Source: Eledone cirrhosa
Taxonomy: Eukaryota
Assembly (NCBI GenBank): GCA_964016885.1
Contig: OZ024741.1
Coordinates: 398,722,001-398,786,000 of the forward strand
DNA: 64,000 bases
Direction of reading: 5' to 3'
Below, piece after piece: positions 1-64,000 of this stretch; the first letter of the stretch is position 1, and every line of letters begins with the position of its first letter. The translations under genes were made by a program, and so were the position numbers. The notes beneath the pieces were generated by a model. It saw only the letters and a list, made by a program, of their open reading frames with translations, did no database searches and was not told the DNA's origin.

Positions 1-3000
1 TAACTTAGGCCTGGCCATGTCTAACTTAGTAACAGTCTAACTTAGCCCTGGCCATGTCTAACTTAGTAATAGTCTAACTTAGCCTTGGCCATGTCTAACT
101 TAGTAACAGTCTAACTTAGCCTTGGTCATGTCTAACTTAATAACAGTCTAAATTAGCCCTGGCGATGTCTAACTTAGTAATAGTCTAACTTAGCCCTGAC
201 CATGTCTAACTTAATAACAATCTAACTTAGCCGTGTCCATGTTTAACTTATTAATAGTCTAACTTAGACCTGGCCATGTCTAACTTAATAACAGTCTAAC
301 TCAGCCCTGGCCAGGTCTAACTTAATAAGAGTCTAACTTAGTTCTGGCCATGTCTAACTTAATAACAGTCTAAATTATCCCTGGCCATGTCCAACCTAGT
401 AACAGTCTAACTTAGCCCTGGCCATGTCTAACTTAATAACAGTCTAACTTAGCCCTGGCCATGTCTAACTTAGTAATAGTCTAACTTAGCCTTGGCCATG
501 TCTAACATAGTAACAGTCTAACTTAGCCCTGGCCATGTATAACTTAATAACAGTCTAACTTAGCCCTGGCCATGTCTAACTTAATAACAGTCTAACTGAG
601 CCCTGGCCCTGTCTAACTTAGTAACAGTCTAACTTAGCCTTGGCCATGTCTAACTTAATAACAGTCTAAATTAGCCCTGGCGATGTCTAACTTAGAAATA
701 GTCTAACTTAGCCCTGATCATGTCTAACTTAATAACAGTCTAACTTAGCCCTGGCCATGTCTAACTTAGTAATAGTCTAACTTGGCCTTGGCCATGTCTA
801 ACTTAGTACCAGTCTAACTTAGTCCTGGCCATGTATAACTTAATAACAGTCTAACTTAGCCCTGGCCATGTCTAACTTAATAACAGTCTAACTGAGCCCT
901 GGCCATGTCTAACTTAGTAATAGTCTAACTTGGCCCTGGCCATGTCTAAATTAATAACAGTCTAACTTAGCCCTGGCCATGTCTAACTTAATAACAGTCT
1001 AACTTAACCCTGGCCATGTCTAACCTAATAACAGTCTAACTTAGCCATGGCCATGTCTACCTCAATAACAGTCTAACTTAGCCCTGGCCATGTCTAACTT
1101 ATTAATAGTCTAACTTAGACCTGGCCATGTCTAACATAGTAACAGTCTAACTTAGCCCTGGCCATGTCTAACTTAGTAACAGTCTAACTTAGCCCTGGCC
1201 ATGTCTAACTTAATAACAGTCTAACTTAGCCCTGGCCATGTCTAACTTAGTAACAGTCTAACTTAGCCCTAGCCATGTCTAACTTAGTAATAGTCTAACT
1301 TAGCCTCGGCCATGTCTAACTTAGTAACAGTCTAACTTAGCCTTGGCCATGTCTAAGTTAAAAACAGTCTAAATTAGCCCTGGTCATGTCTAACTTAATA
1401 ACAGTCTAACTTAGCCCTGGCCATGTCTAACTTAATAACAGTCTAACTTAGCCATGGCCATGTCTAACTTAATAACAGTCTAAATTATCCCTGGCCATGT
1501 CTAGCTTAAAAACAATCTAACTTAGCCCTGACCATGTCTAACTTAATAACAGTCTAACTTAGACCTGGCCATGTCTAACTTAGTAACAGTCTAATTTAGC
1601 CCTAGCCATGTCTAACTTAATAACAGTCTAACTTAGCTCTGGCCATGTCTAACTTAGTAACAGTCTAACTTAGCCCTGGCCATGTCTAACTTAATAACAG
1701 TCTAAATTATGCCTGGCCATGTCTAACTTAGTAATAGTGTAACTGAGCCCTGGCCATGTCTAACTTAGTAACAGTCTAACTGAGCCTTGGCCATGTCTAA
1801 CTTAATAACAGTCTAAATTTTCCCTGGCCATGTCTAACTTAGTAATAGTCTAACTTAGTCCTGGCCATGTCTAACTAAATAACAGTCTAACTTAGCCATG
1901 GCCATGTCTAACTTAATAACAGTCTAAATTATCCCTGGCCATGTCTAACTTAGTAACAATCTAACTTAGCCCTGGCCATGTCTAACTTAATAATAGTCTA
2001 ACTCAGCCCTGGCCATGTCTAACCTAATAACAGTTTAAATTATCGCTGGCCATGTCTAATTTAGTAACAGTCTAACTTAGCCCTGACCATGTCTAACTTA
2101 ATAACAGTCTAACTTAGCCCTGGCCATGTCTAACTTAGTAATAGTCTAACTTGGCCTTGGCCATGTCTAACTTAGTACCAGTCTAACTTAGTCCTGGCCA
2201 TGTATAACTTAATAACAGTCTAACTTAGCCCTGGCCATGTCTAACTTAATAAAAGTCTAACTGAGCCCTGGCCATGTCTAACTTAGTAATAGTCTAACTT
2301 AGCCCTGGCCATGTCTAAATTAATAACAGTCTAACTTAGCCCTGGCCATGTCTAACTTAATAACAGTCTAACTTAACCCTGGCCATGTCTAACCTAATAA
2401 CAGTCTAACTTAGCCATGGCGATGTCTAACTCAATAACAGTCTAACTTAGCCCTGGCCATGTCTAACTTATTAATAGTCTAACTTAGACCTGGCCATGTC
2501 TAACATAGTAACAGTCTAACTCAGCCCTGGCCAGGTCTAACTTAATAAGAGTCTAACTTAGCTCTGGCCATGTCTAACTTAGTAACAGTCTAACTTAGCC
2601 TTGGCCATGTCTAACTTAATAACAGTCTAAATTAGCCCTGGCGATGTCTAACTTAGAAATAGTCTAACTTAGCCCTGACCATGTCTAACTTAATAACAGT
2701 CTAACTTAGCTCTGGCCATGTCTAACTTAGTAACAGTCTAAATTATCCCTGGCCATGTCCAACTTAGTAACAGTCTAACTTAGCCCTGGCCATGTCTAAC
2801 TTAATAACAGTCTAACTTAGCCCTGGCCATGTCTAACTTAGTAATAGTCTAACTTGGCCTTGGCCAAGTCTAACTTAGTAACAGTCTAACTTAGCCCTGG
2901 CCATGTATAACTTAATAACAGTCTAACTTAGCCCTGGCCATGTCTAACTTAATAACAGTCTAACTGAGCCCTGGCTATGTCTAACTTAATAATAGTCTAA

Positions 3001-4649
3001 ATTATCCCTGGCCAAGTCAAACTTAGTAACAATCTAACTTAGCCCTGGCCATGTCAAACTTAATAACAGTCTAACTCAGCCCTGGCCATGTCTAACCTAA
3101 TAACAGTTTAAATTATCGCTGGCCATGTCTAACTTAGTAACAGTCTAACTTAGCCCCGGCCATGTCTAACCTAATAACAGTCTAACTTAGCCCTGGCCAT
3201 GTCTAACTTAATAACAATCTTACTTAGACCTGGCCATGTCTAACATAGTAACAGTCTAACTTAGCCTTAGCAATGTCTAACTTAGTAACAGTCTAACTTA
3301 GCCATGGCCATGTCTCACTTAATAACAGTATAACTTAGCCCTGGCCATGTCTAACTTAGTAATAGTCTAACTTAGCCCTGGCCATGTCTAACTTAGTAAC
3401 AGTCTAACTTAGCCCTGGCAATGTATAACTTAATAATAGTCTAACTTAGCCCTGGCCATGTCTAAGTTAATAACAGTCTAACTGGGCCCTGGCAATGTAT
3501 AACTTAATAATAGTCTAACTTAGCCCTGGCCATGTGTAACTTAGTAACAGTCTAACTTAGCCCTGGCCATGTCTAACTTAATAACAGTCTAAATTATCCC
3601 TGGCCATGTCTAACCTAATAACTGTCCAACTTAGACATGGCCATGTCTAACTCAATAAGAGTCTAACATAGCCCTGTCCATGTCTAACATAGTAACAGTC
3701 TAACTTAGCCCTGCCCATGTCTAACTTAGTAATAGTCTAACTTAGCCTTGGCCATGTCTAACTTAATAACAGTCTAACTTAGCCTTGGCCATGTCTAACT
3801 TAATAACAGTCTAAAGTAGCCCTAGCCATGTCTAACTTAGTAATAGTCTACCTTAACCCTGACCATGTCTAACTTAGTAACAGTCTAACTTAGCCCTGGA
3901 CATGTCTAACTTATTAACAGTCTAAATTATCCCTGGCCATGTCTAATTTAGTAACAGTCTAATTTAGCCCTGGCCATGTCTAACTTAGTAACAGTCTAAC
4001 TTAGCCCTGCCCATGTCTAACTTAAAAATTGTCTAAATTATCCCTGGCCATGTCTAACTTAGTAATAGTCTAACTTAGACCTGGCCATGTATAACTTAAT
4101 AACAGTCTAACTTAGCCTTGGCCATGTCTAACTTAATAACAGTCTAAATTAGCCCTAGCCATGTCTAACTTAGTTATAGTCTACCTTAACCTTGACCATG
4201 TCTAACTTAGTAACAGTCTAACTTAGCCCTGGACATGTCTAACTTAGTAATAGTCTAACTTAGTCCTGGCCATGTCTAACTTAGTAACAGTCTAACTTAG
4301 TAACAGTCTAACTTAGGAACAGTCTAACTTAGTAACAGTCTAACTTTGCCATGGCCATGTCTAACTTAATAACAGTCTAACTTAGCTATGGAGATGTCTA
4401 ACTTAATAACATTCTAAATTAGCCCTGACCATGTCTAAATTAGTAAGAGTATAACTTAACCCTGGCCATGTCTAACTAAATAACAGTCTAACTTAGCCCT
4501 GGCCATGTCTAACTTAATAACACTCTAACTTAGCCCTGACCATGTCTAACTTAATAACAGTCTAACTTAGCCCTGGCCATGTCTAACTTAGTAACAGTCT
4601 AACTTAGGCCTGGCCATGTCTAACTTAGTAACAGTCTAACTTAGCCCTG

Positions 4650-7600
4650 GCCATGTCTAACTCAGTAATAGTCTAACTTAGCCTTGGCCATGTCTAACTT
4701 AGTAACAGTCTAACTTAGCCTTGGTCATGTCTAACTTAATAACAGTCTAAATTAGCCCTGGCGATGTCTAACTTAGTAATAGTCTAACTTAGTCCTGACC
4801 ATGTCTAACTTAATAACAATCTAACTTAGCCCTGTCCAGGTCTAACTTATTAATAGTCTAACTTAGACCTGGCCATGTCTAACTTAATAACCGTCTAACT
4901 CAGCGCTGGCCAGGTCTAACTTAATAAGAGTCTAACTTAGTTCTGGCCATGTCTAACTTAGTAACAGTCTAACTTAGCCCTGGCCATGTCTAACTTAATA
5001 ACAGTCTAACTTAGCCCTGGCCATGTCTAATTAGTAATAGTCTAACTTAGCCTTGGCCATGTCTAACTTAATAACAGTCTAACTTAGCCCTGGCCATGTC
5101 TAACTTAATAACAGTCTAACTGAGCCCTGGCCATGTCTAACATAATAACAGTCTAACTTAGCCCTGGCCATGGCTAACATATTAACAGTCTAACTTAGCC
5201 CTGGCCATGTCTAACTTAGTAATAGTCTAACTTAGCTCTGGCCATGTCTAACTGAATAACAGTCTAACTTAGCACTGGCCATGCCTAACTTAGTAATAGT
5301 CTAACTTTGCCCTGGCCATGTCTAACTTAGTAACAGTCTAACTTAGCCCTGGCCATGTATAACTTACTAACAGTCTAACTTAACCCTGGCCATGTCTAAC
5401 CTAATAACAGTCTAACTTAGCCATGGCCATGTCTAACTCAATAACAGTCTAACTTAGCCCTGGCCATGTCTAACATAGTAACAGTCTAACTTAGCCCTGG
5501 CCATGTCTAACTTAGTAATAGTCTAACTTAGCCCTGGCCATGTCTAACTTAATAACAGTCTAAATTAGCTCTGGCCATGTCTAACTTAGTAACAGTCTAA
5601 CTTAGCCCTGGCCATGTCTAACTTAGTAATAGTCTAACTTAGCCTTGGCCATGTCTAACTTAATAACAGTCTAACTTATCCCTGGCAATGTCTCACTTAA
5701 TAACTGTCTAACTTAGCCCTGGCCATGTCTAACTTAATAACAGTCTAACTGAGCCCTGGCCATGTCTAACTTATTAATAGTCTAACTTAGACTTGGCCAT
5801 GTCTCACTTAGTAACAGTCTAACTTAGCACTGACCATGTCTAACATAATAAGAGTCTAACTTAGCCCTGACCATGTCTAACTTAATAACAGTCTAACTTA
5901 GACCTGACCATGTCTAACTTAGTAACAGTCTAACTTAGCCCTTGCCATGTCTAACTTAATAACAGTCTAACTTAGCCCTGGCCATGTCTAACTTAATAAC
6001 AGTCTAACTTAGCCCTGGCCATGTCTAACTTAGTAACAGTCTAACTTAGCCCTGGCCATGTCTAACTTAGTAATAGTCTAACTTAGCCTTGGCCATGTCT
6101 AAGTTAGTAACAGTCTAACTTAGCCTTGGCCATGTCTAACTTAGTAACAGTCTAACTTAGGCCTGGCCATGTATAACTTAGTAACAGACTAACTTAGGCC
6201 TGGCCATGTCTAACTTAGTAACAGTCTAACTTAGCCCTGGCCATGTCTAACTTAGTAATAGTCTAACTTAGCCTTGGCCATGTCTAACTTAGTAACAGTC
6301 TAACTTAGCCTTGGTCATGTCTAACTTAATAACAGTCTAAATTAGCCCTGGCGATGTCTAACTTAGTAATAGTCTAACTTAGCCCTGACCATGTCTAACT
6401 TAATAACAATCTAACTTAGCCGTGTCCATGTTTAACTTATTAATAGTCTAACTTAGACCTGGCCATGTCTAACTTAATAACAGTCTAACTCAGCCCTGGC
6501 CAGGTCTAACTTAATAAGAGTCTAACTTAGTTCTGGCCATGTCTAACTTAATAACAGTCTAAATTATCCCTGGCCATGTCCAACCTAGTAACAGTCTAAC
6601 TTAGCCCTGGCCATGTCTAACTTAATAACAGTCTAACTTAGCCCTGGCCATGTCTAACTTAGTAATAGTCTAACTTAGCCTTGGCCATGTCTAACATAGT
6701 AACAGTCTAACTTAGCCCTGGCCATGTATAACTTAATAACAGTCTAACTTAGCCCTGGCCATGTCTAACTTAATAACAGTCTAAATTAACCCTCTGCGAT
6801 GTCTAACTTAGAAATAGTCTAACTTAGCCCTGATCATGTCTAACTTAATAACAGTCTAACTTAGCCCTGGCCATGTCTAACTTAGTAATAGTCTAACTTG
6901 GCCTTGGCCATGTCTAACTTAGTACCAGTCTAACTTAGTCCTGGCCATGTATAACTTAATAACAGTCTAACTTAGCCCTGGACATGTCTAACTTAATAAC
7001 AGTCTAACTGAGCCCTGGCCATGTCTAACTTAGTAATAGTCTAACTTGGCCCTGGCCATGTCTAAATTAATAACAGTCTAACTTAGCCCTGGCCATGTCT
7101 AACTTAATAACAGTCTAACTTAACCCTGGCCATATCTAACCTAATAACAGTCTAACTTAGCCATGGCCATGTCTAACTCAATAACAGTCTAACTTAGCCC
7201 TGGCCATGTCTAACTTATTAATAGTCTAACTTAGACCTGGCCATGTCTAACATAGTAACAGTCTAACTTAGCCCTGGCCATGTCTAACTTAGTAACAGTC
7301 TAACTTAGCCCTGGCCATGTCTAACTTAATAACAGTCTAACTTAGCCCTGGCCATGTCTAACTTAGTAACAGTCTAACTTAGCCCTAGCCATGTCTAACT
7401 TAGTAATAGTCTAACTTAGCCTCGGCCATGTCTAACTTAGTAACAGTCTAACTTAGCCTTGGCCATGTCTAAGTTAAAAACAGTCTAAATTAGCCCTGGT
7501 CATGTCTAACTTAATAACAGTCTAACTTAGCCCTGGCCATGTCTAACTTAATAACAGTCTAACTTAGCCATGGCCATGTCTAACTTAATAACAGTCTAAA

Positions 7601-10600
7601 TTATCCCTGGCCATGTCTAGCTTAGTAACAATCTAACTTAGCCCTGACCATGTCTAACTTAATAACAGTCTAACTTAGACCTGGCCATGTCTAACTTAGT
7701 AACAGTCTAATTTAGCCCTAGCCATGTCTAACTTAATAACAGTCTAACTTAGCCCTGGCCATGTCTAACTTAGTAACAGTCTAACTTAGCCCTGGCCATG
7801 TCTAACTTAATAACAGTCTAAATTATGCCTGGCCATGTCTAACTTAGTAATAGTGTAACTGAGCCCTGGCCATGTCTAACTTAGTAACAGTCTAACTGAG
7901 CCTTGGCCATGTCTAACTTAATAACAGTCTAAATTTTCCCTGGCCATGTCTAACTTAGTAATAGTCTAACTTAGTCCTGGCCATGTCTAACTAAATAACA
8001 GTCTAACTTAGCCATGGCCATGTCTAACTTAATAACAGTCTAAATTATCCCTGGCCATGTCTAACTTAGTAACAATCTAACTTAGCCCTGGCCATGTCTA
8101 ACTTAATAATAGTCTAACTCAGCCCTGGCCATGTCTAACCTAATAACAGTTTAAATTATCGCTGGCCATGTCTAACTTAGTAACAGTCTAACTTAGCCCT
8201 GACCATGTCTAACTTAATAACAGTCTAACTTAGCCCTGGCCATGTCTAACTTAGTAATAGTCTAACTTGGCCTTGGCCATGTCTAACTTAGTACCAGTCT
8301 AACTTAGTCCTGGCCATGTATAACTTAATAACAGTCTAACTTAGCCCTGGCCATGTCTAACTTAATAAAAGTCTAACTGAGCCCTGGCCATGTCTAACTT
8401 AGTAATAGTCTAACTTAGCCCTGGCCATGTCTAAATTAATAACAGTCTAACTTAGCCCTGGCCATGTCTAACTTAATAACAGTCTAACTTAACCCTGGCC
8501 ATGTCTAACCTAATAACAGTCTAACTTAGCCATGGCGATGTCTAACTCAATAACAGTCTAACTTAGCCCTGGCCATGTCGAACTTATTAATAGTCTAACT
8601 TAGACCTGGCCATGTCTAACATAGTAACAGTCTAACTCAGCCCTGGCCAGGTCTAACTTAATAAGAGTCTAACTTAGCTCTGGCCATGTCTAACTTAGTA
8701 ACAGTCTAACTTAGCCTTGGCCATGTCTAACTTAATAACAGTCTAAATTAGCCCTGGCGATGTCTAACTTAGAAATAGTCTAACTTAGCCCTGACCATGT
8801 CTAACTTAATAACAGTCTAACTTAGCTCTGGCCATGTCTAACTTAGTAACAGTCTAAATTATCCCTGGCCATGTCCAACTTAGTAACAGTCTAACTTAGC
8901 CCTGGCCATGTCTAACTTAATAACAGTCTAACTTAGCCCTGGCCATGTCTAACTTAGTAATAGTCTAACTTGGCCTTGGCCAAGTCTAACTTAGTAACAG
9001 TCTAACTTAGCCCTGGCCATGTATAACTTAATAACAGTCTAACTTAGCTCTGGCCATGTCTAACTTAATAACAGTCTAACTGAGCCCTGGCTATGTCTAA
9101 CTTAATAATAGTCTAAATTATCCCTGGCCAAGTCAAACTTAGTAACAATCTAACTTAGCCCTGGCCATGTCAAACTTAATAACAGTCTAACTCAGCCCTG
9201 GCCATGTCTAACCTAATAACAGTTTAAATTATCGCTGGCCATGTCTAACTTAGTAACAGTCTAACTTAGCCCCGGCCATGTCTAACCTAATAACAGTCTA
9301 ACTTAGCCCTGGCCATGTCTAACTTAATAACAATCTTACTTAGACCTGGCCATGTCTAACATAGTAACAGTCTAACTTAGCCTTAGCAATGTCTAACTTA
9401 GTAACAGTCTAACTTAGCCATGGCCATGTCTCACTTAATAACAGTATAACTTAGCCCTGGCCATGTCTAACTTAGTAACAGTCTAACTTAGCCCTGGACA
9501 TGTCTAACTTAGTAATAGTCTAACTTAGCCCTGGCCATGTCTAACTTAGTAACAGTCTAACTTAGTATCAGTCTAACTTAGACCCGGCCATGTCTAACTT
9601 AGTAACAGTCTAATTTAGCCCTGGCCATGTCTAACTTAGTAACAGTCTAACTTAGTCCTGCCCATGTCTAACTTAAAAACAGTCTAAATTATCCCTGGCC
9701 ATGTCTAACTTAGTAATAGTCTAATTGAGCCCTGGCCATGTCTAACTTATTAATAGTCTAACTTAGCCTTGGCCATGTCTCACTTAGTAACAGTCTAACT
9801 TAGCCATGGCCATGTCTAACTTAATAACAGTCTAAATTAGCCCTGGCCATGTCTAACTTAGTAATAGTCTAACTTAGCCCTGACCATGTCTAACTTAATA
9901 ACAATCTAACTTAACTATGGAGATGTCTAACTTAATAACAGTCTAAATTAGCCCTGGCGATGTCTAACTTAGTAATAGTCTAACTTAGTCCTGACCATGT
10001 CTAACTTAATAACAATCTAACTTAGCCCTGTCCAGGTCTAACTTATTAATAGTCTAACTTAGACCTGGCCATGTCTAACTTAATAACCGTCTAACTCAGC
10101 GCTGGCCAGGTCTAACTTAATAAGAGTCTAACTTAGTTCTGGCCATGTCTAACTTAGTAACAGTCTAACTTTGCCCTGGCCATGTCTAACTTAATAACAG
10201 TCTAACTTAGCCCTGGCCATGTCTAATTAGTAATAGTCTAACTTAGCCTTGGCCATGTCTAACTTAGTAACAGTCTAACTTAGCCCTGGCCATTTAGAAC
10301 TTAATAACAGTCTAACTTAGCCCTGGCCATGTCTAACTTAATAACAGTCTAACTGAACCCTGGCCATGTCTAACATAATAACAGTCTAAATTAGCCCTGG
10401 CGATGTCTAACTTAGAAATAGTCTAACTTAGCCCTGACCATGTCTAACTTAATAACTGTCTAACTTAGCCCTGTCCATGTCTAACTTATTAATAGTCTAA
10501 CTTAGACCTGGCCATGTCTAACTTAATAACAGTCTAACTTAGCCCTGGCCATGTGTAACTTAGTAATAGTCTAACTTGGCCTTGGCCATGTCTTACTTAG

Positions 10601-13600
10601 TAACAGTCTAACTTAGCCCTGGCCATGTATAACTTTATAACAGTCTAACTTAGCCCTGGCCATGTCTAACTTAATAACAGTCTAACTGAGCCCTGGCCAT
10701 GTCTAACTTAGTAACAGTCTAACTTAGCCCTGGCCATGTCTAACTTTGTAATACTCTAACTTAGCCTTGGCCATGTCTAACTTAGTAACAGTCTAACTTA
10801 GCCCTGGTCATGGCTAATATAGTAACAGTCTAACTTAGCCCTGGCCATGTCTAACTTAGTAATAGTCTAACTTAGCTCTGGCCATGTCTAACTGAATAAC
10901 AGTCTAACTTAGCCATGGCCATGTCTAACTCAATAACAGTCTAACTTAGCCCTGGCCATGTCTAACATAGTAACAGTCTAACTTAGCCCTGGCCATGTCT
11001 AACTTAGTAATAGTCTAACTTAGCCCTGGCCATGTCTAACTTAATAACAGTCTAAATTAGCCCTGGCCATGTCTAACTTAATAACAGTCTAACTTATCCC
11101 TGGCAATGTCTCACTTAATAACTGTCTAACTTAGCCCTGGCCATGTCTAACTTAATAACAGTCTAACTGAGCCCTGGCCATGTCTAACTCAGTAATAGTC
11201 TAACTTAGCCTTGGCCATGTCTAACTTAGTAACAGTCTAACTTAGCCTTGGTCATGTCTAACTTAATAACAGTCTAAATTAGCCCTGGCGATGTCTAACT
11301 TAGTAATAGTCTAACTTAGTCCTGACCATGTCTAACTTAATAACAATCTAACTTAGCCCTGTCCAGGTCTAACTTATTAATAGTCTAACTTAGACCTGGC
11401 CATGTCTAACTTAATAACCGTCTAACTCAGCGCTGGCCAGGTCTAACTTAATAAGAGTCTAACTTAGTTCTGGCCATGTCTAACTTAGTAACAGTCTAAC
11501 TTAGCCCTGGCCATGTCTAACTTAATAACAGTCTAACTTAGCCCTGGCCATGTCTAATTAGTAATAGTCTAACTTAGCCTTGGCCATGTCTAACTTAATA
11601 ACAGTCTAACTTAGCCCTGGCCATGTCTAACTTAATAACAGTCTAACTGAGCCCTGGCCATGTCTAACATAATAACAGTCTAACTTAGCCCTGGCCATGG
11701 CTAACATATTAACAGTCTAACTTAGCCCTGGCCATGTCTAACTTAGTAATAGTCTAACTTAGCTCTGGCCATGTCTAACTGAATAACAGTCTAACTTAGC
11801 ACTGGCCATGCCTAACTTAGTAATAGTCTAACTTTGCCCTGGCCATGTCTAACTTAGTAACAGTCTAACTTAGCCCTGGCCATGTATAACTTACTAACAG
11901 TCTAACTTAACCCTGGCCATGTCTAACCTAATAACAGTCTAACTTAGCCATGGCCATGTCTAACTCAATAACAGTCTAACTTAGCCCTGGCCATGTCTAA
12001 CATAGTAACAGTCTAACTTAGCCCTGGCCATGTCTAACTTAGTAATAGTCTAACTTAGCCCTGGCCATGTCTAACTTAATAACAGTCTAAATTAGCTCTG
12101 GCCATGTCTAACTTAGTAACAGTCTAACTTAGCCCTGGCCATGTCTAACTTAGTAATAGTCTAACTTAGCCTTGGCCATGTCTAACTTAATAACAGTCTA
12201 ACTTATCCCTGGCAATGTCTCACTTAATAACTGTCTAACTTAGCCCTGGCCATGTCTAACTTAATAACAGTCTAACTGAGCCCTGGCCATGTCTAACTTA
12301 TTAATAGTCTAACTTAGACTTGGCCATGTCTCACTTAGTAACAGTCTAACTTAGCACTGACCATGTCTAACATAATAAGAGTCTAACTTAGCCCTGACCA
12401 TGTCTAACTTAATAACAGTCTAACTTAGACCTGACCATGTCTAACTTAGTAACAGTCTAACTTAGCCCTTGCCATGTCTAACTTAATAACAGTCTAACTT
12501 AGCCCTGGCCATGTCTAACTTAATAACAGTCTAACTTAGCCCTGGCCATGTCTAACTTAGTAACAGTCTAACTTAGCCCTGGCCATGTCTAACTTAGTAA
12601 TAGTCTAACTTAGCCTTGGCCATGTCTAAGTTAGTAACAGTCTAACTTAGCCTTGGCCATGTCTAACTTAGTAACAGTCTAACTTAGGCCTGGCCATGTA
12701 TAACTTAGTAACAGACTAACTTAGGCCTGGCCATGTCTAACTTAGTAACAGTCTAACTTAGCCCTGGCCATGTCTAACTTAGTAATAGTCTAACTTAGCC
12801 TTGGCCATGTCTAACTTAGTAACAGTCTAACTTAGCCTTGGTCATGTCTAACTTAATAACAGTCTAAATTAGCCCTGGCGATGTCTAACTTAGTAATAGT
12901 CTAACTTAGCCCTGACCATGTCTAACTTCATAACAATCTAACTTAGCCGTGTCCATGTTTAACTTATTAATAGTCTAACTTAGACCTGGCCATGTCTAAC
13001 TTAATAACAGTCTAACTCAGCCCTGGCCAGGTCTAACTTAATAAGAGTCTAACTTAGTTCTGGCCATGTCTAACTTAATAACAGTCTAAATTATCCCTGG
13101 CCATGTCCAACCTAGTAACAGTCTAACTTAGCCCTGGCCATGTCTAACTTAATAACAGTCTAACTTAGCCCTGGCCATGTCTAACTTAGTAATAGTCTAA
13201 CTTAGCCTTGGCCATGTCTAACATAGTAACAGTCTAACTTAGCCCTGGCCATGTATAACTTAATAACAGTCTAACTTAGCCCTGGCCATGTCTAACTTAA
13301 TAACAGTCTAAATTAATCCTGGCGATGTCTAACTTAGAAATAGTCTAACTTAGCCCTGATCATGTCTAACTTAATAACAGTCTAACTTAGCCCTGGCCAT
13401 GTCTAACTTAGTAATAGTCTAACTTGGCCTTGGCCATGTCTAACTTAGTACCAGTCTAACTTAGTCCTGGCCATGTATAACTTAATAACAGTCTAACTTA
13501 GCCCTGGACATGTCTAACTTAATAACAGTCTAACTGAGCCCTGGCCATGTCTAACTTAGTAATAGTCTAACTTGGCCCTGGCCATGTCTAAATTAATAAC

Positions 13601-16600
13601 AGTCTAACTTAGCCCTGGCCATGTCTAACTTAATAACAGTCTAACTTAACCCTGGCCATATCTAACCTAATAACAGTCTAACTTAGCCATGGCCATGTCT
13701 AACTCAATAACAGTCTAACTTAGCCCTGGCCATGTCTAACTTATTAATAGTCTAACTTAGACCTGGCCATGTCTAACATAGTAACAGTCTAACTTAGCCC
13801 TGGCCATGTCTAACTTAGTAACAGTCTAACTTAGCCCTGGCCATGTCTAACTTAATAACAGTCTAACTTAGCCCTGGCCATGTCTAACTTAGTAACAGTC
13901 TAACTTAGCCCTAGCCATGTCTAACTTAGTAATAGTCTAACTTAGCCTCGGCCATGTCTAACTTAGTAACAGTCTAACTTAGCCTTGGCCATGTCTAAGT
14001 TAAAAACAGTCTAAATTAGCCCTGGTCATGTCTAACTTAATAACAGTCTAACTTAGCCCTGGCCATGTCTAACTTAATAACAGTCTAACTTAGCCATGGC
14101 CATGTCTAACTTAATAACAGTCTAAATTATCCCTGGCCATGTCTAGCTTAGTAACAATCTAACTTAGCCCTGACCATGTCTAACTTAATAACAGTCTAAC
14201 TTAGACCTGGCCATGTCTAACTTAGTAACAGTCTAATTTAGCCCTAGCCATGTCTAACTTAATAACAGTCTAACTTAGCCCTGGCCATGTCTAACTTAGT
14301 AACAGTCTAACTTAGCCCTGGCCATGTCTAACTTAATAACAGTCTAAATTATGCCTGGCCATGTCTAACTTAGTAATAGTGTAACTGAGCCCTGGCCATG
14401 TCTAACTTAGTAACAGTCTAACTGAGCCTTGGCCATGTCTAACTTAATAACAGTCTAAATTTTCCCTGGCCATGTCTAACTTAGTAATAGTCTAACTTAG
14501 TCCTGGCCATGTCTAACTAAATAACAGTCTAACTTAGCCATGGCCATGTCTAACTTAATAACAGTCTAAATTATCCCTGGCCATGTCTAACTTAGTAACA
14601 ATCTAACTTAGCCCTGGCCATGTCTAACTTAATAATAGTCTAACTCAGCCCTGGCCATGTCTAACCTAATAACAGTTTTAATTATCGCTGGCCATGTCTA
14701 ACTTAGTAACAGTCTAACTTAGCCCTGACCATGTCTAACTTAATAACAGTCTAACTTAGCCCTGGCCATGTCTAACTTAGTAATAGTCTAACTTGGCCTT
14801 GGCCATGTCTAACTTAGTACCAGTCTAACTTAGTCCTGGCCATGTATAACTTAATAACAGTCTAACTTAGCCCTGGCCATGTCTAACTTAATAAAAGTCT
14901 AACTGAGCCCTGGCCATGTCTAACTTAGTAATAGTCTAACTTAGCCCTGGCCATGTCTAAATTAATAACAGTCTAACTTAGCCCTGGCCATGTCTAACTT
15001 AATAACAGTCTAACTTAACCCTGGCCATGTCTAACCTAATAACAGTCTAACTTAGCCATGGCGATGTCTAACTCAATAACAGTCTAACTTAGCCCTGGCC
15101 ATGTCGAACTTATTAATAGTCTAACTTAGACCTGGCCATGTCTAACATAGTAACAGTCTAACTCAGCCCTGGCCAGGTCTAACTTAATAAGAGTCTAACT
15201 TAGCCCTGGCCATGTCTAACTTAGTAACAGTCTAACTTAGCCTTGGCCATGTCTAACTTAATAACAGTCTAAATTAGCCCTGGCGATGTCTAACTTAGAA
15301 ATAGTCTAACTTAGCCCTGACCATGTCTAACTTAATAACAGTCTAACTTAGCTCTGGCCATGTCTAACTTAGTAACAGTCTAAATTATCCCTGGCCATGT
15401 CCAACTTAGTAACAGTCTAACTTAGCCCTGGCCATGTCTAACTTAATAACAGTCTAACTTAGCCCTGGCCATGTCTAACTTAGTAATAGTCTAACTTGGC
15501 CTTGGCCAAGTCTAACTTAGTAACAGTCTAACTTAGCCCTGGCCATGTATAACTTAATAACAGTCTAACTTAGCCCTGGCCATGTCTAACTTAATAACAG
15601 TCTAACTGAGCCCTGGCTATGTCTAACTTAATAATAGTCTAAATTATCCCTGGCCAAGTCAAACTTAGTAACAATCTAACTTAGCCCTGGCCATGTCAAA
15701 CTTAATAACAGTCTAACTCAGCCCTGGCCATGTCTAACCTAATAACAGTTTAAATTATCGCTGGCCATGTCTAACTTAGTAACAGTCTAACTTAGCCCCG
15801 GCCATGTCTAACCTAATAACAGTCTAACTTAGCCCTGGCCATGTCTAACTTAATAACAATCTTACTTAGACCTGGCCATGTCTAACATAGTAACAGTCTA
15901 ACTTAGCCTTAGCAATGTCTAACTTAGTAACAGTCTAACTTAGCCATGGCCATGTCTCACTTAATAACAGTATAACTTAGCCCTGGCCATGTCTAACTTA
16001 GTAACAGTCTAACTTAGCCCTGGACATGTCTAACTTAGTAATAGTCTAACTTAGCCCTGGCCATGTCTAACTTAGTAACAGTCTAACTTAGTATCAGTCT
16101 AACTTAGACCCGGCCATGTCTAACTTAGTAACAGTCTAATTTAGCCATGGCCATGTCTAACTTAGTAACAGTCTAACTTAGTCCTGCCCATGTCTAACTT
16201 AAAAACAGTCTAAATTATCCCTGGCCATGTCTAACTTAGTAATAGTCTAATTGAGCCCTGGCCATGTCTAACTTATTAATAGTCTAACTTAGCCTTGGCC
16301 ATGTCTCACTTAGTAACAGTCTAACTTAGCCATGGCCATGTCTAACTTAATAACAGTCTAAATTAGCCCTGGCCATGTCTAACTTAGTAATAGTCTAACT
16401 TAGCCCTGACCATGTCTAACTTAATAACAATCTAACTTAACTATGGAGATGTCTAACTTAATAACAGTCTAAATTAGCCCTGGCTATGTCTAACTTAGTA
16501 ATAGTCTAACTTAGTCCTGACCATGTCTAACTTAATAACAATCTAACTTAGCCCTGTCCAGGTCTAACTTATTAATAGTCTAACTTAGACCTGGCCATGT

Positions 16601-17154
16601 CTAACTTAATAACCGTCTAACTCAGCGCTGGCCAGGTCTAACTTAATAAGAGTCTAACTTAGTTCTGGCCATGTCTAACTTAGTAACAGTCTAACTTTGC
16701 CCTGGCCATGTCTAACTTAATAACAGTCTAACTTAGCCCTGGCCATGTCTAATTAGTAATAGTCTAACTTAGCCTTGGCCATGTCTAACTTAGTAACAGT
16801 CTAACTTAGCCCTGGCCATTTAGAACTTAATAACAGTCTAACTTAGCCCTGGCCATGTCTAACTTAATAACAGTCTAACTGAGCCCTGGCCATGTCTAAC
16901 ATAATAACAGTCTAAATTAGCCCTGGCGATGTCTAACTTAGAAATAGTCTAACTTAGCCCTGACCATGTCTAACTTAATAACTGTCTAACTTAGCCCTGT
17001 CCATGTCTAACTTATTAATAGTCTAACTTAGACCTGGCCATGTCTAACTTAATAACAGTCTAACTTAGCCCTGGCCATGTGTAACTTAGTAATAGTCTAA
17101 CTTGGCCTTGGCCATGTCTTACTTAGTAACAGTCTAACTTAGCCCTGGCCATGT
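4650..17154 (+). repeat. ~6.53-kb higher-order tandem duplication within the satellite
   Basis: Rare variants recur at a 6526-6527 bp offset: CTCAGTAATA 4661/11188, CAGCGCTGG 4901/11428, ACAGACT 6184/12711, GTCGAAC 8577/15103, GTATCAG 9565/16091, CATTTAGAAC 10291/16817. Confidence 0.9.
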
Positions 17155-20100
17155 CTAACATAGTAACAGTCTAACTTAGCCCTGGCCATGTCTAACTTAG
17201 TAATAGTCTAACTTAGCCCTGGCCATGTCTAACTTAATAACAGTCTAAATTAGCCCTGGCCATGTCTAACTTAATAACAGTCTAACTTATCCCTGGCAAT
17301 GTCTCACTTAATAACTGTCTAACTTAGCCCTGGCCATGTCTAACTTAATAACAGTCTAACTGAGCCCTGGCCATGTCTAACTTATTAATAGTCTAACTTA
17401 GACTTGGCCATGTCTCACTTAGTAACAGTTTAACTTAGCCCTGGCCATGTCTAACTTAATAACAGTCTAACTTAGCCCTGACCATGTCTAACATAATAAG
17501 AGTCTAACTTAGCCCTGACCATGTCTAACTTAATAACAGTCTAACTTAGACCTGGCCATGTCTAACTTAGTAACAGTCTAACTTAGCCCTAGCCATGTCT
17601 AACTTAATAACAGTCTAACTTAGCCCTGGCCATGTCTAACTTAATAACAGTCTAACTTAGCCCTGGCCATGTCTAACTTAGTAACAGTCTAACTTAGCCC
17701 TGGCCATGTCTAACTTAGTAATAGTCTAACTTAGCCTTGGCCATGTCTAAGTTAGTAACAGTCTAACTTAGCCTTGGCCATGTCTAACTTAGTAACAGTC
17801 TAACTTAGGCCTGGCCATGTATAACTTAGTAACAGTCTAACTTAGCCCTGGCCATGTGTAACTTAGTAATAGTCTAACTTGGCCTTGGCCATGTCTTACT
17901 TAGTAACAGTCTAACTTAGCCCTGGCCATGTATAACTTAATAACAGTCTAACTTAGCCCTGGCCATGTCTAACTTAATAACAGTCTAACTGAGCCCTGGC
18001 CATGTCTAACTTAGTAACAGTCTAACTTAGCCCTGGCCATGTCTAACTTTGTAATACTCTAACTTAGCCTTGGCCATGTCTAACTTAGTAACAGTCTAAC
18101 TTAGCCCTGGTCATGGCTAATATAGTAACAGTCTAACTTAGCCCTGGCCATGTCTAACTTAGTAATAGTCTAACTTAGCTCTGGCCATGTCTAACTGAAT
18201 AACAGTCTAACTTAGCCATGGCCATGTCTAACTCAATAACAGTCTAACTTAGCCCTGGCCATGTCTAACATAGTAACAGTCTAACTTAGCCCTGGCCATG
18301 TCTAACTTAGTAATAGTCTAACTTAGCCCTGGCCATGTCTAACTTAATAACAGTCTAAATTAGCCCTGGCCATGTCTAACTTAATAACAGTCTAACTTAT
18401 CCCTGGCAATGTCTCACTTAATAACTGTCTAACTTAGCCCTGGCCATGTCTAACTTAATAACAGTCTAACTGAGCCCTGGCCATGTCTAACTTATTAATA
18501 GTCTAACTTAGACTTGGCCATGTCTCACTTAGTAACAGTTTAACTTAGCCCTGGCCATGTCTAACTTAATAACAGTCTAACTTAGCCCTGACCATGTCTA
18601 ACATAATAAGAGTCTAACTTAGCCCTGACCATGTCTAACTTAATAACAGTCTAACTTAGACCTGGCCATGTCTAACTTAATAACAGTCTAACTTAGCCCT
18701 GGCCATGTCTAACTTAATAACAGTCTAACTTAGCCCTGGCCATGTCTAACTTAGTAACAGTCTAACTTAGCCCTGGCCATGTCTAACTTAGTAATAGTCT
18801 AACTTAGCCTTGGCCATGTCTAAGTTAGTAACAGTCTAACTTAGCCTTGGCCATGTCTAACTTAGTAACAGTCTAACTTAGGCCTGGCCATGTATAACTT
18901 AGTAACAGTCTAACTTAGGCCTGGCCATGTCTAACTTAGTAACAGTCTAACTTAGCCCTGGCCATGTCTAACTTAGTAATAGTCTAACTTAGCCTTGGCC
19001 ATGTCTAACTTAGTAACAGTCTAACTTAGCCTTGGTCATGTCTAACTTAATAACAGTCTAAATTAGCCCTGGCGATGTCTAACTTAGTAATAGTCTAACT
19101 TAGCCCTGACCATGTCTAACTTAATAACAATCTAACTTAGCCGTGTCCATGTTTAACTTATTAATAGTCTAACTTAGACCTGGCCATGTCTAACTTAATA
19201 ACAGTCTAACTCAGCCCTGGCCAGGTCTAACTTAATAAGTGTCTAACTTAGTTCTGGCCATGTCTAACTTAATAACAGTCTAAATTATCCCTGGCCATGT
19301 CCAACCTAGTAACAGTCTAACTTAGCCCTGGCCATGTCTAACTTAATAACAGTCTAACTTAGCCCTGGCCATGTCTAACTTAGTAATAGTCTAACTTAGC
19401 CTTGGCCATGTCTAACATAGTAACAGTCTAACTTAGCCCTGGCCATGTATAACTTAATAACAGTCTAACTTAGCCCTGGCCATGTCTAACTTAATAACAG
19501 TCTAACTGAGCCCTGGCCATGTCTAACTTAGTAACAGTCTAACTTAGCCTTGGCCATGTCTAACTTAATAACAGTCTAAATTAGCCCTGGCGATGTCTAA
19601 CTTAGAAATAGTCTAACTTAGCCCTGATCATGTCTAACTTAATAACAGTCTAACTTAGCCCTGGCCATGTCTAACTTAGTAATAGTCTAACTTGGCCTTG
19701 GCCATGTCTAACTTAGTACCAGTCTAACTTAGTCCTGGCCATGTATAACTTAATAACAGTCTAACTTAGCCCTGGCCATGTCTAACTTAATAACAGTCTA
19801 ACTGAGCCCTGGCCATGTCTAACTTAGTAATAGTCTAACTTGGCCCTGGCCATGTCTAAATTAATAACAGTCTAACTTAGCCCTGGCCATGTCTAACTTA
19901 ATAACAGTCTAACTTAACCCTGGCCATGTCTAACCTAATAACAGTCTAACTTAGCCATGGCCATGTCTAACTCAATAACAGTCTAACTTAGCCCTGGCCA
20001 TGTCTAACTTATTAATAGTCTAACTAAGACCTGGCCATGTCCAACATAGTAACAGTCTAACTTAGCCCTGGCCATGTCTAACTTAGTAACAGTCTAACTT

Positions 20101-23100
20101 AGCCCTGGCCATGTCTAACTTAATAACAGTCTAACTTAGCCCTGGCCATGTCTAACTTAGTAACAGTCTAACTTAGCCCTGGCCATGTCTAACTTAGTAA
20201 CAGTCTAACTTAGCCCTGGCCATGTCTAACTTAATAACAGTCTAAATTATGCCTGGCCATGTCTAACTTAGTAATAGTGTAACTGAGCCCTGGCCATGTC
20301 TAACTTAGTAACAGTCTAACTGAGCCTTGGCCATGTCTAACTTAATAACAGTCTAAATTTTCCCTGGCCATGTCTAACTTAGTAATAGTCTAACTTAGTC
20401 CTGGCCATGTCTAACTAAATAACAGTCTAACTTAGCCATGGCCATGTCTAACTTAATAACAGTCTAAATTATCCCTGGCCATGTCTAACTTAGTAACAAT
20501 CTAACTTAGCCCTGGCCATGTCTAACTTAGTAACAGTCTAACTTAGCCCTGGCCATGTCTAACTTAATAACAGTCTAACTTAGCCCTGGCCATGTCTAAC
20601 TTAGTAACAGTCTAACTTAGCCCTAGCCATGTCTAACTTAGTAATAGTCTAACTTAGCCTTGGCCATGTCTAACTTAGTAACAGTCTAACTTAGCCTTGG
20701 CCATGTCTAAGTTAAAAACAGTCTAAATTAGCACTAGTCATGTCTAACTTAATAACAGTCTAACTTAGCCCTGGCCATGTCTAACTTAATAACAGTCTAA
20801 CTTAGCCATGGCCATGTCTAACTTAATAACAGTCTAAATTATTCCTGGCCATGTCTAGCTTAGTAACAATCTAACTTAGCCCTGACCATGTCTAACTTAA
20901 TGACAGTCTAACTTAGACCTGGCCATGTCTAACTTAGTAACAGTCTAATTTAGCCCTAGCCATGTCTAACTTAATAACAGTCTAACTTAGCCCTGGCCAT
21001 GTCTAACTTAGTAACAGTCTAACTTAGCCCTGGCCATGTCTAACTTAATAACAGTCTAAATTATGCCTGGCCATGTCTAACTTAGTAATAGTGTAACTGA
21101 GCCCTGGCCATGTCTAACTTAGTAACAGTCTAACTGAGCCTTGGCCATGTCTAACTTAATAACAGTCTAAATTATCCCTGGCCATGTCTAACTTAGTAAT
21201 AGTCTAACTTAGTCCTGGCCATGTCTAACTTAATAACAGTCTAACTTAGCCATGGCCATGTCTAACTTAATAACAGTCTAAATTATCCCTGGCCATGTCT
21301 AACTTAGTAACAATCTAACTTAGCCCTGGCCATGTCTAACTTAATAACAATCTTACTTAGACCTGGCCATGTCTAACATAGTAACAGTCTAACTTAGCCT
21401 TAGCAATGTCTAACTTAGTAACAGTCTAACTTAGCCATGGCCATGTCTCACTTAATAACAGTATAACTTAGCCCTGGCCATGTCTAACTTAGTAACAGTC
21501 TAACTTAGCCCTGGACATGTCTAACTTAGTAATAGTCTAACTTAGCCCTGGCCATGTCTAACTTAGTAACAGTCTAACTTAGTATCAGTCTAACTTAGAC
21601 CCGGCCATGTCTAACTTAGTAACAGTCTAATTTAGCCCTTGCCATGTCTAACTTAGTAACAGTCTAACTTAGTCCTGCCCATGTCTAACTTAAAAACAGT
21701 CTAAATTATCCCTGGCCATGTCTAACTTAGTAATAGTCTAATTGAGCCCTGGCCATGTCTAACTTATTAATAGTCTAACTTAGCCTTGGCCATGTCTCAC
21801 TTAGTAACAGTCTAACTTAGCCATGGCCATGTCTAACTTAATAACAGTCTAAATTAGCCCTGGCCATGTCTAACTTAGTAATAGTCTAACTTAGCCCTGA
21901 CCATGTCTAACTTAATAACAGTCTAACTTAACTATGGAGATGTCTAACTTAATAACATTCTAACTTAGCCCTGACCATGTCTAACTTAGTAACAGTCTAA
22001 CTTAGCCCTGGACATGTCTAACTTAGTAATAGTCTAACTTAGCCCTGGCCATGTCTAACTTAATAACAGTCTAACTCAGCCCTGGCCAGGTCTAACTTAA
22101 TAAGAGTCTAACTTAGTTCTGGCCATGTCTAACTTAGTAACAGTCTAAATTATCCCTGGCCATGTCCAACTTAGTAACAGTCTAACTTAGCCCTGGCCAT
22201 GTCTAACTTAATAACAGTCTAACTTAGCCCTGGCTATGTCTAACTTAGTAATAGTCTAACTTAGCCTTGGCCATGTCTAACTTAGTAACAGTCTAACTTA
22301 GCCCTGGCCATGTATAACTTAATAACAGTCTAGCTTAGACCTGGCCATGTCTAACTTAATAACAGTCTAACTGAGCCCTGGCCATGTCTAACTTAGTAAC
22401 AGTCTAACTTAGCCTTGGCCATGTCTAACTTAATAACAGTCTAAATTAGCCCTGGCGATGTCTAACTTAGAAATAGTCTAACTTAGCCCTGTCCATGTCT
22501 AACTTAATAACAGTCTAACTTAGCCCTGTCCATGTCTAACATAGTAACAGTCTAACTTAGCCCTGGCCATGTCTAACTTAGTAACAGTCTAACTTAGCCC
22601 TGGCCATGTCTAACTTAATAACAGTCTAACTTAGCCCTGGCCATGTCTAACTTAGTAACAGTCTAACTTAGCCCTAGCCATGTCTAACTTAGTAATAGTC
22701 TAACTTAGCCTCGGCCATGTCTAACTTAGTAACAGTCTAACTTAGCCTTGGCCATGTCTAAGTTAAAAACAGTCTAAATTAGCCCTGGTCATGTCTAACT
22801 TAATAACAGTCTAACTTAGCCCTGGCCATGTCTAACTTAATAACAGTCTAACTTAGCCATGGCCATGTCTAACTTAATAACAGTCTAAATTATCCCTGGC
22901 CATGTCTAGCTTAGTAACAATCTAACTTAGCCCTGACCATGTCTAACTTAATAACAGTCTAACTTAGACCTGGCCATGTCTAACTTAGTAACAGTCTAAT
23001 TTAGCCCTAGCCATGTCTAACTTAATAACAGTCTAACTTAGCCCTGGCCATGTCTAACTTAGTAACAGTCTAACTTAGCCCTGGCCATGTCTAACTTAAT

Positions 23101-26100
23101 AACAGTCTAAATTATGCCTGGCCATGTCTAACTTAGTAATAGTGTAACTGAGCCCTGGCCATGTCTAACTTAGTAACAGTCTAACTGAGCCTTGGCCATG
23201 TCTAACTTAATAACAGTCTAAATTTTCCCTGGCCATGTCTAACTTAGTAATAGTCTAACTTAGTCCTGGCCATGTCTAACTAAATAACAGTCTAACTTAG
23301 CCATGGCCATGTCTAACTTAATAACAGTCTAAATTATCCCTGGCCATGTCTAACTTAGTAACAATCTAACTTAGCCCTGGCCATGTCTAACTTAATAATA
23401 GTCTAACTCAGCCCTGGCCATGTCTAACCTAATAACAGTTTAAATTATCGCTGGCCATGTCTAACTTAGTAACAGTCTAACTTAGCCCTGACCATGTCTA
23501 ACTTAATAACAGTCTAACTTAGCCCTGGCCATGTCTAACTTAGTAATAGTCTAACTTGGCCTTGGCCATGTCTAACTTAGTACCAGTCTAACTTAGTCCT
23601 GGCCATGTATAACTTAATAACAGTCTAACTTAGCCCTGGCCATGTCTAACTTAATAAAAGTCTAACTGAGCCCTGGCCATGTCTAACTTAGTAATAGTCT
23701 AACTTAGCCCTGGCCATGTCTAAATTAATAACAGTCTAACTTAGCCCTGGCCATGTCTAACTTAATAACAGTCTAACTTAACCCTGGCCATGTCTAACCT
23801 AATAACAGTCTAACTTAGCCATGGCGATGTCTAACTCAATAACAGTCTAACTTAGCCCTGGCCATGTCGAACTTATTAATAGTCTAACTTAGACCTGGCC
23901 ATGTCTAACATAGTAACAGTCTAACTCAGCCCTGGCCAGGTCTAACTTAATAAGAGTCTAACTTAGCTCTGGCCATGTCTAACTTAGTAACAGTCTAACT
24001 TAGCCTTGGCCATGTCTAACTTAATAACAGTCTAAATTAGCCCTGGCGATGTCTAACTTAGAAATAGTCTAACTTAGCCCTGACCATGTCTAACTTAATA
24101 ACAGTCTAACTTAGCTCTGGCCATGTCTAACTTAGTAACAGTCTAAATTATCCCTGGCCATGTCCAACTTAGTAACAGTCTAACTTAGCCCTGGCCATGT
24201 CTAACTTAATAACAGTCTAACTTAGCCCTGGCCATGTCTAACTTAGTAATAGTCTAACTTGGCCTTGGCCAAGTCTAACTTAGTAACAGTCTAACTTAGC
24301 CCTGGCCATGTATAACTTAATAACAGTCTAACTTAGCCCTGGCCATGTCTAACTTAATAACAGTCTAACTGAGCCCTGGCTATGTCTAACTTAATAATAG
24401 TCTAAATTATCCCTGGCCAAGTCAAACTTAGTAACAATCTAACTTAGCCCTGGCCATGTCAAACTTAATAACAGTCTAACTCAGCCCTGGCCATGTCTAA
24501 CCTAATAACAGTTTAAATTATCGCTGGCCATGTCTAACTTAGTAACAGTCTAACTTAGCCCTGGCCATGTCTAACTTAATAACAATCTTACTTAGACCTG
24601 GCCATGTCTAACATAGTAACAGTCTAACTTAGCCTTAGCAATGTCTAACTTAGTAACAGTCTAACTTAGCCATGGCCATGTCTCACTTAATAACAGTATA
24701 ACTTAGCCCTGGCCATGTCTAACTTAGTAACAGTCTAACTTAGCCCTGGACATGTCTAACTTAGTAATAGTCTAACTTAGCCCTGGCCATGTCTAACTTA
24801 GTAACAGTCTAACTTAGTATCAGTCTAACTTAGACCCGGCCATGTCTAACTTAGTAACAGTCTAATTTAGCCCTGGCCATGTCTAACTTAGTAACAGTCT
24901 AACTTAGTCCTGCCCATGTCTAACTTAAAAACAGTCTAAATTATCCCTGGCCATGTCTAACTTAGTAATAGTCTAATTGAGCCCTGGCCATGTCTAACTT
25001 ATTAATAGTCTAACTTAGCCTTGGCCATGTCTCACTTAGTAACAGTCTAACTTAGCCATGGCCATGTCTAACTTAATAACAGTCTAAATTAGCCCTGGCC
25101 ATGTCTAACTTAGTAATAGTCTAACTTAGCCCTGACCATGTCTAACTTAATAACAATCTAACTTAACTATGGAGATGTCTAACTTAATAACAGTCTAAAT
25201 TAGCCCTGGCGATGTCTAACTTAGTAATAGTCTAACTTAGTCCTGACCATGTCTAACTTAATAACAATCTAACTTAGCCCTGTCCAGGTCTAACTTATTA
25301 ATAGTCTAACTTAGACCTGGCCATGTCTAACTTAATAACCGTCTAACTCAGCGCTGGCCAGGTCTAACTTAATAAGAGTCTAACTTAGTTCTGGCCATGT
25401 CTAACTTAGTAACAGTCTAACTTTGCCCTGGCCATGTCTAACTTAATAACAGTCTAACTTAGCCCTGGCCATGTCTAATTAGTAATAGTCTAACTTAGCC
25501 TTGGCCATGTCTAACTTAGTAACAGTCTAACTTAGCCCTGGCCATTTAGAACTTAATAACAGTCTAACTTAGCCCTGGCCATGTCTAACTTAATAACAGT
25601 CTAACTGTGCCCTGGCCATGTCTAACATAATAACAGTCTAAATTAGCCCTGGCGATGTCTAACTTAGAAATAGTCTAACTTAGCCCTGACCATGTCTAAC
25701 TTAATAACTGTCTAACTTAGCCCTGTCCATGTCTAACTTATTAATAGTCTAACTTAGACCTGGCCATGTCTAACTTAATAACAGTCTAACTTAGCCCTGG
25801 CCATGTGTAACTTAGTAATAGTCTAACTTGGCCTTGGCCATGTCTTACTTAGTAACAGTCTAACTTAGCCCTGGCCATGTCTAACATAGTAACAGTCTAA
25901 CTTAGCCCTGGCCATGTCTAACTTAGTAATAGTCTAACTTAGCCCTGGCCATGTCTAACTTAATAACAGTCTAAATTAGCCCTGGCCATGTCTAACTTAA
26001 TAACAGTCTAACTTATCCCTGGCAATGTCTCACTTAATAACTGTCTAACTTAGCCCTGGCCATGTCTAACTTAATAACAGTCTAACTGAGCCCTGGCCAT

Positions 26101-29100
26101 GTCTAACTTATTAATAGTCTAACTTAGACTTGGCCATGTCTCACTTAGTAACAGTTTAACTTAGCCCTGGCCATGTCTAACTTAATAACAGTCTAACTTA
26201 GCCCTGACCATGTCTAACATAATAAGAGTCTAACTTAGCCCTGACCATGTCTAACTTAATAACAGTCTAACTTAGACCTGGCCATGTCTAACTTAGTAAC
26301 AGTCTAACTTAGCCCTAGCCATGTCTAACTTAATAACAGTCTAACTTAGCCCTGGCCATGTCTAACTTAATAACAGTCTAACTTAGCCCTGGCCATGTCT
26401 AACTTAGTAACAGTCTAACTTAGCCCTGGCCATGTCTAACTTAGTAATAGTCTAACTTAGCCTTGGCCATGTCTAAGTTAGTAACAGTCTAACTTAGCCT
26501 TGGCCATGTCTAACTTAGTAACAGTCTAACTTAGGCCTGGCCATGTATAACTTAGTAACAGTCTAACTTAGGCCTGGCCATGTCTAACTTAATAACAGTC
26601 TAACTTAGCCCTGGCCATGTCTAACTTAGTAATAGTCTAACTTAGCCTTGGCCATGTCTAACTTAGTAACAGTCTAACTTAGCCTTGGTCATGTCTAACT
26701 TAATAACAGTCTAAATTAGCCCTGGCCATGTCTAACTTAGTAATAGTCTAACTTAGCCCTGACCATGTCTAACTTAATAACAATCTAACTTAGCCGTGTC
26801 CATGTTTAACTTATTAATAGTCTAACTTAGACCTGGCCATGTCTAACTTAATAACAGTCTAACTCAGCCCTGGCCAGGTCTAACTTAATAAGAGTCTAAC
26901 TTAGTTCTGGCCATGTCTAACTTAATAACAGTCTAAATTATCCCTGGCCATGTCCAACCTAGTAACAGTCTAACTTAGCCCTGGCCATGTCTAACTTAAT
27001 AACAGTCTAACTTAGCCCTGGCCATGTCTAACTTAGTAATAGTCTAACTTAGCCTTGGCCATGTCTAACATAGTAACAGTCTAACTTAGCCCTGGCCATG
27101 TATAACTTAATAACAGTCTAACTTAGCCCTGGCCATGTCTAACTTAATAACAGTCTAACTGAGCCCTGGCCATGTCTAACTTAGTAACAGTCTAACTTAG
27201 CCTTGGCCATGTCTAACTTAATAACAGTCTAAATTAGCCCTGGCGATGTCTAACTTAGAAATAGTCTAACTTAGCCCTGATCATGTCTAACTTAATAACA
27301 GTCTAACTTAGCCCTGGCCATGTCTAACTTAGTAATAGTCTAACTTGGCCTTGGCCATGTCTAACTTAGTACCAGTCTAACTTAGTCCTGGCCATGTATA
27401 ACTTAATAACAGTCTAACTTAGCCCTGGCCATGTCTAACTTAATAACAGTCTAACTGAGCCCTGGCCATGTCTAACTTAGTAATAGTCTAACTTGGCCCT
27501 GGCCATGTCTAAATTAATAACAGTCTAACTTAGCCCTGGCCATGTCTAACTTAATAACAGTCTAACTTAACCCTGGCCATGTCTAACCTAATAACAGTCT
27601 AACTTAGCCATGGCCATGTCTAACTCAATAACAGTCTAACTTAGCCCTGGCCATGTCTAACTTATTAATAGTCTAACTAAGACCTGGCCATGTCCAACAT
27701 AGTAACAGTCTAACTTAGCCCTGGCCATGTCTAACTTAGTAACAGTCTAACTTAGCCCTGGCCATGTCTAACTTAATAACAGTCTAACTTAGCCCTGGCC
27801 ATGTCTAACTTAGTAACAGTCTAACTTAGCCCTAGCCATGTCTAACTTAGTAATAGTCTAACTTAGCCTTGGCCATGTCTAACTTAGTAACAGTCTAACT
27901 TAGCCTTGGCCATGTCTAAGTTAAAAACAGTCTAAATTAGCACTAGTCATGTCTAACTTAATAACAGTCTAACTTAGCCCTGGCCATGTCTAACTTAATA
28001 ACAGTCTAACTTAGCCATGGCCATGTCTAACTTAATAACAGTCTAAATTATTCCTGGCCATGTCTAGCTTAGTAACAATCTAACTTAGCCCTGACCATGT
28101 CTAACTTAATGACAGTCTAACTTAGACCTGGCCATGTCTAACTTAGTAACAGTCTAATTTAGCCCTAGCCATGTCTAACTTAATAACAGTCTAACTTAGC
28201 CCTGGCCATGTCTAACTTAGTAACAGTCTAACTTAGCCCTGGCCATGTCTAACTTAATAACAGTCTAAATTATGCCTGGCCATGTCTAACTTAGTAATAG
28301 TGTAACTGAGCCCTGGCCATGTCTAACTTAGTAACAGTCTAACTGAGCCTTGGCCATGTCTAACTTAATAACAGTCTAAATTATCCCTGGCCATGTCTAA
28401 CTTAGTAATAGTCTAACTTAGTCCTGGCCATGTCTAACTTAATAAAAGTCTAACTTAGCCATGGCCATGTCTAACTTAATAACAGTCTAAATTATCCCTG
28501 GCCATGTCTAACTTAGTAACAATCTAACTTAGCCCTGGCCATGTCTAACTTAATAACAATCTTACTTAGACCTGGCCATGTCTAACATAGTAACAGTCTA
28601 ACTTAGCCTTAGCAATGTCTAACTTAGTAACAGTCTAACTTAGCCATGGCCATGTCTCACTTAATAACAGTATAACTTAGCCCTGGCCATGTCTAACTTA
28701 GTAACAGTCTAACTTAGCCCTGGACATGTCTAACTTAGTAATAGTCTAACTTAGCCCTGGCCATGTCTAACTTAGTAACAGTCTAACTTAGTATCAGTCT
28801 AACTTAGACCCGGCCATGTCTAACTTAGTAACAGTCTAATTTAGCCCTTGCCATGTCTAACTTAGTAACAGTCTAACTTAGTCCTGCCCATGTCTAACTT
28901 AAAAACAGTCTAAATTATCCCTGGCCATGTCTAACTTAGTAATAGTCTAATTGAGCCCTGGCCATGTCTAACTTATTAATAGTCTAACTTAGCCTTGGCC
29001 ATGTCTCACTTAGTAACAGTCTAACTTAGCCATGGCCATGTCTAACTTAATAACAGTCTAAATTAGCCCTGGCCATGTCTAACTTAGTAATAGTCTAACT

Positions 29101-32100
29101 TAGCCCTGACCATGTCTAACTTAATAACAGTCTAACTTAACTATGGAGATGTCTAACTTAATAACATTCTAACTTAGCCCTGACCATGTCTAACTTAGTA
29201 ACAGTCTAACTTAGCCCTGGACATGTCTAACTTAGTAATAGTCTAACTTAGCCCTGGCCATGTCTAACTTAATAACAGTCTAACTCAGCCCTGGCCAGGT
29301 CTAACTTAATAAGAGTCTAACTTAGTTCTGGCCATGTCTAACTTAGTAACAGTCTAAATTATCCCTGGCCATGTCCAACTTAGTAACAGTCTAACTTAGC
29401 CCTGGCCATGTCTAACTTAATAACAGTCTAACTTAGCCCTGGCTATGTCTAACTTAGTAATAGTCTAACTTAGCCTTGGCCATGTCTAACTTAGTAACAG
29501 TCTAACTTAGCCCTGGCCATGTATAACTTAATAACAGTCTAGCTTAGACCTGGCCATGTCTAACTTAATAACAGTCTAACTGAGCCCTGGCCATGTCTAA
29601 CTTAGTAACAGTCTAACTTAGCCTTGGCCATGTCTAACTTAATAACAGTCTAAATTAGCCCTGGCGATGTCTAACTTAGAAATAGTCTAACTTAGCCCTG
29701 TCCATGTCTAACTTAATAACAGTCTAACATAGCCCTGTCCATGTCTAACATATTAATAGTCTAACTTAGACCTGGCCATGTCTAACTTAATAACAGTCTA
29801 ACTCAGCCCTGGTCAGGTGTAACTTAATAAGAGTCTAACTTAGCTCTGGCCATGTCTAACTTAGTAACAGTCTAAATTATCCCTGGCCATGTCCAACTTA
29901 GTAACAGTCTAACTTAGCACTGGCCATGTCTAACTTAATAACAGTCTAACTTAGCCCTGGCCATGTCTAACTTAGTAATAGTCTAACTTGGCCTTGGCCA
30001 TGTCTAACTTAGTAACAGCCTAACTTAGCCCTGGCCATGTATAACTTAATAACAGTCTAACTTAGCCCTGGCCATGTCTAACTTAATAACAGTCTAACTG
30101 AGCCCTGGCCATGCCTAACTTAGTAATAGTCTAACTTAGCCCTGGCCATGTCTAACTTAATAACAGTCTAACTTAGCCCTGGCCATGTCTAACTTAATAA
30201 CAGTCTAACTGAGCCCTTGCCATGTGTAACTTAGTAACAGTCTAAATTATCCCTGGCCATGTCTAACTTAGTATTAGTCTAACTTAGTCCTGGCCATGTC
30301 TAACTTAATAACAGTCTAACTCAGCCCTGGCCATGTCTAACCCAATAACAGTTTAAATTATCGCTGGCCATGTCTAAATTAATAACAGTCTAACTCAGCC
30401 CTGGCCATGTCTAACCTAATAACAGTTTAAATTATCGCTGGCCATGTCTAAATTAGTAACAGTCTAAATTAGCCCTGGCCATGTCTAATTTAGTAATAGT
30501 CTAACTTAGCCCTGTCCATGTCTAACTTAATAAGAGTCTAACTTAGCTATGGAGATGTCTAACTTAATAACATTCTAACTTAGCCCTGACCATGTCTAAA
30601 TTAGTAAGAGTATAACTTAGCCCTGGCCATGTCTAACTTAGTAACAGTCTAACTTAGGCCTGGCCATGTCTAACTTAGTAATAGTCTAACTTAGCCTTGG
30701 CCATGTCTAACTTAGTAACAGTCTAACTTAGCCTTGGTCATGTCTAACTTAATAACAGTCTAACTTAGCCCTGGCCATGTCTAACTTAGTAATAGTCTAA
30801 CTTAGCCTTGGCCATGTCTAACTTAGTAACAGTCTAACTTATCGATGGCAATGTCTCACTTAATAACAGTCTAAATTAGCCCTGGCCATGTCTAACTTAA
30901 TAACAGTCTAACTGAGCCCTAGCCATGTCTAACTTATTAATAGTCTAACTTAGATTGGCCATGTCTCACTTAGTAACAGTTTAACTTAGCCCTGGCCATG
31001 TCTAACTTTATAACAGTCTAACTGAGCCCTTGCCATGTCTAACTTAGTAACAGTCTAACTTAGCCCTGACCATGTCTAACTTAGTATTAGTCTAACTTAG
31101 TCCTGGCCATGTCTAACTTAATAACAGTCTAACTCAGCCCTGGCCATGTCTAACCTAATAACAGTTTAAATTATCGCTGGCCATGTCTAACTTAGTAACA
31201 GTCTAACTTAGCCCCGGCCATGTCTAACCTAGTAACAGTCTAACTTAGACCTGGCGATGTCTAACTTAATAACAATCTAACTTAGACCTGGCCATGTCTA
31301 ACATAGTAACAGTCTAACTTAGCCTTAGCAATGTCTAACTTAGTAACAGTCTAACTTAGCCATGGCCATGTCTCACTTAATAACAGTCTAACTTAGCCCT
31401 GGCCATGTCTAACTTAGTAATAGTCTAACTTAGACCTCGCCATGTCTAACTTAATAACAGCCTAACTTAGCCTTGGCCATGTCTAACTTAATAACAGTCT
31501 AAATTAGCCCTAGCCATGTCTAACTTAGTTATAGTCTACCTTAACCCTGACCATGTCTAACTTAGTAACAGTCTAACTTAGCCCTGGACATGTCTAACTT
31601 AGTAATAGTCTAACTTAGCCCTGGCCATGTCTAACTTAGTAACAGTCTAACTTAGTAACAGTCTAACTTAGCCCTGGCCATGTCTAACTTAAAAACAGTC
31701 TAAATTATCACTGGCCATGTCTAACTTAGTAATAGTCTAACTGAGCCCTGGCCATGTCTAACTTATTAATAGTCTAACTTAGCCTTGGCCATGTCTCACT
31801 TAGTAACAGTCTAACTTAGCCATGGCCATGTCTAACTTAATAACTGTCTAAATTAGCCCTGGCCATGTCTAATTTAGTAATAGTCTAACTTAGCCCTGTC
31901 CATGTCTAACTTAATAAGAGTCTAACTTAGCTATGGAGATGTCTAACTTAATAACATTCTAACTTAGCCATGACCATGTCTAAATTAGTAAGAGTATAAC
32001 TTAGCCCTGTCCATGTCTAACTAAATAACAGTCTAACTTAGCCCTGGCCATGTCTAACTTAATAACAGTCTAACTTAGCCCTGACCATGTCTAACTTATT

Positions 32101-33913
32101 AACAGTCTAACTTAGCCCTGGCCATGTCTAACTTAGTAACAGTCTAACTTAGGCCTGGCCATGTCTAACTTAGTAACAGTCTAACTTAGCCCTGGCCATG
32201 TCTAACTTAGTAATAGTCTAACTTAGCCTTGGCCATGTCTAACTTAGTAACAGTCTAACTTAGCCTTGGTCATGTCTAACTAATAACAGTCTAACTTAGC
32301 CCTGGCCATGTCTAACTTAGTAATAGTCTAACTTAGCCTTGGCCATGTCTAACTTAGTAACAGTCTAACTTATCGATGGCAATGTCTCACTTAATAACAG
32401 TCTAAATTAGCCCTGGCCATGTCTAACTTAATAACAGTCTAACTGAGCCCTGGCCATGTCTAACTTATTAATAGTCTAACTTAGATTGGCCATGTCTCAC
32501 TTAGTAACAGTTTAACTTAGCCCTGGCCATGTCTAACTTTATAACAGTCTAAATTAGCCCTGGCCATGTCGAACTTAGTAATAGTCTAACTTAGCCCTGA
32601 CCATGTCTAACTTAATAACAGTCTAACTTAGCCCTGACCATGTCTAACATAATAACAGTCTAACTTAGACCTGACCATGTCTAACTTAATAACAGTCCAA
32701 CTTAGACCTGGCCATGTCTAACTTAGTAACAGTCTAACTTAGCCCTAGCCATGTCTAACTTAATAACAGTCTAACTTAGCCATCGCCATGTCTAACTTAA
32801 TAACAGTCTAACTTAGCCCTGGCCATGTCTAACTTAGTAACAGTCTAACTTAGCCCTAGCCATGTCTAACTTAATAACAGTCTAACTTAGCCCTGGCCAT
32901 GTCTAACTTAGTAACAGTCTAACTTAGCCCTGGCCATGTCTAACTTAATAACAGTCTAAATTATCCCTGGCCATGTCTAACTTAGTAATATTGTAACCGA
33001 GCCCTGGCCATGTCTAACTTAGTAACAGTCTAACTGAGCCTTGGCCATGTCTAACTTAATAACAGTCTAACTCAGCCATGGCCATGTCTCACTTAATAAC
33101 AGTCTAACTTAGCCCTGGCCATGTCTAACTTAGTAATAGTCTAACTTAGTCCTGGCCATGTCTAACTTTATAACAGTCTAACTCAGCCCTGGCCATGTCT
33201 AACCTAATAACAGTTTAAATTATAGCTGGCCATGTCTAACTTAGTAACAGTCTAACTTAGCCCCGGCCATGTCTAACCTAATAACAGTCTAACTTAGACC
33301 TGGCGATGTTTAACTTAATAACAATCTAACTTAGACCTGGCCATGTCTAACATAGTAACAGTCTAACTTAGCCTTAGCAATGTCTAACTTAGTAACAGTC
33401 TAACTTAGCCATGGCCATGTCTCACTTAATAACAGTCTAACTTAGCCCTGGCCATGTCTAACTTAGTAATAGTCTAACTTAGACCTGGCCATGTCTAACT
33501 TAATAACAGCCTAACTTAGCCTTGGCCATGTCTAACTTAATAACAGTCTAAATTAGCCCTAGCCATGTCTAACCTAGTTATAGTCTACCTTAACCCTGAC
33601 CATGTCTAACTTAGTAACAGTCTAACTTAGCCCTGGACATGTCTAACTTAGTAATAGTCTAACTTAGCCCTGGCCATGTCTAACTTAATAACAGTCTAAC
33701 TTAGTAACAGTCTAACTTAGACCCGGCCATGTCTAACTTAGTAACAGTCTAACTTAGCCCTGGCCATGTCTAACTTAAAAACAGTCTAAATTATCCCTGG
33801 CCATGTCTAACTTAGTAATAGTCTAACTGAGCCCTGGCCATGTCTAACTTATTAATAGTCTAACTTAGCCTTGGCCATGTCTCACTTAGTAACAGTCTAA
33901 CTTAGCCATGGCC

Positions 33914-36900
33914 ATGTCTAACTTAATAACAGTCTAAATTAGCCCTGGCCATGTCTAATTTAGTAATAGTCTAACTTAGCCCTGTCCATGTCTAACTTAA
34001 TAAGAGTCTAACTTAGCTATGGAGATGTCTAACTTAATAACATTCTAACTTAGCCCTGACCATGTCTAAATTAGTAAGAGTATAACTTAGCCCTGACCAT
34101 GTCTAACTTATTAACAGTCTAACTTAGCCCTGGCCATGTCTAACTTAGTAACAGTGTAACTTAGGCCTGGCCATGTCTAACTTAGTAACAGTCTAACTTA
34201 GCCCTGGCCATGTCTAACTTAGTAATAGTCTAACTTAGCCTTGGCCATGTTTAACTTAGTAACAGTCTAACTTAGCCTTGGTCATGTCTAACTTAATAAC
34301 AGTCTAAATTAGCCCTGGCGATGTCTAACTTAGTAATAGTCTAACTTAGCCCTGACCATGTCTACCTTAATAACAATCTAACTTAGCCGTGTCCATGTTT
34401 AACTTATTAATAGTCTAACTTAGACCTGGCCATGTCTAACTTAATAACAGTCTAACTCAGCCCTGGCCAGGTCTAACTTAATAAGAGTCTAACTTAGTTC
34501 TGGCTATGTCTAACTTAATAACAGTCTAAATTAACCCTGGCCATGTCCAACTTAGTAACAGTCTAACTTAGCCCTGGCCATGTCTAACTTAATAACAGTC
34601 TAACTTAGCCCTGGCCATGTCTAACTTAGTAATAGTCTAACTTAGCCTTGGCCATGTCTAACATAGTAACAGTCTAACTTAGCCCTGGCCATGTATAACT
34701 TAATAACAGTCTAACTTAGCCCTGGCCATGTCTAACTTAATAACAGTCTAACTGAGCCCTGGCCATGTCTAACTTAGTAACAGTCTAACTTAGCCTTGGT
34801 CATGTCTAACTTAATAACAGTCTAAATTAGCCTTGGCGATGTCTAACTTAGAAATAGTCTAACTTAGCCCTGACCATGTCTAACTTAATAACAGTCTAAC
34901 TTAGCCCTGGCCATGTCTAACTTAGTAATAGTCTAACTTGGCCTTGGCCATGTCTAACTCAGTACCAGTCTAACTTAGTCCTGGCCATGTATAACTTAAT
35001 AACAGTCTAACTTAGCCCTGGCCATGTCTAACTTAATAACACTCTAACTGAGCCCTGGCCATGTCTAACTTAGTAATAGTCTAACTTAGCCCTGGCCATG
35101 TCTAAATTAATAACAGTCTAACTTAGCCCTGGCCATGTCTAACTTAATAACAGTCTAACTTAACCCTGGCCATGTCTAACCTAATAACAGTCTAACTTAG
35201 CCATGGCCATGTCTAACTCAATAACAGTCTAACTTAGCCCTGGCCATGTCTAACTTATTAATAGTCTAACTTAGACCTGGCCATGTCTAACATAGTAACA
35301 GTCTAACTTAGCCCTGGCCATGTCTAACTTAGTAACAGTCTAACTTATCGCTGGCAATGTCTCACTTAATAACTCTAACTTAGCCCTGGCCATGTCTAAC
35401 TTAATAACAGTCTAACTGAGCCCTGGCCATGTCTAACTTATTAATAGTCTAACTTAGACTTGGCCATGTCTCACTTAGTAACAGGTTAAATTAGCCCTGG
35501 CCATGTCTAAGTTAATTACAGTCTAAATTAGCCCTGGCCATGTCTAACTTAATAACAGTCTAACTTAGCCCTGACCATGTCTAACATAATAACAGTCTAA
35601 CTTAGCCCTGACCATGTCTAACTTAATAACAGTCTAACTTAGACATGGCCATGTCTAACTTAGTAACAGTCTAACTTAGCCCTAGCCATGTCTAACTTAA
35701 TAACAGTCTAACTTAGCCCTGGCCATGTCTAACTTAATAGCAGTCTAACTTAGCCCTGGCCATGTCTAACTTAGTAACAGTCTAACTTAGCCCTAGCCAT
35801 GTCTAACTTAGTAATAGTCTAACTTAGCCTTGGCCATGTCTAACTTAGTAACAGTCTAACTTAGCCTTGGCCATGTCTAAGTTAATAAGAGTCTAAATTA
35901 GCCCTGGTCATGTCTAACTTAATAACAGTCTAACTTAGCCCTGGCCATGTCTAGCTTAATAACAGTCTAACTTAGCCTTGGCTATGTCTAACTTAGTAAT
36001 AGTCTAACTTAGACCTGGCCATGTCTAACTTAGTAACAGTCTAACTTAGCCCTGGCAATGTATAACTTAATAATAGTCTAACTTAGCCCCGGCCATGTCT
36101 AAGTTAATAACAGTCTAACTGGGCCCTGGCAATGTATAACTTAATAATAGTCTAACTTAGCCCTGGCCATGTCTAACGTAGTAACAGTCTAACTTAGCCC
36201 TGGCCATGTCTAACTTAATAACAGTCTAAATTATCCCTGGCCATGTCTAACCTAATAACTGTCCAACTTAGACATGGCCATGTCTAACTCAATAAAAGTC
36301 TAACATAGCCCTGTCCATGTCTAACATAGTAACAGTCTAACTTAGCCCTGCCCATGTCTAACTTAGTGATAGTCTAACTTAGCCTTGGCCATGTCTAACT
36401 TAATAACAGTCTAACTTAGCCTTGGCCACGTCTAACTTAATAACAGTCTAAAGTAGCCCTAGCCATGTCTAACTTAGTAATAGTCTACCTTAACCCTGAC
36501 CATGTCTAACTTAGTAACAGTCTAACTTAGCCCTGGACATGTCTAACTTAGTAACAGTCTAAATTATCCCTGGCCATGTCTAATTTAGTAACAGTCTAAT
36601 TTAGCCCTGGCCATGTCTAACTAAGTAACATTCTAACTTAGCCCTGCCCATGTCTAACTTAAAAATTGTCTAAATTATCCCTGGCCATGTCTAACTTAGA
36701 AATAGTCTAACTTAGACCTGGCCATGTATAACTTAATAACAGTCTAACTTAGCCTTGGCCATGTCTAACTTAATAACAGTCTAAATTAGCCCTAGCCATG
36801 TCTAACTTAGTTATAGTCTACCTTAACCTTGACCATGTCTAACTTAGTAACAGTCTAACTTAGCCCTGGACATGTCTAACTTAGTAATAGTCTAACTTAG

Positions 36901-39900
36901 CCCTGGCCATGTCTAACTTAGTAACAGTCTAATTTAGTAACAGTCTAACTTAGGAACACTCTAACTTAGTAACAGTCTAACTTAGACCCGGCCATGTCTA
37001 ACTTAGTAACAGTCTAATTTAGCCCTGGCCATGTCTAACTTAGTAACAGTCTAACTTAGCCCTGCCCATGTCTAACTTAGTAACAGTCTAACTTAGGCCT
37101 GGCCATGTCTAACTTAGTAACAGTCTAACTTTGCCATGGCCATGTCTAACTTAATAACAGTCTAACTTAGCTATGGAGATGTCTAACTTAATAACAGTCT
37201 AAATTAGCCCTGGCCATGTCTAATTTAGTAATAGTCTAACTTAGCCCTGTCCATGTCTAACTTAATAAGAGTCTAACTTAGCTATGGAGATGTCTAACTT
37301 AATAACATTCTAACTTAGCCCTGACCATGTCTAAATTAGTAAGAGTATAACTTAGCCCTGACCATGTCTAACTTATTAACAGTCTAACTTAGCCCTGGCC
37401 ATGTCTAACTTAGTAACAGTGTAACTTAGGCCTGGCCATGTCTAACTTAGTAACAGTCTAACTTAGCCCTGGCCATGTCTAACTTAGTAATAGTCTAACT
37501 TAGCCTTGGCCATGTTTAACTTAGTAACAGTCTAACTTAGCCTTGGTCATGTCTAACTTAATAACAGTCTAAATTAGCCCTGGCGATGTCTAACTTAGTA
37601 ATAGTCTAACTTAGCCCTGACCATGTCTACCTTAATAACAATCTAACTTAGACGTGTCCATGTTTAACTTATTAATAGTCTAACTTAGACCTGGCCATGT
37701 CTAACTTAATAACAGTCTAACTCAGCCCTGGCCAGGTCTAACTTAATAAGAGTCTAACTTAGTTCTGGCTATGTCTAACTTAATAACAGTCTAAATTAAC
37801 CCTGGCCATGTCCAACTTAGTAACAGTCTAACTTAGCCCTGGCCATGTCTAACTTAATAACAGTCTAACTTAGCCCTGGCCATGTCTAACTTAGTAATAG
37901 TCTAACTTAGCCTTGGCCATGTCTAACATAGTAACAGTCTAACTTAGCCCTGGCCATGTATAACTTAATAACAGTCTAACTTAGCCCTGGCCATGTCTAA
38001 CTTAATAACAGTCTAACTGAGCCCTGGCCATGTCTAACTTAGTAACAGTCTAACTTAGCCTTGGTCATGTCTAACTTAATAACAGTCTAAATTAGCCTTG
38101 GCGATGTCTAACTTAGAAATAGTCTAACTTAGCCCTGACCATGTCTAACTTAATAACAGTCTAACTTAGCCCTGGCCATGTCTAACTTAGTAATAGTCTA
38201 ACTTGGCCTTGGCCATGTCTAACTCAGTACCAGTCTAACTTAGTCCTGGCCATGTATAACTTAATAACAGTCTAACTTAGCCCTGGCCATGTCTAACTTA
38301 ATAACACTCTAACTGAGCCCTGGCCATGTCTAACTTAGTAATAGTCTAACTTAGCCCTGGCCATGTCTAAATTAATAACAGTCTAACTTAGCCCTGGCCA
38401 TGTCTAACTTAATAACAGTCTAACTTAACCCTGGCCATGTCTAACCTAATAACAGTCTAACTTAGCCATGGCCATGTCTAACTCAATAACAGTCTAACTT
38501 AGCCCTGGCCATGTCTAACTTATTAATAGTCTAACTTAGACCTGGCCATGTCTAACATAGTAACAGTCTAACTTAGCCCTGGCCATGTCTAACTTAGTAA
38601 CAGTCTAACTTATCGCTGGCAATGTCTCACTTAATAACTCTAACTTAGCCCTGGCCATGTCTAACTTAATAACAGTCTAACTGAGCCCTGGCCATGTCTA
38701 ACTTATTAATAGTCTAACTTAGACTTGGCCATGTCTCACTTAGTAACAGGTTAAATTAGCCCTGGCCATGTCTAAGTTAATTACAGTCTAAATTAGCCCT
38801 GGCCATGTCTAACTTAATAACAGTCTAACTTAGCCCTGACCATGTCTAACATAATAACAGTCTAACTTAGCCCTGACCATGTCTAACTTAATAACAGTCT
38901 AACTTAGACATGGCCATGTCTAACTTAGTAACAGTCTAACTTAGCCCTAGCCATGTCTAACTTAATAACAGTCTAACTTAGCCCTGGCCATGTCTAACTT
39001 AATAGCAGTCTAACTTAGCCCTGGCCATGTCTAACTTAGTAACAGTCTAACTTAGCCCTAGCCATGTCTAACTTAGTAATAGTCTAACTTAGCCTTGGCC
39101 ATGTCTAACTTAGTAACAGTCTAACTTAGCCTTGGCCATGTCTAAGTTAATAAGAGTCTAAATTAGCCCTGGTCATGTCTAACTTAATAACAGTCTAACT
39201 TAGCCCTGGCCATGTCTAGCTTAATAACAGTCTAACTTAGCCTTGGCTATGTCTAACTTAGTAATAGTCTAACTTAGACCTGGCCATGTCTAACTTAGTA
39301 ACAGTCTAACTTAGCCCTGGCAATGTATAACTTAATAATAGTCTAACTTAGCCCCGGCCATGTCTAAGTTAATAACAGTCTAACTGGGCCCTGGCAATGT
39401 ATAACTTAATAATAGTCTAACTTAGCCCTGGCCATGTCTAACGTAGTAACAGTCTAACTTAGCCCTGGCCATGTCTAACTTAATAACAGTCTAAATTATC
39501 CCTGGCCATGTCTAACCTAATAACTGTCCAACTTAGACATGGCCATGTCTAACTCAATAAAAGTCTAACATAGCCCTGTCCATGTCTAACATAGTAACAG
39601 TCTAACTTAGCCCTGCCCATGTCTAACTTAGTGATAGTCTAACTTAGCCTTGGCCATGTCTAACTTAATAACAGTCTAACTTAGCCTTGGCCACGTCTAA
39701 CTTAATAACAGTCTAAAGTAGCCCTAGCCATGTCTAACTTAGTAATAGTCTACCTTAACCCTGACCATGTCTAACTTAGTAACAGTCTAACTTAGCCCTG
39801 GACATGTCTAACTTAGTAACAGTCTAAATTATCCCTGGCCATGTCTAATTTAGTAACAGTCTAATTTAGCCCTGGCCATGTCTAACTAAGTAACATTCTA

Positions 39901-40461
39901 ACTTAGCCCTGCCCATGTCTAACTTAAAAATTGTCTAAATTATCCCTGGCCATGTCTAACTTAGAAATAGTCTAACTTAGACCTGGCCATGTATAACTTA
40001 ATAACAGTCTAACTTAGCCTTGGCCATGTCTAACTTAATAACAGTCTAAATTAGCCCTAGCCATGTCTAACTTAGTTATAGTCTACCTTAACCTTGACCA
40101 TGTCTAACTTAGTAACAGTCTAACTTAGCCCTGGACATGTCTAACTTAGTAATAGTCTAACTTAGCCCTGGCCATGTCTAACTTAGTAACAGTCTAATTT
40201 AGTAACAGTCTAACTTAGGAACAGTCTAACTTAGTAACAGTCTAACTTAGACCCGGCCATGTCTAACTTAGTAACAGTCTAATTTAGCCCTGGCCATGTC
40301 TAACTTAGTAACAGTCTAACTTAGCCCTGCCCATGTCTAACTTAGTAACAGTCTAACTTAGGCCTGGCCATGTCTAACTTAGTAACAGTCTAACTTTGCC
40401 ATGGCCATGTCTAACTTAATAACAGTCTAACTTAGCTATGGAGATGTCTAACTTAATAACA
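33914..40461 (+). repeat. 3,265-bp near-perfect tandem duplication within the satellite
   Basis: Variants at exactly 3265 bp offset: [C/A]CGTGTCC 34387/37652, TATCGCTGGCAA 35346/38611, CCACGTC 36426/39691. Confidence 0.92.
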
Positions 40462-43400
40462 TTCTAACTTAGCCCTGACCATGTCTAAATTAGTAAGAGT
40501 ATAACTTAACCCTGGCCATGTCTAACTTAATAACACTCTAACTTAGCCCTGACCATGTCTAACTTAATAACAGTCTAACTTAGCCCTGGCCATGTCTAAC
40601 TTAGTAACAGTCTAACTTAGGCCTGGCCATGTCTAACTTAGTAACAGTCTAACTTAGCCCTGGCCATGTCTAACTTAGTAACAGTCTAACTTAGCCTTGG
40701 TCATGTCTAACTTAATAACAGTCTAAATTAGCCCTGGCGATGTCTAACTTAGTAATAGTCTAACTTAGCCCTGACCATGTCTAACTTAATAACAATCTAA
40801 CTTAGCGCTGTCCATGTCTAACTTATTAATAGTCTAACTTAGACCTGGCCATGTCTAACTTAATAACCGTCTAACTCAGCCCTGGCCATGTCTAACTTAG
40901 TAATAGTCTAACTTGGCCTTGGCCATGTCTAACTTAGTAACATTCTAACTTAGCCCTGGCCATTTATAACTTAATAACAGTCTAACTTAGCCCTGGCCAT
41001 GTCTAACTTAATAACAGTCTAACTGAGCCCTGGCCATGTCTAACATAATAACAGTCTAAATTAGCCCTGGCGATGTCTAACTTAGAAATAGTCTAACTTA
41101 GCCCTGACCATGTCTAACTTAATAACAGTCTAACTTAGCCCTGTCCATGTCTAACTTATTAATAGTCTAACTTAGACCTGGCCATGTCTAACTTAATAAC
41201 AGTCTAACTTAGTCCTGGCCATGTGTAACTTAGTAATAGTCTAACTTGGCCTTGGCCATGTCTAACTTAGTAACAGTCTAACTTAGCCCTGGCCATGTAT
41301 AACTTAATAACAGTCTAACTTAGCCCTGGCCATGTCTAACTTAATAACAGTCTAACTGAGCCCTGGCCATGTCTAACTTAGTAACAGTCTAACTTAGCCC
41401 TGGCCATGTCTAACTTAGTAATACTCTAACTTAGCCTTGGCCATGTCTAACTTAGTAACAGTCTAACTTAGCCCTGGCCATGTCTAACTTAGTAATAGTC
41501 TAACTTAGCCTTGGCCATGTCTAACTTAGTAACAGTCTAACATATCCCTGGCCATGTCTCACTTAATAACAGTCTAACTTAGCCCTGGCCATGTCTAACT
41601 TAATAACAGTCTAATTGAGCCCTGGCCATGTCTAACTTAGTAATAGTCTAACTTAGCTCTGGCCATGTCTAACTGAATAACAGTCTAACTTAGCACCGGC
41701 CATGCCTAACTTAGTAATAGTCTAACTTTGCCCTGGCCATGTCTAACTTAGTAACAGTCTAACTTAGCCCTGGCCATGTATAACTTACTAACAGTCTAAC
41801 TTAACCCTGGCCATGTCTAACCTAATAACAGTCTAACTTAGCCATGGCCATGTCTAACTCAATAACAGTCTAACTTAGCCCTGGCCATGTCTAACATAGT
41901 AACAGTCTAACTTAGCCCTGGCCATGTCTAACTTAGTAATAGTCTAACTTAGCCCTGGCCATGTTTACTTAATAACAGTCTAACTGAGCCCTGGCCATGT
42001 CTAACTTAGTAACAGTCTAACTTAGCCCTGGCCAAGTCTAACTTAGTAATAGTCTAACTTAGGCTTGGCCATGTCTAACTTAGTAACAGTCTAACTTATC
42101 CCTGGCAATGTCTCACTTAATAACTGTCTAACTTAGCCCTGGCCATGTCTAACTTAAAAACAGTCTAACTGAGCCCTGGCCATGTCTAACATAATAAGAG
42201 TCTAACTTAGCCTTGACCATGTCTAACTTAATAACAGTCTAACTTAGACCTGGCCATGTCTAACTTAGTAACAGTCTAACTTAGCCCTAGCCATGTCTAA
42301 CTTAGTAACACTCTAACTTTGCCATGGCCATGTCTAACTTAATAACAGTCTAACTTAGCTATGGAGATGTCTAACTTAATAACATTCTAACTTAGCCCTG
42401 ACCATGTCTAAATTAGTAAGAGTATAACTTAACCCTGGCCATGTCTAACTTAATAACAGTCTAACTTAGCCCTGGCCATGTCTAACTTAATAACACTCTA
42501 ACTTAGCCCTGACCATGTCTAACTTAATAACAGTCTAACTTAGCCCTGGCCATGTCTAACTTAGTAACAGTCTAACTTAGGCCTGGCCATGTCTAACTTA
42601 GTAACAGTCTAACTTAGCCCTGGCCATGTCTAACTTAGTAATAGTCTAACTTAGCCTTGGCCATGTCTAACTTAGTAACAGTCTAACTTAGCCTTGGTCA
42701 TGTCTAACTTAATAACAGTCTAAATTAGCCCTGGCGATGTCTAACTTAGTAATAGTCTAACTTAGCCCTGACCATGTCTAACTTAATAACAATCTAACTT
42801 AGCGCTGTCCATGTCTAACTTATTAATAGTCTAACTTAGACCTGGCCATGTCTAACTTAATAACCGTCTAACTCAGCCCTGGCCAGGTCTAACTTAATAA
42901 GAGTCTAACTTAGTTCTGGCCATGTCTAACTTAGTAACAGTCTAAATTATCCCTGGCCATGTCCAACTTAGTAACAGTCTAACTTAGCCCTGGCCATGTC
43001 TAACTTAATAACAGTCTAACTTAGCCCTGGCGATGTCTAACTTAGTAATAGTCTAACTTGGCCTTGGCCATGTCTAACTTAGTAACATTCTAACTTAGCC
43101 CTGGCCATTTATAACTTAATAACAGTCTAACTTAGCCCTGGCCATGTCTAACTTAATAACAGTCTAACTGAGCCCTGGCCATGTCTAACATAATAACAGT
43201 CTAAATTAGCCCTGGCGATGTCTAACTTAGAAATAGTCTAACTTAGCCCTGACCATGTCTAACTTAATAACAGTCTAACTTAGCCCTGTCCATGTCTAAC
43301 TTATTAATAGTCTAACTTAGACCTGGCCATGTCTAACTTAATAACAGTCTAACTTAGCCCTGGCCATGTGTAACTTAGTAATAGTCTAACTTGGCCTTGG

Positions 43401-46400
43401 CCATGTCTAACTTAGTAACAGTCTAACTTAGCCCTGGCCATGTATAACTTAATAACAGTCTAACTTAGCCCTGGCCATGTCTAACTTAATAACAGTCTAA
43501 CTGAGCCCTGGCCATGTCTAACTTAGTAACAGTCTAACTTAGCCCTGGCCATGTCTAACTTAGTAATACTCTAACTTAGCCTTGGCCATGTCTAACTTAG
43601 TAACAGTCTAACATATCCCTGGCCATGTCTCACTTAATAACAGTCTAACTTAGCCCTGGCCATGTCTAACTTAATAACAGTCTAATTGAGCCCTGGCCAT
43701 GTCTAACTTAGTAATAGTCTAACTTAGCTCTGGCCATGTCTAACTGAATAACAGTCTAACTTAGCACCGGCCATGCCTAACTTAGTAATAGTCTAACTTT
43801 GCCCTGGCCATGTCTAACTTAGTAACAGTCTAACTTAGCCCTGGCCATGTATAACTTACTAACAGTCTAACTTAACCCTGGCCATGTCTAACCTAATAAC
43901 AGTCTAACTTAGCCATGGCCATGTCTAACTCAATAACAGTCTAACTTAGCCCTGGCCATGTCTAACATAGTAACAGTCTAACTTAGCCCTGGCCATGTCT
44001 AACTTAGTAATAGTCTAACTTAGCCCTGGCCATGTCTAACTTAATAACAGTCTAACTGAGCCCTGGCCATGTCTAACTTAGTAACAGTCTAACTTAGCCC
44101 TGGCCAAGTCGAACTTAGTAATAGTCTAACTTAGGCTTGGCCATGTCTAACTTAGTAACAGTCTAACTTATCCCTGGCAATGTCTCACTTAATAACTGTC
44201 TAACTTAGCCCTGGCCATGTCTAACTTAAAAACAGTCTAACTGAGCCCTGGCCATGTCTAACATAATAAGAGTCTAACTTAGCCTTGACCATGTCTAACT
44301 TAATAACAGTCTAACTTAGACCTGGCCATGTCTAACTTAGTAACAGTCTAACTTAGCCCTAGCCATGTCTAACTTAGTAATAGTCTAACTTAGCCTTGGC
44401 CATGTCTAAGTTAGTAACAGTCTAACTTAGCCTTGGCCATGTCTAAGTTAATAACAGTCTAAATTAGCCCTGGTCATGTCTAATTTAATAACAGTCTAAC
44501 TTAGCCCTGGCCATGTCTAGCTTAATAACAGTCTAACTTAGCTCTGGCCATGTCTAACTTAGTAATAGTCTAACTTAGCCCTGTCCATGTCTAACTTAAT
44601 AACAGTCTAACTGAGCCCTGGCAATGTATAACTTAATAATAGTCTAACTTAGCCCTGGCCATGTCTAACTTAGTAACAGTCTAACTTAGCCCTGGCCATG
44701 TCTAACTTAATAACGGTCTAAATTATCCCTGGCCATGTCTAACCTAATAACTGTCCAGCTTAGACATGGCCATGTCTAACTCAATAACAGTCTAACTTAG
44801 CCCTGTCCATGTCTAACATAGTAACAGTCTAACTTAGCCCTGCCCATGTCTAACTTAATAACAGTCTAACTTAGCTCTGGCTATGTCTAACATAATAACA
44901 GTCTAACTTAGCCCTGGCCATGTCTAACTTAGTAATAGTCTAATTTAGCCCTGGGCATGTCTAAATAAATAATAGTCTAACTTAGCCTTGGCCATGTCTA
45001 ACTTAAAAACTGTCCAAATTATCCCTGGCCATGTCTAACTTAGTAATAGTCTAACTGAGCCCTGGCCATGTCTAACTTATTAATAGCCTAACTTAGCTTT
45101 GGCCATGTCTCACTTAGTAACAGTCTAACTTATCCCTGGCCATGTCTAACTTAATAACAGTCTAACTTAGCCCTGACCATGTCTAACTTAATAACAGTCT
45201 AAATTATCCCTGGCCATGTCTAACTTAGTAATAGTCTAACTTAGTCCTGGCCATGTCTAACTTAATAATAGTCTAACTTAGCCTTGGCCATGTCTAACTT
45301 AATAACAGTCTAAATTATGCCTGGTCATGTCTAACTTAGTAACAATCTAACTTAGCCCTGGCCATGTCTAACTTAATAACAGTCTAACTCAGCCCTGGCC
45401 ATGTCTAACCTAATAACAGTTTAAATTATCGCTGGCCATGTCTAACTTAGTAACAGTCTAACTTAGCCCCGGCCATGTCTAACCTAATAACAGTCTAACT
45501 TAGCCTTGGCCATGTCTAACTTAGTAACAGTCTAACTTAGCCATGGCCATGTCTCACTTAATAACAGTCTAACTTAGCCCTGGCCATGTCTAACTTAGTA
45601 ATAGTCTAACTTAGACCTGGCCATGTCTAACTTAATAACAGTCTAACTTAGCCTTGGCCATGTCTAACTTAATAACAGTCTAAATTAGCCCTAGCCATGT
45701 CTAACTTAGTTATAGTCTACCTTAACCTTGACCATGTCTAACTTAGTAACAGTCTAACTTAGCCCTGGACATGTCTAACTTATTAATAGTCTAACTTAGC
45801 CCTGGCCATGTCTAACTTAGTAACAGTCTAACTTAGTAACAGTCTAACTTAGGAACAGTCTAACTTAGTGACAGTCTAACTTAGACCCGGCCATGTCTAA
45901 CTTAGTAACAGTCTAATTTAGCCCTGGCCATGTATACTTAGTAACAGTCTAACTTAGGCCTGGCCATGTCTAACTTAGTAACAGTCTAACTTAGCCATGG
46001 CCATGTCTAACTTAATAACAGTCTAACTTAGCTATGGAGATGTCTAACTTAATAACATTCTAACTTAGCCCTGACCATGTCTAAATTAGTAAGAGTATAA
46101 CTTAACCCTGGCCATGTCTAACTAAATAACAGTCTAACTTAGCCCTGGCCATGTCTAACTTAGTAACAGTCTAACTTAGGCCTGGCCATGTCTAACTTAG
46201 TAACAGTCTAACTTAGCCCTGGCCATGTCTAACTTAGTAATAATCAAACTTAGCCTTGGCCATGTCTAACTTAGTAACAGTCTAACTTAGCCTTGGTCAT
46301 GTCTAACCTAATAACAGTCTAAATTAGTCCTGGCGATGTCTAACTTAGTAATAGTCTAACTTAGCCCTGACCATGTCTAACTTAATAACAATCTAACTTA

Positions 46401-49400
46401 GCCCTGTCCATGTCTAACTTATTAATAGTCTAACTTAGACCTGGCCATGTCCAACTTAGTTAAATCTAACTTAACCCTGGCCATGTCTAACTTAATAACA
46501 GTCTAACTTAGATCTGGCTATGTCTAACATAATAACAGTCTAACTTAGCCCTCGCCATGTCTAACTTAGTAATAGTCTAATTTAGCCCTGGGCATGTCTA
46601 AATAAATAATAGTCTAACTTAGCCTTGGCCATGTCTAACTTAATAACAGTCTAACTTAGCCTTGGCCATGTCTAAATTAATAACAGTCTAAATTAGCCCT
46701 GGCCATGTCTAACTTAGTAATAGTGCAACTTAGCCCTGACCATGTCTAACTTAATAACAGCCTAACTTAGCCCTGTCCATGTCTAACTTAGTAATAGTAT
46801 AACTTAACCCTGGCCATGTCTAACTTATAACAGTGTAACTTAGCACTGGCCATGTCTAACTTAATAACAGTCTAACTTAGCCCTGGCCATGTCTAACTCA
46901 GTAATAGTCTAACTTAGCCTTGGCGATGTCTAAATTAGTAACAGTCTAACTTAGCCCTGGCCATGTCTCACTTAAAAACAGTCTAACTTAGCCCTGGCCA
47001 GGTCTAACTTAATAACAGTCTAACTTAGCTATGGAGATGTCTAACTTAATAACATTCTAACTTAGCCCTGACCATGTCTAAATTAGTAAGAGTATAACTT
47101 AACCCTGGACATGTCTAACTAAATAACAGTCTAACTTAGCCCTGGCCATGTCTAACTTAATAACACTCTAACTTAGCCCTGACCATGTCTAACTTAATAA
47201 CAGTCTAACTTAGCCCTGGCCATGTCTAACTTAGTAACAGTCTAACTTAGGCCTGGCCATGTCTAACTTAGTAACAGTCTAACTTAGCCCTGGCCATGTC
47301 TAACTTAGTAATAGTCTAACTTAGCCTTGGCCATGTCTAACTTAGTAACAGTCTAACTTAGCCTTGGCCATGTCTAACTTAGTAACAGTCTAACTTAGCC
47401 CTAGCCATGTCTAACTTAATAACAGTCTAACTTAGCCCTGGCCATGTCTAACTTAATAACAGTCTAACTTAGCCCTGGCCATGTCTAACTTAGTAATAGT
47501 CTAACTTAGCCTTGGCCATGTCTAACTTAGTAATAGTCTAACTTAGCCTTGGCCATGTCTAAGTTAATAACAGTCTAAATTAGCCCTGGTCATGTCTAAC
47601 TTAATAACAGTCTAACTCAGCCCTGGCCATGTCTAGCTTAATAACAGTCTAACTTAGCCCTGGCCATGTATAACTTAATAATAGTCTAACTTAGCCCTGG
47701 CCATGTCTAACTTAATAACAGTCTAACTGAGCCCTGGCAATGTATAACTTCATAATAGTCTAACTTAGCCCTGGCCATGTCTAACTTAATAACAGTCTAA
47801 ATTATCACTGGCCATGTCTAACCTAATAACTGTCCAACTCAGACATGGCCATGTCTAACTCAATAACAGTCTAACTTAGCCCTGTCCATGTCTAACATAG
47901 TAACAGTCTAACTTAGCCCTGCCCATGTCTAACTTAGTAATAGTCTAACTTAGCCTTGGTCATGTCTAACTTAGTTAAAGTCTAACTTAACCCTGGCCAT
48001 GTCTAACTTAATAACAGTCTAACTTAGCTGTGGCCATGTCTAACATAATAACAGTCTAACTTAGCCCTGGCCATGTCTAACTTAGTAATAGTCTAATTTA
48101 GCCCTGGGCATGTCTAAATAAATAATAGTCTAACTTAGCCTTGGCCATGTCTAACTTAATAGTCTAACTTAGCCTTGGCCATGTCTAAATTAATAACAGT
48201 CTAAATTAGCCCTGGCCATGTCTAACTTAGTAATAGTGCAACTTAGCCCTGACCATGTCTAACTTAATAACAGCCTAACTTAGCCCTTGTCCATGTCTAA
48301 CTTAGTAATAGTATAACTTAACCCTGGCCATGTCTAACTTATAACAGTCTAACTTAGCACTGGCCATGTCTAACTTAATAACAGTCTAACTTAGCCCTGG
48401 CCATGTCTAACTTAGTAATAGTCTAACTTAGCCTTGGCGATGTCTAAATTAGTAACAGTCTAACTTAGCCCTGGCCATGTCTCACTTAATAACAGTCTAA
48501 ATTAACCCTGGCCATGTCTAACTCAGTAATAGTCTAACTTAGCCCTGACCATGTCTAACTGAATAACATTCTAACTTAGCCCTGACCATGTCTAACTTAG
48601 TAATAGTCTAACTTAGCCCTGGCCATGTCTAACTTAATAACAGTCTAACTTTGTCCTGGCCATGTCTAACTTAGTAACAGTCTAACTTAGCCCTGGCCAT
48701 GTATAACTTAATAACAGTCTAACTTAGCCCTGGCAATGTTTAACTTAATAACAGGCTAACTTAGCCCTGGCCATGTCTAACTTAGTAACAGTCTAACTTA
48801 GCCCTGGGCATGTCTAACTTAGTAACAGTCTAACTTAGCCTTGGCCATGTCTAACTTAGTAACAGTCTAACTTAGCCTTGGCCATGTCTAACTTAATAAC
48901 AGTCTAAATTAGACCTGGCCATGTCTAATTTAGTAATAGTCTAACTCAGCCCTGACCATGTCTAACTTAATAACAGTCTAACTTAGCCCTGGCCATGTCT
49001 AACTTAGTAATAGTATAACTTAACCCTGGCCATGTCTAACTTATAACAGTCTAACTTAGCCCTGGCCATGTCTAACTTAATAATAGTCTAACTTAGCCCT
49101 GGCCATGTCTAACTTAATAACAGTCTAAATTATCCCTGGCCATGTCTAACATAGTAACAGTCTAACTTAGCCCTGGCCATGACTAACTTAATAACAGTTT
49201 AAATTATCCCTGGCCATGTCTAACTTAGTAACAGTCTAACTTAGCCCTGGCCATGTCTAACTTAGTAACAGTCTAACTTAGCCCTGGCCATGTCTAACTT
49301 AATAACAGTCTAACTTAACCCTGGCCTTGTCTAACTTAGTAATAGTCTAACTTAGCCTTGGCCATGCCTAACTTAGTAATAGTCTAACTTTGCCCTGGCC

Positions 49401-51512
49401 ATGTCTAACTTATAACAGTCTAACTTAGCACTGGCCATGTCTAACTTAATAACAGTCTAACTTAGCCCTGGCCATGTCTAACTTAGTAATAGTCTAACTT
49501 AGCCTTGGCGATGTCTAAATTAGTAACAGTCTAACTTAGCCCTGGCCATGTCTCACTTAATAACAGTCTAACTTAGCCCTGGCCAGGTCTAACTTAATAA
49601 CAGTCTAAATTAACCCTGGCCATGTCTAACTTAGTAATAGTCTAACTTAGCCCTGACCATGTCTAACTGAATAACATTCTAACTTAGCCCTGACCATGTC
49701 TAAGTTAGTAATAGTCTAACTTAGCCCTGGCCATGTCTAACTTAATAACAGTCTAACTTTGTCCTGGCCATGTCTAACTTAGTAACAGTCTAACTTAGCC
49801 CTGGCCAGGTATAACTTAATAACAGTCTAACTTAGCCCTGGCAATGTTTAACTTAATAACAGTCTAACTTAACCCTGGCCATGTCTAACTTAGTAACAAT
49901 CTACCTTAGCCCTGGGCATGTCTAACTTAGTAACAGTCTAACTTAGCCTTGGCCATGTCTAACTTAGTAACAGTCTAACTTAGCCTTAGCCATGTCTAAC
50001 TTAATAACACTCTAAATTAGACCTGGCCATGTCTAATTTAATAATAGTCTAACTCAGCCCTGACCATGTCTAACTTAATAACAGTCTAACTTAGCCCTGG
50101 CCATGTCTAACTTAGTAATAGTATAACTTAACCCTGGCCATGTCTAACTTATAACAGTCTAACTTAGCCCTGGCCATGTCTAACTTAATAATAGTCTAAC
50201 TTAGCCCTGGCCATGTCTAAATTAATAACAGTCTAAATTATCCCTGGCCATGTCTAACATAGTAACAGTCTAACTTAGCCCTGGCCATGACTAACTTAAT
50301 AACAGTTTAAATTATCCCTGGCCATGTCTAACTTAGTAACAGTCTAACTTAGCCCTGGCCATGTCTAACTTAGTAACAGTCTAACTTAGCCCTGGCCATG
50401 TCTAACTTAACCCTGGCCTTGTCTAACTTAGTAATAGTCTAACTTAGCCTTGGCCATGCCTAACTTAGTAATAGTCTAACTTTGCCCTGGCCATGTCTAA
50501 CTTAGTAACAGTCTAACTTAGCCCTGGCCTTGTCTAACTTAGTAATAGTCTAACTTAGCCTTGGCCATGCCTAACTTAGTAATAGTGTAACTTTGTCCTG
50601 GCCATGTCTAACTTATAACAGTCTAACATAGCACTGGTCATGTCTAACTTAATAACAGTCTAACTTAGCCCTGGCCATGTCTAACTTAGTAATAGTCTAA
50701 CTTAGCCTTGGCGATGTCTAAATTAGTAACAGTCTAACTTAGCCCTGGCCATGTCTCACTTAATAACAGTCTAACTTAGCCCTGGCCAGGTTTAACTTAA
50801 TAACAGTCTAAATTAACCCTGGCCATGTCTAACTTAGTAATAGTCTAACTTAGCCCTGACCATGTCTAACTGAATAACATTCTAACTTAGCCCTGACCAT
50901 GTCTAACTTAGTAATAGTCTAACTTTGCCCTGGCCATGTCTAACTTAGTAACAGTCTAACTTAGCCCTGGCCATCTATAACTTAATAACAGTCTAACTTA
51001 TCCCTGGCCATGTCTAACTTAATAACAGTCTAATTTAGCCCTGGCCATGTCTAACTTAATAACAGTCTAAATTAGCCGTGGCCATGTCTAACTTATTAAT
51101 AGCCTAACTTAGCCCTGACTATGTCTAACTTAATAACAGTTTAACTTAGCCCTGGCCATGTCTAACTTAGTAATAGTCTAACTTAGCCCTGGCTATGTCT
51201 AACTTAGTAATAGTCTAACTTAGCCCTGGCCATGTCTAATTTAATAACAGTCTAACTTAGCCCTGGCCATGTCTAACTCAGTAACAGTCTAACTTTGCCC
51301 TGGCCATGCCTAACTTAGTAATAGTCTAACTTTGCGCTGGCCATGTCTAACTTAGTAACAGTCTACCTTAGCCCTGACCATGTCTAACTTAATAATAGTC
51401 TAATTTAGTAACAGTCTAACTCTGCCCTGGCCATGCGTAACTTAGTAATAGTCTAACTTAGCCCTGGCCATGTTCGACTTAATAACAGTCTAACTCAGAC
51501 CTAGCCATGTCT

Positions 51513-51595
51513 AACTCAGACCATAAAGAGCCGTAACTCTAAGCTGCAAACCATGGCGTCCGACCCTCTACCGATACTGCCAATTCACCTCCCTA
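51513..51595 (-). mobile_element. 5' half (tRNA-like head) of a SINE, truncated at the B box and fused to the satellite
   Basis: The reverse complement TAGGGAGGTGAATTGGCAGTATCGGTAGAGGGTCGGACGCCATGG...CTTTATGGTCTGAGTT aligns without gaps to the SINE at 57029-57111 (66/83 identical, hand count). Confidence 0.88.
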
Positions 51596-52086
51596 TAAAA
51601 AAATAATAAAGTAAAATAAGATGAAATAAAATAAAAAAATTAAAAAGGGAAGGAGGTAAAACATGTATAAAAAAGCTAAAAAAAAAGCTATTAAGTTAAT
51701 TATGGCTGACCCTGTACATGGAGGGGGGTGGATATATAATTAGAAATAACATGAGGGGAACATGTTTTTATTTACATCTTATATTTAGGGATGGTCATGT
51801 TCTCCTAATATTGGCAAACAATAGCAAAAACACTCCTCACTGTTTGGTTTATATTTATGAATTCTTATAAAGGAACAAGTTTAAAAAACTAGTGAGTACC
51901 TAAACAAACCATAGTTTGGTAACTTATTTGACAGTTACTTAAATAAACAGATTAATTACTTATTATCTAGTCATTTAATTAACTGTTACTTTGTATATTT
52001 ATTCTAGTCTCTTTGGCAATGATGTTTATAGTAAGATGATATAAATTAGTATATATTTATTTAGTTAGTTTGTGAAGGTGTGTGGC

Positions 52087-52130
52087 ACTGGGATAATTGC
52101 TGGCCTTGTGCCAAAAGTAAAAACAATTAT
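52087..52130 (+). mobile_element. 3'-end fragment of the same SINE family as 57029-57224
   Basis: ACTGGGATAATTGCTGGCCTTGTGCCAAAAGTAAAAACAATTAT versus ACTGGGTAATTGCTGGCCTTGTGCCAAAAGTAGGAACAATTAT at 57180-57222. Confidence 0.85.
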
Positions 52131-52541
52131 GTTAATTAGTTTGTATCATATTATGCTAATTAGTTTTATCACATTATGTTAATTAGTTTGTATCACATGT
52201 CAATTAGTTTGTATCACATTATGCTAATTAGTTTGTATCACATTATGTTAATTAGTTTGTACCACATTATGCTAATTAGTTTGTATCACATTATGCTAAT
52301 TAGTTTGTATCACATTATGATAATTAGTTTGTATCACATTATGTTAATTATTTGTATCACATTATGATAATTAGTTTGTATCACATTATGTTAATTAGTT
52401 TGTGCCACATTATGTTAATTAGTTTGTACCACATTATGTTAATTAGTTTGTATCACATTATGCTAATTAGTTTGTATCACATTATGATAATTAGTTTGTA
52501 TCACATTATGATAATTAGTTTGTATCACATTATGCTAATTA
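52126..52541. repeat. 24-bp AT-rich minisatellite (~17 copies)
   Basis: Unit ATTATG[T/C/A]TAATTAGTTTGTATCAC. It explains the MLISLYHI-repeat ORFs. Confidence 0.97.
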
Positions 52542-52977
52542 CTGCATTTGCTGGCCTATTGGCTGCAATTAAAAAAACATTAAAAAAATCTTCCCTGTGT
52601 CCCCAGGGTTGAATTTAGACGCTGGGAGGCCTGGGGCTCTTCAGGTTTGGAAGGCCCTCATACACAAAAAATTAGAATACACAGCAAACCCCCCCAATTT
52701 TACATATCAAAGCTTGGCACAAGTAACGGGAATTGAAAAGTTATATATACAGGTATTAAAATTCAAAAATTTTAACCATCCTAAAACTAAAAGGTCCAGC
52801 TGAGGGCACCAATAAATTGCTATGGCTGTCGCTGGTGGGGCCCCCACAGCAGGGCGCAATTGTTCCCTCTACCCTCCATTAAATCTGATCCTATGTGTCC
52901 AATATACCCATAACACCGATGGGAGGCTGAACAGACCTTAAATGTGCAGATGTTGAACAATGAAAAAAACAATGAAA

Positions 52978-53214
52978 TCATCATCATCATCACCATCACC
53001 ATAATCTTCATCGTCACCATCATCACCACCATCAACACCACCACTACCATCACCACTACCACCACCACCACCACCACCACCATTTAACATCTATTTTTCC
53101 ATGCTTGCATGGGTTAGACAGGTCACTGACATTATGAGACAAGTCTGGCCAGTTGGCCATACTGTACCTTGCTCAGACAGAACTGTATTTTGGCTGGCTT
53201 TTTACAGTTGGATA
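52978..53214 (-). mobile_element. Degenerate 3' part of a SINE/RTE-type retroposon with an expanded (TGA/TGG)n tail
   Basis: A (CAT/CAC)n run at 52978-53083 is followed directly by TTTAACATCTATTTTTCCATGCTTGCATGGGTTAGACAGG. This is the reverse complement of a ...AACCCATGC.AGCATGGAAAA...GTTAAA(TGA)n 3' end I recall from cephalopod retroposons (recall, not searched). Confidence 0.6.
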
Positions 53215-53390
53215 AAGAAATACCAGTCAAGTACTGAGGTTGATTCTTCCTCTATATCTCTTCCTCACTACCTCTCTATCATTCTCTTTCTCTCTCTTTC
53301 CTTCTCTGGAAGAAATCCGCTGTATTCAGACCTGGAGAGGAGATGAGCTCTGCCAGGTTTAAAAATGCCCGAGAAACGCTGTATGTCAAT

Positions 53391-56348
53391 ATGTGTGTGT
53401 GACAACCCACACCTATTGGTGTGTGTGTGACAGCCCACACCTATGTGTGTGTATGTGACAGCCCACACTTATTGGTGTGTGTGTGACAGCCCACACCTAT
53501 GTGTGTGTGTGTGTGTGTGATAGCCCACACCTATGTGTGTGTGTGACAGCCCACACCTATGTGTGTGTGTGTGACAGCCCACACCTATGTGTGTGTGTGT
53601 GACAGCCCACACCTATGTGTGTGTGTGTGACAGCCCACACCTATGTGTGTGTGTGACAGCTCACACCTATGTGTGTGTGTGTGACAGCCCTCACCTATGT
53701 GTGTGTGTGTGACAGCCCACACCTATGTGTGTGTGTGTGACAGCTCACACCTATGTGTGTGTGTGTGACAGCCGACACCTATGTGTGTGTGTGTGACAGC
53801 CCACACCAATGTGTGTGTGTGTGTGACAGCCCACACCTATGTGTGTGTGTGTGTGACAGCCCACACCTATGTGTGTGTGTGTGACAGCCCACGCCTATTG
53901 GTGTGTGTGTGACAGCCCACACCTATGTGTGTGTGTGTGTGTGACAGCCCACACCTATGTGTGTGTGTGTGTGACAGCCCACACCTATGTGTGTGTGTGT
54001 GACAGGCCACACCTATGTGTGTGTGTGTGACAGCCCACACCTATGTGTGTGTGTGTGACAGCCACACCTATGTGTGTGTGTGTGTGTGACAGCTCACACC
54101 TATGTGTGTGTGACAGCCCACACCTATGTGTGTGTGTGTGACAGCCCACACCTATGTGTGTGTGTGTATGTGTGTGACAGCTCACACCTATGTGTGTGTG
54201 TGTGTGTGACAGCTCACACCTATGTGTGTGTGTGTGACAGCCGACACCTATGTGTGTGTGTGTGACAGCCCACACCTATGTGTGTGTGTGTGACAGCTCA
54301 CACCTATGTGTGTGTGTGTGACAGCCCACACCTATGTGTGTGTGTGTGTGACAGCCCACACCTATGTGTGTGTGTGTGACACCCCACACCTATGTGTGTG
54401 TGTGAGACAGCCGACACCTATGTGTGTGTGTGTGTGACAGCCCACACTTATGTGTGTGTGTGTGTGACAGCCCACACCTATGTGTATGTGACAGCCCACA
54501 CCTATGTGTGTGTGTGTGACAGCCCACACCTATGTGTGTGTGTGACAGCCCAAACCTATGTGTGTGGGTGTGTGACAGCTCACACCTATGTGTGTGTGTG
54601 TGTGACAGCCCACACCTATGTGTGTGTGTGTGACAGCCCACACCTATGTGTGTGTGTTTGTGACAGCCCACACCTATTGGTGTGTGACAGCTCACATCTA
54701 TGTGTGTGTGTGTGACAGCCCACACCTATGTGTGTGTGTGTGAGACAGCCCACACCTATTGGTGTGTGACAGCTCACATCTATGTGTGTGTGTGTGTGTG
54801 ACAGCCCACACCTATGTGTGTGTGTGTGAGACAGCCCACACCTATGTGTGTGTGTTTGTGACAGCCCACACCTATTGGTGTGTGACAGCTCACATCTATG
54901 TGTGTGTGTGTGACAGCCCACACCTATGTGTGTGTATGTGTGACAGCCCACACCTATTGGTGTGTGACAGCTCACATCTATGTGTGTGTGTGTGACAGCC
55001 CACACCTATGTGTGTGTGTGTGAGACAGCCCACACCTATGTGTGTGTGTTTGTGACAGCTCACACCTATGTGTATGTGTGTGTGACAGCCGACACCTATG
55101 TGTATGTGTGTGTGACAGCTCACACCTATATGTGTGTGTGTGTGACAGGCCACACCTATGTGTGTGTGTGTGTGACAGCCCACACCTATGTGTGTTTGTG
55201 TGACAGCCCACACCTATGTGTGTGTGTTTGTGACATCTCACACCTATGTGTGTGTGTGTGACAGCTCACACCTATGTGTGTGTGTGTGTGTGTGACAGCC
55301 CACACCTATGTGTGTGTGTGTGTGACAGCTCACACCTATGTGTGTGTGTGTGACAGCTCACACCTATGTGTGTGTGTGTGACAGCCCTCACCTATGTGTG
55401 TGTGTGTGACAGCCCACACCTATGTGTGTGTGTGTGACAGCTCACACCTATGTGTGTGTGTGTGACAGCCCACACCAATGTGTGTGTGTGTGACAGCCCA
55501 CACCTATGTGTGTGTGTGTGTGACAGCCCACACCTATGTGTGTGTGTGTGACAGCCCACACCTATTGGTGTGTGTGTGACAGCCCACACCTATGTGTGTG
55601 TGTGTGTGTGACAGCCCACACCTATGTGTGTGTGTGTGTGACAGCCCACACCTATGTGTGTGTGTGTAACAGGCCACACCTATGTGTGTGTGTGTGACAG
55701 CCCACACCTATGTGTGTGTGTGTGACAGCCACACCTATGTGTGTGTGTGTGTGACAGCTCACACCTATGTGTGTGTGTGTGACAGCCCACACCTATGTGT
55801 GTGTGTGTGACAGCCCACACCTATGTGTGTGTGTGAATGTGTGTGACAGCTCACACCTATGTGTGTGTGTGTGTGTGACAGCTCACACCTATGTGTGTGT
55901 GTGTGACAGCCGACACCTATGTGTGTGTGTGTGTGACAGCCCACACCTATGTGTGTGTGTGTGACAGCTCACACCTATGTGTGTGTGTGTGACAGCCCAC
56001 ACCTATGTGTGTGTGTGTGTGACAGCCCACACCTATGTGTGTGTGTGTGACACCCCACACCTATGTGTGTGTGTGAGACAGCCGATACCTATGTGTGTGT
56101 GTGTGTGACAGCCCACACTTATGTGTGTGTGTGTGTGACAGCCCACACCTATGTGTGTGTGACAGCCCACACCTATGTGTGTGTGTGTGACAGCCCACAC
56201 CTATGTGTGTGTGACAGCCCAAACCTATGTGTGTGGGTGTGTGACAGCTCACACCTTTGTGTGTGTGTGTGTGACAGCCCACACCTATGTGTGTGTGTGT
56301 GACAGCCCACACCTATGTGTGTGTGTTTGTGACAGCCCACACCTATGT
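53391..56348. repeat. Compound minisatellite: constant core GACAGC[C/T]CACACCTAT + variable (GT)n, ~100 units
   Basis: Directly visible. It accounts for all HTHT/CVCV ORFs between 53268 and 56360. Confidence 0.98.
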
Positions 56349-56379
56349 AAGCTGAAATAGTTTCAGAGTTGCTTCCCCT

Positions 56380-56623
56380 GACAGTGGAAACACGTGCGCG
56401 CGTGCGAATGTTTTTTGCGCACGCGTAGAGAGAGAGTGAGAGAGTGAGAGTGAAAGAAAGAGACAGACTACAAAAGGGGGATAGCGGGAGGGAGGGGGGA
56501 ATTGAGGAGTGCTACAGAAACATATATACATTTCTGTGTGTGTGTAATATATATATATATACACACAGAAATATAGAAATATATATATATACACACAGAA
56601 ATATATATACATTTCTATGTGTG

Positions 56624-56700
<77 letters not shown>

Positions 56701-56780
56701 GAAATGTATATATATTTCTGTGTGTATTACACACACAGAAATGTATATATATATATATACACACAGAAATATATATACAT
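56380..56780 (+). repeat. Dispersed copy of the internal part of Helitron-like element B (59768-60247)
   Basis: GACAGTGGAAACACGTGCGCGCGTGCGAATGTTTTTTGCGCACGCGTAGAGAG...GGGGGATAGCGGGAGGG...GGAGTGCTACAGAAACATATATACATTTCTG is shared with 59768-60050. It includes a (TA)n run at 56626-56692. Confidence 0.85.
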
Positions 56781-56931
56781 CCCTTAGCTACTGTACTGTA
56801 TCTGTTGCTATCTCTCTCTCTCCCTCCAGCTATCCCTATCTTTTAGTCTGTCTGTTTCTCTCACTCTCACTCTTTCTCTTTGTAACACATTAACATTCCT
56901 CCCCTCTATCGCTGTGACGAATGGGGAGATG

Positions 56932-56958
56932 GAGGAGGAGGAGGAGGAGGAGGAGGAG
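56932..56958. repeat. (GAG)9 microsatellite
   Basis: Directly visible; source of the poly-E ORF. Confidence 0.9.
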
Positions 56959-57028
56959 AGAGTCACTTCGTCACTTCACCTCTGCCTTTCTTTCTCTCCC
57001 CTCTCACTCCCTCATTACGTACAGACAT

Positions 57029-57224
57029 TAGGGCGGTGGATTGGCAGAATCTGTAGCGAGTCGGACACCATGCTTCATAGCATGGAGTTACGTCCCTTTA
57101 CAGTCTGAGTTCAAATACCGCCGAGGTTAACTTTGCCTTTCATCCTCACGGGGTCGATAAAATAAAGAACCAGTAATGTACTGGGTAATTGCTGGCCTTG
57201 TGCCAAAAGTAGGAACAATTATTA
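57029..57224 (+). mobile_element. tRNA-derived SINE (octopus-like family), near full length
   Basis: A-box-like GGTGGATTGGCAGAATC and B box GAGTTCAAATAC (57107-57118). Central CCGAGGTTAACTTTGCCTTTCATCCTCACGGGGTCGATAAAATAA and 3' CTTGTGCCAAAA...ATTATT tail. Homologous fragments at 51513, 52087 and ~53212-53245. Confidence 0.85.
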
Positions 57225-57342
57225 GAAACATTGCTTCATTTTTACATATCTAAGCATTAGTAAAATAACTAATAATTTCAAAAGTAATTTTTCAATTCCA
57301 ATTGTTATGAACAGCAAAACATTAATACTAATTTTGTTCTAA

Positions 57343-57610
57343 GAAATATATATACATTTCTGTGTGTGTAATATATATATATATACACACACACAGAAAT
57401 ATATATACATTTCTGTGTGTAATATATATATATATATACACACAGAAATATATATACATTTCTGTGTGTGTAATATATATATATACACACAGAAATATAT
57501 ATACATTTCTGTGTGTGTAATATATATATACACACACAGAAATATATATATATACACACAGAAATATATATACATTTCTGTGTGTCTAATATATATATAT
57601 ATATATATAC
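57343..57610. repeat. Self-complementary minisatellite ACACAGAAATATATATACATTTCTGTGTGT + (TA)n
   Basis: About 5 units. The same unit also clusters at 56513-56780 and 60026-60247. Confidence 0.9.
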
Positions 57611-58744
57611 ATTATGAAGAGAGAAGAAACATTTAGATATAATTAGTAATAAAATGTATCATACCTAAACTGTTCCTAAATTCCTCGACTACGTAGTTTC
57701 GTGGCATAAACAAAAACAATATATCAAAGATATAGAGTCCTTGCGAGGTCTGCCGACTTATCAAGAGGATACCTCATTTTACTAGTCTCAAGAACGCGTC
57801 TACACGACGTGAGAAAGAATCCCAAAAGGCGGAGGGGGAGATAGTCACGCGATATAACGGTCGAGAAACAGAGCTAAGCCTCTTATAACCACGAAAAAAA
57901 TACCACGGAGGCGGAGGGGGTATTCATATCGAGGCCGTAGAAGAGGTAGTGAAGAAGGCGAGAAGTATGAGTAATGGAAGCTTTCCAGTTGTCCCCACAC
58001 TTCAAAGATTGCTCGACCAGAGGGAGTTATTAATACATTTAGAAACACACAGATACATGCGGACACACACATATATACATGAATGCATCCGCACCCAACT
58101 GTGAGTTAAGGGTGCCAACTTCACCGATGTTGCTCAATGAATGACTGGGACAGACCAATTCAGTTTGAACCAGACTGAACCAGTATCAGAGTTAAAAATA
58201 CATTATGAAGAGAGAAGAAACATTTAGATATAATTAGTAATAAAATGTATCATACCTAAACTGTTCCTAAATTCCTCGACTACGTAGTTTCGTGGCATAA
58301 ACAAAAACAATATATCAAAGATATAGAGTCCTTGCGAGGTCTGCCGACTTATCAAGAGGATACCTCATTTTACTAGTCTCAAGAACGCGTCTACACGACG
58401 TGAGAAAGAATCCCAAAAGGCGGAGGGGGAGATAGTCACGCGATATAACGGTCGAGAAACAGAGCTAAGCCTCTTATAACCACGAAAAAAATACCACGGA
58501 GGCGGAGGGGGTATTCATATCGAGGCCGTAGAAGAGGTAGTGAAGAAGGCGAGAAGTATGAGTAATGGAAGCTTTCCAGTTGTCCCCACACTTCAAAGAT
58601 TGCTCGACCAGAGGGAGTTATTAATACATTTAGAAACACACAGATACATGCGGACACACACATATATACATGAATGCATCCGCACCCAACTGTGAGTTAA
58701 GGGTGCCAACTTCACCGATGTTGCTCAATGAATGACTGGGACAG
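57607..58744 (+). repeat. 591-bp tandem duplication (57607-58197 and 58198-58744, second copy truncated)
   Basis: Identical ORF-track peptides at 57845 and 58436 (offset 591); the copies look identical by eye. Confidence 0.95.
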
Positions 58745-58767
58745 TCGGACACACACATATATACATG

Positions 58768-58934
58768 AATGTATTTTTAACTCTGATACTGGTTCAGTCT
58801 AGTTCAACTGAATTGGTCTGTCCCAGTCATTCATTGAGCAACATCGGTGAAGTTGGCACCCTTAACGCACAGTTGGGTGCGGATGCATTCATGTATATAT
58901 GTGTGTGTCCGCATGTATCTGTGTGTTTCTAAAT
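58768..58934 (-). repeat. Inverted copy of 58037-58204
   Basis: AATGTATTTTTAACTCTGATACTGG...GTGTTTCTAAAT is the reverse complement of ATTTAGAAACAC...CCAGTATCAGAGTTAAAAATACATT, with ~3 differences. Confidence 0.93.
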
Positions 58935-58974
58935 ATATTGTATATATATATATATATATATACACACACAGAAA

Positions 58975-59241
58975 TATATGGGCATTTCTCTGTTTGTCTG
59001 TCTGTCTGTCTGTCTGTTCTTCCCTAAAACTCAAATGTAGGTGCTACAGAAATATTACCTTCCCCTTCCTTTCTCCACTTTGGTACTACCAAGAGAAACA
59101 CTGTTGCTATAGAAACATTACCTTCCCCTCTCCACTGACTTTGGTCACTGAGGCCGAGGGAATCGCTGGTTGCTATAGAGACACCTTGCACAAGCCAGAA
59201 GTAACCAGTTCGAGGCGGTTCTGACTTGACACCATGCCAAG
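58975..59241 (+). mobile_element. Possible degraded non-autonomous Helitron-like element (upstream unit of the tandem train)
   Basis: The head TATGGGCATTTCTCTGTTTGTCTGTCTG matches 59258-59295, and CCCTAAAACTC matches element C. It ends CCAAG directly before the next TC. No clear hairpin. Confidence 0.4.
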
Positions 59242-59722
59242 TCTACTTATAATATATAATGGGCATTTCTCTGTTTGTTTGTCTGTCTGTCCGTCTGTAA
59301 AAAATGCCAAGGAAACAAATAGACGCGGTTTCAAATCTCTATGCTTTTCAAATTCATTACATTAATCTTTATCTATACGTTTCGCTTTACGAGTGTTTCG
59401 ACTTACGAGTGTTTCGGCTTACGAGTGTTTCGGCTTATCATTTCGCAAACGTTTATATATTTCCATCGTTATATCATAACGTTTATGTATCGTAACGTTT
59501 ATATTTCCGTCATTAATCTCTTTCTCCTTTTTCGTTTTAACATATATTTATTTCAAAGATTTCACCGCATAGATAACATATATATTTATACATGCATAAA
59601 AGACACACCGAGAGACGGTGAACATGTGGTGCCGAAAACATTTCTCATCCAAATCTCAACAATATCAGTATATACACTAGATTTGCTAGCAGATAACCGC
59701 CCACCGGGTGGTTTTCTGCTAG
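59242..59722 (+). mobile_element. Non-autonomous Helitron-like element A
   Basis: 5' TCTACTTATAATATATAA...(CTGT)n head. 3' hairpin CTAGCAGATAACCGCCC-ACC-GGGTGGTTTTCTGCTAG ending in CTAG. Confidence 0.65.
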
Positions 59723-60176
59723 TCTCCTTATAATATATAACCAGCAATTTCTCTGTCTGTCTGTCCGACAGTGGAAACACGTGCGCGCGTGCGAATGTTT
59801 TTTGCGCACGCGTAGAGAGAGAGTGAGAGTGAAAGAAAGAGAAGACTACGAGAGGGGGATAGCGGGAGGGAGAGAGGGAGAGAGAGAGAGTGAATAGACG
59901 CTAAAACACGTGCTCACGTGCGAATGTTTTTTGCGCACGCGTAGAGAGAGAGTGAGAGTGAAAGAAAGAGACAGACTACAAGAGGGGGATAGCGGGAGGG
60001 AGAGAGGGGTGAATTAAGGAGTGCTACAGAAACATATATACATTTCTGTGTGTGTGTAATATATATATATATACACACACAGAAATATATATATATACAC
60101 ACAGAAATATATATACATTTCTGTGTGTGTAATATATATATACATACAGAAATATATATACATTTCTGTGTGTGTA

Positions 60177-60207
<31 letters not shown>

Positions 60208-60284
60208 GAAATATATATACATTTCTGTGTGTGTAATATATATATATACTAGCAGAAAACCACGCGTAGGCGGTTTTCTGCTAG
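59723..60284 (+). mobile_element. Non-autonomous Helitron-like element B
   Basis: 5' TCTCCTTATAATATATAA...(CTGT)n. 3' ACTAGCAGAAAACC-N10-GGTTTTCTGCTAG(T). Internal ~140-bp-period duplication and palindromic minisatellite. Confidence 0.65.
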
Positions 60285-61139
60285 TCTATATATATAAAAC
60301 TGAGGATGTCTGTCTGTGTGTGTGTGAGTTCGAATCACTAAAACTCGAGAACCACCCAACCGACTGTTTTCAAACTTTACACATGTAATACTTATGTTTC
60401 AGGGAGTGTTCTGAGCAAAAAGAAATTTCAAATTTTCAATGCCCTAGGGACCGCATTAGGCGATGTAGCGATCTCTCTCTATAATTCTTAGTCTTTCTCT
60501 TTTTAGATAGATACATACATATAACGTCGTGCCCCTATAATATCTGTCTGCATGTCTGACTGTCTGCATTACGTCACTTCCCCGAGGATGTGTGTGTGTG
60601 TGACTGTGAGTTTGAATCCCTAAAACTCGAGAAGTACCCAACCGATTTTTCAAACTTTACATTCAACCTTTTTTTATCTCATTAGGTGAAAAACTGCGTT
60701 TTTAAAGATTTTTAGGTTTTTTTTGAGGCGTTACGTCAGACCGATTTCCTTGAAATTGTAATTATGTATTAGTTAGTCTCTTCTTCATACCGTGAGCAAA
60801 GGAAATCCAACTTTCTTATGGCCTAGGGCCCACATTAGGTGAAAAACTTCATTTTTTCAGCTTCTTAGGGCTTTTTGGAGGCGTTACGTCTAGCAGATTT
60901 TCCCGACATTTCAAGGCATATTATGCACATAAAAAAAATTCATTTTCTTGATCCCCTAGGTGAAAACCTGCATTTTTTCTGCTTCATCGAGGAAAATCTT
61001 AAAGATTATCCAGCCATCAGAGTATTCGGTTTATTTTCTTTACATATTGTTCAGGCATGCTGTTTTTCCACGATTAGGTCTGTTGGCGGCCCGTGTTCCA
61101 AAATATCTTATCCCGTGCAACACCGGGTACCACTGCTAG
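60285..61139 (+). mobile_element. Non-autonomous Helitron-like element C
   Basis: 5' TCTATATATATAAAACTGAGGATGTCTGTCTGTGTG...AAAACTCGAGAACCACCCAACCGA. Canonical 3' end CCCGTGCAACACCGGG-TACCACTG-CTAG|T (short GC hairpin about a dozen nt before the CTRR end). Internal repeat at 60302-60383 and 60584-60661. Confidence 0.72.
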
Positions 61140-61173
61140 TCATAAATAGAATTTATTTTATTTACATAAATAT

Positions 61174-61312
61174 CACACACACACGCACACACACACACAT
61201 ACACACATACACACACATTTACACATTCACACACGTTCACACATACACATTCACACACACACACACACAGCCATTCACACACACACATTCACACACATTC
61301 ACACACACACAA

Positions 61313-61348
<36 letters not shown>
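61174..61348. repeat. Imperfect (CA)n then (TA)n microsatellite
   Basis: Directly visible. Confidence 0.95.
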
Positions 61349-61640
61349 GCGCATGCCTTAGTGGTTAGAACATTGGGCATGCAATCTTGAGATTGTGAGT
61401 TCGATTCTCGAACAAAGTGATACATTGTGTCCTTGAGAAAGACACTTTATTTCACGTTGTTCCAGTTTACTCAGCCGTGTTGTGACGTCACTGGTGCTAA
61501 GTTGTATCAGCCATTGCCTTTCTCTTGAACAACATGAGTGGCGTGGAGAGAGGAGGCTGGTATACATGGTCTGGTGCTACTAAAGGGGAACTTTCTAGGT
61601 GCAAATCCCATGGTCACTGAAGAGGGTCTTTACACTTTAC
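61349..61640 (+). mobile_element. Second tRNA-derived SINE family (CORE-like central motif), degenerate
   Basis: A box GCCTTAGTGGTTAG, B box GAGTTCGATTC (61397-61407), central TGTGTCCTTGAGAAAGACACTTTATTTCAC, and a short CTTTAC repeat tail. Confidence 0.8.
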
Positions 61641-61664
61641 ACACACACACACACACACACATAC

Positions 61665-61700
<36 letters not shown>

Positions 61701-61715
61701 CATCTATCTATCTAT
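61640..61715. repeat. (CA)n + (TCTA)n microsatellite
   Basis: Directly visible; abuts the LINE 5' truncation. Confidence 0.92.
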
Positions 61716-64000
61716 GTAGATAGAAATAAGACCGAAAAGGAACTGGTAGATAAAGTAGAATAGGCACTTAGGAGTGGCAACGTAGCCAGCGTGCTAGCGA
61801 TGAGAACGACCTTGGACCAGTTCTTCGACGCAAAGCATGAAGGCTGCGATGTCAGAAGCAAAATACGTGCTCTGGGAAATGAGGGAGCCAAAGCTGTTAG
61901 CTGGGCCCGAGTGACGGAGGCGAAAAGTGGCAACAAGTCCACGATTCGGACTTTGAAGGACCAAGACGGACGCGTGATACGTGAGCCGAAGCAGATGTGC
62001 GCGGCCTTTCAGCGGCACTTTGCTCAACTGTTCGGGAGGGGCGGCGCGCCGGGAGGGGCTATGGATTTCGGTCCATACTTCGACGGCCTACCGTGACTCT
62101 CGGACAGCGAGGCGAAGTTCTGCGAAAGGCCGATTTCGGCCGCTGAGATAGGGGACGCGCTGCAATGCGGCAAAAGCAAATCTCCAGGTCTCGACGGTCT
62201 ACCCTACGAACTTTACGTAGCAATGCCGGACTTGTTCTCCGGTCTCATGGAAGCGGTCTACTGCAACTGGCAGCAGAACGGGAAAATTCCCAGTTCTGTG
62301 ACCAAGGGCGTAATCACGTTAGTCAGGAAGGACGAGAACAAGGGGGATGACATAGGCAACTTCCGGCCCATAACTCTGCTCAACACAAAGTTACAGATTT
62401 TGGCCAAGGTGTTGGCAAAGAGGCTGGCGCTTGTCGTCGAAAACCTGGTGGGAGAGGCGCCATCATGCGCAATCCCGACCACGTCCATAGACGACAACCT
62501 CCACCTCATGCGATACATCATAGAGAGGGTAGGGTGTAAACCCGGCTTCCGTGGGGCCCTGATCAACTTGGATCAGTCTAAGGCTTTCGATAGGGTTGAC
62601 CATCGTTACCCGAATGCTGTGCTCGAGGCGGCAGGCTTCGGTCCCGTGTTCAGGGGCTGGATTACTGCAATGCACAACAGCAACATCTGCTCAAGGGTCA
62701 AGGTGAACGGCTACCTCTCGGAGCCGTTCCATATCACGCGATCCATCCGACAGGGATTCCCTCTCTCCTCCCTTCTGTATGTACTGACTCTCGAGCCACT
62801 ACTGCGGAAGATGGAGTTATTGCAGGGCATCCCTTTGGAACCGGGACTGCGAAAAGCGGCGCTGGCCTACGCCGACGACGTGACAGTAATGGTGTCGAGC
62901 ACCTCGCAAATCGGGGAGTTCGGCACCTTACTGGAGGAATACGAAAGGTTCACAGGAGCGAAGCTGAACCGGGACAAATCCGTCGGTTTGCAACTCGGAA
63001 CGTGGAGAGGCAAACCGATGCCTTCCGATGACGTCGTCGGACGCTGGACGGAAGGACCGGTAAATCTGCTCGGGGTCTGGTTTGGTCCTGACCTCCAGGT
63101 GGAGAAGAACTGGAATGAGGTGACGGCCAAGGTGTTTGCGCTCACCCAGAAGTGGGCCGAGTGCAAACTATCCTTGAAAGGTCGAGCGGAGGTGGCGAAC
63201 ACTTTTATAGCGTCCGTCATCTACTACCGCTTGACCGTCGTGCCTTGTCCAGCCAAAACGCTCACCAAAATGGAGCGCGCGCTCTTCCAATTCCTTTGGA
63301 AGAAACGGGCTCCTTTGGTGAGACGATCCATCTGCTGCCAACACCCTTCAAATGGAGGGCTGGGGATGCCGTGGCTGACGATGCGCAAACACGCGCTCAG
63401 ACTGCGGTACCTCCACGTATTCCTCACCAGACAACCGGTGTGGGCCCCGTTTGTGAGACGAGCCTTCCCACAACTCGTCTCGCTGACCGAGCTGCAGTCC
63501 TGGGTCAAGCAAAGACCGAGGAAAATGGGCGACTGGCACATCGAATGTGCTCAGGCGCTCACAGTCCTCTGGCAAACGGACCCGGCGATCAGTGGAGACT
63601 CCACTTCGACATTCTATAGAGGGTTGGTTCGCAGCAATTGCGACGACACGCCCGGAGAAACTCTAGGCGTAGAGGAGGACGAACTGGCCAGTCTATTCGG
63701 TAGGACTTTCCGCCCGGAACCAATGGACAACTTCCAAAAGTCCCTGGCCTGGCAGTGCTACCGAGGAGCTCTACCAGTTCGAGACACGCTCTACAGTCAT
63801 GGGCTCCCGGGAAAGGACCCTTCGAAAAAGATCTGTCCGAGATGCGTGCGCGACGAGGAAACCGTCGCGCCCGCATTTGTACACAGCCCGGGCGTTACCG
63901 ACCTGTGGGGCTATGTAGAACGACTATTGTCGCGGGTGCGACCAATCCAGTTGACCACCGAGTCCATTGTCATGATCAAACCGCCACCCTCCTTCAAAAC
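61716..64000 (+). mobile_element. 5'-truncated non-LTR retrotransposon (L1 group, Tx1-like); continues past the window
   Basis: Abrupt shift to GC/CpG-rich sequence and a single reading frame with ORF2 RT motifs. No ORF1 or APE endonuclease upstream. Confidence 0.92.
61716..64000 (+). pseudogene. LINE ORF2 reverse transcriptase + zf-RVT remnant
   Basis: Hand translation gives in-frame stops TAG 61761 and TGA 62094, then an open frame 62097-64000 (absent from the ORF track because it runs off the end). Motifs: KSPGLDGLPYELY, NFRPITLLN, LDQSKAFDRVDH, IRQGFPLS, YADD (62868-62879), GAKLNRDKS, LLGVWF, LSLKGRAEVANT, GGLGMP, CPRC (63834-63845). Confidence 0.9.

Follow-up and report, generated by a model that had tools for sequence, protein, structure and literature searches.

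The window, that is, the whole 64,000-nucleotide stretch of DNA analysed here, is occupied from position 1 to 51512 on the minus strand by a 37-bp satellite array that extends further left to G000:C2:398684398, and thus the satellite of more than 51 kb announced by the original prediction was found and totals about 89 kb, or some 2,400 units, after its extension left of the window. The 37-bp unit is composed of a 21-bp subunit A and a 16-bp subunit B, with one 10-mer closing both of them, and its layout can be written as x-y-z-y, where x-y-z are the 27 nt matching the 3' UTR of a LINE and the last 10 nt of subunit A are a second copy of the internal 10-mer y. This satellite occupies a single locus, given that in pattern searches of the whole genome (3.0 Gb) all 460 matches of a 31-mer of the unit and all 638 matches of a 17-nt pattern laid over its rearranged joint fell inside the array. 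Such a long head-to-tail array of a short unit (about 89 kb with a 37-bp period) is what a satellite derived from a transposable element should look like. The units at the edge are distinct, with a divergence of 8.1% over the first 10 subunits against 4.6% in the interior, and the ancestral LINE letters show no gradient toward either end of the array. Within the array, the segment G000:C2:398684778-398707051 is duplicated rightward with a shift of 22,294 bp and two mismatches across about 22 kb, and in the right half, further stretches recur exactly at distances of 3265, 6526, and 7209 bp; this block duplication could be a very recent expansion or an effect of the assembly. The literature searched, mainly open-access main texts, holds no published account of this 37-bp satellite, and supplements such as the repeat library of PMC13282606 could list it.

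At its right edge, the array meets the head of a young tRNA-type SINE (51513-51593, minus strand), the 3' half of which, about 110 nt, is missing. An ungapped alignment of 51513-51595 (minus strand) to 57029-57111 with 66/83 identities had been claimed and was reproduced here (BLAST E 1e-15); the copy used in that alignment is a full-length but more distant one (57031-57222, plus strand, 79.5% identical to the edge head), and a closer relative, the copy L002, matches 51513-51595 at 81/83 positions. In full relatives of this SINE, the head is followed by the remainder of the B box and by a body and tail of about 110 nt, whereas the edge copy turns into satellite, and indeed the SINE match stops at 51513 and the array begins right there, as had been proposed. 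The head carries an A-box-like motif at 51571-51582 (minus strand), recognized in the sequence by what we take to be the A-box consensus, and is preceded on its 5' side by an AT-rich flank (51594-51645, minus strand) with an ATTAT about 14 nt upstream, placed as the 5' target-site copy is in full-length SINEs, which is weak evidence in so AT-rich a flank.

The last 10 SINE bases (51513-51522, minus strand) form a microhomology with the array, matching its majority at 8/10 positions and a common variant at 9/10. The first four bases of the B box presumably lie within this 10-mer, and so the break does fall inside the B box as predicted, although not at its start but four bases into it, according to the consensus that we assume. 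The SINE-type form of the 10-mer, GGTCTGAGTT, occurs twice on the array strand of the window, at the edge and one subunit inward, where it replaces the array majority at 51492-51501 of the first A subunit (51488-51508, minus strand; three differences from the majority). The twofold occurrence had been read as two SINE-like array units, of which only one subunit of the array really has SINE letters, because the first of these units is the SINE sequence itself. The 9-mer GTCTGAGTT is found additionally once in the array interior, at 47844. The two SINE-diagnostic letters are also array variants, present in 184/2386 and 62/2386 A subunits, and they come together only in the first A subunit, the SINE edge, and one unit among about 2384 interior ones; past one unit inward, no gradient of SINE-like states was seen.

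This junction is real in the assembly, and a 16-mer across it occurs once in the genome, for which reason a SINE-LINE chimeric family was rejected. Among the contigs and reads of the six sequencing runs X1-X6, all under one species label, whose filtered records leave holes and whose RAD runs barely cover the locus, none bridges 51513, and the junction thus rests on the assembly. One contig of X1, which may be the assembled sample, joins the flank to the SINE head (51567-52113), and a few satellite reads are present in three other samples. An Rfam scan of 51300-64000 gave no match at the junction, only 148 sub-threshold matches, nearly all of them miRNA models on simple repeats.

The SINE family amounts to 3231 first-look candidates in the genome and has the features of a tRNA-type SINE, namely, a short element in high copy number with an A/B-box-like head (by the box consensus we assume), an AT-rich tail, and target-site duplications, which measure at least 7 nt in 33/53 full-length copies and start with ATTA or AATT in 24 of these. 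ARAGORN detected no tRNA in four SINE loci, and the available part of PMC5804259 offers no name for the family. In flanks not chosen for SINE content, this SINE covers 3979/228,492 bp, or 1.7%, so that some array ends will fall in one. Five other independent head-only copies stop at the same base as the edge copy (L212, L214, L227/L236, L228, and L230; 30/30 matches read), two of them with duplications, of 11 nt in L228 and 7 nt in L230, while the edge copy has no flanking duplication longer than 3 nt. L259 is a further head-only copy. In controls, truncations were seen in 2/30 matches read (55 matches) six bases upstream and in 1/30 read (347 matches) six bases downstream, and a truncation hot spot at the B box is unsupported by them. 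In L208, a 79-bp insertion with a short duplication lies in another SINE at the identical B-box position, and on contig C28 ten copies of one SINE variant share common flanks (L164-L173), eight of them at 43-47 Mb, in what looks like a segmental duplication.

The best source of the unit lies elsewhere. A 17-mer of the unit has 1180 exact matches in the genome, of which 1136 fall within the array and 44 elsewhere, with 0 for the reversed control, and among the 13 outside matches listed, 12 are 3' ends of one LINE family and one is unrelated, with a 21/21 match in 9 of the 13. Ungapped, 27 of the 37 bases of the unit (subunit B together with the initial 11 nt of A) equal the LINE 3' UTR, with an identity of 25/27 to the family majority and of 26/27 to a minority variant, the one that the 17-mer query selected, and three more bases lengthen the match to 27/30. 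Aligned to three natural LINE ends, the unit obtains scores of 46-48, where shuffled units average 25-27 and attain the real score in 1, 0, and 0 of 2000 cases, so its homology to a dispersed transposable element exceeds chance. Since chance alone should yield a lone 25/27 match about 0.26 times per genome, the case for the LINE depends on this match falling in an end that a whole family conserves, and the core is in fact present in all the copies examined, 29 young and 30 older, with the motif single in each of these 59, while the rearranged joint is exclusive to the array (638/638). The direction is from transposable element to satellite, since the motif is a single and conserved part of the element.

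The source element, with over a thousand first-look candidates, shows the features of a LINE: its reverse transcriptase ORF ends close to the 3' end, there are copies truncated at the 5' end, and the tail is a simple repeat. Its reverse transcriptase gives RVT_1 at E 6e-29 and 2e-31, in agreement with Atlas, and RVT_1 is the only Pfam hit on the LINE pieces scanned. We presume it to belong to the CR1/L2 clade from the C-terminal motifs of ORF2 as we know them. The family has at least two age classes, a young one diverging 1.0% from the column majority (29 copies) and an older one at 5.1% (30 copies). Active CR1 and RTE LINEs along with abundant SINEs are reported for Octopus vulgaris in the available part of PMC13282606, and the features of its SINEs suggest that the animal studied here, too, may be an octopus. 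Likely, then, the 37-bp unit was built from the 3' UTR of a dispersed LINE, and the general idea of a satellite arising from a transposable element holds, but with a LINE and not the SINE as that element.

The far end of the array adjoins a 1.2-kb minisatellite with a 55-bp unit (G000:C2:398683154-398684396, L044), and there too the join lies at a look-alike, 8/9 to the array 10-mer; in addition, the LINE's own tail has 8 nt in common with this junction. The 55-bp family is a multi-locus one (1400 matches) that sits inside single copies of another retroelement, presumably RTE-like by its motifs, and an origin of the 55-mer in the SINE B box was rejected for this reason. At L044, the minisatellite seems to have arisen on the spot by amplification of the coding 3' end of that retroelement, the last 130 nt of which remain alongside with the simple-repeat tail; the 55-bp unit also forms arrays at several other loci, many of them near contig ends, which suggests repeated independent births. 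The sequence GGGATAATT at the far end was considered as a piece of SINE tail and rejected, being an array variant in 119/2386 A subunits. The far end had been pointed out as the place to look for the SINE 3' half and a matching target-site duplication, and neither was found there on the minus strand; words of 12-16 nt from the SINE upstream flank are absent from the 22 kb beyond it, and a span of 22 kb to each side of the array holds neither the SINE 3' half nor the remainder of the LINE. With no LINE flank at either array end, the parent-element surroundings that would mark a birth site are lacking.

The region near the array is dense in tandem repeats. At 52087-52130 (plus strand), the 3' tail of a 5'-truncated SINE runs directly into a 24-bp minisatellite (52126-52541), the unit of which (window 52060-52541) resembles the DNA just before the truncated SINE; this minisatellite may be a repeat that arose from a SINE tail and its target-site duplication. 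An old composite repeat, 76-81% alike, flanks the array on both sides (window 53211-53393 and G000:C2:398682372-398682898); window 61717-64000 holds a reverse-transcriptase-like retroelement fragment with an 86% copy at G000:C2:398674780-398675779; and at 53392-56348 and 57610-58790 lie a 28-bp TG-rich minisatellite (103 units) and a direct duplication of about 590 bp, as judged by eye.

Regarding relative ages, the array units diverge 4.8% from their majority and the older LINE copies 5.1%, and the nearest SINE subfamily diverges 14/824 or 1.7% (95% CI 0.9-2.8%), as measured on the unselected 3' half of 8 copies picked by common diagnostic letters. The C>T rate is 3.6% in the array, 3.6% in the older LINE copies, and 1.4% in the SINE, while C>A changes reach 3.7% in the array vs. 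1.4% in the dispersed older LINE copies, about 2.5 times more with C>T being equal. Compared with the diversity of the array, the SINE subfamily seems 2-3 times younger, and this dating is suggestive only, because the edge SINE head itself, with 2/82 differences (CI 0.3-8.5%), has a poorly bounded age, and because the array variants are non-independent and show an excess of C>A, so that the array clock may run fast.

Against this background, the proposal that the unit was amplified from the B-box region of the SINE, with the edge as its ancestral units and a preserved birth site, is very hard to believe. It draws on a 13/19 block between monomer and SINE, which is present as claimed but close to chance level, being reached by 23/400 (L002) and 7/400 (57029) shuffles over the 40 nt after the junction, and by 53/150 and 43/150, respectively, over the whole SINE, and next to the 25-26/27 ungapped match with the LINE it is of course a poor one. 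An alignment anchored at the junction with the SINE's next 27 nt does give p 0.001 (57029) and 0.017 (L002), and the combination of SINE letters found one unit inward recurs in only one of about 2384 interior units. But the local alignments give p 0.017-0.034 (57029) and 0.11-0.13 (L002) over the 40 nt past the junction, and 0.03-0.04 and 0.10-0.16 over the whole SINE, and this weak signal thus drops with the closest relative, the opposite of what descent predicts. Moreover, the 55-mer of the neighbouring minisatellite, plainly part of another element, scored p 0.005, 0.045, and 0.21 when submitted to the identical test against three old SINE copies, and such p-values therefore mislead. Since the array majority has the LINE letters in the 10-mer, the SINE-like letters at the edge are derived and not relics; they end after one unit, and the far end is devoid of the SINE 3' half. 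The match with the LINE largely refutes a SINE origin of the unit.

We favor, with somewhat better than even confidence, a unit derived from the LINE 3' UTR to whose array edge the SINE head was fused later by a microhomology-mediated deletion. A microhomology joining an existing array to a SINE had already been offered as the alternative in the original prediction, and it is the best-supported reading in view of the match at the junction 10-mer, the ages, and the LINE source. The SINE head breaks off within the B box, at the point where its own strand resembles the array most closely, the junction 10-mer being within one mismatch of 190 array 10-mers and the next same-strand SINE 10-mer listed of 7, although four SINE 10-mers of the opposite strand fit the array still better. 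The LINE 3' end would have been rearranged, in two template jumps or slippages, into x-y-z-y, which unequal exchange and block duplication may then have amplified, and a young SINE would have inserted normally into the AT-rich DNA beside the array. End joining, single-strand annealing, or a replication template switch could afterwards have joined the SINE 10-mer to an array unit, removing the SINE 3' half along with the old array edge. The SINE letters one unit inward may be due to short-tract conversion with an offset of 21 bp, or else a variant unit already in place may have offered perfect microhomology. No function is implied for this array-SINE locus, and Pol III read-through into the array is unlikely because the B box is broken.

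A rather unlikely reading, to be taken seriously all the same, would keep the locus as a birth site made by a template-switch chimera, in which a LINE 3' end was copied, perhaps with a start on the far-end element's RNA, the reverse transcriptase switched to SINE RNA at an AGTT look-alike, and the LINE piece was amplified in place. The SINE head, the LINE 3' UTR repeats, and the 3' end of a second element with its simple-repeat tail do follow each other in 5'-3' order on a single strand, as such a chimera predicts, but a common strand for SINE head, array, and far-end element is expected by chance 1 in 4. Chimeras of L1, L2, and RTE have been described, including 3'-truncated small-RNA heads and triple chimeras, in the available part of PMC4476161, and the LINE tail has its 8 nt in common with the far-end junction. 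Set against this, there is no target-site duplication (words of 12-16 nt over 22 kb beyond the far end), which could have been erased later, and the far end shows no LINE tail; the 16-mer across the junction occurs nowhere else in the genome; the SINE subfamily seems younger than the array diversity; and, because the LINE has x on the upstream side of the join point, the repeats must pre-date the joining. A three-part retrotranscript fossil, starting on the 3' end of one retroelement, jumping to the LINE 3' UTR, stuttering into the first 37-bp repeats, and finishing on SINE RNA, strikes us as improbable, and, if true, it would make the satellite the product of a single retrotransposition event, with the retro-pieces on either side still in place.

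Tailless retrocopies are described mainly in therian mammals, and we hold it similarly doubtful that a break at the array end primed reverse transcription in the T-loop region of the SINE RNA and so added a head-only copy. The five independent head-only copies that end at the same base, two of them with their 11- and 7-nt duplications, speak for it, as do the internally primed tailless copies of mammals (PMC5322556, in its available part); the edge copy, however, lacks a duplication of more than 3 nt, has the array on one side only, and ends at a base for which the controls (2/30 upstream and 1/30 downstream) do not demonstrate a truncation hot spot. Finally, an assembly mis-join of the array with the SINE-bearing flank is most improbable: 51513 is bridged by no contig or read in two sets of runs (X1, X4-X6 and X1-X4) and the 22,294-bp array block is duplicated with two mismatches in its 22-kb core, recently or by an assembly effect, but the more diverged edge units (8.1% vs. 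4.6%) are typical of natural edges, the X1 contig does join flank and SINE head, and the filtered records leave holes while RAD coverage is sparse.

In summary, the 37-bp satellite is likely a new example of a known process and not a preserved SINE birth site; as a principle this is nothing new, because satellites derived from transposable elements, including LINE 3' ends, are already known. What the fusion of a SINE head to a LINE-derived array offers is the base-level pedigree of a young single-locus satellite, with its source family, its rearrangement, and both ends readable in one genome, usable as a test case for satellite origins if alleles or sister species are compared, together with the caution that the element adjoining an array need not be its parent. 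As far as the available parts of the sources go, microhomology at satellite junctions is known for Rsp-like/1.688 in Drosophila (PMC7403614), as are junctions of tandem repeats with transposable elements in rye (PMC4857426), and like these the present array ends at short look-alikes in its neighbour, but here with one event per end of a single array and no spread. With the U6/LINE chimeras (PMC4476161) and tailless retropseudogenes (PMC5322556), as presented in the parts available, the locus shares the head of a Pol III RNA that breaks off internally and gives way to LINE 3' sequence, while it differs by having neither target-site duplication nor LINE tail and by a LINE part amplified about 2,400-fold. 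SINE-derived tandem repeats include salamander Hy/Pol III, Xenopus satellite 1, and a mouse B1-derived VNTR (PMC9659126, available part), and compared with them the SINE adjoins the array here, yet the unit is not SINE sequence, the SINE contributing no more than the junction itself and up to two letters one unit inward. The closest parallels in the same part of that source are the satellites from LINE 3' ends, namely, the common cetacean satellite (L1 3' part), the chicken HinfI repeat (CR1 3' UTR plus part of ORF2), and the Drosophila HeT-A 3'-derived satellite, which likewise have a tandem unit from the 3' end of a non-LTR retrotransposon; unlike them, the unit here measures only 37 bp, with 27-30 nt of UTR and an internal 10-mer doubled, and it stands at one locus while its parent family persists as young copies.
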